Position numbers and translations under genes: made by a program
The notes under the pieces: model-generated
The model's database searches: none
What the model was told of the DNA's origin: nothing
The model's input: the letters and a program-made list of their open reading frames with translations, nothing else
Part shown: positions 1 to 36,732 of the stretch, piece after piece
Position numbering within the stretch: the stretch's first letter is position 1
Layout of the letters: each line of letters begins with the position of its first letter
Origin: a virus
Length of the DNA: 36,732 bases
Reading direction: 5' to 3' (one strand)
Virus record (IMG/VR): IMGVR_UViG_3300029922_000179

Positions 1-67
1 CAACGGCGACGGCTCCGGCTACGGCTACGGCGACGGCCGCTACCCCTACAGTCTGGTGACGCGATGA
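1..67 (+). CDS. 3' fragment of a Gly-X repeat micro-protein (duplicate of the end of 36431..36688 because of the terminal overlap)
   Basis: Reads ...NGDGSGYGYGDGRYPYSLVTR then TGA at 65..67, overlapping the next ATG at 64. Confidence 0.55.
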   Translation, partial: NGDGSGYGYGDGRYPYSLVTR

Positions 68-111
68 AATATCCCAAAGGCTACGGCGACGGCTACGGCG
101 ACGGCTACGGC
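1..111. repeat. Terminal direct overlap; 1..111 is identical to 36622..36732 (signature of a circular or permuted assembly)
   Basis: Base-by-base comparison: both copies read caacggcgacggctccggctacggctacggcgacggccgctacccctacagtctggtgacgcgatgaaatatcccaaaggctacggcgacggctacggcgacggctacggc. Confidence 0.8.
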
Positions 112-231
112 TACGGCTACGGCAACGGCAACGGCTCCGGCAACGGCTACGGCTACGGCAACGGCAACGGCGACGGCTCCGGCTACGGCTACGGCGACGG
201 CCGCTACCCCTACAGTCTGGTGACGCGATGA
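64..231 (+). CDS. Gly-X repeat micro-protein, unit 4 (55 aa; below the ORF-track size cutoff)
   Basis: Hand translation gives MKYPKGYGDGYGDGYGYGYGNGNGSGNGYGYGNGNGDGSGYGYGDGRYPYSLVTR. ATGA overlaps at both ends, and a GGTGA SD-like motif sits 4 nt upstream of the ATG. Confidence 0.6.
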   Translation: MKYPKGYGDGYGDGYGYGYGNGNGSGNGYGYGNGNGDGSGYGYGDGRYPYSLVTR

Positions 232-485
232 AATATCCCAAAGGCTACGGCGACGGCTACGGCGACGGCTACGGCGACGGCTACGGCTACGGCAACGGCA
301 ACGGCTACGGCGACGGCTACGGCTACGGCGACGGCTACGGCTACGGCGACGGCTCCGGCTACGGCTACGGCGACGGCTCCGGCGACGGCTACGGCGACGG
401 CTCCGGCAACGGCTACGGCTACGGCTCCGGCGACGGCTCCGGCTACGGCTACGACCGCTACCCCTACAGTCTGGTGACGCGATGA
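228..485 (+). CDS. Gly-X repeat micro-protein, unit 5 (85 aa)
   Basis: ORF track. MKYPKG head, strict Gly-X core (X=Y/D/N/S), ...GYDRYPYSLVTR tail, ATGA overlaps with both neighbours. Confidence 0.6.
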   Translation: MKYPKGYGDGYGDGYGDGYGYGNGNGYGDGYGYGDGYGYGDGSGYGYGDGSGDGYGDGSGNGYGYGSGDGSGYGYDRYPYSLVTR

Positions 486-733
486 AATATCCCAAAGGCT
501 CCGGCGACGGCAACGGCTACGGCTACGGCAACGGCGACGGCTACGGCTACGGCTCCGGCTACGGCAACGGCGACGGCGACGGCTACGGCGACGGCTCCGG
601 CTCCGGCTACGGCAACGGCTACGGCAACGGCAACGGCAACGGCTACGGCAACGGCAACGGCTACGGCTACGGCAACGGCTACGGCAACGGCTCCGGCAAC
701 GGCCGCTACCCCTACAGTCTGGTGACGCGATGA
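482..733 (+). CDS. Gly-X repeat micro-protein, unit 6 (83 aa)
   Basis: ORF track. Same head, core and tail architecture; Asn-rich core; ATGA overlaps. Confidence 0.6.
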   Translation: MKYPKGSGDGNGYGYGNGDGYGYGSGYGNGDGDGYGDGSGSGYGNGYGNGNGNGYGNGNGYGYGNGYGNGSGNGRYPYSLVTR

Positions 734-927
734 AATATCCCAAAGGCTCCGGCGACGGCAACGGCTACGGCTACGGCAACGGCAACGGCGACGGCTACGG
801 CTACGGCAACGGCAACGGCTACGGCTCCGGCTACGGCAACGGCAACGGCTACGGCAACGGCAACGGCGACGGCTCCGGCTACGGCTACGGCGACGGCCGC
901 TACCCCTACAGTCTGGTGACGCGATGA
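730..927 (+). CDS. Gly-X repeat micro-protein, unit 7 (65 aa)
   Basis: ORF track. Same architecture; ATGA overlaps. Confidence 0.6.
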   Translation: MKYPKGSGDGNGYGYGNGNGDGYGYGNGNGYGSGYGNGNGYGNGNGDGSGYGYGDGRYPYSLVTR

Positions 928-1202
928 AATATCCCAAAGGCTACGGCGACGGCTACGGCGACGGCTACGGCTACGGCTCCGGCTACGGCAACGGCGACGG
1001 CTACGGCTACGGCGACGGCTCCGGCTACGGCTACGGCTACGGCTACGGCGACGGCGACGGCAACGGCGACGGCGACGGCTACGGCTCCGGCGACGGCTAC
1101 GGCGACGGCTCCGGCAACGGCTACGGCTACGGCTCCGGCTCCGGCGACGGCTCCGGCTACGGCTACGACCGCTACCCCTACAGCCTGGTGACGCGACCTT
1201 GA
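924..1202 (+). CDS. Gly-X repeat micro-protein, unit 8, last in the array (92 aa)
   Basis: ORF track. The tail differs only here (agc instead of agt for Ser; ends LVTRP then TGA) and no further ATGA junction follows. Confidence 0.6.
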   Translation: MKYPKGYGDGYGDGYGYGSGYGNGDGYGYGDGSGYGYGYGYGDGDGNGDGDGYGSGDGYGDGSGNGYGYGSGSGDGSGYGYDRYPYSLVTRP

Positions 1203-1227
1203 TTGAAGTGCATTTATTTGCTATATT
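1199..1227 (+). promoter_or_regulatory. Sigma70-like promoter with extended -10 (TTGATT-N17-TGcTATATT) immediately after the array
   Basis: TTGATT at 1199..1204, TG at 1219..1220, TATATT at 1222..1227. It shares the catttnnnTGCTATAwT context with the promoter at 31071..31098. Confidence 0.45.
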
Positions 1228-1258
1228 AAATTAACATTAATTACTATTAAATATAATT

Positions 1259-1552
1259 ATGACAACATATTCATTGAGATGTAGGAACAGCAAATGCCGC
1301 CACCGTCGCGTAGGAAAAACGCATCCATTCGACTATAAGGTGGTGCCTAAGTGCGAAAGCTGTGGAAAACGTGTCGGTTGGCGCATAGAGAAACGAGATT
1401 TTCAGAGAAAGAATCTGTGTTATTGCAGCAGTGTAGTTGGAAGCAACGGAAACTACCCGCACAAAAAAACTCACCCATTTTGCGATCAGCACCCGATGGG
1501 TATTGAAAATCAGATGCGTCGCTCTGGTTATTTTGATGAATGTCCATTTTAA
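1259..1552 (+). CDS. Cys-rich zinc-ribbon-like small protein
   Basis: ORF track. CRNSKC...CESCGKR pairs and a duplicated KTHPF motif. No clear SD. Confidence 0.5.
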   Translation: MTTYSLRCRNSKCRHRRVGKTHPFDYKVVPKCESCGKRVGWRIEKRDFQRKNLCYCSSVVGSNGNYPHKKTHPFCDQHPMGIENQMRRSGYFDECPF

Positions 1553-1563
1553 GGAAAAGGCAA

Positions 1564-2505
1564 ATGCTTACCAGAGAAGAATTACAAGCCCGAAAAAACG
1601 GGGTATTTTCCACTGACGCTGCGGCAGCTCTCGGGATGTCGAAATATGGCTCTCCCGTCTCCGTCTGGATGGAAAAAATAGGGATAGATCACGATATCGA
1701 TACAGAATCTGAGGAAATTGACGAGAAAAAGCATGAGCAGTCGGAAGAAATGAGCATGGGATTGATCATGCAGCCAGTGATTGGAAGACTCTACGAAGAC
1801 CGCACAGGAAGTCGTTTACGCAACCTGGACGGCGTAACAATGTTTAGTGATACCGTTAAATTCATGGGGTCACACTTTGATTTTCAGGTTGGAAATGAGC
1901 GCAGATTAGTCGAGGCGAAAAATTTCAACGACATCCGAAAGAAGGAATTCGGAGAGCCTGGAACTGATGATGTCCCGATGGACTGTCTAGTTCAATGTCT
2001 GCATGAGGGGTTCGTTTTCGGCGCCGACTCGGTGGACCTCGCGGTGCTGTTTGGTGGACAGAAGTTTGAAATCTACACCATACCGGTCAATAAAGAAGCT
2101 GTTGATATTCTGATCGAGAAGTTATCGGCATTCTGGCATCTGGTAGAAACGAAAGAGCCGCCAGCTCCACAGACGCAGGAAGACTTGAAGGCATTGTTTA
2201 AGCGCGATGACGGGTCTGAGGTAGTCGCCTCACCAGAAGTCGAGCGCGCCTGTATAGCTTTGTCTCAAATAAAAGATGGCATAAAGAAGAATAAGGATTT
2301 AGAACAAAACCTGTCTACCTTCATAAAATCAGCTATTGGAGACCATGCTGTTTTACGATCGCAAAGTGGGCTGATCCTTGCAACTTGGAAAAACAGCAAG
2401 GAAACGGAGTTTTTTGACAAGAAAGGTTTTAGAGATAAAAACCAGAATTTATACGAATCATTTTGCTCAACAAAACCCGGCAATAGGCCATTTCTTTTGA
2501 AGTAG
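1564..2505 (+). CDS. YqaJ-like (lambda Exo-type, PD-(D/E)xK) recombination exonuclease
   Basis: GVFSTDAAAALGMSKYGSPVSVWMEKIG N-terminal motif and D...LVEAKN catalytic-type motif. ATG at 1564 is preceded by AAGGA; an alternative ATG lies at 1540. Confidence 0.75.
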   Translation: MLTREELQARKNGVFSTDAAAALGMSKYGSPVSVWMEKIGIDHDIDTESEEIDEKKHEQSEEMSMGLIMQPVIGRLYEDRTGSRLRNLDGVTMFSDTVKFMGSHFDFQVGNERRLVEAKNFNDIRKKEFGEPGTDDVPMDCLVQCLHEGFVFGADSVDLAVLFGGQKFEIYTIPVNKEAVDILIEKLSAFWHLVETKEPPAPQTQEDLKALFKRDDGSEVVASPEVERACIALSQIKDGIKKNKDLEQNLSTFIKSAIGDHAVLRSQSGLILATWKNSKETEFFDKKGFRDKNQNLYESFCSTKPGNRPFLLK

Positions 2506-2510
2506 GATAT

Positions 2511-2750
2511 ATGATTAAAAATAAAACGCCAGTGCCGCCACGTGGCGGCGGTAGAAAAACAGACTACGAAGAATTGCGCACACTCGCTATTGTCAGCAAA
2601 GGGGAGCCTAGCGAATGTGCGGTTTATCCGCTAACAGATGAAGTAAAGGTCCGCTCAGCAGCAAATTACTTGGCTCGCACCAAAGGCTATAAATTCATCA
2701 CTCGCACAGACAAAGAAGAGTCAACATTTACCATTTGGCGTAAAAAATAG
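2511..2750 (+). CDS. Hypothetical protein (79 aa)
   Basis: ORF track. Packed between the exonuclease and recT-like genes. Confidence 0.5.
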   Translation: MIKNKTPVPPRGGGRKTDYEELRTLAIVSKGEPSECAVYPLTDEVKVRSAANYLARTKGYKFITRTDKEESTFTIWRKK

Positions 2751-2763
2751 GAGCAAATTGATC

Positions 2764-3708
2764 ATGTCCACAACAGAAGATTTCAAGAGCCGCGCTATCG
2801 CAACGACAGAGCCGACTACGTTTCCCCAGATGCTAAAGGCCTTCTTGCCGGAAGTCGAGCGGGCATTGCCCCGTCATCTTAGTGGTGATCGTATGTCGCG
2901 TATCGCATTGACCGCATTTCGTCGCACACCAAAGTTAGCGCAGTGTGATCCGCGATCCGTGTTTGCGGCTGTTATTCAAGCTTCACAATTGGGACTGGAG
3001 CCGGACACTTTGGGCCGGTCTTACCTGATCCCATACGGCACTGAATGTCAGTTTGTTCCAGGCTGGAAAGGTCTGGTTGATCTGATGAATCGAAGCGGCG
3101 CTGGAACCGTCTATACAGGCGTCATTTACAGCGATCAAAAATACACCTATTTAGATGGTTCCAAACGCGAATTGGTGATCCATACAGAAACTGAAATGGA
3201 TGATCCATCCGAAATTACGCATGCATATGCTATTGGATGGGTAAAAGGTTCGGAAATTCCGATTATCGAGTTGTGGCGCATGGCAAAAATTATCAAACAC
3301 TTGAATCGATACAACAAGGTCGGTAAAAGGCATTATGCATTTGAGAACATGGAAATGTATGCGCGCAAAGTGCCATTGCTCCAAGTCCTTAAATACATGC
3401 CGTGTAGCGCCGAGCTAGTCGCCGCTATGAGCCTTTCAGATGCCGCCGAAGTAGGGTCGCAAGGGCTCAACATCAAAGACGCTGCCGATGGCACTTGGAT
3501 GGCTCCAGAAGTCATTGAGGGCCAGCAGGACTCAGTAAGGGCGCCACTCGCTTTTGAAGTCGTATTGAAGAAGATCCGTGGAGCTAAGGACGTAGAAATG
3601 CTCAAGGTGGAGGGTGAGTTGATTGATGATCTTCCTGCTGGTGATCAGGAAGCGGCGAGAGAAGTCTACATCGAATGTCTGGATATCTTAGGGCGCAAGA
3701 AATCGTGA
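2764..3708 (+). CDS. recT: RecT-family single-strand annealing protein
   Basis: VFAAVIQASQLGLEPDTLGRSYLIPYG...FVPGWKGLVDLMNRSG is typical of RecT. AGGAG lies 10 nt upstream of the ATG at 2764; the ORF track starts at TTG 2758. Paired with the YqaJ exonuclease. Confidence 0.7.
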   Translation: MSTTEDFKSRAIATTEPTTFPQMLKAFLPEVERALPRHLSGDRMSRIALTAFRRTPKLAQCDPRSVFAAVIQASQLGLEPDTLGRSYLIPYGTECQFVPGWKGLVDLMNRSGAGTVYTGVIYSDQKYTYLDGSKRELVIHTETEMDDPSEITHAYAIGWVKGSEIPIIELWRMAKIIKHLNRYNKVGKRHYAFENMEMYARKVPLLQVLKYMPCSAELVAAMSLSDAAEVGSQGLNIKDAADGTWMAPEVIEGQQDSVRAPLAFEVVLKKIRGAKDVEMLKVEGELIDDLPAGDQEAAREVYIECLDILGRKKS

Positions 3709-4022
3709 AATACAACAACACGAAAACGGTAGTCGACGGCATCACTTTCGACAGCAAGAAAGAGGCTAAGCGCTACGGCGAGTTAAAGCTACTGGAATCG
3801 GCCGGGAAAATATCAGCCCTGAAATTGCAGGTCGTATTTGTACTGTCGCCCTCTGTCGTAATCGCAAAGAGGAAACGCCCCGCTCTGAAATATGTCGCAG
3901 ATTTTACCTACATCGAAAACGGCAGTCATGTTATAGAAGACTGCAAAGGCATGCTAACACCGGTCTACAGGTTAAAGCGTCATCTCATGTACGCGGCGGG
4001 GTTTTCAATATTGGAGACCTGA
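3705..4022 (+). CDS. DUF1064-family protein (phage nuclease/resolvase-like)
   Basis: KYNNTKTVVDGITFDSKKEAKRYGELKLLESAGKI...YVADFTY...VIEDCKG matches the DUF1064 pattern. GTG at 3705 overlaps the recT stop (GTGA); an alternative ATG lies at 3675. Confidence 0.7.
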   Translation: MKYNNTKTVVDGITFDSKKEAKRYGELKLLESAGKISALKLQVVFVLSPSVVIAKRKRPALKYVADFTYIENGSHVIEDCKGMLTPVYRLKRHLMYAAGFSILET

Positions 4023-4038
4023 ATCAAGGAGATTTTTA

Positions 4039-4410
4039 GTGGAAGGAGAATTCAAAACAGATCCATTACCTGATAAGTTCGCCCTTCCGAAGAAATGGGG
4101 CGAGTGGGCTTTAACCACCAGGAACGATTGGACTCCAGAGCACGTCAGAGTGTGCGCGAAACGGTTCAAGGAGTATTACACCGACAGAAAGGCGGAGCGT
4201 CATGATTGGGAGCTTGTGTGGCGTCAGTGGGTACGCAACCAACGAACTGAGGCGCTTAGAATATCGGACAAGAACGCCTGGTGGAAAAGCGCTAGCGGTA
4301 TAGATACGAAAGGCCGTGAACTCGGCCTGGATTATGAGGAAGGCGAAAGTTTTCCTTATTTTAAACTCAGGGTATTCAAGGCTGCCGGTGACGGACCTTG
4401 GAATAAATAG
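4039..4410 (+). CDS. Hypothetical protein (123 aa, Trp-rich)
   Basis: GTG start 7 nt after AAGGAG. Confidence 0.55.
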   Translation: MEGEFKTDPLPDKFALPKKWGEWALTTRNDWTPEHVRVCAKRFKEYYTDRKAERHDWELVWRQWVRNQRTEALRISDKNAWWKSASGIDTKGRELGLDYEEGESFPYFKLRVFKAAGDGPWNK

Positions 4411-4419
4411 GATCTCGGC

Positions 4420-4626
4420 ATGAGACATTATCTTTTTATTTTTATGGCCTCAACATTTTTACTCATTTCTGCGATCTTGTTCGTTTGCGTTTTTATCCCG
4501 CTGACACTGACGAGACTCGCGATCCGTTTTATCGAATTGGTTTTTGGCGGCATCGTTATGGTATTTGATTGGATGATCGACTCGATAGTATCGATCTACA
4601 TGCTGCTAGAAGAATTAATATTCTGA
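4420..4626 (+). CDS. Small membrane protein (68 aa, two hydrophobic helices)
   Basis: ORF track. FLLISAILFVCVFIPLTL and GGIVMVFDWMIDSIVSIYML. Confidence 0.5.
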   Translation: MRHYLFIFMASTFLLISAILFVCVFIPLTLTRLAIRFIELVFGGIVMVFDWMIDSIVSIYMLLEELIF

Positions 4627-4639
4627 ATTGGAGGGCATC

Positions 4640-4702
4640 ATGAAAGACAAAGACGTAAGAATAGACGCAACTATTACCCTGAAAGCCGAGGTGAAATCGT
4701 GA
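4640..4702 (+). CDS. 20-aa micro-ORF (MKDKDVRIDATITLKAEVKS)
   Basis: GGAGGG lies 5 nt upstream of the ATG. The stop overlaps the GTG start of the next gene (GTGA). Confidence 0.35.
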   Translation: MKDKDVRIDATITLKAEVKS

Positions 4703-5022
4703 GCAAGAATCCATTAGAAAGGCCTATCATAGAGGCTCTGCAAAAAAGTGGCGGTCTAACGGTTGTGGATCTATCCCAGATCCTAAAAAGGACTAAAGAT
4801 GCCATTGCATCCTGTGTTTGCAGACTCTACGATAATGGTGTGATAGACAAGGTAGGGCCGCGTGGATGGCATCAACAGAAACTGTACATTGCTCGATCTG
4901 GTAAGGAAGAGTCAAAAAAATATGACTGGATGATAGGATGGGGAAATTCTCCGAGACTCGGATTAGACGGTTTTGAACAACGTCAAAAAATTATCATCCA
5001 CAAATCTACTTACCGCTACTGA
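4699..5022 (+). CDS. Winged-helix DNA-binding-like protein
   Basis: GTG start after GAGGTG. IEALQKSGGLTVVDLSQILKRTKDAIASCVCRLYDNGVI resembles a MarR/wHTH-type recognition region. Confidence 0.5.
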   Translation: MSKNPLERPIIEALQKSGGLTVVDLSQILKRTKDAIASCVCRLYDNGVIDKVGPRGWHQQKLYIARSGKEESKKYDWMIGWGNSPRLGLDGFEQRQKIIIHKSTYRY

Positions 5023-5559
5023 TTATTTTTTGCTGGGCGGCGTGCTTTGTGCCAAAAGGATGTTTTTGTCTTCGCTGCCTTTGCTTGAGCCGAAATAGAA
5101 GCCAATAACTTGCTCGCACTTGGCAGACAGATAGCCGACCAGCGTTCCTGCCAGAGCGCTATCGACCTTGGCATAACCCAGTAGGGTGCCGCACACCATC
5201 GCGATGAAACCGCCAACGATAGCGTAGGCAAGCAGAGGAACCGTGATAGCCTTGGTACTGATCTGCATTGTTCGAGCGCTTCCACGATCCGCGACCTCAC
5301 TGGCATAAATCTGCTGCGCATAGTTCAGGTGCAGTTGCAACATGGTTTCGGTGTGCGTGGTCTGGAACTCTTTCGCCTTTTCCACGGCGTCGGCGCTTGA
5401 CGTAAGCGCGGTCAAGATGTCTTCCGGCTTGCTGCTACCGGAGCCGATAGCAGCCGCCAACGCGGTGCCGATGGCAGCACCGCCAGGAATAGGAAGGATG
5501 GCGCCCAGCAGTGGCAGGCCAATTTTTGCAATCTCGGCTCCTAGTGATTCGAGGTCCAT
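5023..5559 (-). CDS. Putative holin / multi-TM lysis membrane protein
   Basis: Three hydrophobic segments (LPLLGAILPIPGGAAIGTALAAAIG; VPLLAYAIVGGFIAMVCGTLLGY; LVGYLSAKCEQVIGFYFG). Lies immediately downstream of the endolysin. ATG at 5559 follows AAGGA; the ORF track starts at TTG 5565. Confidence 0.5.
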   Translation of the reverse strand: MDLESLGAEIAKIGLPLLGAILPIPGGAAIGTALAAAIGSGSSKPEDILTALTSSADAVEKAKEFQTTHTETMLQLHLNYAQQIYASEVADRGSARTMQISTKAITVPLLAYAIVGGFIAMVCGTLLGYAKVDSALAGTLVGYLSAKCEQVIGFYFGSSKGSEDKNILLAQSTPPSKK

Positions 5560-5561
5560 TT

Positions 5562-6005
5562 TCAATCCTTTACGTTAAACCATGTCGCTTCGAGCGCACG
5601 GCGTTTTACAAGACCAGGGAGAACACGGCCGCCACCGCGTACCCAGCGCGCAAACTCGGCATCGGCGCCAGCATAGTCGCCGTCATTGAGCTTGCGCAGC
5701 AATGTAGAACTCGCAAGATTTCCTGAGCCTTCGTTAAAAGTCCAATCGACCAGTGCGTCGAACTGGTGCTGCGTCAGTGGTACGGTGATCATCCGATTTA
5801 CCGCTGATTCGGCATCACCTATATCTTCAATTACCCAAGCATCTGACTGCTCCGGTGTGCAGGCATCTCCTTCCTTTACATCTCTTGTATGGCCGTACCC
5901 AATGGTCCAAGGTGATCCGTCAGTACCTGGATCTGGGTACGCGACTAGAGTGCGACCCTCACTCGCTTCTGTTAATGACTTTCTCGCTTCGTCTGAGTAT
6001 TTCAT
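5562..6005 (-). CDS. Endolysin, T4-lysozyme-like (GH24)
   Basis: EGRTLVAYPDPGTDGSPWTIGYGHT (Glu / Asp / Thr catalytic spacing) plus FDALVDWTFNEG and GLVKRR. ATG at 6005 overlaps the upstream stop (ATGA) and follows GAGGG. Confidence 0.85.
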   Translation of the reverse strand: MKYSDEARKSLTEASEGRTLVAYPDPGTDGSPWTIGYGHTRDVKEGDACTPEQSDAWVIEDIGDAESAVNRMITVPLTQHQFDALVDWTFNEGSGNLASSTLLRKLNDGDYAGADAEFARWVRGGGRVLPGLVKRRALEATWFNVKD

Positions 6006-6550
6006 GCCTTTACCCTCATGTCGCAAATCAAATGGATTCTATCTACCGATCCACCATTGAATACCTCGTGCTCAACCTTATTATCAACACGCCAGCATTC
6101 TCCAGCGACCATCTCTACTGTTTCGTCCCCGCATCTAAAAGTGCAGCCATTCGACGACTGTAGGCAAATATGAAACCGAGTATAGAATTCCGGGTTCTTA
6201 CCTTCATCACAGTGGGCTTTGATACCTTTTCCCGGAGAAATTCTAGAAATAAATACCCTACCTATTTTACTCGCGCCCAATTCTAGCTCGAGTCTTTCCA
6301 TCAACGATGTAGTATTCGACAAAATCGAATGGGCAGGATAATCAATGCACTCCAAATCATCGAACGCTTCACGCTCCCTGCCTTCAATAATTTCATTGAA
6401 TCTAATCCATATATCGTCTACGTCGCCGTGACCTGACCCTGGCATGTCTTTTCTAATGGTGTTCTGGTTCCACAAAAAATTATTACTCGATATTTGTTCG
6501 AGTGCTTTTTTTACATCAATGCCGCGACCGATCAGGCTAAAATTTTTCAT
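6002..6550 (-). CDS. Aspartyl/asparaginyl beta-hydroxylase-like 2OG-Fe(II) cupin oxygenase
   Basis: GIKAHCDEG...RFHICL...GECWRVDNKVEHEVFNGGSVDRIHLICD fits the HxD...H facial triad and family pattern. ATGA overlap with the upstream gene. Confidence 0.6.
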   Translation of the reverse strand: MKNFSLIGRGIDVKKALEQISSNNFLWNQNTIRKDMPGSGHGDVDDIWIRFNEIIEGREREAFDDLECIDYPAHSILSNTTSLMERLELELGASKIGRVFISRISPGKGIKAHCDEGKNPEFYTRFHICLQSSNGCTFRCGDETVEMVAGECWRVDNKVEHEVFNGGSVDRIHLICDMRVKA

Positions 6551-6867
6551 TTTTCGGAATTCCCCCTACCCTGTCGCGCGCGCTCCAAATTTTCAATTCT
6601 GACATCGTGTTTATCTAACTCGCGCTCTGTCGCAGAGATTCTCGCATCATGAGAAGAAATGACCAATTGTTGCTGATCGCTTCTTATCTCTGCCCTTCTT
6701 TCTGATTCCGCTTGCCTAGTCAACATCTGATCCTGCTTGTTTATCAAATTCGTATATTGCGTTGCAACCATCCATATTGCTATACCAATAGCCAAAATAA
6801 CGCTGATCGCGCTACGAACGACCCACGTCAGAGGTATTTTTGTATCGACTATTTTTGATTCTGGCAT
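6547..6867 (-). CDS. N-terminally membrane-anchored coiled-coil protein (possible i-spanin-like)
   Basis: TM segment VVRSAISVILAIGIAIWMVA followed by a charged helical region. First gene of the lysis cluster. Confidence 0.35.
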   Translation of the reverse strand: MPESKIVDTKIPLTWVVRSAISVILAIGIAIWMVATQYTNLINKQDQMLTRQAESERRAEIRSDQQQLVISSHDARISATERELDKHDVRIENLERARQGRGNSEK

Positions 6868-6896
6868 ACCGGTAGATATTCACAGTAGAAACCTAA

Positions 6897-7418
6897 TTAC
6901 GAACCCTCTGGCCAGGTGATCGCCTGCACTGCTGCAACGGTAGTCGCAGCACGAATAGCTGCTTTCAGCTTCTCTCGCTGATTGAACGCGGCATTGCCCT
7001 GCGCAAGCATAGTGCCGTACAGATCACCCAGATCAGCAAGTGTGAACGGCACTTGCGTGTTGTCCTCGGCTTGCCAATAAAAGCCTGTCGGCGTTGTACC
7101 CGCGATGTTGTAGCCGGTGAAATTTTTAAGCAGCACACTTTGACTCGACAGTGGACCGTCGTTGTCTGCCTGGTATGCCTGCGTCACACCCGCTGCATTT
7201 TTGAAACTCACAGATACCTGCACAGCCTCGGCATAGGAGGTATCAATGATTGCAATCTGCGCAGCTTGAGCAGCAGCCAATGTCGGCGCTCGTGCGGCAG
7301 CGATTTGCGCGTCAGTCAAAGGCCCTGCCAATCCTTGCGGCCATGACGCTAGTGCGAGCGCGGCGCCACTTTCATCATCATGCAGAAAGCCTGTCGTAGT
7401 ATCTTGCCAGATAGCCAT
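6897..7418 (-). CDS. Tail-fibre-associated protein (assembly/chaperone-like)
   Basis: Follows the fibre gene. AGAGGA SD. Ala/Gln-rich N-terminus. Call is based on position only. Confidence 0.35.
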   Translation of the reverse strand: MAIWQDTTTGFLHDDESGAALALASWPQGLAGPLTDAQIAAARAPTLAAAQAAQIAIIDTSYAEAVQVSVSFKNAAGVTQAYQADNDGPLSSQSVLLKNFTGYNIAGTTPTGFYWQAEDNTQVPFTLADLGDLYGTMLAQGNAAFNQREKLKAAIRAATTVAAVQAITWPEGS

Positions 7419-7430
7419 TTTGTTTCCTCT

Positions 7431-8546
7431 TTATCGAATTTCTATAATTGAAACTGTACCGCCGTAGCTATATACAAATGATGCTCCGGGCAGCGCTATG
7501 GCCGTAACTTGACCATTCGTAGAAGTCGTAATGGTGGACGACCCAATTAATACTCCATTAACCGAAATTGAATACGTCTGCGGCGATGCAACGGCAAATA
7601 TGGAGAGAAAAATAGGTTTTCCTGTCGTGTTGTAATAAGTAGTGCCGTTTACGCGCGACACTGTTTGCACGGTTTGCCCAAATCCAAGCGACTGCATCGC
7701 AGCCAATGCTTGTCCTCCGATGCCCTGAACGGTTGTTGGCGCTGTTGCCCAAGTACCTGCCGTCGTCTCCGTAATGTCGCAGAAACCACCGACCCTAAAT
7801 GAGGAATTGGTCACAGGAGAAGTTGTATATACCACATTATTAGAAGTTGCCCCAGCACTGATTGCCGTTGAGCTAATCAGTGTAGTTTCGTCTAGATTAT
7901 TTCCGCCAGAGAGATTTATTACTCCAAGAACTGGGGTTCCAGCATTGTACAAAACCAAAAAAATTAGTCTGGCTTGAGTCGCGGAAACTGTTCCCAGAGT
8001 GGCACCAGATGGGATAACTAGGCTTAGGGCAGTACCTATCGTCACTGTATTTGGAATGCCGTTCGTTAGAGTCGCAGAGCGAAAATCTAAAGTCGTAGGA
8101 TTGAGGCCGATAGTCAGCGCATTAGATGCCACAGTAGCCGTAACCGGCTGAATTTTTGATGATTGCGACAAGATAGGCGTGGCGATAATAAAACTCACGC
8201 CATCGTAGATTAGCAATGCAGCTAAGGATGTTGTTACAATCCCCGGCCCTTTTGTGCCATCAGGATTGTATTGATTCAATGTTTGGGCGGCCAAACCAGA
8301 AACCGATATAGTGTTACTCCCGGTAGTCCCGGGGGCATTAAACACGACATAAAAGGTCTGCCCTGCGACATAAGAAGTAATTGGTGTGGCAGGCGTCAAA
8401 GTATAGTTCGGCGAAGTACCAGTTGTAGACAATCCTATCTGAGATGTTGCTATGGCTGTAGCAAGGGCGACATTTTGCACCATATGTTGATCCAGAAGAG
8501 CCATTGGCACTGGAGATGTCTGATTTGCCCAAATAATATCGGCCAT
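7431..8546 (-). CDS. Tail fibre / receptor-binding protein
   Basis: 371 aa, Thr/Ser/Gly/Asn-rich with beta-type composition. Sits at the distal end of the structural module. Confidence 0.5.
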   Translation of the reverse strand: MADIIWANQTSPVPMALLDQHMVQNVALATAIATSQIGLSTTGTSPNYTLTPATPITSYVAGQTFYVVFNAPGTTGSNTISVSGLAAQTLNQYNPDGTKGPGIVTTSLAALLIYDGVSFIIATPILSQSSKIQPVTATVASNALTIGLNPTTLDFRSATLTNGIPNTVTIGTALSLVIPSGATLGTVSATQARLIFLVLYNAGTPVLGVINLSGGNNLDETTLISSTAISAGATSNNVVYTTSPVTNSSFRVGGFCDITETTAGTWATAPTTVQGIGGQALAAMQSLGFGQTVQTVSRVNGTTYYNTTGKPIFLSIFAVASPQTYSISVNGVLIGSSTITTSTNGQVTAIALPGASFVYSYGGTVSIIEIR

Positions 8547-8555
8547 GATTTTCCT

Positions 8556-9227
8556 CTAGGAATATTCGTAAATAATGCAAACTCCAGGCGCGCCAGCGCC
8601 ACCGGTAGTAGCCGATTGTGACGCGCCATTTACCGATCCACCGCCACCAGCTCCATACCCTGTCGCAGCAGTGCCTCCTGCATTCAATCCCCATGCACCG
8701 CCAGCGCCAACCGGCGATCCCGCACCCGCTCCGCCAGTTGATGCTGCCAGCACCTGGAGTGCTGGAAATCCCGGCCAGCCGCCCATGTTAAGGATAGTTG
8801 CACCAGTGGCTATTGAACCGCCTGCGCCGCCAGAAGTCGAAACGCCCGTAGAAGAAGCCACCGACACGCTGGATACACCGCCTGCACCTCCTGGTGCAGT
8901 GAGACTCGCCCCAAATGCAGATTGCCCTCCATTGCCGCCAGTTGCGCCAGAGACGCCAGTACCGGCAGCGCCGATAGTCACAGAGGTAGTGATAGCAGAT
9001 GCGATCTTAGAAATGCAATAAGCACCACTACCACCACCGCCACCACCGGAACCTTGCAGCGCAGCGGTAGAGGGAGATCCGCCGCCAGCACCACCACCAC
9101 CAATTAAGTAGACAATGGTGCTTTTGGCGCCAGTAGTGGGCGTATAAGTACCCGTCGCAGTAATGATCTGGACATTGAGCAATGTGCCTGACGGCGTAGC
9201 GCCAGAAGAAGCGACCGCTTTTAGCAT
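8556..9227 (-). CDS. Glycine-rich-domain tail fibre-like protein
   Basis: IGGGGAGGGSPSTAALQGSGGGGGGSGAY...IGAAGTGVSGATGGNGGQSAFG...APGGAGG is the pattern typical of phage glycine-rich fibre domains. AAGGAG SD. Confidence 0.55.
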   Translation of the reverse strand: MLKAVASSGATPSGTLLNVQIITATGTYTPTTGAKSTIVYLIGGGGAGGGSPSTAALQGSGGGGGGSGAYCISKIASAITTSVTIGAAGTGVSGATGGNGGQSAFGASLTAPGGAGGVSSVSVASSTGVSTSGGAGGSIATGATILNMGGWPGFPALQVLAASTGGAGAGSPVGAGGAWGLNAGGTAATGYGAGGGGSVNGASQSATTGGAGAPGVCIIYEYS

Positions 9228-9228
9228 G

Positions 9229-9588
9229 TCAGACTCCTTCGCCCGGCGTAACCGTGATCGTCGTTGTCAGACCACTTGCGCAGATGGCGCTCCAATAAGA
9301 ACCTGGCGGAGCGGTGATGGTCTCCTTCGAGCCAGCTAGAACAGGATAACCATTTGCCGGTGTTCCGTCCGTTGGGATAACCGCAGCAAGAGTAGGGGAT
9401 GGTGCCGAATTCCCTGGACCCGGAGGAGCGTAGCTAATATATCCGAGACTGGTGCCAATGTTACAAACGACAAAATTGATGTTACCTGGGCCATTCGTAG
9501 GTGCATCTATCTGCACAGCAGAGTGCGCGGTAGATGTAACAGCCAAGGCTACGGTGTTGCCTTGGATGGCAAATGCGTTACTGCTCAT
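9229..9588 (-). CDS. Virion-associated hypothetical protein (119 aa)
   Basis: ORF track. Packed in the late operon. Confidence 0.5.
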   Translation of the reverse strand: MSSNAFAIQGNTVALAVTSTAHSAVQIDAPTNGPGNINFVVCNIGTSLGYISYAPPGPGNSAPSPTLAAVIPTDGTPANGYPVLAGSKETITAPPGSYWSAICASGLTTTITVTPGEGV

Positions 9589-9592
9589 GGCA

Positions 9593-9799
9593 TTACCCGC
9601 CCTTCTTTTTCGTACTCACATCGCGCGCCGATTCGGTCGCGTTCACTTTCCCAGTGTCTCCAAAATTATGCTGAGAAGTAAAGGGACGCGGCGTACCTGG
9701 ATTCCACTGATAACGGGGATCGGGCCAGCTCCAACCTTTGGTAGTTTGCTCGTGGCCGAGCACAGGGGTGGACATGTTTTTCTTTGGGAAGTTACTCAT
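9593..9799 (-). CDS. Hypothetical small protein (68 aa)
   Basis: ATG at 9799 lies 7 nt after AAGGAG. The ORF-track start at 9826 has no SD. Confidence 0.45.
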   Translation of the reverse strand: MSNFPKKNMSTPVLGHEQTTKGWSWPDPRYQWNPGTPRPFTSQHNFGDTGKVNATESARDVSTKKKGG

Positions 9800-10049
9800 T
9801 TTGTGCTCCTTCAGGGGCGACGACAATACGGTCTGATTTCAATTTTGAATCCATCCGAATCACTGGAATGAAGACCAGTAAAGCGAAAATAGTGGCGCAG
9901 GCGATACGCTCATGTGTCGGCCAGTACATCGCCCACGCAAACAACGAAAAAGTCAGCGCCAGCGCAAGCAGCAACACGATACGTGCAGACAAAACGCGTA
10001 GTCCAATCGATACGTACAACAACATCACTTGAATTTGTTTCTGATCCAT
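9792..10049 (-). CDS. Small membrane protein (85 aa, 3 hydrophobic helices)
   Basis: ATG at 10049 lies 6 nt after GAGGAG. The ORF-track start at 10097 would overlap the upstream gene. Confidence 0.5.
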   Translation of the reverse strand: MDQKQIQVMLLYVSIGLRVLSARIVLLLALALTFSLFAWAMYWPTHERIACATIFALLVFIPVIRMDSKLKSDRIVVAPEGAQNE

Positions 10050-10059
10050 GTTTTTCTCC

Positions 10060-10284
10060 TCATTTTTCGTCGTTGAAACCACCGCCCCAACCTTCATCGT
10101 TGAGCTTCGATTTAATCGCCTCCCATTTTAGAACGCGATCAATAACCTTCATTTTGTCCGTCAATGTCATAATTTCCGTCGTCTTACCTGTCGTAACATC
10201 GCGCTGATTATTCTTCACCGACTTCAGTAAGTCGGCCATCACTGAATCCAGTTCAGAATTGACTTTGGAATCTTTTGCTGCCAT
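10060..10284 (-). CDS. Hypothetical small protein (74 aa)
   Basis: AAGGAG SD. TAATG overlap with the upstream stop. Confidence 0.5.
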   Translation of the reverse strand: MAAKDSKVNSELDSVMADLLKSVKNNQRDVTTGKTTEIMTLTDKMKVIDRVLKWEAIKSKLNDEGWGGGFNDEK

Positions 10285-12482
10285 TACTTTTCTCCTTGCT
10301 GCATGGTCATGAACACGCTTGCACGTTCTAACGCATTCAATCCCTCCTTGATTGTCGCCTCAGAAGGCGAAGAAAGCAATATTTTGGCTTGTTTTGGGTC
10401 CGAAGCGGCCAACAAAAGCAATGTTCTGGTCTTTTCTGCGTTGGCCTGTGTTCCTACATCCATTAATCCCTTGCCGATTCGGCCAGCCGTCTTTAGTCCC
10501 GGTGTATGACTCATAACGCTACTGATGATCGATCCGGCAGTGGTTTTATTGGATTCACCCAGCTTCATTGCCATATCGTAAGTCTCATTGATCTTTTTTA
10601 CATTCTCCATGTCTGATTTCGAGAATAGCCCGGATGCCTCCAAGTCAGGGAGCATCGCCTGACGCGTCAGAGCGGCCTTTGCTGGCGTTTGCGATACTCC
10701 ATGCATGACAACGGCATACTTCAATGCTTGGCGTGCTTCAGGGTCGTTTTTGGTCAAATTGGATAGCTCTGTCAGCCCTTGACGTCGTCCATTCCCAGAA
10801 TCGAGAATCTTACCCAGAGAATCGAACGCGTCAACGGGGTTTCCTTTTGCCGCAGACAATTTACCGACTGCGGTTTTGCCGATGGCATCAGCGACCTTTA
10901 CCGCGCCTCGCTGCATCTCAAAACGGGGTGTCATACCCAGTTCTCTGATGACTTCACCATTCTTTTCCATAAAAGAATTGATTGATGCAGGAGTCAGCTT
11001 TTCATTCTTGGATTTCGAATCCAACTCCTGCCACAGAGCGTCGCCAAGCGATTTACGAACGGCCGGATCATTACCGGAGGCGGCCAGCGCGGCTCTTACC
11101 CGCGTCACTCCTCCAGACAAAATATGGTCGGTCACCTTCTCGGAAGGCATCTCATTATTTCCGGTGAGGGTATCCCTGGCGATAACCTTCCCAATTTCCC
11201 CGCCTTCCTGGCGGCGGAATGCATCAAGAGGCTGAGACAAATCGCGGTATGTTGAAAAATACTGCCCCCACGCCGGGATGGCGGTGCTGGCGTTCCTATC
11301 CAGCATACTCAGCGCATTGTTCAAGTGAATAGCGCGAGTCTGACCTATCGGCTGACCATCGATGCCATTACGAATCATCGATTTTATTTCGTTGCGCACG
11401 TTCTCAAGGCGGTAGGAAGGTATCGCGTCGCCGTGTTGTTCGTCCGATAGTTCATGGATAACGCGCTGATACACGCGCCGTCCCTGTTCGGTATCTCCGC
11501 CAGATTGTTGAAATAGATAATCGTTGACGTCACCGGTAGGAATCGGCGTCGGATTGCTGAGCGCCGCCTGCCGCAATGGCTCCGTTTGCCGAGTCCGTTC
11601 AGAGCGTAAGTTAGCCTCTCTAGTAACGAGTGGCGCGCGCAGCCTGTCCCCTAATTCCTCGGCCGTCGACGCACCGGCACGACCGGCCGCCGCAATACCT
11701 GGAACTTCTTCGGCGCGCTCGATGGTTTTACCGGCCTTGCCTGACAATGCTTCCAGCGTTGAAGGCTTCAGCCCCAGAGAATCTATGGCTTTTTGGATCA
11801 TACCTGCCGCCGTTGCGTCTCCGGTACGCACCGCGTTATACAGTTTTTTACCGGCCCCGACAATACCGGACAACGCCATACTCCCGCCTGCACCTTCAGC
11901 GAATTGTTTTTCTTTCCCGGAGACGATATCACCACCGTCCGTCACCGGCGTCAGCGCGGCAACAGATCCACCACCAACGGCACCAGTACGGAGAGCCTGC
12001 GCTATTTTCTCTATCGGGGACATGTCTTTCAGCGCCTTTGCACCTGTCGCCAATTTTCCAGCCTCTCCGAATGGTATCGCCGTGGCCGCGATGTCTCCAG
12101 CGTACCGTTGCAGCGCAGGTATTTTGTCCATGCGCTCCTTGATATCCTGAGCTGCCTTCGTCGCCGCTTCGTGATCAAGGCCTGGAACATACTGGCGGAT
12201 AGCCTGGGCCATATCGTCAACTGACAAACCCATGGCACCGAGAAAATTCTTGGTGTTGGTAATTTGCTGATCCCGGTCAGTGGAATGCAAAGGCGTCAGA
12301 ATTTGACCCGCCTTCTCACCGATGTAATTGCCTATTTTTTCGGAGGTGCGCGGCCCCGCCGAAACTGCGGAAGAAGGTCCATTTAATTGTGCTAGAACGG
12401 CAGGGTCCGTCACCGGCTTTAATTGCGGAGATGATCCTGCATTCAGTTGCGCAAGAATATTCGGGTCAGTTACTGCATCCAT
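10284..12482 (-). CDS. Large internal-virion / ejection-like protein (732 aa)
   Basis: Size, helical Ala/Gly/Lys-rich composition, and position in a run of three large proteins after the tail genes. Confidence 0.45.
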   Translation of the reverse strand: MDAVTDPNILAQLNAGSSPQLKPVTDPAVLAQLNGPSSAVSAGPRTSEKIGNYIGEKAGQILTPLHSTDRDQQITNTKNFLGAMGLSVDDMAQAIRQYVPGLDHEAATKAAQDIKERMDKIPALQRYAGDIAATAIPFGEAGKLATGAKALKDMSPIEKIAQALRTGAVGGGSVAALTPVTDGGDIVSGKEKQFAEGAGGSMALSGIVGAGKKLYNAVRTGDATAAGMIQKAIDSLGLKPSTLEALSGKAGKTIERAEEVPGIAAAGRAGASTAEELGDRLRAPLVTREANLRSERTRQTEPLRQAALSNPTPIPTGDVNDYLFQQSGGDTEQGRRVYQRVIHELSDEQHGDAIPSYRLENVRNEIKSMIRNGIDGQPIGQTRAIHLNNALSMLDRNASTAIPAWGQYFSTYRDLSQPLDAFRRQEGGEIGKVIARDTLTGNNEMPSEKVTDHILSGGVTRVRAALAASGNDPAVRKSLGDALWQELDSKSKNEKLTPASINSFMEKNGEVIRELGMTPRFEMQRGAVKVADAIGKTAVGKLSAAKGNPVDAFDSLGKILDSGNGRRQGLTELSNLTKNDPEARQALKYAVVMHGVSQTPAKAALTRQAMLPDLEASGLFSKSDMENVKKINETYDMAMKLGESNKTTAGSIISSVMSHTPGLKTAGRIGKGLMDVGTQANAEKTRTLLLLAASDPKQAKILLSSPSEATIKEGLNALERASVFMTMQQGEK

Positions 12483-13858
12483 TGGCCGTTCACCTTTTGG
12501 TATGTCACGCCGTTGATGGTTTTACTTTCTGCCGCTCCTTGAGCTGCTGACGCTGGATCGGAAGTGCCGTCCATTTTCCCGGCTAATGGACCAGACAATA
12601 CTTTGGCGCCCTGCGAAAGAGCAGACCTAAATTTAGATTTCAAATTTGATACTTCCGTAGAATCCCCTGGCTGCGGCAAATACTGCCGTACAACACGGTC
12701 AAAAGCGGATTGCGTAAGTCGAGCCCCAGACTCCAAGTGTCCGGCCGCCTCGGCATAGACTTGGGCCGCCGTTACCATCATTTGTTCGTCCGGAGTCAAC
12801 TCTCTCTTAATACCGTAACGGCCGACTGCTGAAGCAATACCATCACCGCCGATATGAATGTCTCCAAGCAGCGGCATTTTCTGTCCTTTGGACTGCAATT
12901 CTTCGATTTTCTTATTGGCGATGTTGAGGGATATAGATTGCATGGCAGACCGCTCTTCGCCTAACTTAGCGCCGCGAGTACCGCTGATGAGAGTGTCCTT
13001 CCTCTTCTGCGCCTCCTCCTTCGTCAATACGCCTTGGTCCTCCAATTTTGAAACCTCCGCGAGCTTATATTCTAGCGTCCCCGTCCTCATCGAGGACTGC
13101 TCTTTCCAATGCTCCTGTTCGGCATTATGGAATATCGACGTTTCAGCTAGTGTCGATGCATGTTCGGCGGCACGCTCTTTTCGATCTGCGTCGAATCTAC
13201 CCATCTCATCAACATGGAACTCCGCTTTTTGCTGCAAATTCTCAGACGCCCGAATATTGCTAAAAACATCTTTCAGATTCCCGGACTTGAGATTCAATGC
13301 AGTAAGTTCATCACCATATTGTTTTGATATCAGATCAGCCTGTCTAATCTTCTCGGCTATCGTCGTATTCTTCGCGGCGAAGATGCGATTGTATTCATCA
13401 ATACGCGCCTTGTTTGTGGCCGCAGCCTTGGCGAAATTATTATTGAACTCATCCGTCGCTTTCTTGTATTGTTCTTCATCGCCTTCTTGCAACCCCTTCA
13501 ATGCGCCGGTCATATTGTTTAGCGCAGCAGTCATCGGCGCCTTGGTGCTCTTGCCTGCCAAAGCACCGAGAGCCATGAATACAGAGAATGCCTGAGCCAT
13601 ACTTCCGGCGTCCATCCGCTTAGCTTTGTTCTCTGGCGTGGCGACTAAATCCGGCCCCTTTTCTGACATCGAGGAAATTTCCTTGCTCGAATTTTCAATA
13701 TCTTTGTTGACCGGAGCAAGCGCTTCCGACTTGCGCTTGTTGATGTCATCGATAGAGGCGTTGTAGTCAGTATTAGACTTCATCACCATTCCCATGACAG
13801 GATCTGCCGATATGCTTTTCGGCAGACTGTTGGGACTCAGGATGTCTTGGTCAGCCAT
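12470..13858 (-). CDS. Coiled-coil internal-virion-like protein (462 aa)
   Basis: ORF track. AGGAG SD. Long charged helical segments. Confidence 0.45.
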   Translation of the reverse strand: MADQDILSPNSLPKSISADPVMGMVMKSNTDYNASIDDINKRKSEALAPVNKDIENSSKEISSMSEKGPDLVATPENKAKRMDAGSMAQAFSVFMALGALAGKSTKAPMTAALNNMTGALKGLQEGDEEQYKKATDEFNNNFAKAAATNKARIDEYNRIFAAKNTTIAEKIRQADLISKQYGDELTALNLKSGNLKDVFSNIRASENLQQKAEFHVDEMGRFDADRKERAAEHASTLAETSIFHNAEQEHWKEQSSMRTGTLEYKLAEVSKLEDQGVLTKEEAQKRKDTLISGTRGAKLGEERSAMQSISLNIANKKIEELQSKGQKMPLLGDIHIGGDGIASAVGRYGIKRELTPDEQMMVTAAQVYAEAAGHLESGARLTQSAFDRVVRQYLPQPGDSTEVSNLKSKFRSALSQGAKVLSGPLAGKMDGTSDPASAAQGAAESKTINGVTYQKVNGQWMQ

Positions 13859-13867
13859 GCACTACTC

Positions 13868-15235
13868 CTAGCTGGAAGAATTCGAAGAGCCGGAAGACGA
13901 ATACATTTTCGCAAGCGTTTGCATGAAATTCGTCATCGCTTGTTGGCTCTGTTGATCTGCCGTTGTTGCTGCTGTTACGCCAGCCAATTGCGGACCCTGC
14001 GCAACTCCTGCGGCGGATAGGCCTCCGCTCAGTTCATTATTGAGCGCCTGCTGCATCATCTGATTTTGTTGCACGCCGACCTGTGCCAATGCGCTTGCTT
14101 CCATCGATGAATTACTCAATCCAGCATTGGCATAATACTGCTTTATTTGCGCCTGTTGCTGCTGTCCGTATTGCGCGATGGATTGCTGATCCGCAGTGCT
14201 CAACGTGCCGCTCTGATAGTTCGTCAGTAACTGATTGGACACCGCCGATGCGGGAGCTGCGATAGCGTTCAACTGGTTTTGAGCAGTTGCCCCAGTCGTT
14301 GTCGCCGCAGTTTGCGCCTTTTTCGCCATCAGCAAGCTGGCTATTGGCGTAGCTATTCCGGCCACATCCTTGCCAACGCTTAACGCTGTTTTTCCATAGG
14401 CTCCAAGTTGCTTTAGCGCGCTTGTGATTGACGAATTACTGCCTTGGTTGTCTGCTCCAGAACCTGTTCCTGTACCGTAGGGAGTACCATTTTGAGCGGA
14501 ATCCGTGTCGAGAATGTCATTGGACACCGGAGTTGCTGGCGTCGACGGTAACGTAGCCGCTGATGCAGACTGAGCAGCAGCATTGGATACGTCGGCGGGC
14601 GGATTAGTGATTGTTCCAGTAGCGGCATTTGTAGCAGGGCTTGTATTGGGATTGACCGCGTCCGGAGTTACGCTTGCCGGTGCGGATGCAGAGTCTGCGG
14701 AGGATGGTAATGCGGCACTATCAGAAACAACCTGGGAATCTGCTCCTGATAAATCTGAAAGAGCTGAATTTTCAGAGCCTAAGCCAAGTCCGCTAGCTCC
14801 AGAACCGAAAGTAGGGGTAGAGGAATTAATCCCCATGCTGGAAGCGCTTGCCCCTAAATCAGAGCCTCCGACATTTCCATAAATGTCCGCAGAGGAAGAT
14901 CCCAGATTGGATAACCCTGATGCTCCCTGATAAATATTTCCTACATCCTGTAGATCTCCCAATGTTGACCCAGAGGAAGCGGATGGCATTGCCAGCGTAG
15001 CCCCCTCCGCAGCGCTAGCAGCACCAGCACCTGCGTCAGCAGCCGCCGCTCCAGCTCCAACATCGGCTGCGGCAGCACCGCCAGCCACATCGGCTGCGGC
15101 AGCACCGCCAGCCACATCGGCTGCGGCAGCACCGCCAGCCACATCGGCTGCTCCTGCCGCCCCAGCATCCGCAGCCGCTGCCTCTCCAGCAGTTTTAGCG
15201 CCCTCTTCAGCTCCAACAGATCCAGAAACACCCAT
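13868..15235 (-). CDS. Low-complexity Ala/Ser/Gly/Gln-rich virion protein (455 aa)
   Basis: ORF track. AGGAGA SD. Contains the AADVAGGAA x3 repeat. Confidence 0.5.
   Translation of the reverse strand: MGVSGSVGAEEGAKTAGEAAAADAGAAGAADVAGGAAAADVAGGAAAADVAGGAAAADVGAGAAAADAGAGAASAAEGATLAMPSASSGSTLGDLQDVGNIYQGASGLSNLGSSSADIYGNVGGSDLGASASSMGINSSTPTFGSGASGLGLGSENSALSDLSGADSQVVSDSAALPSSADSASAPASVTPDAVNPNTSPATNAATGTITNPPADVSNAAAQSASAATLPSTPATPVSNDILDTDSAQNGTPYGTGTGSGADNQGSNSSITSALKQLGAYGKTALSVGKDVAGIATPIASLLMAKKAQTAATTTGATAQNQLNAIAAPASAVSNQLLTNYQSGTLSTADQQSIAQYGQQQQAQIKQYYANAGLSNSSMEASALAQVGVQQNQMMQQALNNELSGGLSAAGVAQGPQLAGVTAATTADQQSQQAMTNFMQTLAKMYSSSGSSNSSS
15061..15151. repeat. Perfect 27-nt tandem repeat, about 3.4 copies (catcggctgcggcagcaccgccagcca)
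   Basis: Read directly. Encodes AADVAGGAA repeats in the 13868..15235 product. Confidence 0.85.
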
Positions 15236-15244
15236 GATATTCTC

Positions 15245-15700
15245 CTATAGCAATTTAGAAAACGCCGTTTCCAATACTTCGTAGCCATCGTGCGTCAAAA
15301 TCTTTGACCAATCATTTTCTGGCTTGATGCGCCAAACGATCTGCACGGCGCCAAGCTCTTTTAACCGTTTCTCTGATTCTCTTTTCAGCATTAATCCGGC
15401 GCGCGTCTTCCTAAATTCTTTAGAGACAAACAAAACATCGTTGACGCCCACCAAACTTGTCATGTAATGCATATGATATAGAACACAAAAAACGGAATAC
15501 CCGATGATCTTCCCGTCTTCACGACATGCTATAGCCAGAAGTCTCCCATTAGCCTCCATAGACTCATACCGACTACGATCTGGGGCCAGTGGAATAGCTT
15601 CCTTATTATGCGCTATTTCATTCCAATGCTCGACAAGCAGAGCCTGCATGTCATCCCACATTTGAGCAACGCTCTCTACCGCAACGGTCAAGCTCTTCAT
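15245..15700 (-). CDS. GNAT-family N-acetyltransferase
   Basis: GKIIGYSVF...VNDVLFVSKEFRKTRAGLMLKRESEKRLKELGA resembles the GNAT beta4-alpha3 acetyl-CoA region. Confidence 0.55.
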   Translation of the reverse strand: MKSLTVAVESVAQMWDDMQALLVEHWNEIAHNKEAIPLAPDRSRYESMEANGRLLAIACREDGKIIGYSVFCVLYHMHYMTSLVGVNDVLFVSKEFRKTRAGLMLKRESEKRLKELGAVQIVWRIKPENDWSKILTHDGYEVLETAFSKLL

Positions 15701-16213
15701 TTATAAATCCTTTACGGTGTTGACTCCGCAAATATCGAAACCGCAATGATTGAAAAATTGCGTTGTTCTCGGTATGTTTTTTACGCCGGTTTGACCGACC
15801 ATCATCTTCTTAGCGCCTTTTATCCTGGCCCATTTTTCGAACTCTACCAAAAGACAAATGGCCGCTGCGGAACCTCGCGTGGATTCTCTCACCCACCAAC
15901 CCATATCTTTTGCTATCAGCGCATCACAGAAAAAAGCTTTCGAAACCACCCCTAAAAATCCCCCGAGGACATTTCCATCCCTCACAGCGATCTTGAAAAA
16001 CCGATCCGGTGCTATTCTCCCGCATATGGACAATTGTGCTATCAACTTATCTTCGTCGAACGGCATTTCTGCATACACCGATTCTCGGTGAATTTCCCGT
16101 CCGACTTCGATTGTTTGATCCCTGTAGATCGGATCGTAATCAATCACTGAAATGGACGTGCATCTAGAAGCTATTTCTTCGAACGAGAAACCGTCCTTGA
16201 ATGTCTTTCTCAT
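15701..16213 (-). CDS. GNAT-family N-acetyltransferase (second, divergent copy)
   Basis: [11 protein letters not shown]...[39 protein letters not shown] and ...FFNHCGF. ATGA overlap with the upstream gene. Confidence 0.5.
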
Positions 16214-16788
16214 GTGTATATCCCTAACGCTTGGTTTATTTCATCATGAGCATACGCGTGTAACTGCATCCAATCAAGATACTCGCCTTCGTCGTTCAAA
16301 TTCACGTCGGCCAAATTGGCTAGATCGTTCTGACCGATGACTGCTGCAATCTGCAAATGGATCGTGTAGTGATCCAAAAGCCACTCCGGGTTCTTTTTAG
16401 GGTCTTCTGACAACGGTATTCCAGACAGAACGGTTGCCGGGTTGACCACAGTCACCGTAGCCTGGGCGCCAGAACCACCACCCCCATAAAATGAGACGGC
16501 AGGCGGACTATTATAACCAGAGCCCGCCGCAGTAACGGCAATCGACGTTACCGAGCCATTTTTCACGCTGGCACTGGCTGCCGCCCCAGTACCGCCACCA
16601 CCGGTAATCGACACGGTAGGGGCGCTAGTATAGCCGCTTCCGCCGCTGAGGATAGTAAAGGCTTGAATTGAACCACTTCTCGATAAATATTCCATGATCT
16701 GTTGATGTGCTATTTCATGGCCGCCCAAAAAATCAGCAAAAGCTTCATTATCATGAAATTGAGCAAATGCTAGCGCATCCAGGATCAT
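16210..16788 (-). CDS. Virion protein with two G-x-G-Y-x-S-x-P-x-V...GGGG Ig-like repeat modules
   Basis: [28 protein letters not shown]...[28 protein letters not shown]. Confidence 0.55.
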
Positions 16789-16800
16789 GCCAACCTCTGA

Positions 16801-18774
16801 TTAATGGCCGGGCCACGCTGCGCGCAGCTCGTATTGCATGTGGAAACCCTGATAAATCTCTCCGGCACTCATCCCGGTCATTGTCATCCCAAGGAAAAAA
16901 CCGTTTGTCTCTATGTCCGTCGCATTAAATGAATACCCAGATCCTATCCACGTGATTACCTGGCTCGACGCATTGGTCCACGTCACAGTCACGTTAGACG
17001 CATTCGTCCATGCAATGGCGTTCGAACTGGCAAATGAAAATGAAGCACTATTTTGGATGACCTCAGTATCGATCGTCCCAGTGACAGCAATAGGGATGGA
17101 AGGATCGATATGCTCGAACCCAAATTTGAGGATTTGTTTTTCTCTTAATGCCGCGCCCATATCCCACAATTTCGTCTTGATGGTTTGGGTAATGGATGCT
17201 GTCTTGTTCGAAAATAATTGATACAGATTTTTTCCATCTGTTCCGAATAAAGTGGGTACGCCGCCGATATAGGCGGTGGTTATGTAGGTCAGATTGTTTC
17301 CCTGGGACGCCAAGAACCATTTTTTATCGTAGTAACAGACGAGCAGAGAACGAAGTCCGGCAACGGGGTCTATGTACTGGACCAAAAAGCAAAGAACCCT
17401 CAACTCGTTGATGAGGCAAACGCCAGAGGAAATATTTTGTGTACCGTTGAGCGCCTGGAAAATCCCATCTAGTTTGTCAGACGTCTTTTGCGTGGTTGCG
17501 CCGTATAACGCCTGAATACCGTATGGTGTGGCGAACCACACAGCCCGATTATAGGCAATGAGAGAATCGGGCGAGGTCGACCCAATATCCGCTGCCACGT
17601 TAGTGTTGGTGAAAATCGTAGATCCAGAAACAACCGATACGCCGGATAAAACATTGACACTGGAGACTCCGAAAATGTACAGGAAATTATTGGCGGATAT
17701 GAGCGATTGCACTGACGAGTGCAATGCCTCATCGGAGATAATGAACGATCCGCCCGCGTCGATGCTGGAGAAATCAGAAAAACTTCCTGGGGCAGAGAAA
17801 ATAATCGTTCTGCCACTTGCCACCCATATCCGATTCGAATAGGCGGCAATAGCGCTCCCCGTAGACGGCACCACACTGAGCGTTGCTGTTATAGCGCCAT
17901 TGGAGCCACCGCCACCGGAAACAGTGACGGTTGGCGGCGTATTTCCATACCCCGTACCTGCATTGGTGATGACCAGGGGTCCAATACCAAAATTCAATGT
18001 GAAAGTAGCACCTGATCCATATCCTCCATTGACCGATGCCGGATTTGCCGGTGAAGCCGTATAGTTTCCTGTAGTGGTTATGTTGAATCCAGTGATTGCC
18101 CCGGTACTGGCATTGACAGCAGACACTGTTAGTGTCGCCCTTACTGTCTGCGTACCACCTGAAATCGTCAACACATCATTGACAGCATATCCAGTTCCGG
18201 CAGCCGACAAGGTCGCCAGCCCGAGCTGAATTCCGCTAGTGGCCGTGGCCGTCGTTCCGCTTACAGGGGCTGATAGAGTGATCGTAGGCGAGCTCGTATA
18301 GCCGGTGCCAATGGCCGTTATTGTCAACGTCTGAACAATGCCATTCCAATTGGTGAGCGTCGTTCCGTTCCAAGAAAAATAGCCTTTTACCGGATCTACG
18401 ATGACGATCTGTATATTCTCCCACTGCGTAATGGTAGCTCCAGACGCGGAGAATGTCGCACCCGGTGCAAACTTGGTCACGGAATAATTTGTCAAGTTGA
18501 CCTGATATCCGGCCCCGTCCGTCGTCAGGACGTAATCGTAGTCGACATTATTGAGATTTTCAGATTGTTGAAGATAGGCGATGCTGGGCGACCACGTCGC
18601 CAAAACGGCGCTCACATTAGGGACGGCAACGAGATTACCATGACCGATAGGGATAACGTTTTCGATCCAGGCGAATTCATTATCTTCGATCGTAGTGCGA
18701 GACGATTGCGTGTTGATCCCAGAAAAATCTCGGAAACTATGGTCCTTCTTTTGACCTTCTTTGCCGGTGGACAT
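16801..18774 (-). CDS. Large tail / virion structural protein (657 aa) carrying the same repeat modules
   Basis: GGAGGT SD. AIGTGYTSSPTITL..., AAGTGYAVNDVLTISGG..., NAGTGYGNTPPTVTVSGGGGSNGAITATL. Confidence 0.55.
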   Translation of the reverse strand: MSTGKEGQKKDHSFRDFSGINTQSSRTTIEDNEFAWIENVIPIGHGNLVAVPNVSAVLATWSPSIAYLQQSENLNNVDYDYVLTTDGAGYQVNLTNYSVTKFAPGATFSASGATITQWENIQIVIVDPVKGYFSWNGTTLTNWNGIVQTLTITAIGTGYTSSPTITLSAPVSGTTATATSGIQLGLATLSAAGTGYAVNDVLTISGGTQTVRATLTVSAVNASTGAITGFNITTTGNYTASPANPASVNGGYGSGATFTLNFGIGPLVITNAGTGYGNTPPTVTVSGGGGSNGAITATLSVVPSTGSAIAAYSNRIWVASGRTIIFSAPGSFSDFSSIDAGGSFIISDEALHSSVQSLISANNFLYIFGVSSVNVLSGVSVVSGSTIFTNTNVAADIGSTSPDSLIAYNRAVWFATPYGIQALYGATTQKTSDKLDGIFQALNGTQNISSGVCLINELRVLCFLVQYIDPVAGLRSLLVCYYDKKWFLASQGNNLTYITTAYIGGVPTLFGTDGKNLYQLFSNKTASITQTIKTKLWDMGAALREKQILKFGFEHIDPSIPIAVTGTIDTEVIQNSASFSFASSNAIAWTNASNVTVTWTNASSQVITWIGSGYSFNATDIETNGFFLGMTMTGMSAGEIYQGFHMQYELRAAWPGH

Positions 18775-18791
18775 GACTTACCTCCATCGGA

Positions 18792-19637
18792 TTATTGATT
18801 GGAATACGCGGAAGGAATGCGGCGCGTAAAGGTGGAATGCAGAGCGAATTTCACTTTTCCCTGATACTGATCCAAGAACAGTTTTGATTCGTTATAGGAC
18901 TGCTCTTTTAATTTGGCCTTGTGCGCGGCGTAATAAGCGACCGCAGAAGTGTACGGGTACAAAATATTATCCGAATCGGTTGCATTTACTAGAACATTTG
19001 GAAGAACAACGGTATCCCATTCCGACGCATAGGCTTGATCTGGAATCGGTCCGAGATATACGCGGCTTTGTCCGTACACAGAAAAGGCGGCCGGGCGAGA
19101 AACCAATGCATTCCAGACTCGCAGCCTGGAGTTGAATTCAGTGAACGACATATAGTTGAGCATGACCCGCATCGTTCCCCAGATGACGGATACATTGAGG
19201 ACATCAATCGTCGTGGCGTTTAGTGCGCTAGCCAAGGCCGTAGCGCCCGTGCCACCACCACCGGTAATCGACACGGTAGGGGCCGTATAGCCGCTGCCGC
19301 CTGCCGTAATGGCGATGGCAGTAACAACTCCGCTAGTGAGCGTGGCGACGGCCGTAGCGCCCGTCCCGGTGGAGTCTGTGATAGTCACGGTCGGCACGCT
19401 GGTGTAACCGGTGCCGCCTGCCGTGACCAGGAACCCCGTCACCGATCCATACGAATAGGATTCGAGATTCGCAGAAAGATAGATCGTCTGAAGAGTTCGG
19501 GAACACCCAGTATCCCCGACGAGCGTATTTCGTGCATCGTTGATGTAGTCGGTCAACTCCGATTGCGACCAGTATAGATTGTTCGCATCATGGAGTAGTC
19601 GCTGGGTTTCCGTCAGATACTGCGCCAATGTTGGCAT
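18792..19637 (-). CDS. Virion structural protein (281 aa) with two of the repeat modules
   Basis: TAGGTGYTSVPTVTITDSTGTGATAVATL...[28 protein letters not shown]. Confidence 0.55.
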   Translation of the reverse strand: MPTLAQYLTETQRLLHDANNLYWSQSELTDYINDARNTLVGDTGCSRTLQTIYLSANLESYSYGSVTGFLVTAGGTGYTSVPTVTITDSTGTGATAVATLTSGVVTAIAITAGGSGYTAPTVSITGGGGTGATALASALNATTIDVLNVSVIWGTMRVMLNYMSFTEFNSRLRVWNALVSRPAAFSVYGQSRVYLGPIPDQAYASEWDTVVLPNVLVNATDSDNILYPYTSAVAYYAAHKAKLKEQSYNESKLFLDQYQGKVKFALHSTFTRRIPSAYSNQ

Positions 19638-19653
19638 AATTTACCCCTCGCGC

Positions 19654-20052
19654 TCAGGCAGGGGCAAGTCTGCGAGTCAATGTGGGCCGAGTATTTTTAG
19701 GCAGGGTGGCGGACGATGCTTCGTGCGAGCCGTCAGTCTCGCCTTCCCCATCATCCGCCGATTGCAGGTGGGCTGCCCCCTGCGCATTGAGGGCGAGGTC
19801 GTCCTGCGGACCAAGATCGATTTCCTCGAATGCGAAATTATTCAAAATCAGCATTCCAGCATCGAATTCTTGCGAGTGACGCGCCCACCCTTGTCTTGAT
19901 AAGTACGGCATCTTGTTAGGATTGCCAATACCAAAAAAATGTTGCGCCACAACTACCGGGCAACGGACCGTTTTTCCTGCTGGAAAAGTGTAATCTTCCC
20001 CATCGTAACGGTCGGTCAAATCAAACGTGTTGTTGTTTGTGATTTTCAGCAT
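19654..20052 (-). CDS. Hypothetical head/neck-module protein (132 aa)
   Basis: ORF track. Called on operon position. Confidence 0.5.
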   Translation of the reverse strand: MLKITNNNTFDLTDRYDGEDYTFPAGKTVRCPVVVAQHFFGIGNPNKMPYLSRQGWARHSQEFDAGMLILNNFAFEEIDLGPQDDLALNAQGAAHLQSADDGEGETDGSHEASSATLPKNTRPTLTRRLAPA

Positions 20053-20069
20053 GTCAGCCCCATGTGAAA

Positions 20070-21251
20070 TTAAATTGCGCCTAGATAGGCGACGTCACTG
20101 ACGCCACCTACAGCGACAGTAAAGGTAGCACCTGTCGTTGGTATGTTACCACCACCAGCGACAGCGACAAGGCCGGGGATCAATTGATACCCCATGCCAG
20201 CATCCTGAATAACCAGACCGGTCGCAGTCACTGCGCCACCGGCCGTCGAAGTACCCGTTATATACGGTTGTCTAGGGGTTGTCAGATTGGTTTCTAGCGA
20301 TGGATTGGTATAAATTGGCGCAGTCGTCACCAAGCCACCATTGGCTAGCAGAGTGAAAGGTTGTGCGTTACCGTATGCTGCACCACCAGCCGAAACGGTT
20401 GGCGCAGTCAGTGCGAAATTCATGACCACAGTCGCCGTAGGCGAGCCACCTGGGGTCGTGATCGTTAGCGTTGGTACGGCCGTACGGACCGTGCCAGGAC
20501 TTGCCATAACCACACCGGTCACCGCAGTCGAGTTGCCGATGGTGGCAGTAATAATGCCGCCATTACCGGTGATGTCACCAGCTACGTTGACAACTAATAC
20601 GGTCGGTGCCGCGACATAACCTGCGCCTTGGTTTGTTACTGTCACCGCATTGATTGCACCGGCAGAAATGGTGCAAGTCATGGTTGCGGGGATGTATGGC
20701 GTCGATCCTTGGTTCGCTGGAGGCATCACCACCAAGACCGGTGCCACGGTATAGAGCGTACCGCCAGCGGTGATAGTGGGGCTACTTTGCACAGCGCCAC
20801 CGACCCAGAAGTTCCATGTAGAACCACCGGCAGAAGCCACGCAGGTGTAGGCAGAATTCGGGGCGATGCCGTTTGTTGTTGCGGCAGGATAGAATCCGGC
20901 AACATTCGAAGCATTGGCACCACCAGCAGTTACAATCGCGCCAACAGGGCAGCCGGACAAATTGGCGAGTCGATAGTTTGCACCATCGGAAGACAGCATA
21001 TGCGGACCATAGCCAGCGCGCAGATTACGCCAGATGGCAACAGCCGTGTCGTAATACTGGATGCAGGTGTAGAGGCCCTGTGTGACGATGTACTGACCTT
21101 GTGGGATCAGGTAGGTCTCGGCAGGTGGCAAAGCGATAGGCAATTGATTGCCATAAAGCTGCTGGATGTTTTGCGTGGTGGAATTCTGGCCGAGATTGAT
21201 ATTCGACGGCAGAGGCGCGATGCCAGGAAATCCGATTTTGTTCATACCCAT
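20070..21251 (-). CDS. Capsid-associated structural protein (393 aa; decoration-like, repeat-module related)
   Basis: Immediately downstream of the capsid gene. GGAGA SD. NQGAGYVAAPTVLVVNVAGDITGNGGIITATI. Confidence 0.5.
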   Translation of the reverse strand: MGMNKIGFPGIAPLPSNINLGQNSTTQNIQQLYGNQLPIALPPAETYLIPQGQYIVTQGLYTCIQYYDTAVAIWRNLRAGYGPHMLSSDGANYRLANLSGCPVGAIVTAGGANASNVAGFYPAATTNGIAPNSAYTCVASAGGSTWNFWVGGAVQSSPTITAGGTLYTVAPVLVVMPPANQGSTPYIPATMTCTISAGAINAVTVTNQGAGYVAAPTVLVVNVAGDITGNGGIITATIGNSTAVTGVVMASPGTVRTAVPTLTITTPGGSPTATVVMNFALTAPTVSAGGAAYGNAQPFTLLANGGLVTTAPIYTNPSLETNLTTPRQPYITGTSTAGGAVTATGLVIQDAGMGYQLIPGLVAVAGGGNIPTTGATFTVAVGGVSDVAYLGAI

Positions 21252-21263
21252 AATATTCTCCGA

Positions 21264-22271
21264 TTAAAGGCTAAGCGAGTTGTAACCACTCACCCGGCCC
21301 ATCGCTTTAGGCTTGGTGCATACCAATTCAGCGATGGTCAACAGCACGCCGACGTAACCCAACTGCCAATTCGACAGTGTGGATTCGAAGCCAGTAAAGG
21401 CAAACGAGGCCTGTTCGTGAATGTACAAATTCATGTAATTCGTGTTCGGCAGGTACAAAATACCTTCCGGGCAGTACGGATCTGGATAGATCGGAACACC
21501 TGCCACCATCAGAGCAGTGAAGGCGCTACGCGGGCCGCCCGGATCGCCATCGAAAGAACTATTTGGAGTAACTTGGTAATTTTCTTGACCGACGAAGTCT
21601 TGCGCCAAGAGAGCCCATGTTCCCATACCCATCAGGCCAAAGGTTGGTTTTTCTGCGGAGTTTTTGGTGACGCCAACGATGTACTGGAGCACATTTTGAC
21701 GCGTCGGATTGACCGATCCCGCCGCATATACCTTGGACTTCCAATAGGTGGAGGTATTACGGTTGATGTTGCCGTAAGTGACCAAGTTGGTTCCGTCGTC
21801 GATGGCGCCCGGCAGGCCGATGAATTGCTGGTTGTTGCTGGTGTTGTTGTACAGCGCCGTCGACATCAGATCGCACATGACGTTAGAGGCGTCATTCATA
21901 CGGGCTTCGATCAGCGGAATCACCGCATAGTCAAGCTGCACCGCTGCTTCCATGCCAAGGAATGGGATCGGCACCATCAACAGTTTCAGGTCGAATTCCG
22001 ACAGGAATGCGCCTTGTTGCACGCCAGGCTGAGAAAACGCGCCGGAGTAATCCGACCATTGCCCATTGACGAACTGAGCGCCTTGCACCGGCACCGAAAC
22101 GCTGGATACGCCACCGGAGGCAGGCTGAGAATTGGCAATCAACGCCGCAAGCAGCGGAGTCGAGTTATAGAGTTGCACCACCAGCTTAGGTACAAATGCA
22201 CGGCGAGTGACCGCCGTAAGCTCTGAGGCGGTCGCGCCGCTCGGGATTATGCCTTGACCTAGGACTGCCAT
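21264..22271 (-). CDS. Major capsid protein
   Basis: 335 aa, AGGAG SD, sits directly after the scaffold-like gene. No family signature was verified. Confidence 0.6.
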   Translation of the reverse strand: MAVLGQGIIPSGATASELTAVTRRAFVPKLVVQLYNSTPLLAALIANSQPASGGVSSVSVPVQGAQFVNGQWSDYSGAFSQPGVQQGAFLSEFDLKLLMVPIPFLGMEAAVQLDYAVIPLIEARMNDASNVMCDLMSTALYNNTSNNQQFIGLPGAIDDGTNLVTYGNINRNTSTYWKSKVYAAGSVNPTRQNVLQYIVGVTKNSAEKPTFGLMGMGTWALLAQDFVGQENYQVTPNSSFDGDPGGPRSAFTALMVAGVPIYPDPYCPEGILYLPNTNYMNLYIHEQASFAFTGFESTLSNWQLGYVGVLLTIAELVCTKPKAMGRVSGYNSLSL

Positions 22272-22286
22272 GGTGTGCTCCTATCT

Positions 22287-22820
22287 TTAAGAGAATTTAA
22301 TCTGACCGGCCTTGATTTCATCGATGGCCTTGGATGCGGCATTGCGCGCCCAGTCGTTAATGTTTCCGTTGAATGGCTTTAAGTCCATCGCGGGCATGTG
22401 GTTGACGCGGTTTCCGGCTAACGTGCTCGCCGGTGTTGGAATTGCCGACTTTTGCTGCATTTTGTAGAATTCTGCGGCCGTTTCGTGGTCTGGGATCTTC
22501 TTTTCCAGCATCAGCTTTTCGATTTCAGGAATATCCTTCTTCGAAACGCCATTTTCGATCAGCGATTGGCGTTTTGCCAGGATCGAATTTTGAATTTTCA
22601 TCTGCTCATTTTCGCGCTCAAGGGCGCCTAAACGGGCCAATCCGGCCTGAAAATGGGTGTTAATTTGGTTCGGGATGTCAATTTCTGGGATGTGCGTGCC
22701 TGGATTGGCCTTTTTGGTCAAATTCAGGAACCCCATACGCGTAGCCGGATTGGATGCCAAGGACTGGGCCAATTCTGCCAATGCGGCGATTTCTTCTGCT
22801 GATTTACCTTCGAGCGACAT
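22287..22820 (-). CDS. Scaffolding-like protein
   Basis: 177 aa, helical and charged, immediately upstream of the capsid gene. AGGAGA SD. Confidence 0.5.
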   Translation of the reverse strand: MSLEGKSAEEIAALAELAQSLASNPATRMGFLNLTKKANPGTHIPEIDIPNQINTHFQAGLARLGALERENEQMKIQNSILAKRQSLIENGVSKKDIPEIEKLMLEKKIPDHETAAEFYKMQQKSAIPTPASTLAGNRVNHMPAMDLKPFNGNINDWARNAASKAIDEIKAGQIKFS

Positions 22821-22850
22821 GATTTTTCTCCTGACGGTGAGATGGTTGAA

Positions 22851-23030
22851 TTAGCGAGTGCCGCCAGGCTTTTTCAAGCTCATGTCGTTGCGGCTAATGG
22901 AATTACCCAGCTTCATTTGGCCCACTTCAGGCAAACGAGGTGGATTGACCATCGCACCATGCACACGCTTGTCCGACAGCGGCTGACGGATCGGCGCATT
23001 CTTTGGCTTGAACAATGTGTTTTCAGACAT
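22851..23030 (-). CDS. Small basic protein (59 aa; below the ORF-track cutoff)
   Basis: Hand translation gives MSENTLFKPKNAPIRQPLSDKRVHGAMVNPPRLPEVGQMKLGNSISRNDMSLKKPGGTR. AGGAGC lies 4 nt upstream of the ATG. Confidence 0.5.
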   Translation of the reverse strand: MSENTLFKPKNAPIRQPLSDKRVHGAMVNPPRLPEVGQMKLGNSISRNDMSLKKPGGTR

Positions 23031-23038
23031 GATAGCTC

Positions 23039-23497
23039 CTACATAGCGCCGGGAGGTTTTGGCCCGGCAGGTTGTTGTAACGCTTTTTGCATCGGGCTTG
23101 CTCCACCCGCCTGCGGTAAATTTTGCATCAATTGCATTAGTTCAGCCGGGACTAGATCTTGCGATTTATTGCGCGCCGCGCCAAATTTTCCACTCATTTT
23201 ACGCAAAACATCAAGAATTGTCTGACCTTCTTCCGATTCCGAGCCGAGCGCTGGCAGACTTTGCTCTAAAAGATCCATCGCCAGTGACACATTGATCAGC
23301 GCATTTTGCTTGTCGCCAGCTTTAGGCTGTGGCGTCGACATCGGCGCAGATACAGGCATGGCGCCGCCAGGCGCGCCAGCGCCAGCAGCACCAGGCATAC
23401 CCGGAATACCAGCAGGTGCTCCGGGCGCAGGAGGGGCAGCAGACTTTCCGGCACCGCCAGCAACCAAATTCATCAATTCAGGCGGCATATCAGGCAT
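23039..23497 (-). CDS. Pro/Ala/Gly-rich head-module protein (152 aa)
   Basis: ORF track. Low-complexity N-terminal half and helical C-terminal half. Confidence 0.5.
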   Translation of the reverse strand: MPDMPPELMNLVAGGAGKSAAPPAPGAPAGIPGMPGAAGAGAPGGAMPVSAPMSTPQPKAGDKQNALINVSLAMDLLEQSLPALGSESEEGQTILDVLRKMSGKFGAARNKSQDLVPAELMQLMQNLPQAGGASPMQKALQQPAGPKPPGAM

Positions 23498-23562
23498 TAG
23501 GACATCCCATTAATAACGATGAACACCATCGCGCCAGCAAGGTAGAGGTACAGAAAACTCAT
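23497..23562 (-). CDS. 21-aa hydrophobic micro-ORF (MSFLYLYLAGAMVFIVINGMS)
   Basis: Its ATG overlaps the upstream stop (ATGA) and its TAA overlaps the downstream ATG (TAATG), so it exactly fills the gap between two genes. Confidence 0.3.
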   Translation of the reverse strand: MSFLYLYLAGAMVFIVINGMS

Positions 23563-24014
23563 GGCAACGTATCTCCCCACAGATAAACATCAACGGTTGC
23601 GGCCGCGCCCTGCGCAGTGCCTACGCGGAAATACAACACATTAGCTTGAGTCGTTTGGTTTAACACCACCGCCTGCGTCGCCAATGTCATATCCAGGTTG
23701 ACGGTCGAGGAGGTCAGAGAAGAAAGAGCTGCGGACGTGACAAGCGTCGTGCCTGTACCACCGGCCGCAGTAAAAACGCCTGCGGTAGCAGTCGTCAGGG
23801 AGATCGAAGCATTGTTGAGCTGAACGCCACGGAGAACAAAGTTCGATCCGGGCAGAAGGAATAGGGGTATTGCAATATCGGTGTTGGTCTGATTAACGTT
23901 CACGCCTAGCATGACGCCAACGACTCTGCGGATTCCACACGTTTTCGCATCAAAGCAAAAAACTTGCTCTCTCGCATTTGCAACTGCGTTACCGCCGTAA
24001 GCGACTGGATTCAT
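23559..24014 (-). CDS. Head-module structural protein (151 aa)
   Basis: ORF track. Beta-rich Thr/Val/Ala/Asn composition. Confidence 0.5.
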   Translation of the reverse strand: MNPVAYGGNAVANAREQVFCFDAKTCGIRRVVGVMLGVNVNQTNTDIAIPLFLLPGSNFVLRGVQLNNASISLTTATAGVFTAAGGTGTTLVTSAALSSLTSSTVNLDMTLATQAVVLNQTTQANVLYFRVGTAQGAAATVDVYLWGDTLP

Positions 24015-24107
24015 TTGTCGGACTCCACATTAATTTCATGAATGCTATACCAATACCGTATAGAAATCAATTAATCTAATCAAAAGAGTCTGACGCCTCT
24101 TTCTTGA

Positions 24108-24149
24108 TTACTTGCGACCTTTACGGCCTTTGCGCTTGCCTCGTGCCAT
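24108..24149 (-). CDS. 13-aa hyper-basic micro-ORF (MARGKRKGRKGRK)
   Basis: ATGGAGGGCATC precedes the ATG (GGAGG SD, 5-nt spacer). Stop is TAA. Confidence 0.4.
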   Translation of the reverse strand: MARGKRKGRKGRK

Positions 24150-24194
24150 GATGCCCTCCATATCGATTGAGATTGGTAAAAATTTCACACCCGA

Positions 24195-24236
24195 TTAACG
24201 GCCGTGCTTACGACCTTTCTTGCGACCTTTACGCAT
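24195..24236 (-). CDS. 13-aa hyper-basic micro-ORF (MRKGRKKGRKHGR)
   Basis: ATGGAGGATACT precedes the ATG (GGAGGA SD). Stop is TAA. A paralogue-like twin lies 87 nt downstream. Confidence 0.4.
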   Translation of the reverse strand: MRKGRKKGRKHGR

Positions 24237-24302
24237 AGTATCCTCCATAGTAGGAAACGGCCACCGTTTTATAGGCAGGCAGCCAACACCTTCCGTGCGA
24301 AT

Positions 24303-25946
24303 TTATTTTACCTGCTTTAATCCGGCGGCGCCACTATGTTTTGCTTGCTCCATTTGCAACTCTTGCTGCGCCTTTGCTTTGGAGGCAGCCGCCTCCTTCT
24401 CCTCCATATTTTTCAGACGGCGCAATAGGACCTCCTTCATCGGCGGGTCGACCATCTCCAGGTAGCTCTCCCTGTCTATCGCCTTAGCCTTCAGCAATTC
24501 CGCTGCGATGGCTTTTTGATCTTCCACGAAGAGCGGACTATTGCTGTGTCCGTCCACTTTCACAACGCTATCGTCAGGGAACTGGTTGGCGATGAACGTC
24601 ACGCCGTCCTCATCTTTGTACTTTCGATCGTCGTAGACGCGCTTGGCCTTGAGGTACAGCGTAGCCATTTTCTCCAGAGCGTCCTCAATAATCAGGGCGC
24701 GTTTTTTGATGCGCGCCGAGCCAAGCCGGGCTAATTCCGACGTCTGACGTCCAGAACGCACGCCAGATTCGCCCTTGCCTTGCAGAAGATTTTGCAGGCC
24801 GGAGCGCTCTGCGAACATCTCATCAATTTGAGACAGTTCGGAAAAAATGTCACTTGGCATGGTGGGCGGCAACTCTTGAAATTTTCCCATAGGATCGTTG
24901 ACGGACAGATATGATCCTGCCATGCCAAACCCATAGAGTTTTTCATCTTGGATGCCGGAGCCGGTGTACACCTTGGGCGGAGAAACCTGTTTGTCGAGTA
25001 ATTTTCGCATCTGGGCGACACGCTCATTACGCCATTTTTGTAGTCCAACCAGACCAAACACTTCCGACATGCCCCAGTAGTAGCCGTACATCGGGTTAGG
25101 GCAAATTTGCACGAATGGATTTTCGCCGTCGACAAAGAAGTTTTTGCGATCGTAGATCGTCACGCGGTTGTCCGCGCGCGTGATTACTCGGTAATCGTTG
25201 ATTTCGTCATCCCAGATCCAGAGCTCTTGCATTTCCACCAGTTCCTCATCGACCTGCGGTGCCATCTGGTATCGTGCGCCGAAATTCAGATCAACATTAC
25301 CTTGGATATTGGGCATGCTGTTGACCAGGATGATGCGATCGAGGCCGGTATTTTCAGTGGAAAGGTCTTTCTTCTCTGGCTGAATACTTGCCAATATCTT
25401 TTCGATGTTAGGATGATTGATAAGGTCGTTGCGCAACTGCGAGCGCGTGGTGTAATAGCAGTGCACCATCGCCTCCTGCCGGTCGGTGAACGACATGTCT
25501 TCTCGAAACACGCCGAACATATGGGGTTCTACCACAAAAGGGTGGATATCTTTGCCGCGCATGACCAGCTTGATCATGACGGTATTGTAGACAAGCGCCC
25601 AGGTTAGGCCCTGCATGAACACCATGTCGGCGCCGCTATTCAACCACTCGGTATTGATCGCCTTAGACAGCGGCGGTATTTTCTTCCATTCATCCTCATG
25701 CACCTCCGGCCCGACGTGGATAGTGAAGTTGGTCGTTTCCGAAGAAAACAGGAAGGAGGTCAGCAGATCGACGGTCGGATATATTTTGTTGTACGGCGTT
25801 TCTGCCTCATCCGGCCCGGCGCCGTGCAGGAAATATCCCCGATAGGAAGCGTAATCGCGCGCGCGTTCCTCCCGAGAAAACAGACATTTACTGATAATTT
25901 CCTCAATGAACCGCTCACGCTCGACATCTTCCTTGGGAATTTTCAT
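24303..25946 (-). CDS. Portal protein
   Basis: 547 aa. Position between terminase and the head genes. ATGA overlap with the upstream gene. Family not verified. Confidence 0.6.
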   Translation of the reverse strand: MKIPKEDVERERFIEEIISKCLFSREERARDYASYRGYFLHGAGPDEAETPYNKIYPTVDLLTSFLFSSETTNFTIHVGPEVHEDEWKKIPPLSKAINTEWLNSGADMVFMQGLTWALVYNTVMIKLVMRGKDIHPFVVEPHMFGVFREDMSFTDRQEAMVHCYYTTRSQLRNDLINHPNIEKILASIQPEKKDLSTENTGLDRIILVNSMPNIQGNVDLNFGARYQMAPQVDEELVEMQELWIWDDEINDYRVITRADNRVTIYDRKNFFVDGENPFVQICPNPMYGYYWGMSEVFGLVGLQKWRNERVAQMRKLLDKQVSPPKVYTGSGIQDEKLYGFGMAGSYLSVNDPMGKFQELPPTMPSDIFSELSQIDEMFAERSGLQNLLQGKGESGVRSGRQTSELARLGSARIKKRALIIEDALEKMATLYLKAKRVYDDRKYKDEDGVTFIANQFPDDSVVKVDGHSNSPLFVEDQKAIAAELLKAKAIDRESYLEMVDPPMKEVLLRRLKNMEEKEAAASKAKAQQELQMEQAKHSGAAGLKQVK

Positions 25947-26482
25947 TTTCCGACCTCATTGTAAGAGCCTGCCACATGGTCGGGGCGAATCTGCTTTGAC
26001 AGCGGAATAGCCACACCAGATTCAGCGAACGGCACCGATACTTGTCCTGACGTGTCGCGCTGTAGTGCGCTACCGGCGTTGACACCCATTCCCTGCATGT
26101 GGGTAGTGGCGCCACCGCTACCGTTGCCGCCTTTGATGGAGCCATCTGGCATTTGGGTTCCGCCCGGCGTGACCGATTGCCATGGATCTCCGAACTTGGC
26201 TTTCATCATCTGACCGAATTCTTCCAGGCGGTTCACCGCATTCGGGTCTGGTCGCTTGACGGCCCCGGTGCCGTTTTGATTATTCATGTCGGTCAGACCG
26301 AATTCGTTTGCCAAGCCGACAAGCGTCTTATCGATGTTTTTGGTGCGTGCTGTGCCGATGGAGGGAGGCGTCAAAAAAGCGCGCTGGATGAAATGATCAC
26401 CCTTACAACCACGAGGGCAGATCGGATTTTCCGCATCAAAAAAACCATGTGCGGCGCAACTCCATTCTTTGATGATCGTCAT
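25943..26482 (-). CDS. Hypothetical protein (179 aa) with an N-terminal Cys cluster
   Basis: ATG at 26482 lies 1 nt after the upstream stop. The ORF-track start at 26572 would overlap by 89 nt. Confidence 0.5.
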   Translation of the reverse strand: MTIIKEWSCAAHGFFDAENPICPRGCKGDHFIQRAFLTPPSIGTARTKNIDKTLVGLANEFGLTDMNNQNGTGAVKRPDPNAVNRLEEFGQMMKAKFGDPWQSVTPGGTQMPDGSIKGGNGSGGATTHMQGMGVNAGSALQRDTSGQVSVPFAESGVAIPLSKQIRPDHVAGSYNEVGK

Positions 26483-26483
26483 G

Positions 26484-26975
26484 TTATTTCTGCCTTGGTA
26501 ATGGGAGTGTTTGCTCCCGTTTAAAAATTTCCATGAATTTCGGCATCGCTGTCGGCGCTTGTTTTTGCTCAAACGTTCTCACTGTTGGCCCTGCTGCGCT
26601 CATCACAATTTTTCTAATTAACGGAATCGGCTTTGTCGGCGTATCGGAATAGATTATTTTACCATCGACCTTCTTAATCATGCCGCATTCGCATTTGAGC
26701 AGGAATCGTGACAAAATCACGTGCTTTTTATGACTCAATTTCCGCTGGCGGTGCTTATCTTGAACATTAGGACGTCCATGCACGATATCTAGCAGGCACA
26801 TGCGGTAGACCTTCGTCAGTAGGAAAACATCATTGATCGTCATTTTGTTTCTGTAAAACTGAAGGTCGATCGATGGTGGAACGTGTTTTTCCCATGGCGT
26901 GTACATTTTATTGAGAATGATACGCATCTCATCCCGAGACAGCAATTTAAAATCGTCGTCATATTCGCTAGCCAT
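26484..26975 (-). CDS. Hypothetical protein (163 aa)
   Basis: ORF track. 8-nt overlap with the terminase stop. Confidence 0.5.
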   Translation of the reverse strand: MASEYDDDFKLLSRDEMRIILNKMYTPWEKHVPPSIDLQFYRNKMTINDVFLLTKVYRMCLLDIVHGRPNVQDKHRQRKLSHKKHVILSRFLLKCECGMIKKVDGKIIYSDTPTKPIPLIRKIVMSAAGPTVRTFEQKQAPTAMPKFMEIFKREQTLPLPRQK

Positions 26976-28764
26976 TCTTCAACCCCATTTTTTTCAGGTA
27001 GTTGGTCACGGCATTACTTTGTACGCCCTCGTTTTGCGTGTCAAGTCGGTGGGCAACACCACGGGTAACCCCTGAGGTAATCATGCGCGCGCGGATGAAA
27101 TCACACCAAGCAACGTGCGCGAGCGCGGCAGCGATAACACGGTCATCCTTGCCACGACCGGGCGCTCCGATAGAGCCGTCATCTCGAATGACGTTCTTCA
27201 TTTCATCTAGCAACCCGGTGCTGGCGACAACAGAGGTCCCTCGCTCGAAACAATCCTTGTAGTAATTTAGCATACGCTCTTTCGAGTCATAGGATGTTTT
27301 CCAGTGGTATGCAGATGGTGCGCCGAATGAATCGACTCGCTTGTACAGGTAGTTTTCCATGTTCATGAGCACCTGGAGAACTCCGCGCCAGCTATCCTCC
27401 GTGATCATAGAGGCTTGGCGCTTCATGCTTTGCATCTCTAACCAGACGGCTTGCCCAGGGCCATTAATTTCCAGATTGACCATGACATTCTTGTAGGCGC
27501 CAGCTAGGTACATCAAGATCCAGGCGAACTGGTATGGGGAACAATCAGGCGTATTGAACTCGGCAACCTGGTCCATGCCATCGGCGTAGCATCGCCAGAT
27601 CGAAATGCAAAACCGATCGGCCCATTCGGAGGAGCCATAAGCCGGGTCGGCGCCGAGCACATAGAACGCGTTGGTTTTTGGAAATTCCCAGATGCGGGTA
27701 GACGCCAGCTTTTCCCCACACTCCAGGAATTCTGTGTCAGTGAAATTATCGTTGAGCACAAACCTAAAGGTGTGATTGGATAGCTGCTTGGCTTTTTTCT
27801 GTTCGTCGTTCAACCGTGTCGAGTTGAAAAACTGGGAGCCAGACAGAACAAAGGCATAATCCTCTGTCGGTGGAAATTCCTGGTACATCAACTGATCATC
27901 CTTGATGACCTCGTTCATCTTGTAGCGCCACCAGGCGATCTGCTCATCATCGATATCAAAGTCGTAGAGTTTCTTGACTTCGCGCACCCACTTCTTTTCC
28001 TCCGGATACATCTTCCCGTCCCAATAGACAGAATGGATGGCCGAGCCTTTTTTGCATCGGTATAGCTCATTGCGCCACCATCCAATGAAGATGGCCTTTT
28101 GCACTGCGGAATGTTTCGCGGTCTGCCATGTATCGTAAAAGTGGTTGTACCCGTGGGCCGTGGTTTCCCAGACATAGAACCGGTTTGGGTGTGTTTCAGC
28201 CAGCGACGCCTCCAGGGAAGCGATACCTTCCTCGTCGCCCCAGAAAGCAACCTCTGTTGCATGTAGGAAAGTCAGACCCTTACCGCGACCGAGGCCGGAA
28301 TTTTTTCGCGTACCGGCCACCTGATAGTTGAACCGGGATCGGTTCTTGGCGATCATCTGAGTCCGGTTGTGCGACTCGATCGGCACCTTGAATTTCTTCG
28401 GCAGACTATCGATATACATCGACAAGGTGGCCTTGATCATGTCCCGTGTTGGCTCATCGTGCGTAACGAGAGATCCAGACATGCCTGAATATTTGAACAA
28501 CCAATAAAGGTCGAGCGCCAACGTGATCGTCGTGATCATCACTTGACGACCCTTGAGCACCACAAATGTGTGGATGCCGTTTTTCAATCCATCGGCTACC
28601 TGCTCAATGAAATAGCGCTGTGTTCCAGTTATACGATCCTGCGTCAACCGGATAGGTCCGAATTCCTTGGTATCAATCTGGAGAGTCGCGCAGAATTCCC
28701 AGAAATTATCCACATTAAAATCAGAAGTCGACAGTGGCGGGATCTCTACTATTTCATCGCTCAT
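26968..28764 (-). CDS. terL: Terminase large subunit
   Basis: LKGRQVMITT (Walker-A-like), LTFLHATEVAFW (Walker-B/coupling-like), and the C-terminal nuclease motifs VLGADPAYGSSEWADRF and GKDDRVIAAALA. Confidence 0.8.
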   Translation of the reverse strand: MSDEIVEIPPLSTSDFNVDNFWEFCATLQIDTKEFGPIRLTQDRITGTQRYFIEQVADGLKNGIHTFVVLKGRQVMITTITLALDLYWLFKYSGMSGSLVTHDEPTRDMIKATLSMYIDSLPKKFKVPIESHNRTQMIAKNRSRFNYQVAGTRKNSGLGRGKGLTFLHATEVAFWGDEEGIASLEASLAETHPNRFYVWETTAHGYNHFYDTWQTAKHSAVQKAIFIGWWRNELYRCKKGSAIHSVYWDGKMYPEEKKWVREVKKLYDFDIDDEQIAWWRYKMNEVIKDDQLMYQEFPPTEDYAFVLSGSQFFNSTRLNDEQKKAKQLSNHTFRFVLNDNFTDTEFLECGEKLASTRIWEFPKTNAFYVLGADPAYGSSEWADRFCISIWRCYADGMDQVAEFNTPDCSPYQFAWILMYLAGAYKNVMVNLEINGPGQAVWLEMQSMKRQASMITEDSWRGVLQVLMNMENYLYKRVDSFGAPSAYHWKTSYDSKERMLNYYKDCFERGTSVVASTGLLDEMKNVIRDDGSIGAPGRGKDDRVIAAALAHVAWCDFIRARMITSGVTRGVAHRLDTQNEGVQSNAVTNYLKKMGLKNG

Positions 28765-28979
28765 GGGATGTATTTTTCAGAAAGCCATCGTTGATTGAGT
28801 TCAAGAAGTACGCGCCCGGCAGAGTCATCTCCACGTAGGTCGCGCCGTTCTTTTAGCATTGCAAGAAAGTTGATCTTACTGTCCTCGTTGACCATGTTTT
28901 CCCAACGAGCAACCCATGCCTCCTCAGTCGAATGCTTTCTCTCATGCTGCAAAGGACTGAGGAAGTTGGTCATAGTCAA
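28761..28979 (-). CDS. Hypothetical small protein (72 aa)
   Basis: ATGA overlaps on both sides. Confidence 0.5.
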   Translation of the reverse strand: MTMTNFLSPLQHERKHSTEEAWVARWENMVNEDSKINFLAMLKERRDLRGDDSAGRVLLELNQRWLSEKYIP

Positions 28980-29197
28980 GTTTCCAGAGCCAACTTTTCC
29001 TGACCAAACTCTGCACCAGTTGCCTTTTCAACCTGCACGCCTGTCGCCAGAAGACGGATGACTTCGTTGACTTTCGGAACTGCTACATCGATCTTGTGGT
29101 GCGCGGACAAAACATGGTTGATGGCAGCGGCCCGGCTAATAGCGTCGACCAGATGTGTCTTGTTGTGAAACTCCACTGAGTAGATGCGGTTTGCCAT
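28976..29197 (-). CDS. Hypothetical small protein (73 aa)
   Basis: ATG at 29197 follows AAGGA and lies 1 nt after the upstream stop. The ORF-track start is at 29230. Confidence 0.5.
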   Translation of the reverse strand: MANRIYSVEFHNKTHLVDAISRAAAINHVLSAHHKIDVAVPKVNEVIRLLATGVQVEKATGAEFGQEKLALET

Positions 29198-29198
29198 C

Positions 29199-29594
29199 TT
29201 ATTTGTCCTTGAAAGTAAAGTGGATAACATCGGCCAATACGTTATGCGCCTCAGAGGAAATGCCGGATGCTACCGACTGTAGTTCACGTAAAGCAGCAAC
29301 TTCCTCCTGATACATCGGCGTATCGATGTTGTGAATGAAGTTTTCCAGTAGCAATACTAACCGACTTTGCACAGGAACAACTTCTGCAATCGACGTATCA
29401 AGACTGTGGTCGGTGGACAAAATCGATGGATCAGCCTGTGCTGTGATTCCAGAGGCAGAAGATGGTGCCGCCTCATCCTGCAAAACCGTTGTTGACGTTT
29501 CTGTTGTGTTTTTACCTTCGACTTCGTGCAATATCCCGTCGACAATATGCCCTAGCTTTTCCTTCAATCCCTCAAGTTCTTCTGATCCAATCAT
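29199..29594 (-). CDS. First gene of the late operon, acidic hypothetical protein (131 aa)
   Basis: AGGAG lies 6 nt upstream of the ATG at 29594. The ATG at 29600 abuts the SD. Confidence 0.5.
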   Translation of the reverse strand: MIGSEELEGLKEKLGHIVDGILHEVEGKNTTETSTTVLQDEAAPSSASGITAQADPSILSTDHSLDTSIAEVVPVQSRLVLLLENFIHNIDTPMYQEEVAALRELQSVASGISSEAHNVLADVIHFTFKDK

Positions 29595-29629
29595 TTCCAT
29601 CTCCTAATCTGTTGTGTTTCGGAGCACTT

Positions 29630-29657
29630 ATTTTATCGTAATTCTTCTTGTATTCAA
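29630..29657 (-). promoter_or_regulatory. Sigma70-like late-operon promoter (TTGAAT-N16-TAAAAT on the minus strand)
   Basis: On the plus strand, attcaa at 29652..29657 and atttta at 29630..29635. Lies about 35 nt upstream of the first late ATG. Confidence 0.45.
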
Positions 29658-29816
29658 ATGAATATGTTAATTCGTTCTTCAGACCTTTTAGTTCTGCTCA
29701 TTCGCTTGTCCCGACGCATTCAGTTTTTTTGTAAACCTTTCATTAAAATCAACATCTCTCTCCTGCGTTGACTCAGTCTTTCATGGAAAGTTGATTTTTT
29801 CTTTGGGGGAGGATGG

Positions 29817-29996
29817 GTGGCGACACCTCCAAAACCATCAGCCAAGACCATTTACAACCCCAAAGATACTAACCACTCCCCTCGACTTGGCAACCTCTCC
29901 ATCAACCAACCCCTCATCACACCACCAGCGCCTCACATCCACCTCCTAAACCACCCCTCCGCAGCCACCAAAACAGGCAATCAAACCAAAAAACAT
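29817..29996 (+). other. C/A-rich, G-poor tract (about 8 percent G by hand count) with anti-SD-like CACCTCC(T) motifs
   Basis: CACCTCC at 29824..29830, CACCTCCT at 29940..29947, CCCCTCC at 29954..29960. Preceded by gggggaggatgggtgg. Confidence 0.6.
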
Positions 29997-30179
29997 TGAT
30001 TGTTCCAAAAGCCTTTACAATCGCATATTTTATGTTGCCATTGGACAGGATTGGGTGACATTCCCGCTCAAATAGCCCCCTATTAAACATAACCAAAACA
30101 GCAAGATAGCTCAAAAGTCATAACGTCTACGCATCGTCGCAGGGGCGGTCAACGCCCCAAAACGCTCCTGCATGCTACG

Positions 30180-30650
30180 AAAAATAGATAGAAGACGAAC
30201 GAGACTCTTAAGGGCGGTTCGGCAAGAGAGGGGTTATATCCAACTCAGAAAGGTGCTTGAGACGACGCAGGACTAGCCAAGGAGACCTCCCAGAACCTAG
30301 TGGAGGGATTCCAGACAACGCCAGGACGATCAAGGGAGCGGCGCAAGGGATTGCAAGAGAGAGCGCGACCGAGACGAATCCACTCACGGACGACAGAGAC
30401 AAGGGGGCGGCGCTTGACGGCAGCGATAATAGAAGCGCAAAAGAGTTTGAAACGATTAACGGCATCACAACGAGTGCCGAAAAGGTCTTCGAGACGGCCC
30501 TTAACGTAAGCGCCATAACCGCGACGCAACGCCTCTTGATTACGAAGTGGAAACTCAGAACGGAAAAAAGCAGCAAGAGAAAACTTGACGCCCCGGTCCT
30601 CGCAGTCAAGGGCAAAGCCCGACAAGGCCCGATCTATAAGAAACAGCACC
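30180..30650 (+). other. Purine-rich, T-depleted tract (about 12 percent T over 30241..30600), open in four reading frames; candidate non-coding RNA or DNA element
   Basis: Hand count gives 44 T in 360 nt. Four overlapping ORFs on both strands are explained by the lack of T on the plus strand. Confidence 0.5.
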
Positions 30651-30714
30651 TTTTCCCGCTTCACCGCTGAGCTCTTCTTGCCGCCGTGAGAGCATTGTTC
30701 TTTGGTGTACCGGG

Positions 30715-30765
30715 AACCCCTACTTTCACTAAAGACTACCCCAGTTAAAGTAGGGGTTGTTTTAG
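30715..30765 (+). terminator. 12-bp perfect hairpin (aacccctacttt / aaagtaggggtt, 20-nt loop) followed by gtttt
   Basis: Arms at 30715..30726 and 30747..30758. The short T-run and long loop make it atypical. Confidence 0.3.
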
Positions 30766-30813
30766 CCAGGAAAGCGGCGTTAGGCCGTGCTTTGTGTGAG
30801 AGTCTTGTAGACA

Positions 30814-30960
30814 TAAAAAAACCCCGATTCGTTTACGTGGGCCACGTAGCAGCCCTGCCAGGCACCATCAATATCGTATAACAGGATGAATTCCGATAAA
30901 GACAGCACGAGGCCCACGTAAAGAAACCGGGGGTCTTTATCCTGTTACCAATATCGATGG
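30814..30960. promoter_or_regulatory. Cluster of interleaved dyad symmetries and short direct repeats (operator-, origin- or RNA-structure-like)
   Basis: Palindrome tacgtgg-g-ccacgta at 30834..30848. The 12-nt arm tttacgtgggcc (30832..30843) pairs with ggcccacgtaaa (30911..30922). taacaggat (30879..30887) pairs with atcctgtta (30939..30947). caatatcg occurs at 30869 and 30949. Confidence 0.45.
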
Positions 30961-31070
30961 CAGTCGATAAGCACAACAATAAACCAAACAAGGCCAGCAA
31001 TCAAGCACTTTCCGTAATCATTTTCATCGAACAAATAACGACGCAATCTAAAAATAAGTACGAAAACACT

Positions 31071-31098
31071 TTGAATTAACTAATTCATTTGCTATAAT
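31071..31098 (+). promoter_or_regulatory. Sigma70-like early promoter with extended -10 (TTGAAT-N16-TGcTATAAT)
   Basis: TTGAAT at 31071..31076 and TATAAT at 31093..31098. The first downstream ATG is at 31134 with a GGAG SD. Confidence 0.55.
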
Positions 31099-31133
31099 AA
31101 ATACATCAACAACACAGATAGATGGAGCTACTA

Positions 31134-31265
31134 ATGTTCAACGTAATCGATCGTCAAACCGGAAAAGTAGTTGGCACATACAGCACACGAGTTCGCGCTA
31201 GCCGTGCACGCGACAAGAAAGACCTCGAATACGGTGCTTACCGCTACAGCGTCGTCGCAGCTTAA
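31134..31265 (+). CDS. 43-aa basic micro-protein (below the ORF-track cutoff)
   Basis: Hand translation gives MFNVIDRQTGKVVGTYSTRVRASRARDKKDLEYGAYRYSVVAA. GGAG lies 6 nt upstream. Confidence 0.5.
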   Translation: MFNVIDRQTGKVVGTYSTRVRASRARDKKDLEYGAYRYSVVAA

Positions 31266-31314
31266 AACCGACCAGTCACCAAACGCAAAGCACCGCGCAA
31301 CTAGGAGAGATGAA

Positions 31315-31515
31315 ATGCAAACAGTCAAAGTAAACGGCGTAGGTGGCGAATGGACTAAGACTACGGTTACAGTTCAAGGCAAAGCATGCCGCCGCATTAT
31401 GGCTCCTGACGGCAGCAAAGACTACGATTACGAAGGTGTTCGCAGCGTCGTCCGTCTTCGCCACACTAGCAAACTGGCAATTGCAATCGAAGCAGAAATC
31501 GTCAAGCTGTCGTAA
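31315..31515 (+). CDS. Hypothetical small protein (66 aa)
   Basis: AGGAGA lies 6 nt upstream of the ATG at 31315. The ORF-track TTG start at 31171 is unlikely. Confidence 0.5.
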   Translation: MQTVKVNGVGGEWTKTTVTVQGKACRRIMAPDGSKDYDYEGVRSVVRLRHTSKLAIAIEAEIVKLS

Positions 31516-31558
31516 CCAACCGGGGCTTCGGCCCAAAACCACAACAGGAGCTAAACAA

Positions 31559-32116
31559 ATGAAAACCACATTAAAAAAGATCAGAGAGTGTGCGGCATCC
31601 CCCGCCAGCTTACAAAAGTTATTGCGTTCGTTAGGTAAAACGAAAGCAGATGCCGAACCCGTTTCCATCATTCAGATTCTGGACAGCAACGGATTAGATG
31701 ATGCGCTGTGGTGTCTGCGTGCAGTGGAAGGTCATGACCGCGAGATTCGACTTTTTGCTGTGTGGTGCGCTCGCCAAGTCGAACATTTGATGATGGATGA
31801 GAGAAGCAAGAACGCATTGAACGTCGCCGAACGTTTCGCCAATGGCGAGGCATCGAAAGTCGAATTGGCCGCTGCCAAGGCCGCTGCCTTGGCAGCTGCC
31901 TGGGCCGCTGCCTGGGCCGCTGCCTGGGCCACTGCCAGGGCCGCTGCCTTGGACGCTGCCTGGGCCACTGCCAGGGCCACTACCAAGGCCGCTGCCTTGG
32001 ACGCTGCCTTGGACGCTGCCTGGGACGCTGCCTGGGCCACTGCCAGGGCCGCTCAAGAAAAAGAACTGCGCCGAGTCTGCGCAAAGATCGAAGCAGATTT
32101 GGCAGTAGGCGCATAG
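31559..32116 (+). CDS. Helical protein with a C-terminal Ala-rich tetrapeptide repeat, (A/D)(A/T)(A/T)(W/L/R/K) x15
   Basis: AGGAG SD before the ATG at 31559. The N-terminal part (ALWCLRAV...RLFAVWCARQVEHL...ALNVAERFANGEAS) resembles Imm5-like putative immunity proteins, from memory only and unverified. Confidence 0.55.
   Translation: MKTTLKKIRECAASPASLQKLLRSLGKTKADAEPVSIIQILDSNGLDDALWCLRAVEGHDREIRLFAVWCARQVEHLMMDERSKNALNVAERFANGEASKVELAAAKAAALAAAWAAAWAAAWATARAAALDAAWATARATTKAAALDAALDAAWDAAWATARAAQEKELRRVCAKIEADLAVGA
31868..32047 (+). repeat. 12-nt coding tandem repeat (GCC GCT GCC TGG and variants), 15 units
   Basis: Units read AAAK AAAL AAAW AAAW AAAW ATAR AAAL DAAW ATAR ATTK AAAL DAAL DAAW DAAW ATAR. 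Confidence 0.85.
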
Positions 32117-32190
32117 AACACTGGCCTAGACCTAGTTGCGCAGATTTTAATAGTATTAAGAATAACCATATCTAATAGATGGAGAGCGAG

Positions 32191-32349
32191 ATGACCGCAT
32201 TCATTCTGGCAATAATGATAACAGCAACGGACGGCCTGCCGTTGTTCCGTTTTGACTCAAAGGAAGTATGCGAGTCAGTCAGGGAAATGATGATCGAAGA
32301 GGCGCGGGATCATGTCGAGTGCGTCAAGGTCAAAATCAACGAAACCTGA
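32191..32349 (+). CDS. 52-aa small protein (below the ORF-track cutoff)
   Basis: GGAGAG SD. Hand translation gives MTAFILAIMITATDGLPLFRFDSKEVCESVREMMIEEARDHVECVKVKINET. Confidence 0.5.
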   Translation: MTAFILAIMITATDGLPLFRFDSKEVCESVREMMIEEARDHVECVKVKINET

Positions 32350-32361
32350 AGGAGGATTATC

Positions 32362-32598
32362 TTGGACACATTGGTCTTGTTGATTTTAACAGGATGCCAA
32401 AAAACACCGCACCACATGCATCGTCATGCGATGTGCGCCTTTGTCTTTGAGAGAGTAAATCATGAGCTACCTAGCCACCACGTTCTTTTATCTCCAAGCG
32501 CTCGCGCTCCAGAACATCGGGACAAGATGCGGCGAAATGTACTATCACGCTATGTGCTTGGCCGCCGCCAATCTGATCAAGGAGGGTCTGTAACATGA
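32362..32598 (+). CDS. Uncertain small ORF (78 aa, TTG start, lipobox-like LILTGC)
   Basis: AAGGAGG lies 6 nt upstream of the TTG. A competing 43-aa ATG ORF (32462..32593, MSYLATTFFYLQALALQNIGTRCGEMYYHAMCLAAANLIKEGL) lies in another frame. Confidence 0.3.
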   Translation: MDTLVLLILTGCQKTPHHMHRHAMCAFVFERVNHELPSHHVLLSPSARAPEHRDKMRRNVLSRYVLGRRQSDQGGSVT

Positions 32599-32801
32599 GC
32601 CTCGCAGACTTAATAAAAAAGGCCAGAAAATCCTCTGGAATGACCCTAGATGAGCTAGCCGAGTGTGCGAGCATGAGCAAGTCCTACATCTGGAGCCTGG
32701 AGAACGGCGTAGACACAAATCCGACACTGGGCCACTGCGTGCGGCTTTCTCTGGCGCTCGGAATCAGCGTTAATGCAATGGCTGCGGCATCTGTAGCATG
32801 A
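32595..32801 (+). CDS. XRE/Cro-family helix-turn-helix regulator
   Basis: IKKARKSSGMTLDELAECASMSKSYIWSLENGVDTNPTLGHCVRLSLALGISV is a canonical HTH_3-type pattern. AAGGAGG SD. Confidence 0.8.
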   Translation: MSLADLIKKARKSSGMTLDELAECASMSKSYIWSLENGVDTNPTLGHCVRLSLALGISVNAMAAASVA

Positions 32802-33046
32802 GGACCGAGTACCCCATCGGCGCAGCTCTTGGCATGACCATTATCATCGTGCTGCAATGTATCATTATGCCAGCACTAGATGAGCGTGATGCAAAGCGGC
32901 AGCAAGAAGCAAAGGTGGCGCAAAACAAGCGCCTTTTCAATAAACTTTACAAGGACGCCGAGTCAATGACGTTCCCCATTGATGCATACCCACCGGAGAA
33001 TCATCATGTCAGAGGAAGAAAAGAAGGTGATAGCGGCAAAAGCTGA
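32798..33046 (+). CDS. Small membrane protein (82 aa)
   Basis: ATGA overlap with the regulator gene. TM segment IGAALGMTIIIVLQCIIMPAL. Confidence 0.5.
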   Translation: MRTEYPIGAALGMTIIIVLQCIIMPALDERDAKRQQEAKVAQNKRLFNKLYKDAESMTFPIDAYPPENHHVRGRKEGDSGKS

Positions 33047-33176
33047 AATTGCCGAATACAACGAAGCATTCCTAAGGGGCGAGGAAACGCATTACCCGCA
33101 GTGGGCAGACAATTTTCTACTGCAATATGCTGCGCTCTTGGCCACCAAACAATTAATAGAAAGGATGATGCAATAG
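33006..33176 (+). CDS. Hypothetical small protein (56 aa)
   Basis: GGAGA lies 6 nt upstream of the ATG at 33006. Confidence 0.45.
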   Translation: MSEEEKKVIAAKAEIAEYNEAFLRGEETHYPQWADNFLLQYAALLATKQLIERMMQ

Positions 33177-33292
33177 TGTTCACAAATTTATACGCAAAAC
33201 TGCCGCCGCCGGTGAAATGTACTCACTGCGGATACAAGCATTATTCGACGGTTTGCACAATCTGCAAAACACCAGTGAAAGAGAAATCATGA
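33176..33292 (+). CDS. 38-aa zinc-ribbon micro-protein (CxxC...CxxC)
   Basis: GTG at 33176 overlaps the upstream TAG. Translation is VFTNLYAKLPPPVKCTHCGYKHYSTVCTICKTPVKEKS. Confidence 0.35.
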   Translation: MFTNLYAKLPPPVKCTHCGYKHYSTVCTICKTPVKEKS

Positions 33293-33549
33293 ATCTCATC
33301 ATTAACGCAAAAGTCAAATCAGTATTGCATGACACAGAGAACTATAAGCGCATCGTCTGCGAAGACGAAGAACAGGCCGTAGAACTGCTTGGAATCATCA
33401 ACTCCGAAAAGTCATTGCAAGAGGATCTTAAAAAGGCACACGCCGCGATGAGCCAAGCAAATACGGCACTGATCCAGGCGCGCGACATGCTCCAAGAGCT
33501 CAATTCTGCCCTAAAAGCGCATGAGGCAATCTCTAAAGCAGGCAAGTAA
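33289..33549 (+). CDS. Hypothetical helical protein (86 aa)
   Basis: ATGA overlap with the upstream ORF. Coiled-coil-like C-terminus. Confidence 0.5.
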   Translation: MNLIINAKVKSVLHDTENYKRIVCEDEEQAVELLGIINSEKSLQEDLKKAHAAMSQANTALIQARDMLQELNSALKAHEAISKAGK

Positions 33550-33670
33550 TTTACGATTTTCATCTCTTTAAATCGCGCCTCGACTATCGTTCCAAGGGCG
33601 GTCAAAAAAGGGACAGGCCGGGATGGGAAGACCGGCGATAACCCAAAAATCAATACACAAGGAGCTTTAC

Positions 33671-33949
33671 ATGAACACAAAAATCTTAGCAGTTTCCGGC
33701 GGTTTCTATTTCTTTGGAACAGAAATTACTGCGCAGGCCGATGGCTATATCGCCCTCAAAAACGCCGCGATGTTTGGTGGTTTTTCTGGTGGAAAAGGGT
33801 TGCCTGGGGTGGCGCGCGGCGATAAGTCGTCGACAGTCATACTGGACCAATTCGTTCCAGAAGAAGAGCTGCTGTTTCCAGTAACGGCCGTGTTTGCAAT
33901 TCTCCCTTCCATCGATCTCTATACCTTCAAAGGTACTACTTTACGATAA
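33671..33949 (+). CDS. Hypothetical protein (92 aa), first gene of the MoxR/vWA/array block
   Basis: AAGGAG lies 6 nt upstream of the ATG at 33671. Contains a GGFSGGKGLPGVARGD motif. Confidence 0.55.
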   Translation: MNTKILAVSGGFYFFGTEITAQADGYIALKNAAMFGGFSGGKGLPGVARGDKSSTVILDQFVPEEELLFPVTAVFAILPSIDLYTFKGTTLR

Positions 33950-34016
33950 ATAGGATTTCCAGAAGGGTCGCTAAATAGCGGCCTTCCTTCATCGTACAAA
34001 AACAAGAGGAGTAGTC

Positions 34017-34805
34017 ATGAGAAAATTATTCTCGCCACACATACCCGTCCTTTTAATTGGCCCTCCCGGCATAGGAAAAACGGAACGCGTACAGTCGTAT
34101 TTCGACCACGCCGAAGTCATGCTGACATCGACGCTTGTCGAGGAGGACATCGGCGGACTTCCCTATCGCGAGGGGGAATACGATTACCGCACCATTCCTG
34201 CTATGTTTCGTCGGCTAGAAGAAGCCAACACAAATGGTAAAACAACTGTTCTTTTTCTTGATGAGCTGGATAAGGCAAGGCGCTCTGTAGCTGACACGTT
34301 GCTAACCCTTATTGCCTCGCGTAAAGTTGGATCTGCTTCATTACCGAAAAATACGTGCATTGTTGCCGCTGGCAATCCCCCAGAGTTCGGCGGCGGTGAT
34401 GGAATTAGCGAGGCGATGCTATCACGATTTGCAGTCGTTGACTGCGAGCCGGATATTCTGGAATGGTGCGAATGGGCCAAGAAAAATTTCTCTCCCGAGA
34501 TAGCCAGCGGTGTGATCAATGCGATAAAGACGGGAGAAATGCCGATCTTCGATCGCACAGGAGAAGGTCTCGATAAACGTATTTCTTCTCCCAGAACTAT
34601 TGCGATGGCTCTTCGCGCCGTAGGAATGTTTTCGCCGGGAAGCGACGAACTTTCGCGATTGGTTCGGGGACTTCTTACGCCAGCAGTGGCAAGCCAGCTT
34701 CTCTATCTTGTGCGTAATCAACACAATGATGTACTTGATGTCGCTACTGGCTCTGCAAAAAGAAGCTCGTTAAAGAAGTCGGTTATACAACCGGTGAGAC
34801 TCTGA
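34017..34805 (+). CDS. MoxR-like AAA+ ATPase
   Basis: Walker A LLIGPPGIGKTE, Walker B VLFLDELDKA, sensor-1-like IVAAGNPPE. AGAGGAG SD. Confidence 0.8.
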   Translation: MRKLFSPHIPVLLIGPPGIGKTERVQSYFDHAEVMLTSTLVEEDIGGLPYREGEYDYRTIPAMFRRLEEANTNGKTTVLFLDELDKARRSVADTLLTLIASRKVGSASLPKNTCIVAAGNPPEFGGGDGISEAMLSRFAVVDCEPDILEWCEWAKKNFSPEIASGVINAIKTGEMPIFDRTGEGLDKRISSPRTIAMALRAVGMFSPGSDELSRLVRGLLTPAVASQLLYLVRNQHNDVLDVATGSAKRSSLKKSVIQPVRL

Positions 34806-34807
34806 TC

Positions 34808-35854
34808 ATGCTTACCGCTGCCCCTATAATTCGTAAGCCCCTGTCCTTAATTGGGGCGCCTGGCTTGACCGACTTTGTCAAGATATACATCGCTTCAGAA
34901 CTTAACAAGCGAGAATATCGTACGACCCTGCGTCATGAGCAAGCACATGTTTGGGCTGGCCATAACCGTAGACGGCCAAAAGATGCTGTCGACAAGTTGT
35001 GGCGCATCGCCTGCGAAATGGAAATTGCAAAGACGATCTACGACGATATTGATATTGAAAACATCAATGCTCCTCGTTCTAGATTATCTGGTGGGTATCT
35101 CCCTGATACGTTGGCGAATATGCCCGTAGGCATTATCTTAGCAGAAGACATCTACGAATGGCTTCTGCAACAATCGGAAAACGAGATACCAGACGTCGAA
35201 TGCACATGCTCCTGTACATGCAATTCTGACCGAGATGAGGAGTCAGATCAACCCGATGCGTCTACGATGGTAGAATCCGCGCGCGCGGCTCTGGACGATA
35301 TCGACAAGGTCGGGGATGCGCAAGCCGCAGTAACTAGCAACTATAATCACTTGAAGAACCGCACCCCTTCTCTCACTGACGAAGTAGACGCGGCTTTACG
35401 GGTGAGAGTAGAAAGAGAGCGCACACATAGACGGCCTTCTCGTAGGGACTCTCCAAATGTAATCCTTCCTGGCGCCGTATCGATTCCTAGACCGCCTCTG
35501 GTAGAGATATTCGTCGATAGAAGTGGCTCGTTCTCTTCTGACAAAACCGCCCAAGCTGAAATTCGGCTAAAAAAAATACTGGCAAAATACGGCGCTAGTA
35601 TAGCCGCTGATGTTTGGTTCTTTGGGAATGGTAGAATATCGGCCAGCGATATAAGAGGTGGAGGGGATACGCCATACCATCTAATCGCCCAACATCTCGC
35701 CGTCTCTTTGCCGAAGATAGCCATCGTAATTACCGACGATGATCCGGTAGAAAACTCAATTAAGCCGGTTTTAGGGCCAGTTATAATTTGCGTTCCCGTG
35801 GGATGCACATCTACAAATTTAGCCCGTCGCCTCGGCGGAAAAGACGTTGCATGA
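34808..35854 (+). CDS. Zincin-like metallopeptidase domain + vWA (MIDAS) domain protein (DUF2201-like architecture)
   Basis: HExxH in LRHEQAHVWAGH. MIDAS DxSxS in EIFVDRSGSFSS. Later AIVITDDD strand. Starts 2 nt after the MoxR stop, and its own stop overlaps the first array ATG (ATGA). Confidence 0.7.
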   Translation: MLTAAPIIRKPLSLIGAPGLTDFVKIYIASELNKREYRTTLRHEQAHVWAGHNRRRPKDAVDKLWRIACEMEIAKTIYDDIDIENINAPRSRLSGGYLPDTLANMPVGIILAEDIYEWLLQQSENEIPDVECTCSCTCNSDRDEESDQPDASTMVESARAALDDIDKVGDAQAAVTSNYNHLKNRTPSLTDEVDAALRVRVERERTHRRPSRRDSPNVILPGAVSIPRPPLVEIFVDRSGSFSSDKTAQAEIRLKKILAKYGASIAADVWFFGNGRISASDIRGGGDTPYHLIAQHLAVSLPKIAIVITDDDPVENSIKPVLGPVIICVPVGCTSTNLARRLGGKDVA

Positions 35855-36138
35855 AATATCCCAAAGGCTACGGCGACGGCGACGGCTACGGCGACGGCGA
35901 CGGCTACGGCTACGGCGACGGCTACGGCTACGGCGACGGCGACGGCGACGGCTACGGCGACGGCGACGGCTACGGCAACGGCAACGGCAACGGCGACGGC
36001 GACGGCTACGGCAACGGCAACGGCTACGGCGACGGCTCCGGCAACGGCTACGGCTACGGCTCCGGCGACGGCTACGGCTACGGCTACGGCTACGGCTACG
36101 GCGACGGCCGCTACCCCTACAGTCTGGTGACGCGATGA
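35851..36138 (+). CDS. Gly-X repeat micro-protein, unit 1 (95 aa)
   Basis: The ATG at 35851 overlaps the vWA gene stop (ATGA). Product is MKYPKG-(G-X)n-GDGRYPYSLVTR. The ORF-track start at 35788 lies inside the vWA gene and is unlikely. Confidence 0.6.
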   Translation: MKYPKGYGDGDGYGDGDGYGYGDGYGYGDGDGDGYGDGDGYGNGNGNGDGDGYGNGNGYGDGSGNGYGYGSGDGYGYGYGYGYGDGRYPYSLVTR

Positions 36139-36434
36139 AATATCCCAAAGGCTACGGCGACGGCTACGGCTACGGCTCCGGCAACGGCTACGGCTACGGC
36201 AACGGCTACGGCGACGGCTACGGCTACGGCGACGGCGACGGCGACGGCTACGGCGACGGCGACGGCTACGGCAACGGCAACGGCAACGGCGACGGCGACG
36301 GCTACGGCAACGGCAACGGCTACGGCGACGGCTCCGGCAACGGCTACGGCTACGGCTCCGGCGACGGCTACGGCTACGGCTCCGGCTACGGCTACGGCTA
36401 CGACCGCTACCCCTACAGTCTGGTGACGCGATGA
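36135..36434 (+). CDS. Gly-X repeat micro-protein, unit 2 (99 aa)
   Basis: ATG at 36135 inside the conserved junction. The ORF-track 35847 ORF merely reads through unit 1 in the LRRR frame. Confidence 0.6.
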   Translation: MKYPKGYGDGYGYGSGNGYGYGNGYGDGYGYGDGDGDGYGDGDGYGNGNGNGDGDGYGNGNGYGDGSGNGYGYGSGDGYGYGSGYGYGYDRYPYSLVTR

Positions 36435-36688
36435 AATATCCCAAAGGCTACGGCGACGGCAACGGCTACGGCGACGGCTACGGCGACGGCTACGGCGACG
36501 GCTACGGCTACGGCAACGGCAACGGCTACGGCGACGGCTACGGCTACGGCGACGGCTACGGCTACGGCGACGGCTCCGGCTACGGCTACGGCTCCGGCAA
36601 CGGCTACGGCTACGGCAACGGCAACGGCGACGGCTCCGGCTACGGCTACGGCGACGGCCGCTACCCCTACAGTCTGGTGACGCGATGA
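36431..36688 (+). CDS. Gly-X repeat micro-protein, unit 3 (85 aa)
   Basis: ORF track. Same architecture; ATGA overlaps. Confidence 0.6.
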   Translation: MKYPKGYGDGNGYGDGYGDGYGDGYGYGNGNGYGDGYGYGDGYGYGDGSGYGYGSGNGYGYGNGNGDGSGYGYGDGRYPYSLVTR

Positions 36689-36732
36689 AATATCCCAAAG
36701 GCTACGGCGACGGCTACGGCGACGGCTACGGC
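36685..36732 (+). CDS. 5' fragment of unit 4 (identical to 64..111)
   Basis: MKYPKGYGDGYGDGYG..., truncated by the window end. Confidence 0.55.
   Translation, partial: MKYPKGYGDGYGDGYG

Follow-up and report, generated by a model that had tools for sequence, protein, structure and literature searches.

Coding minisatellites and polymorphic GC-rich repeat genes, such as mycobacterial PE_PGRS, hold in-frame repeats that change in length by recombination or slippage between constant flanks. The phage locus analyzed here is likewise Gly-rich, GC-rich and in frame, and its interspersed variants resemble minisatellite variant-repeat maps. Unlike PE_PGRS-type repeats, however, it consists of many ATGA-coupled mini-genes of 55–99 codons instead of one large protein, follows a strict Gly-X dipeptide lattice, lies in a predicted phage early operon and has no sequence homology to them. 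As in the contingency loci of Neisseria and Haemophilus, its simple-sequence tract is hypermutable relative to the remaining genome, but 6-nt units keep the frame, and dose or length varies rather than an on/off state. The array also resembles tandem RiPP precursor arrays in its adjacent short genes, constant ends, variable middles and putative peptidase neighbor, although it shows no recognizable leader of the usual length and no known maturase, and its cores are low-complexity and not diversified at discrete positions. The genes upstream pair an AAA_5 ATPase with a vWA-like protein that has a candidate MIDAS motif, as in RavA–ViaA, CbbQ–CbbO and NorQ–NorD. In contrast to those pairs, the putative phage-encoded vWA partner carries an N-terminal HExxH domain (DUF2201_N type), and a predicted Sm-like protein is encoded upstream.

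Prion-inspired self-assembling (X-Tyr)n peptides and [G/S]Y[G/S] low-complexity domains have been described (PMC10510724, PMC8163036). The array products have the same binary Gly-Tyr pattern but are 8–14 times longer, broken by Asp, Asn and Ser, and mostly strongly acidic. VIPR vrRNA arrays are phage-encoded, alternate a conserved GGY with a variable NN, end in an invariant tail and lie downstream of small proteins; their non-coding units hold 9–16 pentanucleotide YNNGG repeats with hypervariable NN and a structured 3' tail, and the neighboring Vipr protein (about 20 kDa) has a RAMP/RRM fold. Perturbation of GGY, with GGY>GGA among the tested substitutions, abolished VIPR silencing (bioRxiv 10.64898/2026.04.26.720920). 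Our array shares the phage-borne units, the conserved GGY alternating with dinucleotides and the invariant end, but is hexameric, apparently protein-coding and restricted in NN, without a RAMP protein or structured tail. In the literature on Gly-Tyr repeats, DUF2201 or MoxR/vWA in phages, we found no account of such arrays.

Layout of the array and design of its units

The window (the whole stretch of DNA analyzed, 36,732 nt) begins and ends inside the array. Its bases 1–111 are identical to 36622–36732, which makes it a circular phage record of 36,621 bp with an end overlap of 111 bp. On the circle, the array runs from 35851 through position 1 to 1202 and comprises eight ORFs joined by the stop/start overlap ATGA, all on the plus strand. 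A reading made from the sequence alone (the sequence-only reading) had taken the part at the window's start for units 4–8 of a continuing array, and units 1–3 were indeed found across the circle at 35851–36688. Unit 1 (95 aa) occupies 35851–36138, unit 2 (99 aa) 36135–36434 and unit 3 (85 aa) 36431–36688, the end overlap placing the tail of unit 3 also at 1–67. Unit 4 (55 aa) follows at 64–231, with its head also at 36685–36732, then unit 5 (85 aa) at 228–485, unit 6 (83 aa) at 482–733, unit 7 (65 aa) at 730–927 and the terminal unit 8 (92 aa) at 924–1202. Two more copies of the 111-mer of the end overlap lie at 165 and 861. The circle is therefore closed inside a repeat, and both the count of eight units and their order are insecure; the number in this phage is at least eight. 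Four further assemblies extend into the downstream flank, and all of them have an identical unit 8.

Tandem Repeats Finder reported the 6-nt lattice, GGCTAC, as 183 copies at 79–1167 (score 932) and 132 copies at 35866–36658 (score 820). Block duplication had been proposed and is evident in exact repeats of 180, 145, 134, 129 and 127 nt; the longest is common to units 1 and 2, the 129-nt block to units 3 and 5, and blocks of 127–145 nt extend across junctions. Heads and tails are constant, as the sequence-only reading stated: every unit opens with the six-codon head MKYPKG, continues with a (GGC-NNC)n core coding for (Gly-X)n and closes with the tail RYPYSLVTR. The lengths it gave for units 4–8 (55, 85, 83, 65 and 92 aa) do vary widely, but they are those of whole ORFs and not, as claimed, of cores. 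It was also right about three tail variants, with GDGRYPY in units 1, 3, 4 and 7, GNGRYPY in unit 6 and GYDRYPY in units 2, 5 and 8, and about a distinct terminal unit, whose tail alone reads AGC in place of AGT, gains a Pro and lacks ATGA.

Core hexamers in the window are limited to GGC-TAC, GGC-GAC, GGC-AAC and GGC-TCC, 20–42 per unit, and the X codons are accordingly TAC, GAC, AAC and TCC only, giving Tyr (43%), Asp (25%), Asn (19%) and Ser (11%). The frequent Asp in the cores would counter amyloid formation. All 274 Gly codons of the array are GGC, versus 35% of Gly codons in the rest of the genome, and none of the Gly lattice positions is lost. X codons are all NNC (NNT in the relative L002) and vary at codon positions 1 and 2 only, like the variable regions of diversity-generating retroelements, and GGC-NNC might have come from adenine mutagenesis of a GGC-AAC template. 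Yet just four of the 16 NN dinucleotides are used over 269 X codons. The reading was rejected because about 50 scanned ORFs contain no reverse transcriptase (RVT family) and no candidate template repeat came to notice, and its probability is vanishingly small.

The unit products are of 5.7–9.9 kDa and mostly acidic. A unit modeled with AF2 gave a pLDDT of 37, pointing to a disordered chain, and the binary X-Tyr pattern is present in runs such as GYGYGYGYGYG in unit 1. Judged by their sequences, the units define a previously unannotated family of small proteins, M-x-Y-P-x-G ... (G-X)n ... Y-P-Y-x-L. No curated family matched these peptides in Pfam, PHROGs, NCBIfam or PADLOC, where all matches were low-complexity and sub-threshold; TrAA12, phrog_18306 and a serine-rich protein were rejected as unit families on that ground. 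A search of protein databases with one unit returned eight weak matches, and exact array units are absent from a collection of 15 billion proteins. Among 1.84 billion representatives, a profile search gave 336 weak matches, most of them unrelated Gly/Tyr tracts and a few (P0003, P0335, P0337) true relatives with YPY tails.

Coding signature and operon setting

Units meet in a 44-nt junction present in seven identical copies in the window. In the copy at 202–245 (plus strand), CGCTACCCCTACAGTCTGGTGACGCGATGAAATATCCCAAAGGC, the tail is followed by a Shine-Dalgarno-like GGTGA, the overlapping stop/start and the next head. The final tail codons TGGTGACGCGATGA are nucleotide-invariant, and the final tail codons CTGGTGACGCGATGA hold the putative GGTGA ribosome-binding match and the stop/start overlap for the following unit. 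Across nine lineages, 14 nt of xTGGTGACGCGATGA are invariant, three third codon positions included. In an unbiased collection of units from these nine lineages, the Tyr/Pro/Gly codons of the head and the Tyr/Pro/Tyr codons of the tail vary at six of six third positions and at none of 12 first and second positions (chance ~5e-5). The composition of X is also kept across lineages (Tyr 40–66%, Asp 10–29%, Asn 14–30%) while the codons for it differ, TAC versus TAT and GGC versus GGA; the relative L011 has GGA blocks. Third-position-only variation of head and tail, together with conservation of X composition under differing codons, argues that the array is protein-coding, a series of translationally coupled mini-genes. 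The junctions are homogenized, as had been noted, being the same within an array and synonymously different between lineages. This homogeneity of junctions and codons inside an array would represent concerted evolution.

The same data bear on whether the array could instead be a VIPR-like guide RNA array, in which non-coding GGY/NN units with an invariant handle are bound by a neighbor, perhaps p91 (the first gene of the module described below), and the NN code reads DNA. On the surface the units match vrRNA arrays, and p91 has a predicted RNA-binding-type fold. However, the period is 6 nt and not 5, NN in the window is limited to TA, GA, AA and TC, and L011 uses GGA, one of the substitutions tested when GGY perturbation abolished silencing. 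The array's neighbors are p91, the AAA_5 ATPase and the HExxH/vWA protein, with no RAMP protein among them. The junction consensus folds at -2.4 kcal/mol without covariation, which speaks against a conserved RNA structure, and no Rfam matches were found, while the codon-position signature in head and tail is clear. A skip-rule scan of the phage genome for matches coded by NN did no better than shuffled controls. With period, restricted NN, neighbors, RNA structure and codon signature all against it, we rejected this very improbable reading. A variant in which the GGY-NN-Y transcript additionally acts as an RNA together with the Sm-like protein, much like VIPR guides but hexameric, would have only a very slight chance of being true.

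Three plus-strand genes immediately precede the array. The first, p91 (33671–33949), is predicted to encode an Sm/LSm-like beta-barrel (AF2 pLDDT 96.7); Foldseek against the PDB placed 3by7 first (E=4.6e-4, TM 0.58–0.66), followed by many Sm/Lsm chains, and against BFVD it found DUF6948-like phage proteins. It lies upstream of the ATPase gene in all seven relatives with sufficient upstream sequence. The second gene (34017–34805) encodes a MoxR-type AAA+ ATPase, matching Pfam AAA_5 above cut-off (E=1.3e-12) and the phrog_1297 ATPase (E=2.3e-31). The third (34808–35854) encodes a 348-aa HExxH metallopeptidase-like and vWA-like protein of DUF2201_N/DUF2201 type, and its stop overlaps the unit 1 start (ATGA). 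H43-E44-x-x-H47 and D237-R-S239-G-S241 are invariant in five relatives. DUF2201 matches five of five vWA-like members (E 0.0013–0.013) and DUF2201_N three of five (E 2.3e-4), in both cases below the curated cut-off. Some database homologues of this protein bear PF13203 or PF09967; the vWA-like profile, run against PDB sequences, gave no significant match. The MoxR/vWA neighbors recognized by the sequence-only reading hold up, the ATPase on its AAA_5 match and the vWA partner, as a putative one, on the invariant DRSGS and HExxH motifs and weak DUF2201-type matches. We interpret the three as a conserved phage module of a putative Sm-like protein, MoxR ATPase and HExxH-vWA protein.

That many precursor-like genes, constant at their ends and variable in their cores, stand in tandem directly behind a putative metallopeptidase gene and are ATGA-coupled to it raises the possibility of RiPP-like precursors. 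Head and tail would serve for recognition, and the HExxH/vWA protein and the AAA+ ATPase would trim or modify the cores to bioactive Gly-Tyr peptides. The genome has an Asp/Asn beta-hydroxylase-like gene at another place (6002–6550), but it was not found in array-bearing relatives; its homologues are in unrelated viral contigs, and a link to the array is not supported. No radical SAM, YcaO, Lan/LanM or P450 maturase occurs among the scanned ORFs, and the peptidase neighbor is missing beside single-copy relatives. The head has just 6 aa, and four codons of the 9-aa tail are explained by their use as ribosome-binding site and start for the unit that follows. We consider RiPP-like maturation quite improbable.

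Downstream, the sigma-70-like promoter match that the sequence-only reading had placed after the last unit, TTGATT-17-TGcTATATT, is present at 1199–1227 (plus strand) as a consensus match, its -35 overlapping the unit 8 stop codon. Two promoter-like sites of this type occur in 1–1700 versus 0.4 expected. No terminator-like site was found in 1–1700, in line with the statement that none separates the array from the next operon. The first downstream gene (1259–1552, plus strand) encodes a 97-aa Cys-rich protein, for which an exact look-up gave no record; genes for a YqaJ exonuclease (1540–2505) and RecT (2758–3708) follow. One strand carries all genes from a promoter match at 31071 through RecT, and in the relatives L041, L003 and L008 the last unit is ATGA-coupled straight to the following gene. 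The lack of a terminator, the same-strand downstream genes and this coupling leave unsupported the claim that the array is the 3' end of the MoxR/vWA transcription unit. They place it, by prediction, inside the operon, with an extra promoter-like site 3' of the array in the studied phage, and the putative early, rightward region of this ~36.6-kb phage is where it lies. A second length-variable repeat is found in the same operon at 31867–32053.

Arrays in relatives and in copies of the same phage

Related arrays of one to five or more units lie 3' of the same three-gene module, and array-bearing prophages were found in Cupriavidus, Dyella, Luteibacter, Burkholderia and Paraburkholderia. Five units (99, 75, 119, 77 and 73 aa) lie on the Cupriavidus oxalaticus chromosome CP196448.1 and two each in Dyella sp. 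SG609 and Luteibacter sp. Sphag1AF, which speaks for real arrays. Unit numbers in divergent relatives are 8, 5, 3+2, 2 and 2, and 0 where the contig passes beyond the site. An array comes after the module in eight lineages, and one (L004) has the module alone; the neighboring proteins of the eight of nine lineages that retain arrays are just 56–63% identical. In the relative L003 a further array lies apart from the module, and a core-less unit of 17 aa, head plus tail (MNYPDGGWVRYPYHLITR), is present; the single-copy relatives P0002, P0003 and P0008 lie within phage small-ORF runs without the module. The array-free module, the second array and the module-free single copies leave it unproven that the array is functionally linked with the ATPase/vWA pair. 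Among 50,697 phage records, neither megablast of 25 kb for close relatives among cultured phages nor tblastn of the vWA-like protein gave anything useful.

Array versions of the same phage from other samples include a 2-unit array, hybrid units and novel units. The upstream flank has 0 mismatches in 5,043 nt in L024–L027, yet their arrays differ; the downstream flank has 0 mismatches in 4,803 nt in L030–L033, and again the arrays differ. Variant units of 79–133 aa are all open and in frame, with head and tail kept. Such differences could be artefacts if there were one true array everywhere and short-read assemblers took different paths through its exact repeats, which at 127–180 nt reach or exceed typical k-mers. 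The array does break most contigs (8/10 in one set, plus L001, L040 and the window itself), and L025, L029 and L032 make chimeric exits into other phage DNA, which is cross-assembly noise. L033 has no novel 127-mers and L031 none except 21 at the contig start, and this part of the between-assembly variation could be alternative de Bruijn graph paths. Against artefact as the general explanation, L013, L024, L026 and L027 hold 25–31-mers absent from the window array, and L015, without absent k-mers at k=25–31, holds absent 61-mers. L024, a contig of 35.4 kb, also runs through a simple 2-unit array midway along its length, and divergent relatives, one a 4.0-Mb chromosome record, differ in unit number and length. 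We find such an artefact unlikely. Several between-sample differences are not explicable by assembly path, and, with the assembly caveats, the array tract changes far faster than its flanks.

Array lengths that differ while frames are kept agree with the proposed expansion and contraction on the 6-nt lattice. Identical unit numbers and lengths across divergent relatives would have spoken against a rapidly varying locus; the relatives differ, and so do assemblies of the same phage. The label of a contingency-type locus does not hold, because lattice changes leave all variant units in frame and open, and there is no on/off switching. The lattice, the identical 44-nt junctions and the 127–180-nt exact blocks would permit out-of-register homologous recombination and slippage, with host RecA, or the phage YqaJ/RecT encoded just downstream, as candidate catalysts. 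In-frame deletions, duplications and hybrid units would be the outcome, so that genomes alike in everything else have units of different number and length.

It is rather unlikely that this variation is neutral and the array a runaway repeat which the phage tolerates: a minor accessory gene made up of head plus tail would have gained a self-expanding hexanucleotide tract, and (Gly-X)n would be functionless. The core-less unit of L003, the array-free module of L004, the persistence of both 2-unit and at least 8-unit versions of one phage, the predicted disorder of the unit product and the second length-variable repeat of the operon are all consistent with this. However, eight of nine lineages keep arrays despite the divergence of their neighbor proteins, X composition is conserved under different codons, each unit has its own conserved ribosome-binding site and start, and no Gly position is lost in 274 codons.

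A possible role for the peptides

Taken together, we give somewhat better than an even chance to what we consider the best overall explanation, a coupled mini-gene array varied by recombination whose self-associating peptides would act by dose. The peptides probably act by mass and not by exact sequence, although certainty is low, as low-complexity (Gly-Tyr)n material, sticky or self-assembling, that is made early in infection. In vitro, the heptapeptide GYGYGYG assembles into amyloid-like fibrils that bind metal (PMC10510724). The co-transcribed Sm-like, AAA+ and metallopeptidase-vWA module may handle or cleave the peptides, and array length would then be the dose setting. A more specific version, in which the array is a recombination-tuned supply of prion-like (Gly-Tyr)n peptides for a condensate or fibrillar matrix run by the Sm-like/MoxR/metallopeptidase-vWA machine, with length as a dose knob for host takeover or competitor-phage exclusion, is decidedly unlikely.

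In these phages and prophages the array locus systematically breaks assemblies, and it would be usable as a strain-level marker for phage populations in peat or soil time series. Gly-Tyr low-complexity peptides of this kind are largely missing from the protein collections searched. If they are made and act as we infer, they would be a natural case of bacterial viruses using tyrosine-rich, low-complexity, self-associating peptides, with the dose tuned by repeat recombination and not by regulation.

The array and its lattice

The stretch at 1-1202 is the second half of one single array. Window bases 1-111 are identical to the last 111 (36622-36732), giving a circle of 36,621 bp. On this circle the array extends from 35851 to 1202, and its first ATG shares bases with the TGA that closes the upstream 348-aa gene. 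In Tandem Repeats Finder, both halves come out as 6-nt arrays with the consensus GGCTAC (183 and 132 copies, scores 932 and 820). Eight ORFs of 95, 99, 85, 55, 85, 83, 65, and 92 aa make up the array, all with MKYPKG at the start and RYPYSLVTR at the end. Successive units are joined by an ATGA stop/start overlap, and the frame shifts back by one each unit. The (Gly-X)n cores use only four hexamers; Gly is encoded by GGC in 274 of 274 codons and X by TAC, GAC, AAC, or TCC only, against 35% GGC among Gly codons and 50% TAC among Tyr codons in the remainder of the genome.

The observation made in the sequence-only reading is confirmed. Its three tail variants and its last unit, which has AGC and an additional Pro but lacks ATGA, are all present, and the block duplications correspond to exact repeats of 127-180 nt inside the array. 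The circle is closed inside the array by a 111-mer that recurs at 165 and 861, which leaves the join ambiguous. Because of this and of the exact repeats, neither the unit count nor the unit order of the window record is secure. Minus-strand ORFs at 46-513, 210-761, and 464-937 (RSRS... or AVAV... products; window 46-937) result from the lattice being free of stops and are not genes. X codons are all NNC (NNT in the Luteibacter prophage) in the cores at 35866-36658 and 79-1167 and in those of the relatives L003, L041, and L002. The dominant X residues, Tyr, Asp, and Asn, together with His in L003, coincide exactly with the four NAY boxes that queuosine-modified tRNAs read; this is probably no more than first-base variation of TAC.

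Coding evidence

An open frame proves nothing here, because a GGC-NNC lattice is open in frame by construction. We therefore considered units from nine lineages, selected solely for containing a (G-X)n run. In the Tyr, Pro, and Gly codons of the head and the Tyr-Pro-Tyr of the tail, variation is confined to third positions (6/6 third positions vary and 0/12 first or second positions; ~5e-5 by chance). In L003 and Dyella, MKYPKG is preserved although its coding sequence has undergone three or four synonymous changes. The composition of X is steady across lineages (Tyr 40-66%, Asp 10-29%, Asn 14-30%) despite differing codons: the Luteibacter prophage uses TAT/GAT/AAT, and part of Ga0207664 has GGA for GGC. 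Taken together, these sequence patterns indicate that the translated product is under selection.

The junction xTGGTGACGCGATGA has 14 invariant nt, including three third positions, and holds GGTGA four bases 5' of the stop-overlapping ATG; this GGTGA is complementary to the 16S rRNA 3' end. The tail residues VTR are thus best explained as the ribosome-binding site and start that serve the next unit. In Dyella and Ga0102590, terminal units have another ending, SLTTKSAQP.

Phage VIPR arrays are described in a preprint as GGY/NN repeat RNAs (bioRxiv 10.64898/2026.04.26.720920), raising the possibility that the lattice is a VIPR-like RNA array. The likeness is only superficial: the period is 6 nt, NN is restricted in the window array, GGA blocks occur in one relative, the RAMP protein is absent, the tail is without structure, there are no Rfam matches, and the units carry a codon signature. 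Read as RiPP precursors, the units lack a maturase. A diversity-generating retroelement (DGR) was excluded: none of the scanned ORFs is a reverse transcriptase, and no template repeat is visible. That the core is a neutral runaway repeat is a serious alternative, but arrays are retained in 8/9 lineages and composition is conserved.

Relatives and operon setting

The array lies within a same-strand early region that opens with a promoter match at 31071 and extends beyond the array to genes for a Cys-rich ORF, a YqaJ exonuclease, RecT, and a resolvase-like protein. Three conserved genes lie directly 5' of it. The first, p91 (33671-33949, plus strand; 91 aa), is highly conserved and has no Pfam family; it is predicted to form an Sm/LSm-like barrel (pLDDT 96.7), with 3by7 as the best Foldseek match (E=4.6e-4) followed by many Sm/Lsm chains, and its viral matches are DUF6948-like. 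The second encodes an AAA_5 (MoxR-type) ATPase (E=1.3e-12). In the 348-aa protein, HExxH and DRSGS are invariant; it weakly matches DUF2201_N and DUF2201, and some database homologues carry PF13203 or PF09967. Other window genes are phage structural and lysis genes.

The promoter match TTGATT-17-TGcTATATT was confirmed at 1199-1227, as was the absence of a terminator-like hairpin in window 1-1700. Directly 3' of this promoter-like site is the 97-aa Cys-rich, zinc-ribbon-like ORF (1259-1552, plus strand; phrog_17384 match), whose 3' end overlaps the YqaJ ORF when that ORF is taken from its first listed start. The proposal that the array forms the 3' end of its transcription unit is not supported. 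An array of this kind also follows the module in IMG/VR and metagenome contigs, a prophage of Luteibacter sp. Sphag1AF (two units and a remnant), a Paraburkholderia metagenome-assembled genome, Dyella sp. SG609 (two units, 71 and 41 aa), Burkholderia cepacia (contig stops inside the array), and Cupriavidus oxalaticus CP196448.1, a 4.0-Mb record with five units (99, 75, 119, 77, and 73 aa), the last ATGA-coupled to an unrelated gene. One relative, L004, has the module and no array. L003 has a second array at 2898-3467, ~3.6 kb 5' of its main array, apart from the ATPase/vWA genes and after a membrane-protein-like ORF; it consists of two units plus a 17-aa unit, MNYPDGGWVRYPYHLITR, with head and tail and no core, and its junction Arg codon is AGA instead of CGA. 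Single-copy, less repetitive proteins with the same ends (P0003, P0008, P0335) are located in runs of small phage ORFs. From this occurrence, the arrays are real, retained, variable in copy number among lineages, and operon-internal rather than terminal. No description of the peptide family or array organization was found in the libraries and literature searched.

The window contains other tandem repeats. In the same early operon, GGCCGCTGCCTG is repeated 15.6 times at 31867-32053 (plus strand), inside ORF 31343-32116, and encodes Ala/Trp/Leu-rich AAAW/AAAL repeats in a phrog_18326 protein; as called, the product is 185 aa in assemblies L024-L027 versus 181 aa in L028, its length thus varying between assemblies. 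A perfect 27-nt repeat of 3.4 copies at 15060-15166, inside ORF 13868-15235 (minus strand), encodes AAAADVAGG repeats close to the N-terminus of a late protein of 455 aa.

Variation and possible role of the peptides

Public assemblies contain the window's exact 348-aa protein in 69 blocks. Upstream of the array, four contigs match the window without a single difference for 5,043 nt; downstream, four do so for 4,803 nt. Unit 8 is constant in the assemblies compared, and the remaining array is different in each one. The 35.4-kb contig L024 crosses, mid-contig, a two-unit array of a unit 1/unit 7 hybrid and unit 8; hybrids of units 3 and 5 and of units 7 and 5 occur in further assemblies, a 133-aa unit carrying an internal duplication occurs in one, and some have units with new X strings.

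Comparing these arrays with that of the window for absent k-mers separated two classes. L033 has zero 127-mers absent from the window array and L031 none except 21 at the contig start; these may reflect alternative routes through a single assembly graph. Novel 25-31-mers in L013, L024, L026, and L027 and novel 61-mers in L015 are impossible by path choice. L025 (5610-6008), L029 (1-110 and 430-1988), and L032 (1-300), which have the flank or the array in common with the window, exit from the array into sequence that the window lacks. The L025 and L029 flanks encode phage-family proteins (phrog_5162, phrog_4433), and the L032 flank (1-300) has no family match. These three are either chimeras assembled from different phages through common GGCNAC tracts, or further phages in those samples that carry arrays of their own. 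In a related phage, 8/10 contigs end at the array. We conclude that there is real in-frame copy-number and length variation against zero flanking substitutions, and that assembly noise is also real.

The proposal of recombination and variation is supported, both among lineages and among assemblies of the same phage. The lattice is perfect at 6 nt, hybrid breakpoints fall in shared blocks or on the lattice, and junctions are identical inside each array and different between lineages, a pattern of concerted evolution. Unequal homologous recombination together with slippage would produce the variants, and the YqaJ/RecT pair that the phage itself encodes plausibly assists. A contingency switch is not supported: because all changes keep the frame, peptide amount and length vary, not the on/off state.

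The peptides are 5.7-9.9 kDa, with a net charge at pH 7 of about -0.5 to -11.5, predicted to be disordered, and rich in a Gly-Tyr binary pattern that, as a heptapeptide, forms metal-binding amyloid-like fibrils in vitro (PMC10510724). An Asp/Asn beta-hydroxylase-like gene (6002-6550, minus strand; PF05118, E=2.4e-21), between lysozyme and tail-fibre-assembly-like genes, is a tempting candidate modifier of Asp/Asn-rich peptides, but this link is not supported, with homologues found only in unrelated viral contigs. With low confidence, the peptides could be early-expressed, dosage-acting, self-associating low-complexity products, and the upstream module may take them as clients or substrates.

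Follow-up and report, generated by a model that had tools for sequence, protein, structure and literature searches.

Tandem Gly-X Genes in a Phage Contig Probably Carry a Coding Hexanucleotide Minisatellite with Uniform Codons

Introduction

Coding minisatellites that undergo concerted evolution are known from the GAGAGS blocks of silk fibroin, the repeats of fish antifreeze glycoproteins and the repeats of bacterial contingency loci. Glycine-rich repeats also form the tails of Sm, LSm and Hfq proteins; eukaryotic SmD1 and SmD3 have Arg-Gly dipeptides, and Acinetobacter Hfq has GGFGGQ repeats. Low-complexity domains of the [G/S]Y[G/S] type, as in FUS, form condensates.

We have studied a Gly-X repeat in a viral contig of 36,732 nucleotides (IMG/VR record IMGVR_UViG_3300029922_000179), the whole of which is called the window. 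The original prediction, made by inspection of the letters, held that each amino acid of the repeat cores is specified by a single codon and that no difference between repeats is silent. As possible causes it named a 6-base lattice amplified very recently under selection on the residue X, a directed process, or constraint on the nucleic acid itself.

Results

A Tandem Array of Small Overlapping Genes

The repeats lie in at least nine small genes placed back to back in a tandem array, each of the form MKYPKG-(Gly-X)n-RYPYSLVTR. They were first placed at 64-1202, where repeats are indeed found, but the array is larger; it begins at 35851, runs to 36732 and continues from base 1 to 1202, leaving the window at both ends. 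Joining the end of the window to its start gives an out-of-frame reading, so the contig was broken inside the array, which has at least nine units. Their order and number in the window may be partly choices of the assembler, both contig ends lying inside the array. The units and the adjoining spacer are as follows.

35851..36138, + strand: array unit 1, 95 aa, MKYPKG-(GX)n-RYPYSLVTR
36135..36434, + strand: array unit 2, 99 aa, with an exact run of 29 hexamers in common with unit 1
36431..36688, + strand: array unit 3, 85 aa
36685..36732, + strand: start of a further unit, truncated by the end of the window
1..67, + strand: end of a unit, truncated by the start of the window, finishing in NGDGSGYGYGDGRYPYSLVTR and a stop
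64..231, + strand: array unit, 55 aa, equal to the unit at 36431 less some hexamers, with 0 mismatches
228..485, + strand: array unit, 85 aa, with 21 hexamers in common with the unit at 36431
482..733, + strand: array unit, 83 aa
730..927, + strand: array unit, 65 aa
924..1202, + strand: final array unit, 92 aa, with the sole flank substitution and one extra codon before the stop
1199..1260, + strand: AT-rich spacer with two sigma-70-like promoter matches (2 sites against 0.4 expected)

At the spacer the array operon ends and the genes for a Cys-rich protein, a YqaJ exonuclease and RecT begin. Signs of translation are present throughout the array genes, which have ATG starts with GGTGA upstream and overlap their neighbours at ATGA. 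The hexamers form a head-to-tail lattice in frame with these starts, and Tandem Repeats Finder reports a period of 6 with the consensus GGCTAC (183 copies between 79 and 1167, 132 copies between 35866 and 36658).

All nine leaders agree with one another, and so do the nine tails, save for a synonymous change of AGT to AGC at 1182-1184, in the last unit, whose tail also has a read-through CCT codon. The cores are mosaics. Pairwise alignment of units gives only 0-3 mismatches but 4-15 hexamer gaps, and the longest exact runs shared between units are 29 and 21 hexamers, as compared with at most 12 in shuffles.

Two other readings of these sequences were rejected. The junctions resemble a CRISPR, with identical 42-base 'repeats' and variable 'spacers', but the 'repeats' are stop/start junctions of the open reading frames and the 'spacers' are the coding lattice. 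Reverse-strand frames rich in Arg/Ser or Ala/Val do not have a conserved translation, reading RS/AV in the window and HS/AI in a related array (L002).

A Single Codon for Each Amino Acid

An exact codon tally was made over the eight complete units and the two truncated by the window ends. The claim of one codon per amino acid is confirmed; the 569 core codons comprise GGC (286), TAC (122), GAC (76), AAC (53) and TCC (32), with no GGT, GGA, GGG, TAT, GAT, AAT or other Ser codon. CAC, ACC and AGC, the absence of which had been in question, are truly missing from the window cores. In the window genes outside the array the same codons are used far less exclusively, GGC making up 33% of Gly codons, TAC 51% of Tyr, GAC 41% of Asp, AAC 39% of Asn and TCC 21% of Ser. 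Taken as independent codons the core pattern would be astronomically unlikely, but this is not a valid test because the repeat copies are not independent. A tRNA scan found no tRNA, and so a phage-encoded tRNA is not the cause of the codon choice.

The further claim, that differences between repeats are never silent, requires some qualification. No silent change exists in the cores, but most differences are insertions, deletions and rearrangements of whole hexamers, with few point substitutions. Nor does the premise hold that these are diverged paralogues in which silent changes were due, since the unique flanks of the units differ at one base overall.

A second repeat locus, at 31868-32047, had been thought to behave in the same way. 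It consists of 15 copies of the 12-base unit GCC GCT GCC NNG. Most departures from the unit are non-synonymous, in agreement with that suggestion, but the rule of one codon per amino acid fails; Ala is encoded by GCC (24), GCT (11) and GCA (1), and Thr by ACT (4) and ACC (1).

Related Arrays in Other Viral Contigs

More than 120 independent viral contigs, and the isolate genome of Luteibacter sp. Sphag1AF, share this architecture. Our survey of the viral contigs covered 124 cores, with 7,826 codons for the variant counts, and 123 loci for the counts of partner genes given below. Cores that lack any minor synonymous codon number 76 of the 124, and the share of minor codons is 5% or less in 100 of them. 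Synonymous variants amount to 51 types (136 tokens) against 382 types (2,081 tokens) of non-synonymous ones. By position in the hexamer the fraction of minor bases is.006 at G1,.003 at G2 and.031 at G3, and.49 at X1,.086 at X2 and.042 at X3.

Lattices combining GGC, GGA, GGG or GGT with NAC or NAT are all present, and AGC is also used; each array is largely uniform internally. Comparison with orthologous arrays bears out the uniformity, arrays of the MKYP…VTR family differing synonymously between but not within arrays. One of these (L002) is wholly NAT, with TAT, GAT, AAT, ACT and TTT, while another (L003) is NAC, yet includes CAC, ACC, AGC and TGC. In a third (L008) the first unit is built on GGC and units 2-3 on GGA, with the block boundary inside unit 2. 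Where silent Gly variants are present they are, in most arrays examined, blocked or recur in duplicated higher-order blocks.

The Tyr/Asp/Asn/Ser palette recurs on different synonymous backgrounds. Serine is encoded by TCN only in 29 arrays and by AGY only in 4, a sign that the arrays have converged as proteins. Although His (CAC) is likewise one step from TAC, Asp and Asn are each 14-20 times more frequent. The flanks are also conserved at the protein level; every locus keeps the residues Y, P and G, on codons that vary (TAC/TAT, CCA/CCC/CCG/CCT and GGA/GGC). Other phages have the repeat joined, in its Gly-X frame, to unrelated domains, for which PHROG scans gave nothing.

About 80% of the arrays are exactly GGC-NAC whatever the GC content of their flanks (0.32-0.69). 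Founder effect and drift do not explain this share. As the preference is independent of GC content, some pressure on third codon positions must exist, which may be translational selection, biased conversion or the spread of arrays by horizontal transfer. One contig (L133) has flanks unrelated to those of the window, yet carries about 200 bases identical to window positions 361-560, across a unit junction.

Near-Identical Phages Differ within the Array

Two of the contigs (L069 and L100) are 99.4-99.6% identical in their flanks, and their arrays differ by an indel of 162 bases (27 hexamers). Cultured Rheinheimera phages (115 complete genomes) likewise carry the array gene, which has a gene annotation there and is transcribed. 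We compared 15 cultured Rheinheimera Barba phages, 13 of which have 0 mismatches in 1,191 flank bases. The flanks have a GC content of 36.5% and the array 63%.

Among these 13 isolates with identical flanks the homologous gene exists as six alleles. What distinguishes the alleles is single-hexamer insertions at three sites, a TAC/AAC swap and a transposition of Y and N, with no silent change between any of the six. The swaps between these near-identical phages are confined to X1. They could be true hotspot point mutations as well as conversions. The gene is 210, 216, 240 or 252 bases long in the Barba phages, both the 210- and 216-base alleles occurring among the isolates with identical flanks, and every neighbouring gene is constant in length.

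The transcript of barba18A gp017 peaks at t1-t2, corresponding to the early group of that study (PMC9305737, Table S2). The two Barba phage papers contain no discussion of the gene. When metagenomes were scanned for the 3′ array junction, the only match was a chance one in a bacterial chromosome.

A DUF6948 Gene Accompanies the Repeat

Upstream of the array lie the following genes.

33671..33949, + strand: gene for a DUF6948-like protein of 92 aa, predicted to have an Sm/LSm-like fold; conserved partner of (Gly-X)n genes
34017..34805, + strand: gene for an AAA_5 (MoxR/dynein-type) ATPase, between partner and array (PF07728, E 1.3e-12; phrog_1297, E 2.3e-31)
34808..35854, + strand: gene whose 348-aa product contains an HExxH motif and gives a weak VWA-like (DUF2201) match, with a further match to phrog_1314 (E 1.8e-17)

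In 79 of the 123 loci a partner gene is found upstream in the same orientation, the median gap being 51 bases; of 34 partnerless loci, 21 have fewer than 600 upstream bases available. The subfamily of the partner co-varies with the termini of the peptides, and in one contig (L029) partner and repeat are naturally fused in a single protein. The Pfam family PF22253 (DUF6948) matches 18 of 29 partner sequences, with E values down to 8e-30. The window partner did not reach the threshold against the PF22253 model directly, and is aligned to the family by profile-profile comparison and by fold. In hhalign it matches the partner family beside other arrays with a probability of 95.6% (E 1.3e-8).

The AlphaFold2 model of the window partner (pLDDT 96.6) predicts an Sm-like fold. 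Its best Foldseek matches in the PDB are 3by7 and then archaeal and eukaryotic Sm/LSm proteins (E 3e-4 to 1e-2, TM 0.5-0.66), and matches in BFVD include DUF6948 proteins. Sequence relatives in the PDB were found neither for the partner profiles nor for the domains fused to the repeat.

The DUF6948/(Gly-X)n pair sits among replication and recombination genes, arrays being found beside genes for RecT/Erf, exonuclease and SSB. Two extra genes stand between partner and array in the window and in the related contig L001, as gene order indicates for L002 and L003 too, and the ATPase gene has the same order in L001-L003; an HExxH protein and an AAA ATPase adjoin the array in this lineage only. The translation of the 348-aa protein contains HEQAH and DRSGS motifs, with a PF09967 match (E 0.013) below the Pfam cut-off, and the stop codon of its gene overlaps the first array gene in the ATGA at 35851-35854. 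GenBank phages gave no match to the neighbouring genes of the window at near-identity in DNA, nor to the 348-aa protein in a protein search. An exact-sequence look-up of the 97-aa protein downstream returned no record, and PADLOC models gave nothing above noise.

Properties of the Peptides

The array peptides are acidic and Tyr-rich, and disorder is predicted for them; an AF2 model of one unit has a pLDDT of 34 and is uninformative. Scans of the peptides against Pfam, PHROG and NCBIfam gave only spurious low-complexity matches (TrAA12, a serine-rich protein), and a word-indexed protein search with one unit gave 8 weak matches only, because the low-complexity core is filtered. Nothing relevant was found in the searched literature for GY-repeat motifs, DUF6948 or glycine-tyrosine prophage repeats. 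With low confidence we suggest that expression of the peptides is early and that they probably act together with the adjoining Sm-like DUF6948 protein in the replication and recombination phase of infection, for example as multivalent tails or scaffolds.

Discussion

We consider it likely that the array comprises tandem translated genes with cores that are a coding hexanucleotide minisatellite, reshuffled by slippage and recombination under selection on X. The proposal that a 6-base lattice was amplified recently, under selection on X, is supported by the identical flanks, the common blocks of up to 29 hexamers, the hexamer indels and the recurring palette. The Gly-X cores would have grown from one founder hexamer, GGC-TAC, and a few point changes at the first and second bases of the X codon would have given GAC, AAC and TCC. 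Replication slippage, unequal crossing-over and out-of-register gene conversion would then have copied, deleted and reshuffled hexamers and blocks, within units, between units and between phages. If the array templates its own events, only pre-existing differences could spread; these would be amino-acid-changing because selection keeps the alternate Gly and favours the mixed Tyr/Asp/Asn/Ser palette. Silent variants would have no advantage, and so would have been lost or have stayed rare. From these comparisons we infer the molecular route, whether by slippage or by conversion, as well as the selection on X.

The pattern might instead arise from a function of the nucleic acid, (GGC NAC)n RNA or DNA serving as an array to which the Sm-like protein binds or as a 'linker' in phage recombination. 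The GGC-NAC preference irrespective of flanking GC would be in keeping with this, as would the predicted Sm-like fold of the partner, which is typical of RNA binders, the adjoining recombination genes and the 200 identical bases that L133, in DNA otherwise unrelated, has in common with the window. The array RNA has unusually little structure (z = +6.6 against shuffles), but this is expected of any repeat without self-complementary words. The existence of whole arrays on GGA, GGG, GGT and NAT, and of Ser encoded by TCC or AGC, refutes nucleic-acid constraint in its absolute form, although the GGC-NAC preference stays. Between arrays the Gly-X reading and the flank amino acids are conserved, while the flanks change silently; in-frame fusions join the repeat to protein domains; and an Rfam scan of the window at the gathering threshold gave 0 matches. 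A nucleic-acid function is for these reasons an unlikely source of the pattern.

Tandem multi-copy genes with conserved ends and variable cores are also typical of the precursor peptides of ribosomally made natural products or bacteriocins. The head would then be a leader and the diversity at X a library of products, with the HExxH/VWA protein and the ATPase as processing enzymes. The putative metallopeptidase and the ATPase lie directly upstream and are translationally coupled, and aromatic-Gly-Asn/Asp triplets may resemble known cyclophane cross-link motifs. But the scanned open reading frames have no match to radical-SAM, YcaO, lanthionine or export/transporter proteins, and most of the about 120 arrays are without the ATPase/peptidase pair, having the DUF6948 gene only. 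A peptidase homologue is present without an array in L004, a head of 6 residues is shorter than leaders usually are, and the genes are early and lie beside replication genes. We therefore find the precursor reading, processing enzymes included, very improbable.

Collapsed or chimeric assembly of low-complexity DNA could in principle create both lattice and mosaic, for the window at both its ends, like many viral contigs, breaks off inside an array, and the units exceed typical k-mers and have identical junctions. Misjoining cannot alter the codon tally, however, and the architecture recurs in the more than 120 viral contigs, in Luteibacter sp. Sphag1AF and in the 115 complete Rheinheimera phage genomes, so that we give an artefact of sequencing or assembly little credence indeed.

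A directed process had also been entertained, of which the only concrete candidate is mutagenesis like that of a diversity-generating retroelement (DGR), an error-prone reverse transcriptase randomising the adenines of a (GGC AAC)n template to give GGC NNC. The NNC form of every X codon, the invariant Gly and the concentration of variation at the first base of X match this superficially, but we can dismiss it almost completely, since no reverse transcriptase was matched (Pfam and PHROG, in the ten largest and ten array-flanking open reading frames, the others being at most 223 aa) or seen among the genes that recur beside about 120 arrays, about 90% of hexamers keep the second A of the X codon, only 4 of the 16 NNC codons are used in the window, GGA-based arrays keep their A unchanged, and units differ chiefly by hexamer indels and shared blocks, which are not products of retrohoming.

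Under the minisatellite reading, the codon pattern is a clean natural case of a self-templating repeat, in which many protein variants arise fast with no silent change; Barba isolates with identical flanks already differ in this gene. The pair of a DUF6948 gene with Gly-X repeat genes is widespread in phages, occurring in well over a hundred viral contigs and also in the cultured Rheinheimera phages, and is undescribed in the searched literature; no paper there names DUF6948, a family without described function, and in GenBank the proteins are labelled only as hypothetical. Such arrays break short-read assemblies, many contigs ending in them, and are easily dismissed as low-complexity noise.

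It is a tentative idea, and one more likely to be wrong than right, that DUF6948 and the hypervariable (Gly-X)n form an early-expressed phage system in which the self-reshuffling repeat is itself the adaptation. If so, the repeat would be a built-in generator of peptide diversity and length that needs no retroelement, and this diversity would serve either to tune or escape from a host factor or to form a compartment for replication or recombination. The common GGC-NAC lattice would also be a recombination bridge by which arrays move between unrelated phages. The cultured, transcriptome-profiled Barba phages and their host offer an immediate experimental system for the role of the peptides.

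Comparison with Known Systems

The array resembles known coding minisatellites in the head-to-tail amplification of a short in-frame unit, in codons that are uniform within arrays and different between them, in the gain or loss of whole units between close relatives and in the interspersion of a few variant units. It differs in that the phage unit is only two codons, with variation nearly confined to one base, and in that the array is split into many small genes with heads and tails, paired with a DUF6948 gene. With the variable regions of DGRs it has in common stop-free NNC codons with variable first and fixed third bases; unlike them, it has changes that are not adenine-specific, a varying length and a restricted palette, and neither a reverse transcriptase nor a template repeat was found.

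As with the tailed Sm, LSm and Hfq proteins, a predicted Sm-like protein is tied to a Gly-X repeat, and L029 fuses both. In the phages, however, the repeat is usually one or more separate genes and X is Tyr, Asp or Asn rather than Arg; the likeness of the partner to Sm is at the level of the predicted fold only (TM 0.58-0.66). The Tyr 'stickers' of the peptides, spaced by Gly and small polar residues in chains predicted to be disordered, recall FUS-type domains. The phage peptides differ from these in being strictly of dipeptide period, acidic, very short and free-standing.

The Window Holds an Array of Small Gly-X Genes

Both ends of the window fall within one repeat array, which occupies 35851 to the window end plus positions 1-1202. 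It is a run of small ORFs, eight of them complete (55-99 amino acids) and two truncated by the window ends. Each unit has a head, ATG AAA TAT CCC AAA (MKYPK), a core in which GGC alternates with TAC, GAC, AAC or TCC, i.e., (Gly-X)n, and a tail, CGC TAC CCC TAC AGT CTG GTG ACG CGA TGA (RYPYSLVTR*). Stop and start codons overlap as ATGA throughout, with GGTGA a few bases 5′, and a 348-amino-acid ORF upstream overlaps the first unit by the same coupling. The window end does not continue in frame into the window start, so the contig broke within the array and the number of units seen is a lower bound. The contig ends (1-67 and 36685-36732) both lie in the array, and many related viral contigs likewise stop in arrays. 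Given this break in the repeat, a circular or terminally redundant genome with extra units is probable.

The window is phage DNA, encoding an SU10-like portal and adaptor, a major head protein, a YqaJ exonuclease, RecT and a DUF1064 protein. Scans revealed no tRNA genes in the window, no Rfam match and no match to a defence system. One further gene adjoins the array:

1259-1552, + strand: 97-amino-acid Cys-rich protein (phrog_17384), directly after the array, behind promoter-like sites

Its PADLOC match, to part of DrmA, is weak (E 5e-4).

Each Amino Acid of the Cores Has a Single Codon

An exact tally of 569 core codons gave GGC 286, TAC 122, GAC 76, AAC 53 and TCC 32, and no others; CAC, ACC and AGC, whose absence the original prediction wanted tested, are thus missing from the window cores. 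Tandem Repeats Finder reports a period of 6 and the consensus GGCTAC. In the other genes of the window GGC provides 33% of Gly codons, TAC 51% of Tyr, GAC 41% of Asp, AAC 39% of Asn and TCC 21% of Ser. The prediction that cores use one codon per amino acid, all NNC, is therefore correct, although the range assigned to it (64-1202) was too narrow, since the pattern covers the whole array. A second locus had been said to behave in the same way:

31343-32116, + strand: ORF with a second coding minisatellite (phrog_18326), repeat at 31868-32047

This separate gene carries 15 copies of GCC GCT GCC NNG, encoding AAAW, AAAL, ATAR or DAAW. Use of one codon per amino acid does not hold there, as Ala has three codons and Thr two, but departures from the 12-base unit are indeed mostly non-synonymous. 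The fourth codon varies in its first two bases only (TGG, TTG, AGG, AAG), and there is one silent variant, GCA. Another tandem repeat, with a perfect 27-base unit in 3.4 copies (or 54 bases × 2), lies at 15060-15166, inside a minus-strand structural gene region (ORF 13868-15235 / 14941-15288).

Units Are Mosaics of Hexamers

The absence of silent changes had seemed anomalous on the view that the units are diverged paralogues. That view fails: across nine heads and nine tails the only departures are one synonymous change (AGC at 1182-1184) and, in the last unit, one additional codon. With a single substitution across the unique flanks, there has been hardly any time for ordinary point mutation. 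Despite these near-identical flanks the cores differ greatly, and compared as strings of hexamers they are mosaics. Units 35851 and 36135 have an exact run of 29 hexamers in common, and units 36431 and 228 one of 21, where shuffled controls shared at most 12; unit 64 is unit 36431 minus deletions, with no mismatch. Alignments between units contain 0-3 mismatches and 4-15 hexamer gaps, so the differences are mostly insertions, deletions and block exchanges of whole hexamers. Most differences between units thus rearrange four pre-existing hexamer types.

Related Arrays Use Other Lattices

Searching with the 348-amino-acid protein found four viral contigs, three of which have MKYP…VTR genes. One contig (L001) stops within its array. 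In L002, a prophage of Luteibacter sp. Sphag1AF, GGC is paired only with TAT, GAT, AAT, ACT and TTT, while L003 is built on NAC codons and also has CAC, ACC, AGC and TGC. L003 holds two separate arrays (2898-3415 and 7047-7866), with a DUF6948-like gene between them (4391-4666). L008 has one GGC unit and two GGA units, and the switch falls inside a unit. Over these loci the flank residues Y, P and G never change while their codons vary (TAC/TAT, CCA/CCC/CCG/CCT, GGA/GGC), indicating a translated, protein-constrained sequence; the reverse-strand translation is not kept (RS/AV in the window, HS/AI in L002).

Viral contigs were then surveyed for (GGN NAY)12, giving at least 120 stretches, from which unrelated poly-GD and poly-GN proteins were removed. 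Among the matches listed, 76 of 124 cores had no minor synonymous codon and 100 of 124 had 5% or less. The third base agrees across amino acids, TAT occurring with GAT, AAT and TCT, and TAC with GAC, AAC and TCC or AGC. The listed matches comprised NNC lattices (GGC-NNC 105, GGA-NNC 7, GGG-NNC 5, GGT-NNC 4) and NNT lattices (GGC-NNT 8, GGA-NNT 2, GGT-NNT 2). Minor-base fractions at the three Gly positions were.006,.003 and.031, and at the three X positions (X1 to X3).49,.086 and.042. In 7,826 interior codons there were 51 types (136 tokens) of synonymous variant versus 382 types (2,081 tokens) of non-synonymous variant. Ser was TCN-only in 29 arrays and AGY-only in 4, and His was much rarer than Asp or Asn, though equally near TAC. 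Silent Gly variants, where present, lay in blocks or recurred in duplicated higher-order blocks in most arrays examined. The codon uniformity is real and general.

These patterns imply that no fixed nucleic-acid sequence is required, and that arrays have been repeatedly re-founded or homogenised. Each time the Tyr/Asp/Asn(/Ser) palette comes back, which points to selection on the Gly-X peptide.

GGC-NAC accounts for ~80% of arrays whatever the genome GC (loci L014-L132, and L135-L149 from Rheinheimera 'Barba' phages). It dominates even in low-GC phages, over a range of flank GC from 0.32 to 0.69; in the Barba phages the array is 63% GC versus 36.5% for the flanks. Translational selection, biased conversion or horizontal spread are possible reasons for this dominance.

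Close Relatives Differ by Whole Hexamers

The original prediction called for a population-level test. For the window phage itself a metagenome scan gave only one chance match, and the test was made on relatives. Among these, the arrays of L069 and L100 are set apart by a 162-base indel, with flanks 99.4-99.6% identical. The gene pair was found in 115 GenBank genomes of cultured Barba phages, where gp018 is the partner (discussed below) and gp017 a 69-amino-acid Gly-X peptide with GGC and NAC codons throughout. Sampling 15 of the 115 isolates gave eight alleles of the Gly-X gene, whose length was 210, 216, 240 or 252 bases; every adjacent gene was constant in length. Six alleles occurred among the thirteen isolates whose 1,191 flanking bases match perfectly; three sites show insertions of a single hexamer, and there is one TAC/AAC swap and one Y/N transposition. 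No difference among these six was silent.

The viral contig L133 is 100% identical at 111-310 to window 361-560, ~200 bases that cross a unit junction, in otherwise unrelated flanks. Its first unit has another head (MEAINLTLDG) and lies directly 3′ of a DUF6948-type gene. Such identity suggests that array segments also move between phages.

The Arrays Accompany a DUF6948-like Partner Gene

Clustering of neighbours over all arrays gave one dominant partner, a protein of 90-120 amino acids, whose gene immediately precedes the array, with the same orientation, in 79 of 123 loci (median gap 51 bases). Of 34 loci lacking it, 21 have <600 upstream bases available. Pfam DUF6948 was matched by 18 of 29 partner members. 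The relevant features are:

33671-33949: partner homologue in the window (hhalign probability 95.6%)
L029 4963-5622: in-frame fusion of Gly-X to the DUF6948 domain itself

In the window lineage an AAA_5 ATPase gene and a HExxH/VWA-like gene separate partner from array. Members of phrog_1314 at window 34808-35854 and L080 9685-10815 have HExxH and a VWA-like DxSxS (DUF2201-like) beside an AAA_5 ATPase; given these motifs and this neighbour, the PHROG label 'HNH endonuclease' looks wrong.

The fold predicted for the window partner (AF2, pLDDT 96.6) is probably Sm/LSm-like, and the model also resembles BFVD structures of DUF6948 proteins; no sequence relatives were found in the PDB. Head and tail motifs of the peptide vary together with the partner subfamily. 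Other phages have the Gly-X run joined in frame to unrelated domains, among them DUF7666 and several matching nothing. A conserved fused C-terminal domain of ~160 amino acids has as its nearest annotated relative a protein labelled 'ribonuclease inhibitor' in Riemerella phages (27-29% identity). Fusions occur at L029; L015, L053, L101, L104 and L130; L044 and L066; L024, L069 and L100; and L109 and L123.

Recurrent array neighbours encode an exonuclease, Erf-like annealing protein, DnaB, SSB, DNA polymerase, NinG/Rap and methyltransferase. In barba18A, expression of gp017 and gp018 is highest at the first two time points, which form the study's early/replication group (PMC9305737 Table S2). 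For one array unit AF2 gave a model of pLDDT 34 that lacks secondary structure. Very tentatively, the peptides, acidic, Tyr-rich and predicted to be disordered, and a putative Sm-like oligomer might act together early in infection. The array belongs to a widespread phage gene pair; we found no description of either gene in the literature searched.

Origin of the Codon Uniformity

We infer that hexamers turn over by slippage, unequal exchange and out-of-register conversion, which in a self-templating repeat would copy and delete them. A misaligned array would pair with mismatches at X positions only, so that only existing differences could spread, i.e., amino-acid differences kept by selection. 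Single-base X swaps could come from a mutational hotspot at X1.

Constraint on the nucleic acid itself, raised in the original prediction, is in its absolute form contradicted by the occurrence of GGA, GGG, GGT and NNT lattices among the surveyed arrays. The array mRNA (window 210-500, + strand) forms far less stable folds than dinucleotide-preserving shuffles (−84 vs −113.5 kcal mol-1, z = +6.6), as expected of a lattice with almost no self-complementary words. A directed process had also been proposed; the candidate examined, a diversity-generating retroelement, is rejected, as no reverse transcriptase matched in the ORFs scanned (the ten largest included, no unscanned ORF exceeding 223 amino acids) or among recurrent array neighbours, GGA retains its A, and NAC in most cases its second A.

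The uniformity probably arises as a coding minisatellite undergoes concerted evolution while its peptide is under selection: an ordinary kind of process in unusually pure form.

What the first reader, a model, noticed from the sequence alone, without database searches (positions are those of the whole stretch)
24108..24236. Two tandem 13-aa hyper-basic micro-ORFs with strong SD sites between the portal and head genes
The 289-nt gap after the portal gene is otherwise the only sizeable gap in the late operon. It contains ATGGAGGATACT-ATG-MRKGRKKGRKHGR-TAA (24236..24195) and ATGGAGGGCATC-ATG-MARGKRKGRKGRK-TAA (24149..24108). Both peptides are about 70 percent Lys/Arg, share the KGRK motif and share the sequence ATGGAGG before the spacer. 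Established analogy: microvirus protein J is a tiny, highly basic peptide packaged with the DNA to neutralise charge. Inference: these could be packaged DNA-condensing counter-ions or portal or terminase cofactors in a dsDNA phage, which would be unusual. Alternatively they could be decoy leader ORFs that regulate downstream head-gene translation.
Basis: partly seen in the sequence, partly recalled or inferred. Interest (0 to 1): 0.62.

Follow-up and report, generated by a model that had tools for sequence, protein, structure and literature searches.

The report
Conserved polycationic micro-genes after phage portal
Two 13-codon genes for almost pure lysine/arginine peptides sit after the portal gene of this uncultured phage. 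They are kept, with their flanking RNA structures, in hundreds of related phages, so they are real unannotated genes, most likely for a bulk DNA-binding polycation, though that function is not yet shown.

Summary
Two minus-strand ORFs (24236..24195 and 24149..24108) each have GGAGG, 5 nt, ATG and a TAA stop. They encode MRKGRKKGRKHGR and MARGKRKGRKGRK (8 of 13 Lys+Arg, net +8). They are the only such ORFs in the window; shuffles give 0.02.

They belong to a conserved, unannotated micro-gene family. In about 230 related uncultured phage contigs (portal 45-84% identical), 1-3 such ORFs (9-17 aa, mostly +7/+8) lie on the portal strand between the portal and head genes. The count is 151 on that strand against 2 on the other, and 70 of 71 usable metagenome loci carry them.

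- **Selection:** pN/pS is 0.3-0.5.
- **Expression signals:** the Shine-Dalgarno (SD) sites, codon choice and TAA stops fit high output.
- **Flanking RNA:** covariation supports an H-type pseudoknot upstream and a hairpin with an invariant GCGUCAGA loop downstream.

These are therefore real peptide genes. The decoy-leader reading is disfavoured, and portal read-through is rejected.

Function is not shown. The best guess is a bulk polycation for phage DNA during packaging or in the virion (about 0.4). The rivals are RNA or ribosome binding. I found no paper, Rfam or PDB match, and the peptides are too short for the protein-family tools.

The scan found this family before on other DNA (e1-3263717, e1-3433493, e1-2918045).

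The parts
24303..25946 (-). Portal gene (547 aa), upstream neighbour
   Evidence: PHROG portal families and Pfam SU10_portal. 2247 homologues were found.
24259..24291 (-). H-type pseudoknot upstream of the SD of ORF a. S2 pairs GGCUGCC 24284..24278 with GGUGGCC 24265..24259. S1 is only 3 bp here (AGG 24291..24289 with CCU 24275..24273).
   Evidence: In the alignment of 33 relatives, 97% of cells pair, 4 pairs show compensatory change, and 0 of 500 shuffles reach the observed values. The window copy has a weakened S1, read directly from the sequence.
24242..24246 (-). Shine-Dalgarno GGAGG of ORF a, 5 nt before the ATG
   Evidence: 99% of family members have an SD core, and the modal spacing is 6 nt.
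24195..24236 (-). Micro-ORF a: MRKGRKKGRKHGR, TAA stop, net charge +8
   Evidence: Homologous ORFs are present in relatives.
24160..24194 (-). Unstructured spacer between the two ORFs; the SD of ORF b follows directly
   Evidence: The 24150..24200 stretch that contains it folds less well than its shuffles, z = +1.7.
24155..24159 (-). Shine-Dalgarno GGAGG of ORF b
24108..24149 (-). Micro-ORF b: MARGKRKGRKGRK, TAA stop, net charge +8
   Evidence: Homologues are present in relatives.
24077..24110 (-). Hairpin that begins at the stop codon of ORF b. The apical motif GCGUCAGA (24096..24089) is invariant.
   Evidence: MFE is -9.7 kcal/mol, z = -2.6. Nine relatives have different stems and the same loop: 92% of cells pair and 7 of 8 pairs show compensatory change. 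In L021 it is followed by a T-run.
24030..24070 (-). Conserved block TTGATT (24070..24065), 15 nt, TATAGC (24049..24044), then ATTCAxGAAATTAAT. It is promoter-like but has a short spacer.
   Evidence: It is nearly invariant among relatives with portals 71-84% identical. The sigma-70 scan does not call it.
23559..24014 (-). Next gene (151 aa, no family match), the first of the head-assembly genes that lead to the major capsid protein at 21264..22271
   Evidence: The gene order is the same in all relatives.

Best explanation
The two ORFs are real, translated micro-genes of a conserved, unannotated family. Each is a compact expression cassette: a structured 5' element, a strong SD, 13 preferred codons, a TAA stop and a 3' hairpin. 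The cassettes make net +8 Lys/Arg oligopeptides in bulk, together with the head genes late in infection.

The peptides act in trans as polycations. Their most likely target is the phage's own DNA. They would neutralise phosphate charge during terminase-driven packaging and/or stay in the filled head as counter-ions that cannot leak out, like a mini-protamine.

What is shown: the ORFs, their conservation, selection on the peptide, the high-expression signals and the flanking RNA structures. What is inferred: translation level, DNA as the target, and presence in the virion.
For: 1. The ORFs are unique in the window; shuffles give 0.02.
2. 1-3 homologous ORFs are present in nearly every relative with enough downstream DNA (portal 45-84% identical): IMG/VR, GenBank metagenomic phages, closer Logan contigs, and 70 of 71 usable JGI metagenome loci. 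They are always on the portal strand between portal and head genes, 151 against 2. All 119 extra contigs found with an exact ORF pattern carry the same portal and/or capsid genes.
3. The coding signature is clear. pN/pS is 0.32-0.48, with a two- to three-fold excess of third-position change and pS near saturation. Single peptides are encoded by up to 5 different DNA sequences.
4. Composition is tightly held: R 35%, K 30%, the rest A/G/S/T/Y/M/H, with essentially no acidic, bulky hydrophobic or Pro residues. 56 of 70 unique peptides are 12-14 aa, and 59 of 70 carry +7 or +8. Sequence and length drift quickly even at 71-84% portal identity, as expected for an electrostatic ligand.
5. The signals point to high output. 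75% have an SD of at least 5 nt against 13% of long ORFs, with modal spacing of 6 nt. Arg is CGT/CGC in 86% against 55%, GCT is 56% against 27%, and TAA stops are 89% against 54%. There are 1-3 copies per genome.
About 460-2750 peptides would neutralise 5-30% of the 73,464 phosphates.
7. From established knowledge: in vitro packaging of tailed phages is stimulated by polyamines, and genes directly after the portal gene often encode head-internal DNA-associated proteins such as SPP1 gp7 and the MuF family.
Against: - There is no direct evidence of translation, DNA binding or virion association.
- Copy number or total charge does not rise with genome length (rho -0.31, p 0.14, 24 near-complete contigs).
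- Within each paralogue type, Lys and Arg positions are largely fixed. This hints at more specific recognition than pure charge. It may partly reflect the 2-3 base changes needed between AAR and CGN codons.
- The tight association with conserved RNA structures could equally point to an RNA target.
- No fusion of a polycationic tail to a head protein was found in distant relatives that could tie the peptide to the capsid interior.
- A free 13-mer would bind any nucleic acid in the cell, and no targeting mechanism is evident.
Confidence: 0.4

Rival explanations
1. The peptides are RNA ligands of the arginine-rich-motif kind. They would bind the conserved structures around their own genes (the pseudoknot before the SD, or the GNRA/GUCA-loop hairpins at the stop codons) to auto-regulate translation, stabilise the mini-mRNA or modulate termination before the head genes. 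Alternatively they bind rRNA, as the tiny ribosomal proteins bS22/eL41 do.
For: - The pseudoknot and the hairpin are both supported by covariation and are physically locked to the ORFs across the lineage.
- Hairpins after the ORFs carry GNRA or invariant GCGUCAGA loops. The lambda and P22 N peptides recognise GNRA-like boxB loops (established knowledge).
- Lys/Arg positions are fixed within each type.
- bS22 is a roughly 30-aa, 61% Lys/Arg, routinely unannotated rRNA-binding protein (PMC10618245).
Against: - A regulator is needed in small amounts. Yet the genes show multiple copies, the strongest SD sites in the genome and preferred codons.
- A 13-mer has no room for a second domain such as the NusA/RNAP-binding part of N.
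- Peptide sequence drifts quickly between close relatives while the loop stays invariant.
- A profile search of solved structures gave no match.
Confidence: 0.2
2. The peptides are bulk polycations aimed at another polyanion of the host. Candidates are the nucleoid (host shut-off), polyphosphate or nucleotide signals of a defence system, or the envelope at lysis.
For: The same evidence supports a selected, highly expressed polycation. Polycations are known to disorganise Gram-negative outer membranes, and cationic phage lysis peptides exist (established knowledge).
Against: - The position inside the head module, between portal and capsid-assembly genes, is invariant in more than 200 contigs. 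It is never in the early or lysis regions.
- The peptides have no amphipathic or hydrophobic face.
Confidence: 0.13
3. The ORFs are cis-acting translated leader or decoy ORFs. Only the act of translation matters (attenuation, ribosome loading, protection from Rho or RNases), and the peptide is a by-product.
For: They lie in an otherwise untranslated gap, have strong SD sites, and are followed by a hairpin that is terminator-like in some relatives.
Against: - Selection acts on amino-acid chemistry, not only on an open frame.
- No alternative pairing between the ORF and the hairpin is conserved.
- The downstream genes are head proteins poor in Lys/Arg (MCP 15 of 335), so sensing Lys/Arg supply has no rationale.
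- A conserved promoter-like block lies between the ORFs and the next gene.
- The window hairpin has no T-run.
Confidence: 0.1
4. The pseudoknot drives read-through of the portal stop codon. ORF a would then be the polycationic C-terminal tail of an extended portal protein.
For: In the window, and in L216, ORF a is in frame with the portal gene. The 66 nt between them hold no stop, and a pseudoknot starts 11 nt after the stop.
Against: - Across 207 distinct gaps the first micro-ORF is in frame in 63 (30%, chance level), and in frame and open in only 6.
- The close relatives L217-L219 are out of frame.
- The distance from stop codon to pseudoknot varies from 0 to more than 100 nt.
- Every ORF has its own SD and ATG.
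Confidence: 0.02

Closest known systems
Microviridae DNA-binding packaging protein J (phiX174, G4, alpha3). Bernal et al. 2004, J Mol Biol 337:1109, cited in PMC3394797.
   Same: A very small, highly basic virus-encoded peptide made late. It is thought to neutralise genome charge during packaging.
   Different: J is about 20-40 aa. It has a hydrophobic/aromatic C-terminal end that anchors it to the coat protein, and it belongs to ssDNA phages without portal or terminase. The peptides here are 9-17 aa with no hydrophobic anchor, in a tailed dsDNA phage. No homology can be tested at this length.
Protamine-like condensers of eukaryotic dsDNA viruses (adenovirus mu and VII, baculovirus P6.9; PMC6755088, PMC6163548)
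   Same: Arg/Lys-rich, low-complexity proteins co-packaged with dsDNA. Their composition is conserved rather than their sequence.
   Different: They are larger (19 to more than 50 aa), often cleaved from precursors, and belong to viruses that do not pump DNA through a portal. Their role in condensation is itself debated (PMC6755088).
Ribosomal micro-proteins bS22 / eL41 / bL37 (PMC10618245)
   Same: Tiny, about 60% Lys/Arg, routinely missed by annotation, and highly expressed. They bind an RNA pocket.
   Different: They are 24-33 aa single helices, cellular and essential. No sequence match was found. The peptides here are half that length and are encoded in a phage head module.
Arginine-rich motif of lambda/P22 N protein with its boxB hairpin
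   Same: An Arg-rich segment of about 15-20 aa, and a GNRA-like hairpin encoded nearby.
   Different: N carries further domains for NusA and RNA polymerase and acts early. Here the whole product is 13 aa, is late, and is apparently made in bulk.
Head-internal proteins encoded directly after the portal gene (SPP1 gp7, MuF family)
   Same: The genomic position, and a presumed association with packaged DNA.
   Different: These are folded proteins of several hundred residues present in a few copies per virion.
Amino-acid attenuator leader peptides (hisL, trpL and the like)
   Same: ORFs of 14-30 codons rich in one or two amino acids, followed by a hairpin.
   Different: Leaders precede biosynthetic genes for the sensed amino acid and overlap alternative terminator/antiterminator stems. 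Neither holds here.

Membership tests
Microviridae protein J | Small, strongly basic peptide | tested here: met
   13 aa, 8 K+R, net +8. The family range is 9-17 aa, mostly +7/+8.
Microviridae protein J | Hydrophobic/aromatic C-terminal segment that tethers the peptide to the coat protein | tested here: not met
   The window peptides have no hydrophobic residue. Family-wide, L, I, V, F and W are virtually absent.
Microviridae protein J | Encoded by an ssDNA microvirus and packaged with ssDNA into a procapsid | tested here: not met
   The neighbours are a large terminase, a portal and a major head protein matching PHROG major-head-protein families, as in a tailed dsDNA phage.
Microviridae protein J | Present in virions bound to the genome | not testable with these tools
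   There is no cultured member, and no proteomic data are available.
Attenuator leader peptide | Alternative terminator/antiterminator stems overlapping the end of the ORF | tested here: not met
   A single hairpin follows ORF b, with no T-run in the window. No conserved alternative pairing was seen.
Attenuator leader peptide | Regulated genes make or need the amino acid encoded in the leader | tested here: not met
   The downstream genes are head proteins with few Lys/Arg.
Arginine-rich-motif antiterminator (lambda N type) | Arg-rich segment plus a cognate GNRA-like hairpin | tested here: inconclusive
   Basic peptides and conserved GNRA/GUCA-loop hairpins co-occur. Binding was not tested.
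Arginine-rich-motif antiterminator (lambda N type) | Additional domain that contacts NusA or RNA polymerase | tested here: not met
   The whole product is 13 aa.
bS22 / eL41 ribosomal micro-proteins | Sequence or profile similarity to solved ribosomal chains | tested here: not met
   A profile of 20 family peptides against all PDB chains gave no hit at E up to 10. The profile has only 14 positions, so sensitivity is low.
bS22 / eL41 ribosomal micro-proteins | 24-33 aa helix bound in the h44/h45 pocket of the ribosome | not testable with these tools
   The length here is 9-17 aa. Binding was not tested.
Known RNA families (for the flanking structures) | Match to an Rfam covariance model | tested here: not met
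   No hit at E up to 1 over 23400..24800.

The most novel reading that the evidence does not exclude
A widespread lineage of tailed dsDNA phages encodes its own mini-protamines. These are +8 oligopeptides made from self-contained, structure-flanked mini-cistrons and loaded with the genome as counter-ions that cannot leak out. The adjacent pseudoknot and GCGUCAGA hairpin would sense free peptide and shut the cassette off. This would be the first dedicated DNA-neutralising peptide of a portal-containing phage, and possibly an adaptation to ion-poor fresh water.
Probability: 0.3. Interest if true: 0.8.

Novelty: new variant of a known kind. Interest (0 to 1): 0.64.

Why it matters
Tailed phages are thought to rely on diffusible ions and host polyamines to offset the charge of tightly packed DNA. 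A dedicated, genome-encoded polycation would add a new component to the best-studied packaging machine in biology.

The peptides are 9-17 aa and, as far as I could find, unannotated in public records. The family shows that strongly selected genes lie below the usual gene-calling length. It also supplies two new covariation-supported RNA motifs.

The hypothesis is cheap to test. The peptides can be synthesised, and the cassette can be moved into laboratory strains.

Tried and rejected
1. **Chance ORFs:** rejected by shuffles and by the strand asymmetry of 151 against 2.
2. **Function at the DNA/RNA sequence level** (for example repeated AAGG): rejected. Synonymous sites are near saturation while the peptide is kept.
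3. **Portal stop-codon read-through driven by the pseudoknot:** the window is in frame and open, but frame conservation across 207 gaps is at chance.
4. **Rosetta-stone fusion** of a polycationic tail to a head protein in distant relatives (Mx8, BUCT555, a distant prophage): none found.
5. **Dose against genome length:** no positive relation.
6. **Cultured relatives or annotation:** only two metagenomic GenBank genomes, where the micro-ORFs are unannotated and spurious opposite-strand ORFs are called instead.
7. **Host:** the own genome is not held. Phage contigs are binned into unrelated MAGs. 300 genomes of one MAG's order gave only distant capsid hits.
8. **Database and literature searches that found nothing:** Rfam, PDB profile, and papers.
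9. **Sigma-70 promoter and terminator scans of the window gap:** nothing called. Relatives gave mixed results.
11. **tRNA in L219:** a tRNA-like insert in the gap of L219 is not called by ARAGORN.

Full report
**Observation.** On the minus strand, the 288-nt gap between the portal gene (24303..25946) and the next gene (23559..24014) holds two 13-codon ORFs.
- ORF a: GGAGG (24246..24242), 5 nt, ATG 24236, stop TAA 24197..24195, peptide MRKGRKKGRKHGR.
- ORF b: GGAGG (24159..24155), 5 nt, ATG 24149, stop TAA 24110..24108, peptide MARGKRKGRKGRK.

Each peptide has 8 Lys+Arg of 13 residues (62%, not about 70%) and a net charge of +8. A scan of both strands of the whole window for ATG ORFs of 9-30 aa with at least 55% K+R finds only these two, and 100 shuffles give a mean of 0.02. 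The other apparent gap in the region (22821..23038) is filled by a 59-aa ORF with its own AGGAG.

**Context.** The window is an uncultured tailed phage, and its length equals the longest contig carrying this portal. The late operon on the minus strand runs:
- large terminase (26968..28764);
- two small genes;
- portal (PHROG portal families, Pfam SU10_portal);
- the gap;
- ORFs of 151, 21, 152, 59 and 177 aa;
- major capsid protein (21264..22271, phrog_9953).

No whole genome is held for it. The phage database contains only two metagenomic relatives from a freshwater spring. In those records the micro-ORFs are present but not annotated, and spurious opposite-strand ORFs are annotated instead.

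**Conservation.** A portal alignment retrieved several sets of loci:
- 80 IMG/VR loci and 6 MAG contigs;
- 80 JGI/ENA metagenome loci;
- four closer Logan contigs, with portals 71-84% identical.

Virtually every locus with enough DNA after the portal gene carries 1-3 ORFs of 9-17 codons that are at least 50% Lys+Arg, on the portal strand, before the head genes. Among the metagenome loci this holds for 70 of 71 usable ones. One apparent exception, L026, has a 20-aa variant, MFEFQPLEARKGRKGRKSRR.

In 582 kb of these loci there are 151 such ORFs on the portal strand and 2 on the other strand. An exact degenerate pattern for the 12-codon type hit at least 120 IMG/VR contigs. All 119 new ones carry the same portal and/or capsid gene in the same order. 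The family is therefore specific to this lineage and universal within it.

More distant phages lack it. These have capsid proteins 24-31% identical (Mx8, BUCT555 and a prophage in a bacterial genome), and they have no gap after the portal gene.

**Selection and expression signals.** There are 97 distinct DNA sequences encoding 75 peptides, and single peptides are encoded by up to five different sequences. In four same-length groups pN/pS is 0.32-0.48. Third-position differences are two- to three-fold in excess, and pS is near saturation at 0.47-0.58. Pairs are not phylogenetically independent, so this is a signature rather than a formal test.

Composition is extreme: R 35%, K 30%, A 9%, G 9%, S 5%, T 4%, Y 3%, M 3% and H 1%. 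Acidic, bulky hydrophobic and Pro residues are practically absent. Of 70 unique peptides, 56 are 12-14 aa long and 59 carry +7 or +8.

| Signal | Micro-ORFs | Long ORFs of the same loci |
|---|---|---|
| SD core present | 99% | not given |
| SD of at least 5 nt | 75% | 13% |
| Arg encoded by CGT/CGC | 86% | 55% |
| Ala encoded by GCT | 56% | 27% |
| Ala encoded by GCG | 0% | 22% |
| TAA stop | 89% | 54% |

The modal SD spacing is 6 nt. These are the marks of a product made in quantity.

Between close relatives (portal 71-84% identical) the peptides change quickly in sequence and length. ORF b, for example, is MARGKRKGRKGRK, MKRSKRKHRR, MARRHRKSRR or MARRSRKHRR. Charge and make-up are kept throughout. 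Within the two paralogue types of the larger clade (MYGRKMKRxRKTRR and M(A)RKxRKGRKxRK), Lys and Arg positions are largely fixed.

**Flanking RNA structures.** A conserved element lies 10-15 nt upstream of the SD of one micro-ORF per genome. In the window it precedes ORF a.
- It fits an H-type pseudoknot. On 33 distinct sequences, 97% of cells pair and 4 pairs show compensatory change (one pair is UA 17, CG 10, AU 2, GC 2). None of 500 shuffles or slid registers reaches the observed values.
- The window copy (24291..24259) keeps the 7-bp S2, but S1 has only 3 bp.
- After the last micro-ORF there is a hairpin with an invariant apical GCGUCAGA and freely co-varying stems. In 9 relatives, 92% of cells pair and 7 of 8 pairs are compensatory.
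- In the window this hairpin spans 24110..24077, starts at the stop codon of ORF b, and has z = -2.6.
- The stretch 24150..24200, which contains the spacer between the ORFs, folds less well than its shuffles (z = +1.7). The second ribosome-binding site is therefore accessible.
- In some relatives the hairpin is followed by a T-run, but not in the window.
- Downstream lies a nearly invariant block: TTGATT, 15 nt, TATAGC, then ATTCAxGAAATTAAT. It is promoter-like but is not called by the consensus scan.
- Rfam has no match.

**What it is.** The evidence shows two real genes for polycationic 13-mers. Each sits in a compact cassette built for high output, fixed in the head-morphogenesis module. 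I put the probability that the peptide itself is the selected product at about 0.85-0.9.

The target is inferred. I favour the phage's own DNA, with overall confidence of about 0.4. The reasons are the module, the late co-expression, the dosage, conservation of composition over sequence, and a feasible charge budget. About 460-2750 peptides would neutralise 5-30% of the 73,464 phosphates.

Established knowledge fits this reading. Polyamines stimulate packaging by terminases. Genes directly after the portal gene often encode head-internal, DNA-associated proteins. Polycations of valence 3 or more condense DNA.

Weaknesses remain. There are no expression or virion data, and copy number does not track genome length (rho -0.31, p 0.14). 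No fusion to a capsid protein was found in distant relatives. The fixed Lys/Arg positions and the attached RNA motifs could mean a specific RNA target.

**Rivals.**
- *RNA ligand of the arginine-rich-motif kind, or a ribosome-binding micro-protein like bS22/eL41* (about 30 aa, 61% K+R, unannotated; PMC10618245). This is plausible at about 0.2, but it fits poorly with bulk-expression signals and with peptide drift against invariant loops.
- *Another host polyanion target*, about 0.13.
- *A purely cis-acting leader or decoy ORF*, about 0.1. It is disfavoured because amino-acid chemistry is selected, no alternative stems are conserved, and the downstream genes are Lys/Arg-poor head proteins.
- *Read-through of the portal stop into ORF a.* This looked attractive for the window, which has 66 nt in frame with no stop and a pseudoknot 11 nt after the stop. 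It fails the comparative test. Only 63 of 207 gaps are in frame, 6 are in frame and open, and L217-L219 are out of frame.

**Comparison with known systems.** The nearest functional analogues are microvirus protein J and the protamine-like condensers of eukaryotic dsDNA viruses (PMC6755088, PMC6163548). Membership in the J family fails on the hydrophobic anchor and on virus type. Homology cannot be assessed at this length.

I found no description of such peptides in tailed phages in the papers searched, including a recent review of phage small proteins (PMC11323111).

Earlier agents of this scan reached the same family independently on other genomes (e1-3263717, e1-3433493, e1-2918045). I re-derived the conservation, tested the pseudoknot and the hairpin myself, and added the codon-usage, SD, read-through, dosage and fusion tests.

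**Verdict.** This is an undescribed, robustly conserved micro-gene family with two undescribed RNA motifs, and its function is inferred rather than shown.

Noticed in passing
L007:4832-4909; L008:5368-5445; L010:5364-5441: A tRNA-Arg(TCT) gene lies directly after the second micro-ORF in L007, and one gene further downstream in L008 and L010. The micro-ORFs themselves use CGT/CGC for Arg almost exclusively, so this tRNA is not needed for them.
   Followed up: partly
L219:4133-4569: A roughly 75-nt tRNA-like insert (acceptor-like ends, T-arm GGTTCGATTCC, ending in CCA) sits in the same gap after the GCGUCAGA hairpin. ARAGORN does not call it.
   Followed up: partly
window 24030-24070 (-): A block TTGATT, 15 nt, TATAGC, then ATTCAxGAAATTAAT is almost invariant among relatives with portals 71-84% identical. 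It may be the late promoter of the head genes with an unusually short spacer, or a regulator binding site.
   Followed up: partly
window, whole: The hexamer CGTCAG (the core of the hairpin loop) occurs 31 times on both strands, against 17.6 +/- 4.4 in shuffles. In related loci it shows no strand bias.
   Followed up: no
window 24237-24302 (-): ORF a is in frame with the portal gene, with no stop in the 66 nt between. The same is true in L216 but not in other relatives.
   Followed up: yes
L026:4845-4907: A 20-aa variant, MFEFQPLEARKGRKGRKSRR, has an acidic/hydrophobic N-terminal extension. It is the only family member seen with a non-basic extension and a possible clue to a docking partner.
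   Followed up: no
L093:4636-4800; L094:4573-4737: In the larger clade, an ORF of about 54 aa overlaps the portal stop (ATAATG) and precedes the first micro-ORF. The pseudoknot then lies between the two micro-ORFs instead of directly after the portal gene.
   Followed up: no
window 22851-23030 (-): A 59-aa ORF with an AGGAG site fills the second apparent gap of the head module. It is called in relatives as a 58-63-aa gene.
   Followed up: partly
L215:2936-3094 (Stenotrophomonas phage BUCT555): A 52-aa protein is encoded directly after the portal-position gene and has a basic C-terminal end (ERKAKVKALRKKP, 7 of 13 K+R). It may be a distant positional analogue.
   Followed up: no

Follow-up and report, generated by a model that had tools for sequence, protein, structure and literature searches.

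Several pairs of a MoxR ATPase and a vWA protein have been characterised, namely CbbQ-CbbO, NorQ-NorD, RavA-ViaA, CoxD-CoxE and Rea1/midasin with Ytm1/Rsa4, and in these pairs the client is bound through an acidic residue, at the MIDAS. They share with the locus described here an AAA+ protein of the MoxR/AAA_5 type and a partner with the vWA fold and a complete MIDAS (DxSxS...T...D). However, the vWA protein of our locus carries an N-terminal gluzincin, the presumed clients are phage-encoded and of low complexity, and there is no metal-cofactor enzyme nearby. MoxR-vWA systems have been listed (PMC7159879), and in jumbo phages a MoxR ATPase and a metallopeptidase-vWA protein were described as a "chaperone-cochaperone pair", for which a role in virion assembly was proposed (PMC7824862). 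In N4-like (Schitoviridae) phages and group 2.2 jumbo phages (PHROG 1297 and 1314; PMC7824862) the gene order is the same as here, with the AAA_5 ATPase first and the zincin-vWA protein second, but these pairs have neither the Sm-like RG[D/E] protein nor the genes for Gly-Tyr (GY) peptides that accompany ours. The pair of ATPase and zincin-vWA protein (DUF2201) has itself been seen before, in N4-like and jumbo phages, as an uncharacterised pair.

We analysed a stretch of viral DNA of 36,732 nt (IMG/VR record IMGVR_UViG_3300029922_000179), the whole of which is called the window below. The features of the locus, in the order in which the block is read, are:

33671-33949, plus strand: gene for a small 92-aa protein, with an RGD loop at 33815-33823
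34017-34805, plus strand: gene for a MoxR-like AAA+ ATPase (AAA_5) of 262 aa
34059-34082, 34254-34271 and 34365-34379, plus strand: ATPase motifs Walker A (GPPGIGKT), Walker B (FLDELD) and AAGNP
34808-35854, plus strand: gene for a protein of 348 aa with a zincin domain (HExxH...E) and a VWA-like domain (MIDAS)
34934-34948 and 35015-35029, plus strand: zincin-domain motifs HEQAH and EMEIA of the 348-aa protein
35201-35221, plus strand: Cys-rich linker CTCSCTC of the 348-aa protein
35516-35536, 35660-35677 and 35729-35743, plus strand: vWA motifs DRSGSFS (MIDAS DRSGS at 35516-35530), GGDTPY and ITDDD of the 348-aa protein
35851-36138, plus strand: GY peptide 1, 95 aa, MKYPKG-(G-X)n-RYPYSLVTR, with its start codon and the vWA stop overlapping (ATGA)
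36135-36434, plus strand: GY peptide 2, 99 aa, with an ATGA overlap
36431-36688, plus strand: GY peptide 3, 85 aa, with an ATGA overlap
36685-36732, plus strand: GY peptide 4, N-terminal part only, cut by the window end
1-67, plus strand: GY peptide, C-terminal part only, cut by the window start
64-231, plus strand: GY peptide, 55 aa
228-485, plus strand: GY peptide, 85 aa
482-733, plus strand: GY peptide, 83 aa
730-927, plus strand: GY peptide, 65 aa
924-1202, plus strand: last GY peptide, 92 aa, C-terminus ...RYPYSLVTRP, followed by an AT-rich gap of 56 nt

All genes and motifs that a first, sequence-only reading had named are present at these positions. That reading had the three genes before the array packed 2 nt apart, which is correct for the junction between the ATPase and the vWA gene and incorrect for the small gene, which lies 67 nt before the ATPase. 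The overlap that it described between the vWA gene and the first peptide gene is there (35851-35854), the vWA stop occupying 35852-35854 and the ATG of the peptide starting at 35851. At every later peptide junction an identical 20-mer is followed by ATGA. The array of GY micro-genes spans 35851-36732 and 1-1202 and holds at least nine copies in the window, a lower bound because both window ends cut the array; if the genome is circular, the fragment at 1-67 may continue the peptide begun at 36685. No terminator-like or promoter-like break was found inside the block. A search of the whole window against Rfam gave 0 matches, and therefore no support for an RNA element. When 24.7 kb of the window were compared by megablast with 50,697 deposited phage records, nothing matched, and there is no reference from a cultured phage.

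The ATPase and the zincin-vWA protein

The first reading called the ATPase MoxR-like, and Pfam agrees: the match to AAA_5 (PF07728) spans the full model (1-139) and scores 48.3 bits, where the cutoff is 22 (E 1.3e-12). There is also a match to phrog_1297, annotated as 'ATPase' (E 2.3e-31). The protein is below the cutoffs for AAA_3 (PF07726; 23.1 bits against 27) and bpMoxR (14.1 against 27), and we therefore call it MoxR-like and not MoxR proper. The related loci retain Walker A, Walker B and sensor-1 as GxxGxGKT, (L/F)(F/L)DE(L/I/M)D and AA(A/G)N, and nearly all of these loci have the ATPase and vWA genes side by side. N4-like phages and others encode a 'MoxR-like ATPase' with which it shares 26-33% identity. 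Among the 50,697 deposited phage records only the ATPase found matches, to distant pairs, while tblastn with the vWA protein and with the small protein found none. A relative of the ATPase in Burkholderia cepacia has a weak AAA_3 match.

The 348-aa protein itself scores below the Pfam gathering threshold for DUF2201 (16.1 bits against 26.4) and has no match to DUF2201_N at E <= 0.1. With hhalign, its family aligned over 280 columns (probability 98.2%) with a protein of the N4-like Xanthomonas virus PB119, which passes both Pfam models, DUF2201_N and DUF2201 (E 9e-42 and 8e-24). Three relatives (P0075, P0087 and P0093) pass one DUF2201-type Pfam model each, and 16 relatives carry a precomputed PF13203 or PF09967 match. 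To judge from these profiles, the protein is a divergent member of the DUF2201_N + DUF2201 (zincin + VWA-like) architecture, the one that the first reading had named. It also matches phrog_1314 (E 1.8e-17); the PHROG label of that family, 'HNH endonuclease', does not suit a zincin with a vWA domain and was rejected.

Residues H43, E44, H47, H52, E72, D237, S239, S241, T309, D310 and D312 are invariant (H43, E44, H47 and E72 in an alignment of 28 sequences), and the conservation of T288 is at least 90%. Both the HExxH and the MIDAS residues, whose conservation the first reading had proposed to check, are thus kept in relatives, except for a Defluviitaleaceae clade in which the catalytic Glu has disappeared from HExxH (HASCH, HTSCH, HAKAH). 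This clade keeps the peptide and its C-terminal motif, and therefore trimming at the conserved peptide ends, one of the functions suggested earlier, cannot be the whole story.

An AF2 model of the 348-aa protein reached a pLDDT of 83. The top Foldseek matches of its C-terminal domain are integrin chains; VWF-A was also found, the VWA domain of CLCA1 is at rank 3 (E 1.9e-3), and NorD of NorQD is at rank 20. CLCA is a zincin metalloprotease that cleaves itself and continues into a VWA domain; it has the same domain order as our protein, a zincin and then a VWA domain with a MIDAS. This likeness is at the level of domain order and fold; CLCA is eukaryotic and secreted, and has no AAA+ partner. 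Other searches were negative: the vWA and small-protein profiles found nothing usable among PDB sequences, NCBIfam and PADLOC gave nothing above noise, and Pfam matches of the peptides and the linker to 'TrAA12', 'serine-rich' and TCP were below cutoff and are low-complexity artefacts.

The small protein, a predicted barrel

The first reading proposed a system of three components. There are four, and the fourth, the 92-aa protein, to which that reading had given no interpretation, is the best conserved of all, with 54-85% identity where the vWA protein has 28-63%. Its gene has a Shine-Dalgarno sequence (AAGGAG) 7 nt upstream, and relatives use the same start Met. No match was found for it in Pfam, PHROG, NCBIfam or PDB sequences; 160 relatives were found, none of them named. 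One further match of its profile, a protein of 1314 aa (P0296), was rejected as an unrelated repetitive protein.

The AF2 model of the 92-aa protein has a pLDDT of 96.4. The best PDB match by Foldseek is the Sm/LSm-like structure 3by7 (E 2.4e-4, TM 0.58-0.66), followed by many Sm rings with E around 1e-2; the model lacks the N-terminal helix. On TM scores of about 0.6 only, the protein is predicted to be an Sm-like small beta-barrel. In a structure search of BFVD, phage proteins of DUF6948 were at ranks 2, 5, 7 and 13 (TM 0.60-0.69). Membership of DUF6948 (PF22253) by sequence was rejected, with hhalign probabilities of 0.2-0.9% and no Pfam DUF6948 match for the small protein and four relatives; the family is a lead from fold and synteny only. 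In the four DUF6948 contigs examined, the small barrel gene is followed directly by one for a (G-Y/D/N/S)n protein (4/4), and these cassettes, which lie in the early regions of other phages, adjoin recombination genes, as our module does. They differ in that the GY region is a tail on a globular domain, without the YPY terminus, and in having no MoxR or vWA gene in their flanks.

The exposed loop RG[D/E] of the barrel is nearly invariant: R49 and G50 do not vary, D51 is kept in at least 90%, and the RGE variant was found in two loci (L037 and L043). Integrin I-like domains bind RGD ligands. The likeness to our module, a vWA fold with a MIDAS paired with an Arg-Gly-Asp loop, is an analogy only, and the module differs in being intracellular and prokaryotic. 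The first reading had looked for the MIDAS ligand among the Asp residues of the peptides. These are variable, and because the RG[D/E] loop is nearly invariant, the barrel is at least as good a candidate ligand.

The GY peptides and their linkage to the pair

The peptides share one plan: they begin with M-x-[Y/L]-P-x-G, continue as a strictly alternating (Gly-X)n core, in which X is mostly Tyr, Asp or Asn, and end in Y-P-[Y/H]-x plus a short hydrophobic tail. They had been described as Asp-rich, but across 64 peptides X is Tyr in 43%, Asp in 21% and Asn in 19%, so that Tyr-rich is the better term. The core is of low complexity and free in length (31-143 aa), and a locus has from one to 13 or more peptides. 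According to the locus, Gly is encoded by GGC, GGA, GGT or GGG and Tyr by TAC or TAT, and Gly-Tyr and both termini are constant.

These features bear on whether the peptides are made at all. An array that is a DNA-level repeat, such as a slippage-prone hexamer satellite, iterons or a recombination substrate, with incidental ORFs, would fit the 6-nt periodicity, which is perfect for more than 1.9 kb, the use of a single codon per residue within a locus, the breaking of contigs inside the array and the variation in array length among contigs that are identical upstream, although this variation may be an assembly artefact. However, the unit differs by locus (GGCTAC, GGATAT, GGTTAT, GGGTAT), only the Gly-Tyr frame, the start, the stop and the terminal motifs are conserved, the other five frames are not, and irregular, non-satellite versions of the peptides keep the same termini; a mere DNA repeat is hardly credible. 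Since the Gly codon and the gene order vary and the Gly-Tyr core and the termini are kept, we take the peptides to be translated; they are under protein-level selection. An origin of the array as a polyprotein or frameshift product was rejected, as the peptide ORFs are separate across loci, being joined by ATGA overlaps or set apart by spacers of 4 nt or 15 nt.

Eukaryotic Gly/Tyr low-complexity regions ([G/S]Y[G/S], FUS-type) and silk-type (Gly-X)n repeats are of like composition, with Gly alternating with a residue that has a side chain, but there is no homology. By analogy, the GY composition suggests self-association into a gel, a condensate or a beta-sheet fibre.

The peptides may also be regarded as precursors of a RiPP-like or bacteriocin-like product, from which the zincin would remove leader and follower, leaving the core as a toxin, a signal or a cyclised product. 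Tandem precursor-like genes with constant ends and hypervariable cores are in keeping with this, as is a zincin encoded alongside them. There is an analogy with systems of a zincin and a small FxSxx-COOH precursor (PMC7159879), where small variable proteins with a conserved C-terminal motif also go with a zincin; their motifs are different and their peptidase is not fused to a vWA domain. We consider such a product quite unlikely. The block has no conserved gene for a modifying enzyme, a transporter or immunity, the core is a low-complexity sequence of free length, the clade without the catalytic Glu keeps its peptide, and the AAA+ protein, the vWA domain and the barrel would be left without a role.

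The first reading had proposed a survey of the neighbourhoods of vWA relatives for low-complexity micro-ORFs, and its outcome favours a link. Of the 45 non-redundant loci whose vWA protein is related to ours (identity as low as 28%), 36 encode GY peptides on the same strand; four of the nine negative loci are contigs cut at the vWA gene, which leaves 36 of 41 among the loci that are at least partly informative. As a control, the same detector was run on 168 kb (strand-nt) of phage DNA outside such modules and found 0 GY ORFs; the recurrence goes beyond chance. In IMG/VR, the junction motif of the array is found only on module-bearing contigs, bar one match (L066, MKYPNGKTPS...), which was rejected as an array and attributed to chance.

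Gene order is not fixed. There are loci with ATPase, small gene, vWA gene and six peptides (L053), with peptide, small gene, peptide, ATPase, peptide and vWA gene (L037), and with ATPase, vWA gene, small gene and 13 peptides (L083); in others a peptide comes directly after the small gene (L008/L010, L035 and L043). The module was found with five peptides in a finished isolate genome, that of Cupriavidus oxalaticus (CP196448.1), and also in prophages of Luteibacter, Dyella and Burkholderia cepacia. The four parts are genetically linked across phages of Proteobacteria, Firmicutes and Spirochaetes. One close relative (L004/L020) has the small protein, the ATPase and the vWA protein, and no peptide within 2 kb downstream. 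Neither the barrel nor the peptides go with the more distant MoxR/DUF2201 pairs (N4-like phages, L036/L044), and therefore the pair does not need either. GY-repeat regions are also found, with no AAA_5 or vWA gene close by, in small phage proteins that belong to other families.

The module adjoins a gene of the HTH repressor type and genes for RecE, RecT and SSB; the structural genes are on the other strand. Among relatives the neighbours vary (RecT, SSB, Erf, YqaJ, HTH, RtcB and others), and only the four parts are constant. These surroundings bear on a role as a virion-assembly chaperone, in which the pair would mature structural proteins and the GY peptides would be scaffold, glue or unrelated passengers. 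Such a role in structural maturation has been published as a proposal for the homologous architecture (PMC7824862), and a precedent is the Acidianus two-tailed virus, for its tail (cited in PMC7824862 and PMC7159879). However, the module lies in the early/recombination region, opposite in strand to the portal, capsid and tail genes, the modules of relatives travel with RecT, SSB, Erf or YqaJ and not with structural genes, and N4-like phages place the pair among early or middle genes. The tight link between barrel and GY peptides would also be left unexplained, and we regard this role as very unlikely.

Lambda cIII competes for FtsH. In a similar way, the GY peptides could be mass-made decoys or sponges for host takeover or counter-defence, which saturate or block a protease, a chaperone, a sensor or a metal pool of the host, with the pair and the barrel assisting their folding or turnover, or acting separately. 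The place of the module among accessory genes of an early operon, the high gene dosage with translational coupling and the fast change in copy number and length, typical of conflict genes, would be expected of a decoy, and GY regions also occur on other small early phage proteins. However, repeat slippage alone also predicts rapid change, nothing defence-related was matched, in PADLOC or otherwise, and no target was identified, so that a decoy appears unlikely. The third component of the MoxR-vWA ternary conflict systems, a beta-propeller or VMAP, was not found in the block either, where bpMoxR is below cutoff and PADLOC gave no match.

A possible client-remodelling module

The reading that we prefer, with our confidence about evenly divided between its being right and wrong, is that the locus is one conserved, co-transcribed and early-expressed four-part module of temperate phages which acts as a client-remodelling machine. 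Its steps are drawn by analogy with CbbQ-CbbO, NorQ-NorD, RavA-ViaA and Rea1/midasin. The barrel protein would be a client or product of this machine, and so would the GY peptides. The metal of the vWA MIDAS would grip an acidic residue of a client, most likely the Asp or Glu of the RG[D/E] loop and less likely an Asp of the peptides, the AAA+ ring would supply ATP-driven remodelling, and the zincin domain, where active, would cut clients. The barrel, probably a ring, may bind the conserved ends of the peptides. In this way the machine would load, release or mature a large dose of Gly-Tyr polypeptide early in infection, and this polypeptide may form a fibre, a gel or a condensate, or saturate a host factor, near the recombination and replication functions.

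A bolder form of the client-remodelling proposal, which we put forward as doubtful, is that the RG[D/E] barrel and the GY peptides make up a previously unrecognised low-complexity material of phages, a fibre, a gel or a condensate. Its nucleation would take place on the barrel ring, and the AAA+/MIDAS/zincin machine would load, mature or dissolve it early in infection, perhaps in order to set up or control a compartment around recombination and replication, and the cassettes of DUF6948 with GY tails would be a simpler version.

In the literature on DUF2201, DUF6948, phage Gly-Tyr repeats and MoxR/vWA proteins, we found no description of the arrays, the small protein or the four-part version. 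The parts are of familiar kinds; the combination and its purpose were not found described. Tandem arrays of translated, strictly alternating (Gly-X)n micro-genes are unusual for phages, and they are probably under-reported because their repeats systematically break short-read assemblies. MoxR-vWA pairs are widespread, and few of them have known clients. Within the phage pairs of the DUF2201 zincin-vWA type, the subfamily described here brings its own linked candidate clients, the barrel and up to 13 GY micro-proteins, and as the module resides in prophages of culturable bacteria it is accessible to experiment.

The four-part module in the window

At 36.7 kb, the window is a phage-like genome, with genes for a portal, a major capsid protein, a RecE-like exonuclease and an HTH repressor-type protein. 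No close relatives were found among 50,697 deposited phage records. Its plus strand harbors a module of four parts: a small protein, a MoxR-like AAA+ ATPase, a zincin-vWA protein (these two are called the pair here) and an array of tandem micro-genes for peptides with a (Gly-X)n core, the GY peptides.

Features of the module and its upstream side in the window
32595-32801: HTH gene, upstream of the plus-strand module
33671-33949, +: small gene, 92 aa, with a strong Shine-Dalgarno sequence
34017-34805, +: ATPase, 262 aa, 67 nt past the small gene
34808-35854, +: zincin-vWA protein, 348 aa, 2 nt past the ATPase gene
35851-36732 and 1-1202, +: GY array, leaving the window end and resuming at position 1

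The TGA of the 348-aa gene overlaps the ATG of the first array gene. Each array member has the layout MKYPKG-(Gly-X)n-RYPYSLVTR, and an identical 20-mer plus ATGA joins each member to the next, so that the reading frame rotates by one each time. Eight complete genes and two cut ones were counted, and the array therefore has at least nine genes. There is no promoter-like or terminator-like break within the four-part block, which is one transcription unit. Temperate phages carry the module in their early/recombination region, and two of the compared contigs, L002 and L078, have an integrase. The sequence-only reading of this locus is confirmed with small corrections: its quoted motifs are all present where it had placed them, but the small gene does not lie 2 nt from the ATPase gene, and the peptides, described as Asp-rich, contain more Tyr than Asp (X is Y in 43%, D in 21% and N in 19%; 64 peptides).

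Other features were noted in the window. A 56-nt AT-rich gap follows the array, with two promoter-like sites (1199-1260), and then comes a 97-aa Cys-rich ORF (1259-1552), the end of which overlaps the first part of the RecE-like exonuclease gene (1540-2505). The ORF at 31550-32116 (+) matches phrog_18326, of unknown function (E 2.6e-53), and contains a 12-nt tandem repeat (15.6 copies, 31867-32053) encoding an Ala/Trp-rich periodic stretch (AAWAAAWAAAWATARAAALDAAW...). A 27-nt tandem repeat (3.4 copies, 100% match) is present at 15060-15166, in the structural-gene region on the minus-strand side.

Association of the GY peptides with the pair

Loci with relatives of the vWA protein were drawn from IMG/VR, GTDB genomes, JGI metagenomes and a contig index, giving 45 loci after duplicate removal, the window included as one. 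At least one same-strand Gly/aromatic-rich ORF was found in 36 of the 45. Among the nine loci without a peptide ORF, four are contigs that break off at the vWA gene, two are cut on one side and three are informative. L004/L020, a close relative, has other genes directly after the vWA gene and no peptide ORF, while L036 and L044, of a distant subfamily, have neither a peptide ORF nor the small protein. Run on 168 kb (strand-nt) of phage DNA lacking the module, the same GY-ORF detector gave no matches. Comparative genomics supports the functional link that had been proposed between the pair and the peptides. The junction pattern ACNCGATGAARTAYCCNAANGG occurs in nine places in IMG/VR, eight of them on module-bearing contigs; the ninth is a chance match. 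That the array is no metagenome artefact follows from a finished isolate chromosome, Cupriavidus oxalaticus CP196448.1: after its small, ATPase and vWA genes come five peptides (M[N/R]YPDG...QYPYRMVTR), with RecT and YqaJ beyond them. The prophage concerned lies at about 1,038,879-1,055,934, and prophages of Luteibacter and Dyella have the module too. Gene order differs from clade to clade, with all four parts remaining together.

Gene order of the module parts at compared loci
L053: ATPase-small-vWA-6 peptides
L037: peptide-small-peptide-ATPase-peptide-vWA
L040: peptides-ATPase-vWA-8 peptides
L083: ATPase-vWA-small-13 peptides
L008/L010, L035, L043: peptide directly after the small gene

The L083 array (5316-8690; also in L084), which follows ATPase-vWA-small, has 13 peptides of the form MKQ[L/F/M]P[E/N/D]G...YPY[N/K/S]QMVK[I/V/T], and the genes flanking the block are RtcB and one of COOH-NH2 ligase type. 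One member (5528-5749) lacks its C-terminus, which continues in another frame to 5856; this break is a frameshift or a sequencing error. The viral contig L003 has two GY arrays, one (2898-3415, two peptides) lying about 3 kb ahead of the module, the other (7047-7866, three peptides) directly after the vWA gene; in one L003 peptide a (Gly-His)n stretch replaces Gly-Tyr.

One Gly codon dominates at each locus (GGC in the window, GGA in L018 and L040, GGT in L034 and L052, GGG in L054) and Tyr is encoded by TAC or TAT across loci; thus the DNA unit changes while the Gly-Tyr reading is kept. The other frames of the arrays are not conserved, and a search of Rfam gave no match. Both ends of the peptides are conserved as protein motifs, M-x-[Y/L/F/M]-P-x-G at the N-terminus and Y-P-[Y/H]-x plus 3-5 mostly hydrophobic residues at the C-terminus. 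The peptide genes are separate under ATGA overlaps and 4- or 15-nt spacers alike, and Firmicute loci have irregular, non-satellite versions with the same C-terminus. Because the codons change with Gly-Tyr kept, the termini are conserved and the ORFs are separate, we conclude that the GY peptides are real small proteins. They have 31-143 aa and an Asp content of 4 to 16%, and their copy number goes from 1 to at least 13.

The arrays vary in length between closely related contigs. The sister contigs L012 and L013 match the window in the upstream overlap (for L012, 0 mismatches in 1165 nt), and their first peptide has 133 aa (L012 1165-1640) and 87 aa (L013 690-1048) against 95 in the window (35851-36434 compared), the changes being always in frame and the termini the same. 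This difference may be due either to rapid in-frame repeat change or population heterogeneity, or to an assembly effect or collapse. Many contigs end within the array (L001/L064, L006, L014, L019, L047, L049, L076 and L085), some with the array at both ends, as in the window. They look like assembly breaks on circular genomes, the GY repeat breaking short-read assemblies of genomes that are probably circular.

Protein families of the pair and of the small barrel protein

The Pfam AAA_5 model matches the ATPase over its full length (E 1.3e-12), and PHROG 1297 matches it too (E 2.3e-31); the scores for AAA_3 (MoxR proper) and bpMoxR lie under the cutoffs, and 'MoxR-like AAA+' is therefore the right naming level. 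In the Pfam check proposed in the sequence-only reading, the 348-aa protein itself remained under the DUF2201 cutoff (16.1 bits vs 26.4), PF13203 or PF09967 being found on several of its 93 relatives. This protein also matches PHROG 1314 (E 1.8e-17), whose label 'HNH endonuclease' is wrong for it. A profile of 28 of its relatives matched the 'putative metallopeptidase' of Xanthomonas virus PB119 (98.2% probability), which passes DUF2201_N (E 9e-42) and DUF2201 (E 8e-24) and whose gene comes after that of a 'MoxR-like ATPase'. The AAA_5 and PB119 matches support the families first assigned, a MoxR-like ATPase and a zincin plus vWA protein.

In the alignment, the zincin residues H43, E44, H47 and E72 (HExxH...E) and the MIDAS residues D237, S239, S241, T309, D310 and D312 are invariant, and T288 is nearly so. 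Both motifs are conserved in relatives save for the catalytic Glu of HExxH, which is replaced in a Defluviitaleaceae clade (HASCH, HTSCH, HAKAH). In the AF2 model (pLDDT 83) a Cys-rich linker of poor order joins a helical N-domain to a C-domain, and for the C-domain Foldseek retrieved integrin I-like, VWF-A and CLCA1 VWA domains and NorD of NorQD. The linker motif CTCSCTC (residues 132-138, window 35201-35221) lies in a low-confidence part of the model between zincin and vWA; two to four Cys are present at this position in most relatives, and it may be a small metal site.

Emphasis moves from these parts to the 92-aa protein, which had been overlooked. It has zero matches in Pfam, PHROGs, NCBIfam and PDB sequences and is the most conserved part of the module, with 54-85% identity where the vWA protein has 28-63%. 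This is a small family, of 160 clusters at 90% identity, and only 25 matches were found in 1.84 billion representatives at 50% identity, including two tandem fusions and one spurious match. In the relatives P0293 and P0294 two barrel domains are fused in tandem, with RGD in both copies of one and in the first copy only of the other. A Gly-rich loop ends in an RG[D/E] motif, whose R49 and G50 never vary and whose third residue, at position 51, is Asp in at least 90% of the sequences, two clades having Glu. The AF2 model is a very confident all-beta barrel (pLDDT 96.4). Its nearest solved structure is the Sm/LSm-like 3by7 (E 2.4e-4, TM 0.58-0.66), with Sm rings of archaea and eukaryotes next in rank, and the modeled protein is likely Sm-like.

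A barrel-peptide partnership is suggested by several clades in which the peptide gene comes directly after the barrel gene. A window peptide used as query retrieved many further small phage proteins in which (G-Y/D/N/S)n regions sit on globular domains. In one such family the globular domain is N-terminal and the (G-Y/D/S)n tail C-terminal, and a DUF6948 gene lies directly upstream in 4/4 contigs examined.

Cassettes of DUF6948 (PF22253) and GY-tail protein
L073: 5720-6429
L080: 1372-2064
L081: 2730-3363
L082: 1233-1879

The cassettes adjoin ERF, RusA or PDDEXK genes on phage-like, unrelated contigs, and no AAA_5 or vWA gene was found in their flanks on the four contigs. In BFVD, DUF6948 proteins are at ranks 2, 5, 7 and 13 for the window barrel (TM 0.60-0.69); the small protein and DUF6948 have no profile-level sequence similarity. 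These cassettes are an independent hint of a barrel-peptide partnership. The 51.7-kb phage-like contig L071 carries two adjacent paralogues (5612-6004 and 6001-6333, 4-nt overlap) with an N-terminal GY region and a common C-terminal domain, and no module genes were found within 6 kb of them.

Known pairs and possible functions of the module

The ATPase and zincin-vWA protein form a known, uncharacterised phage pair, present in N4-like phages. For group 2.2 jumbo phages, Iyer et al. 2021 (PMC7824862) proposed that it acts in virion assembly; they called it a 'chaperone-cochaperone pair' and noted the N-terminal metallopeptidase. The module described here lies among early/recombination genes, the structural genes being on the other strand, and thus a virion-assembly role does not fit well for this subfamily. 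A literature search that left most subscription journals uncovered showed neither the barrel protein nor the GY arrays nor the module as a whole to have been described.

The four parts are genetically linked and have intact active-site motifs. MoxR-vWA pairs include CbbQ-CbbO, NorQ-NorD, RavA-ViaA and Rea1/midasin (PMC7159879). By analogy, the vWA MIDAS metal would grip a client through an acidic residue as the AAA+ ring remodels that client. For this residue the strongest candidate would be the near-invariant Asp/Glu of the barrel RG[D/E] loop, in a manner like integrin-RGD recognition. The zincin domain would cut a client. In the Defluviitaleaceae clade MIDAS and barrel are retained, and a peptide is present that still bears the C-terminal motif; since this motif is kept despite the lost catalytic Glu, the conserved peptide ends are more likely to be docking motifs than only cleavage sites. 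In these MAGs from termite gut (L008, L009, L010 and L039) the peptide is single, longer and irregular, and in L008 and L010 it comes after the small gene, with an HxlR-like regulator gene inserted before the ATPase.

In our working model, the barrel and the GY polypeptide would form the core, and the MoxR/zincin-vWA pair would be a dedicated loader, releaser or maturase. The GY material could associate with itself into a fibre, gel or condensate near recombination/replication functions or, alternatively, serve as a decoy for a host factor. We regard the module as a MoxR-vWA system whose co-encoded set of putative clients is new, and as worth following for the strangeness and conservation of its arrays and for the culturable lysogens available.

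Follow-up and report, generated by a model that had tools for sequence, protein, structure and literature searches.

The Gly-X units found at both ends of the window, the whole 36,732-nucleotide stretch of viral DNA analysed here (IMG/VR record IMGVR_UViG_3300029922_000179), are supported by sequence comparison as genuine, separately translated micro-genes and not as a repeat operating at the DNA or RNA level. Arrays of such units are linked to genes for an AAA_5 ATPase, a DUF2201-family protein with zincin-like and VWA domains, and a small protein termed p92, despite shuffled gene order, and this linkage is the most informative fact on the array. The four-component module was absent from every family library and publication searched. 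Its parts in the window are as follows.

33671..33949, plus strand: p92, conserved 92-aa partner (GGFYFFG...MFGGFSGGKGLPGVARG...LYTFKGTTLR), family unannotated
34017..34805, plus strand: MoxR-type AAA+ ATPase (AAA_5; PF07728, E=1.3e-12; phrog_1297 ATPase, E=2.3e-31)
34808..35854, plus strand: DUF2201-family protein, 348 aa, N-terminal zincin-like and C-terminal VWA domain
35851..36138, plus strand: Gly-X micro-gene, 95 aa, first in the array and anchored by the unique flank upstream
36135..36434, plus strand: Gly-X micro-gene, 99 aa
36431..36688, plus strand: Gly-X micro-gene, 85 aa
36685..36732, plus strand: first 16 codons of a further unit, truncated by the end of the window
2..67, plus strand: headless C-terminal tail of a unit (NGDGSGYGYGDGRYPYSLVTR, then stop), cut by the window start
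64..231, plus strand: Gly-X micro-gene, 55 aa, a separate complete unit
228..485, plus strand: Gly-X micro-gene, 85 aa
482..733, plus strand: Gly-X micro-gene, 83 aa
730..927, plus strand: Gly-X micro-gene, 65 aa
924..1202, plus strand: Gly-X micro-gene, 92 aa, last unit, ending VTRP and stop with no ATGA, anchored to unique downstream flank

All eight complete ORFs (55-99 aa) fit the pattern MKYPKG-(Gly-X)n-RYPYSLVTR given in an earlier sequence-only reading. That reading described an array of eight genes; eight complete ORFs are indeed present, but nine MKYPKG ATG starts occur in the window. The unit that it had traced from 36685 around to 64..231 does not exist, as the join of 36732 to 1 is out of frame (GGC followed by CAACGGC would read ...GYGQRRRLRL...). 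When the window units are aligned, their ends are invariant and the core varies in length and sequence; three complete units terminate in DRYPYSLVTR and the last, of 92 aa, in VTRP. The estimate of about 270 Gly-X dipeptides agreed with the 269 pairs counted in the eight complete units, with no register breaks. Gly is encoded by GGC in 269/269 pairs, and X is limited, as claimed, to Tyr, Asp, Asn and Ser (TAC 117, GAC 69, AAC 52 and TCC 31 of the 269 X codons). The ATGA stop/start overlap between units was confirmed on the ORF coordinates, as was the GGTGA Shine-Dalgarno-like motif 4 nt before every unit ATG, and the stop of the 348-aa DUF2201 gene is coupled to the first unit through a TGA that overlaps its ATG. 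The copies of the 45-nt junction are identical, as had been reported, but number eight in the window rather than seven, against none expected by chance.

The window peptides, one per unit, would have masses of 5.7-9.9 kDa. Their cores were correctly described as free of Cys, Lys, Arg and hydrophobic residues; the MKYPKG N-terminus has no hydrophobic stretch, and a signal sequence is absent from the 55-99-aa peptides. The description 'strongly acidic' applies to some units, with charges down to -11.5, but others are near neutral (up to -0.5), and Asp residues range from 4 to 15 per unit. The AF2 model of one unit had a pLDDT of 36.6 and no secondary structure, a hint that the core may be disordered.

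Many phages and prophages that are only distantly related also carry Gly-X arrays, among them a Cupriavidus oxalaticus prophage with five coupled units (4.02-Mb chromosomal record CP196448.1) and prophage loci with two units in the draft genomes of Luteibacter and Dyella isolates; the largest enclosed array holds nine units on a 43.5-kb contig. Three codon dialects were seen among seven arrays analysed from different lineages, namely GGC-TAC/GAC/AAC, GGC-TAT/GAT/AAT/ACT (Luteibacter) and GGA-TAT/GAT/AAT (L021), and across these seven arrays X was Tyr in 41-51%, Asp in 14-28% and Asn in 13-31%. Among 84 complete and mutually distinct units, which ranged from 29 to 133 aa with a median of 85, the C-terminal handle contained Y-P in 82, the next residue being Y in 71, H in 11 and F in 2; at the positions after Y-P-[Y/H/F]-x, L/M occurred in 69/84 and V/I in 72/84. 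Junctions were of several designs, with a -4 nt overlap in 41, a +4 nt spacing in 24 and a +15/16 nt spacing in 5. Despite the differing dialects and junction designs, the Gly-X frame, the P-x-G start, the Y-P-[Y/H/F]-x-hydrophobic tail and the unit size are kept across lineages, which indicates selection on the peptide. The start and stop of each unit also persist although the junction DNA is unrelated. The earlier reading had held that relatives conserving the DNA repeat without its frame or junction would point to a nucleic-acid role; the opposite was observed, with the repeat DNA and the junction varying and the Gly-X frame kept. Synonymous variation within one array is zero, so that a comparison of paralogues cannot show purifying selection and the coding case is the comparison between lineages.

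These comparisons largely refute, at the level of sequence, a role of the repeat as DNA or RNA (a recombination hotspot, a G-rich structure or a spacer) with incidental ORFs, which we regard as highly improbable. Such a role would fit the perfect hexamer periodicity without synonymous variation inside an array, the fact that hexamer position 4, which varies, is synonymous in frame +2 (Ala GCN) as well as on the minus strand (Val GTN), the existence of long antisense ORFs, and the array GC of 0.71-0.73, which is far above the genome GC in the window and in L036. However, dialects and junctions differ by lineage while the Gly-X frame and terminal motifs are conserved, and every junction shifts the frame, so that no other frame is consistent across units; frame +2 would encode Ala-Thr in the window and Ala-Met in Luteibacter, the repeat changing between lineages. 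There was also no Rfam match, and the RNA is unusually unstructured, the array mRNA being less structured than 200/200 shuffles (z=+5.0). One part of the peptide may nevertheless be shaped partly by translation signals instead of protein function, since the last 3-4 residues of the handle share DNA with the ribosome-binding region of the next gene, and the DUF2201 gene of some lineages ends in the same residues as the handle (VVTR, LII).

The headless tail at 2..67 and the truncated unit at 36685 indicate that each end of the contig lies within an interrupted array. Other assemblies of this phage, whose flanks are 100% identical, thread the units along different paths, the array having two units in L002 and reading U06-U02-U03-U04 in L007 and U11-U03-U04-U01-U05 in L005, and L001 and L003 being chimeric with other GY-tract genes. 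Since the paths differ, the copy number and order in the window are unreliable. The 95-aa first unit has an identical copy after the 348-aa gene in L003, L004 and L007 and a one-residue variant in L002; the 55-aa unit recurs in L005 at another array position; the 85-aa unit at 228..485 is also in L007; and the 92-aa last unit precedes a RecE-like gene in L002, L005 and L006. Exact copies of the 83-aa product (482..733) were found on 10 contigs from several samples, and the order of the 83-aa and then the 65-aa unit was reproduced in L005, L006, L007 and L008 (five same-phage assemblies in all, four from other samples). A sequence look-up found no other record of the exact 99-aa product; over the first ~40 residues it agrees with unit 2 of L003/L004, and a mosaic origin or the path taken in assembly may account for it.

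It is next to impossible, in our judgement, that the multi-unit array as such arose through misassembly of a low-complexity region. Contigs of the window phage and of many relatives do end inside the array, and the discordant orders among assemblies with identical flanks include two-unit collapsed and chimeric versions. However, arrays of 2-9 units are enclosed within contigs, including the 4.02-Mb C. oxalaticus record, two isolate draft genomes also contain enclosed arrays, and sub-orders such as that of the 83-aa and 65-aa units recur across the five same-phage assemblies. The existence of arrays is thus safe, and doubt is limited to the exact count and order in this window. A dosage set by array copy number, as had been proposed, is plausible; the functions suggested in the earlier reading, namely a polymer secreted on lysis, a condensate, a Ca2+ binder or an antimicrobial effector, are conjectural. 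As a practical warning, short-read assemblies of phage genomes that would otherwise be complete are broken, collapsed or made chimeric by Gly-X arrays.

The partner genes were characterized by alignment, family search and structure prediction. The ATPase, with Walker A GPPGIGKT and Walker B LDELD, adjoins DUF2201 in all lineages examined. The DUF2201 protein has a zincin-like motif (HEQAH...E72) and a MIDAS (D237-x-S239-x-S241, T288, D310), and among 25 sequences H43, E44, H47, H52, E72, D237, S239, S241 and D310 are invariant and T288 nearly so. PF13203/PF09967 were found in DUF2201 homologues at 30-62% identity, the window protein itself falling below Pfam reporting; its AF2 model (pLDDT 80) has a VWA fold in a Foldseek comparison with the PDB, and its full-length structural matches are uncharacterised phage 'metallopeptidase/VWA-like' proteins. 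In almost all related loci a p92 copy of 47-85% identity lies by the genes for the ATPase and DUF2201; p92 gave no Pfam, PHROG or PDB match, and 160/160 homologues lack an informative name. An 'RGD' in p92 was considered as a MIDAS ligand and rejected because the Asp is not conserved (RGA, SNR and KGS variants in the alignment).

Almost every locus of a DUF2201 homologue (29-100% identity) with enough flank carries a Gly-X gene, a linkage that the earlier reading had missed. The orders include p92-AAA-DUF2201-[GX]n, p92-[GX]-AAA-DUF2201 (L058/L060/L065), AAA-p92-DUF2201-[GX]n (L036) and DUF2201-p92-GX (L024). A pattern scan with neighbours recorded, as had been suggested, was run on IMG/VR with a degenerate handle and yielded true matches solely beside DUF2201; the pattern matches in L032 and L035 were out-of-frame chance matches. 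On one 4.5-kb contig (L017, identical to L047) p92-AAA-DUF2201 is present with no Gly-X gene in the available sequence. To our knowledge, the distant DUF2201 proteins of isolated phages have no such neighbours. In Delftia phage RG-2014, a dUTPase lies next to a distant DUF2201 gene (PMC5735904).

The earlier statement that no described family resembles the peptides stood up to searches of Pfam, PHROG, NCBIfam, PADLOC, the PDB, GenBank phages and the literature. The peptides against Pfam, PHROG and NCBIfam, and one unit against PADLOC, gave sub-threshold low-complexity matches alone (TrAA12, KRTAP, SGP, ser-rich); compositional matches of the PF11759/PF17228 type had E values of 0.8-2.7, below cut-offs of 21-27 bits, with PF11759 scoring 9-10.7 bits against its 21.1-bit gathering cut-off. 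PADLOC-DB returned marginal DolB/IetA matches for the ATPase (E ~0.005-0.009) and nothing for DUF2201, p92 or the peptide. The exact junction 40-mer was absent from IMG/VR. GenBank phages gave no match to 10 kb of the window in a megablast search, nor to DUF2201 or p92 with tblastn, and plasmids gave none to p92 with tblastn. Literature searches on DUF2201, Gly-Tyr phage peptides, and MoxR with vWA in prophages found nothing relevant. A homology search with one unit returned mostly compositional matches, in which longer proteins contain (GYGDG)n tracts; P0018 (on a chimeric contig), P0433 and P0402 were the only member-like ones. What an exhaustive profile search recovered was for the most part unrelated proteins with GY tracts. 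An exact look-up found 0/8 complete window units in a collection of 15 billion proteins, and the 83-aa unit is on record at gene positions although absent from that collection. If the peptides are made, a widespread phage module has largely been missed by annotation pipelines.

Two further known systems were also compared. Diversification of the DGR type was rejected, as 0/269 X codons are AGC, ACC or ATC where a DGR predicts adenine-specific AAC changes; no reverse transcriptase family was among the Pfam matches listed for the window and L002 genes. As to RTX/beta-roll Ca2+-binding repeats, with their nonapeptide GGxGxDxUx, the period here is 2 and not 9, there is no hydrophobic core residue, and no RTX-family Pfam match was found.

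Our best guess, reached by analogy and held with belief and doubt in about equal measure, is that an ATPase-VWA-zincin machine has the peptides, disordered and rich in Tyr, as its clients and that they are made early in infection. The conserved module comprises p92, the MoxR-type AAA_5 ATPase, the zincin+VWA DUF2201 protein and Gly-X peptides numbering from one to about ten, each with an N-terminal M-x-[Y/L]-P-x-G cap, a putatively disordered core in which Gly alternates strictly with Tyr/Asp/Asn (plus Ser in the window phage), and a C-terminal handle of the consensus G-[R/K/N/Q]-Y-P-[Y/H/F]-x-[L/M]-[V/I]-[T/I]-[R/K]. Ribosomes finishing one unit would re-initiate on the next via the ATGA overlap and the GGTGA Shine-Dalgarno motif, and since this chain begins at the DUF2201 stop, the peptides would be made together with the DUF2201 protein from an early operon.

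MoxR AAA+/VWA pairs such as CbbQ-CbbO, NorQ-NorD, RavA-ViaA and CoxD-CoxE act on a specific client whose gene is nearby or elsewhere, the VWA protein being the adaptor that holds it for the ATPase. The window module resembles these systems in that a small AAA_5 ATPase gene adjoins that of a VWA protein with an intact MIDAS, but differs in the N-terminal zincin-like domain (DUF2201) of the VWA protein, the constant 92-aa partner, its phage-borne nature and its tandem low-complexity candidate client; we know of no client of the tandem Gly-X type for MoxR-VWA systems. By this analogy, the conserved gene linkage to the ATPase/VWA pair makes the Gly-X peptides candidate clients, for which we infer physical interaction, processing, self-assembly and a biological role. 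The VWA MIDAS site or p92 might be where the handle and/or the Asp side chains dock, although the variable Asp content and charge of the units weaken a simple model of Asp binding the MIDAS. The ATPase would remodel the peptides, the zincin domain might trim their caps, and inside infected cells the multivalent Tyr/Gly cores could then assemble with one another as a condensate-like or cross-beta material. Having tandem copies would raise the dose and diversify length and charge; they may arise through unequal recombination or slippage, which would explain the absence of synonymous variation within one array. If the peptides are made, the module would pair a MoxR-VWA chaperone-type machine with an unprecedented client of tandem, strictly alternating Gly-X micro-proteins, and it offers a tractable bacterial/phage system for ATPase handling of Tyr/Gly low-complexity sequences.

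A wider form of the client reading, tentative and on balance unlikely, is that phages of several bacterial phyla use this machine to load, trim or organise Gly-Tyr micro-proteins into an early intracellular material, possibly a condensate, a gel or a silk-like cross-beta scaffold, with rapid recombination of the repeats adjusting copy number, unit length and charge. If so, it would be a viral 'material gene' system without a described counterpart. Several known systems are similar in part. Gas-vesicle loci carry tandem gvpA copies, whose number is thought to raise dose, and GvpN, an AAA_5/MoxR-family ATPase; the likeness, of tandem genes for a tiny self-assembling protein plus a MoxR-family ATPase, is an analogy alone. 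GvpA is hydrophobic and folded, has copies near-identical in length and no sequence relation to the peptides, and these loci have no VWA-zincin partner. The strict Gly-X alternation, with Tyr and Ser among X, recalls the GAGAGS/GAGAGY blocks of silk fibroin, but in silk X is mostly Ala/Ser and the blocks lie inside a giant secreted protein, whereas the window has no Ala at X, small, predicted cytoplasmic peptides and no beta-structure in the AF2 model. KRTAP (PF11759) and sulphur-globule proteins (SGPs; PF17228) are likewise small (6-10 kDa), Gly/Tyr-rich matrix proteins, KRTAP in tandem gene clusters and SGPs as a bacterial precedent for small Gly/Tyr-rich structural proteins, but both are without strict alternation or the YPY handle, and SGPs have signal peptides. 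The [G/S]Y[G/S] domains of FUS/hnRNP share a Tyr 'sticker', a Gly/Ser/Asn/Asp 'spacer' and predicted disorder; these domains are eukaryotic and part of large RNA-binding proteins, and the likeness is one of composition and predicted disorder.

It is also conceivable, though rather unlikely, that the peptides act alone as early host-directed effectors, the partner linkage reflecting only a shared early-operon accessory slot. They might then serve as sticky decoys or sponges rich in Tyr, imitate nucleic acids through their acidity to counter restriction or another defence, or bind metals. In the early region the array neighbours RecE/RecT-like genes, a place that in lambdoid phages houses genes for anti-defence and host takeover; several of the units carry a strongly negative charge; and (G-Y/D/N/S)n tracts are fused to many unrelated small phage-like proteins, so that the tract may be a generic module. 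However, the p92/AAA_5/DUF2201 linkage survives at least four gene orders and ~30% identity, which position alone can hardly explain; the charge of some units is close to neutral; and neither PADLOC nor other searches gave a significant defence-related match. NLP/CNC antimicrobials of nematodes and arthropods similarly come from tandem clusters of small Gly/Tyr-rich peptide genes, but are cationic and secreted via a signal peptide, whereas the window peptides are neutral to strongly acidic (-0.5 to -11.5) and without a signal.

Alternatively, the peptides might be RiPP-like precursors, with the zincin excising variable cores, the cap and handle serving as recognition sequences, the cores active at lysis or intracellularly, and the multiple genes giving a peptide library. 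Conserved flanks, a hypervariable core, tandem precursor-like genes and an adjacent predicted metallopeptidase are features shared with prochlorosin/cyanobactin arrays. We nevertheless consider this very doubtful: no recognisable modifying enzyme, such as a radical SAM, YcaO or lanthipeptide synthetase, was found by Pfam/PHROG in the window or in the L002, L025, L027 and L029 neighbours, there is no transporter or exporter, the 'leader' is a minimal 5-8 residues, and the core chemistry is atypical, without Cys and poor in Ser/Thr. The sole candidate modifier, a PF05118 Asp/Asn beta-hydroxylase (6002..6550), was attractive because the cores are Asp/Asn-rich, but is unsupported as an array partner, since it was not found near the arrays of other lineages in ~0.5 Mb of loci.

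If the peptides are made, the module adds a new candidate class of early phage functions, and cultured lysogens (Cupriavidus oxalaticus, Luteibacter sp. Sphag1AF, Dyella sp. SG609 and Burkholderia cepacia) allow direct tests. No terminator-like site was found on the plus strand between the ATPase gene and the array, which counts as a signal of expression together with the tight coupling to DUF2201 and the little-structured mRNA. Downstream of the array lies the following feature.

1199..1260, plus strand: AT-rich gap with two sigma-70-like promoter matches, by consensus match alone

This gap is predicted to mark the end of the array transcription unit or the start of the next; the genes beyond it are a Zn-finger-like ORF, a RecE-like gene and RecT. 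The searched sequence contained no Rfam element and no tRNA. As a side observation, NAY codons (Tyr/Asp/Asn/His, the queuosine-tRNA box) make up 74-99.5% of X, and the phage encodes no tRNA.

Reading of the window sequence and its ORF listing (35600..36732 and 1..1600) identified a run of very small plus-strand ORFs, each of the form MKYPKG-(Gly-X)n-(G/D)RYPYSLVTR, with an N-terminal cap, a core alternating glycine with a second residue, and a C-terminal handle. A script scan located nine copies of the start ATGAAATATCCCAAAGG, at 35851, 36135, 36431, 36685, 64, 228, 482, 730 and 924, which give eight complete ORFs:

Starts 35851, 36135 and 36431, plus strand: three complete units (95, 99 and 85 aa) at the window's 3' end
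Start 36685, plus strand: truncated unit of 16 codons, running into the window end
2..67, plus strand: tail of a headless unit, opening the window
Starts 64, 228, 482, 730 and 924, plus strand: five complete units (55, 85, 83, 65 and 92 aa) at the window's 5' end

The array of coupled Gly-X micro-ORFs described in the sequence-only reading held in substance. Its count of eight units and its wrap-around did not, as there are nine starts and the 36732-to-1 join carries one extra C in the hexamer register, after which the frame is lost (…GYGQRRRLRL…). Because this join is out of frame, the ORF said to wrap to 64..231 is not real, and the window is a contig broken within the array at both ends.

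The eight complete units contain 269 Gly-X pairs without a single break of register. Their glycine codons are GGC without exception, their X codons are TAC (117), GAC (69), AAC (52) and TCC (31) and no others, and Tandem Repeats Finder reported a 6-nt periodicity across both array blocks. The ATG of each next unit is overlapped by the preceding TGA, with GGTGA 4 nt upstream, and the same stop/start overlap joins a 348-aa gene (34808..35854) to the first unit. The 45-nt junction is an exact repeat, as had been claimed, with eight mismatch-free occurrences (0 expected by chance) rather than seven. The description of the products as strongly acidic fits some units and not others, net charge per unit ranging from -0.5 to -11.5; Tyr makes up approximately 18-24% of residues in all units, and Asp and Asn vary reciprocally. 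The last unit ends in …VTRP; beyond it lies an AT-rich gap containing promoter-like matches (sequence match only).

Within one array there is no synonymous variation, and the variable position 4 of the hexamer is a synonymous site both in frame +2 (Ala GCN) and on the minus strand (Val GTN). Thus, paralogues cannot settle the coding frame and a comparison between lineages was needed, for which relatives were retrieved with the upstream 348-aa protein as query. Three codon dialects were found: GGC with TAC/GAC/AAC (the window, Cupriavidus and loci L014, L018 and L036), GGC with TAT/GAT/AAT/ACT/TTT (Luteibacter), and GGA with TAT/GAT/AAT (L021, a locus with 37% GC, assigned by binning to a Leptospira MAG). 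Junctions also come in several designs, with a 4-nt overlap (n=41), a 4-nt spacer (n=24) or a 15/16-nt spacer (n=5). Across lineages X is Tyr (41-51%), Asp (14-28%) or Asn (13-31%), plus lineage-specific Ser, Thr, Phe or His, and NAY codons account for 74-99.5% of X. Among 84 distinct complete units, length ranges from 29 to 133 aa (median 85), the N-terminus reads M-x-[Y/L]-P-x-G (MSSPLSR-x-G in the L021 lineage) and the C-terminus G-[R/K/N/Q]-Y-P-[Y 71 / H 11 / F 2]-x-[L/M]-[V/I]-[T/I]-[R/K], with 5-6 residues following YPY. Handle endings vary, with LVTR, LIIKN, LLII, AVIR and LIIVSL among the variants. The last three or four handle residues are coded by DNA that forms the ribosome-binding region of the next unit, and in several lineages the 348-aa gene itself ends in those residues (…VVTR or …LII before the stop). 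By this comparison, the securely protein-level handle motif is YPY-x-L.

Any alternative frame would encode a repeat that changes by lineage, such as Ala-Thr in the window versus Ala-Met in Luteibacter; with a frame shift at every junction, no alternative frame is continuous through an array. Altogether, the reading frame, the start and stop of each unit and the peptide ends are kept between lineages and the DNA is not, the reverse of the pattern that the sequence-only reading had said would point to a DNA- or RNA-level role. These patterns of conservation suggest that the units are very probably translated micro-proteins. An element acting as DNA or RNA is highly improbable: searches returned no Rfam family and no tRNA, and the mRNA of the unit at 36431..36688 is less structured than 200 of 200 dinucleotide-preserving shuffles (z=+5.0) despite 73% GC. 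Self-complementary words are nearly absent from the GGC plus NAC codon set. In L036 the array core has 71% GC versus 44% for the locus, so the array codon set itself may be selected or horizontally shared.

Arrays of this kind do exist. A Cupriavidus oxalaticus prophage, within a 4.02-Mb chromosomal record (CP196448.1), carries five ATGA-coupled units (99, 75, 119, 77 and 73 aa), and the draft genomes of Luteibacter sp. Sphag1AF and Dyella sp. SG609 carry two units apiece. Nine units lie internal to a 43.5-kb contig (L021) and at least six internal to a 73.7-kb contig (L036), with four units in L018 and three in L014. The presence of the module in cultured lysogens makes the question experimentally tractable. 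One unit of L014 (8319..8564) is mostly (Gly-His)n, MKYPDGHGHGNGHGHGHGHGHGDG...; Tyr, Asp, Asn and His form the NAY codon box, the amino acids of queuosine tRNAs, and the His of this unit completes that box. The contig with the nine-unit, AT-rich array (L021/L071, 43,536 nt) was binned as Leptospira sp. (P0324) and that with another copy of the module (L024) as Patescibacteria (P0309), the remaining loci being Burkholderiales and Xanthomonadales prophages. The host range of the module therefore appears broad, resting partly on MAG binning of phage contigs.

Many other contigs of relatives, including two from Burkholderia cepacia, break off after 30-350 nt of the first unit, in the manner typical of repeats that short reads fail to span. 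A public collection lists the 348-aa protein in 69 blocks, 43 of them with 20-50 kb contigs. The flanks compared are 100% identical to the window, and the path through the array differs per assembly (U01-U11 denote distinct unit sequences):

Window: U06-U07-U08-… / …-U01-U02-U03-U04-U05
L007: U06-U02-U03-U04-(contig end)
L005: …U11-U03-U04-U01-U05
L006: …U11-U03-U04-U05
L002: only two units, within a 35.4-kb contig
L039 and L040: first units of 133 and 87 aa

The units resemble mosaics of each other. In L001 (1..440) and L003 (11328..11711), from the same metagenome series, a unit enters or leaves unrelated genes bearing GGCTACGGCGAC-type tracts, which marks these contigs as chimeras; one chimeric product ends ...GKSYEIETKDFDLRGIIAVAQITSLLLGRD. 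Other genes of the community thus have such tracts in common with the array at the DNA level, which misleads assemblers. The first unit, the last unit and the succession of the 83-aa and 65-aa units recur between assemblies; the exact number and order of units in this window do not. That the existence of the array is itself an artefact, a concern raised by such chimeras, is barely credible, given the internal and chromosomal arrays.

The window is a phage genome whose minus strand encodes portal, lysozyme and structural proteins, with a plus-strand early operon in the order HTH protein, array region, RecE/YqaJ-like, RecT and DUF1064. Genes considered in relation to the array are as follows, the first three lying immediately 5' of it:

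33671..33949, plus strand: p92, a 92-aa protein with the Gly/aromatic motifs GGFYFFG and MFGGFSGGKG
34017..34805, plus strand: MoxR-type AAA_5 ATPase (PF07728, E=1.3e-12; phrog_1297)
34808..35854, plus strand: the 348-aa DUF2201-family protein, with homologues carrying PF13203 (putative metallopeptidase) and PF09967 (VWA-like)
1259..1552, plus strand: 97-aa Cys-rich (CxxC pairs) zinc-finger-like ORF, directly 3' of the array
6002..6550, minus strand: PF05118 aspartyl/asparaginyl beta-hydroxylase-like gene (E=2.4e-21), adjoining the phage lysozyme

In 25 aligned DUF2201 homologues (34-65% identity), H43-E44-x-x-H47, H52, E72, D237-x-S239-x-S241 and D310 are invariant and T288 nearly so, which amounts to a predicted zincin site and a complete MIDAS. 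In the AF2 model (pLDDT 80), the C-terminal part adopts a VWA fold that matches those of VWF A2 and integrin I domains. The model aligns full-length with uncharacterised 'metallopeptidase/VWA-like' proteins from isolated phages (Pseudomonas phage Zuri, Bacillus phage PBS1, Klebsiella phage FBKp27 and cyanophage S-TIM5). The best-conserved piece is p92: lineages in which DUF2201 identity drops to about 30% still share 47-85% in p92. Searches of Pfam, PHROG and PDB gave no match for p92, and none of its 160 homologues bears an informative name. The Cys-rich ORF matches phrog_17384 (unknown function) and, weakly, part of DrmA (E=5e-4), and is absent after the arrays of the other lineages compared. 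The hydroxylase was considered as a partner for Asp/Asn-rich peptides and set aside, as it was not found near the arrays of other lineages in the loci examined.

Gly-X genes with a YP[Y/H/F] handle join p92, AAA_5 and DUF2201 in almost every sufficiently sequenced locus, in several gene orders:

p92-AAA-DUF2201-[GX]n: the window and most Proteobacterial prophages
p92-[GX]1-2-AAA-DUF2201: L058, L060 and L065
AAA-p92-DUF2201-[GX]≥6: L036
DUF2201-p92-GX: L024
[GX]2 upstream plus [GX]3-8 downstream: L014 and L070

The sole locus with three partners and without a Gly-X gene is a 4.5-kb contig (L017/L047), and an IMG/VR scan with a degenerate handle pattern gave true matches solely adjoining DUF2201. 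By gene content, p92, the AAA_5 ATPase, DUF2201 and the Gly-X peptides are a conserved four-component module. That the linkage outlasts gene-order shuffling and divergence to about 30% identity argues more strongly than any other evidence at hand for joint action of the peptides and these partners, and we consider functional coupling to the three proteins probable.

In the MoxR-VWA pairs CbbQ-CbbO, NorQ-NorD and RavA-ViaA, the VWA protein is an adaptor that holds a client for the ATPase, the client often being bound via a carboxylate at the MIDAS. By analogy, the Gly-X peptides would be the obvious candidate clients, docking via the handle and/or Asp residues, and the zincin domain may cut off their caps. 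Trimming by the zincin would also suit RiPP-like precursors, which are improbable here: neither the window nor the neighbouring genes examined in relatives yielded a modifying enzyme. The units form distinct cistrons of the early operon that are tightly coupled and translationally chained to the DUF2201 gene, and their products are small, of low complexity, without signal peptide and predicted to be disordered (AF2 pLDDT 36.6). That the peptides are host-directed effectors or decoys acting independently of the partners is doubtful, and the partner linkage speaks against it. Tyr 'stickers' with Gly/Asn/Asp 'spacers' drive FUS-type self-association and strict Gly-X alternation underlies silk beta-sheet stacking, so the composition of the cores favours a self-assembling material. 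An ATP-controlled material or scaffold of this kind, formed early in infection, is tentatively suggested. Tandem copies would supply dose and a range of lengths and charges, and the arrays may grow and shrink by slippage or unequal recombination, which would explain their clonal codon usage.

The peptides could not be placed among silk (Gly-X)n blocks, high-Gly/Tyr keratin-associated proteins, sulphur-globule proteins, FUS-like domains, nematode Gly/Tyr peptides, RTX repeats, RiPP precursors or DGR targets. Neither they nor p92 matched Pfam, PHROGs, NCBIfam (several units), PADLOC (one unit), GenBank phages, PLSDB plasmids or, in sequence and fold searches run with the partner proteins, the PDB; full-text literature searches including literal peptide strings, covering papers outside subscription-only sources, returned nothing on either. 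None of the eight complete unit products was present in the protein collection by exact look-up, and an exhaustive profile search gave just 536 matches, mainly unrelated GY-tract proteins, so the unit genes are largely missing from protein catalogues. The flanking ATPase and DUF2201 pair belongs to the MoxR-type AAA+/VWA systems, in a DUF2201 form. Gas-vesicle loci combine tandem gvpA copies with the AAA_5 ATPase GvpN, a functional analogy only, without sequence relation to the module. We rate the array-plus-module as categorically new and the ATPase-VWA chassis as a known kind of machine.

Hundreds of metagenomic proteins (approximately 100-200 aa), often in phage context, combine (G-Y/D/N/S)n tracts with diverse globular domains, including DUF7666, a recurrent 'GAC..G' N-terminal domain and a C-terminal HxxHW domain. 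The YPY handle occurs in none of these fusion proteins (P0001-P0120, P0334-P0465; locus L038), and such tracts may represent a low-complexity module of phages in general. Two further repeat-containing genes lie in the window:

13868..15235, minus strand: 455-aa Ala/Gly/Ser-rich ORF in the structural region
31559..32116, plus strand: 185-aa low-complexity protein in the same early operon as the array

The former has no Pfam family and contains a perfect 27-nt repeat (15060..15166, 3.4 copies) encoding AADVAGGAA units near its N-terminus. The C-terminal half of the latter is built on a 12-nt repeat (31867..32053, 15.6 copies) giving four-residue repeats of AAAW, AAAL or ATAR type, and its N-terminal part resembles, by eye, the N-terminal domains of the GY-tract proteins P0010 and P0336.
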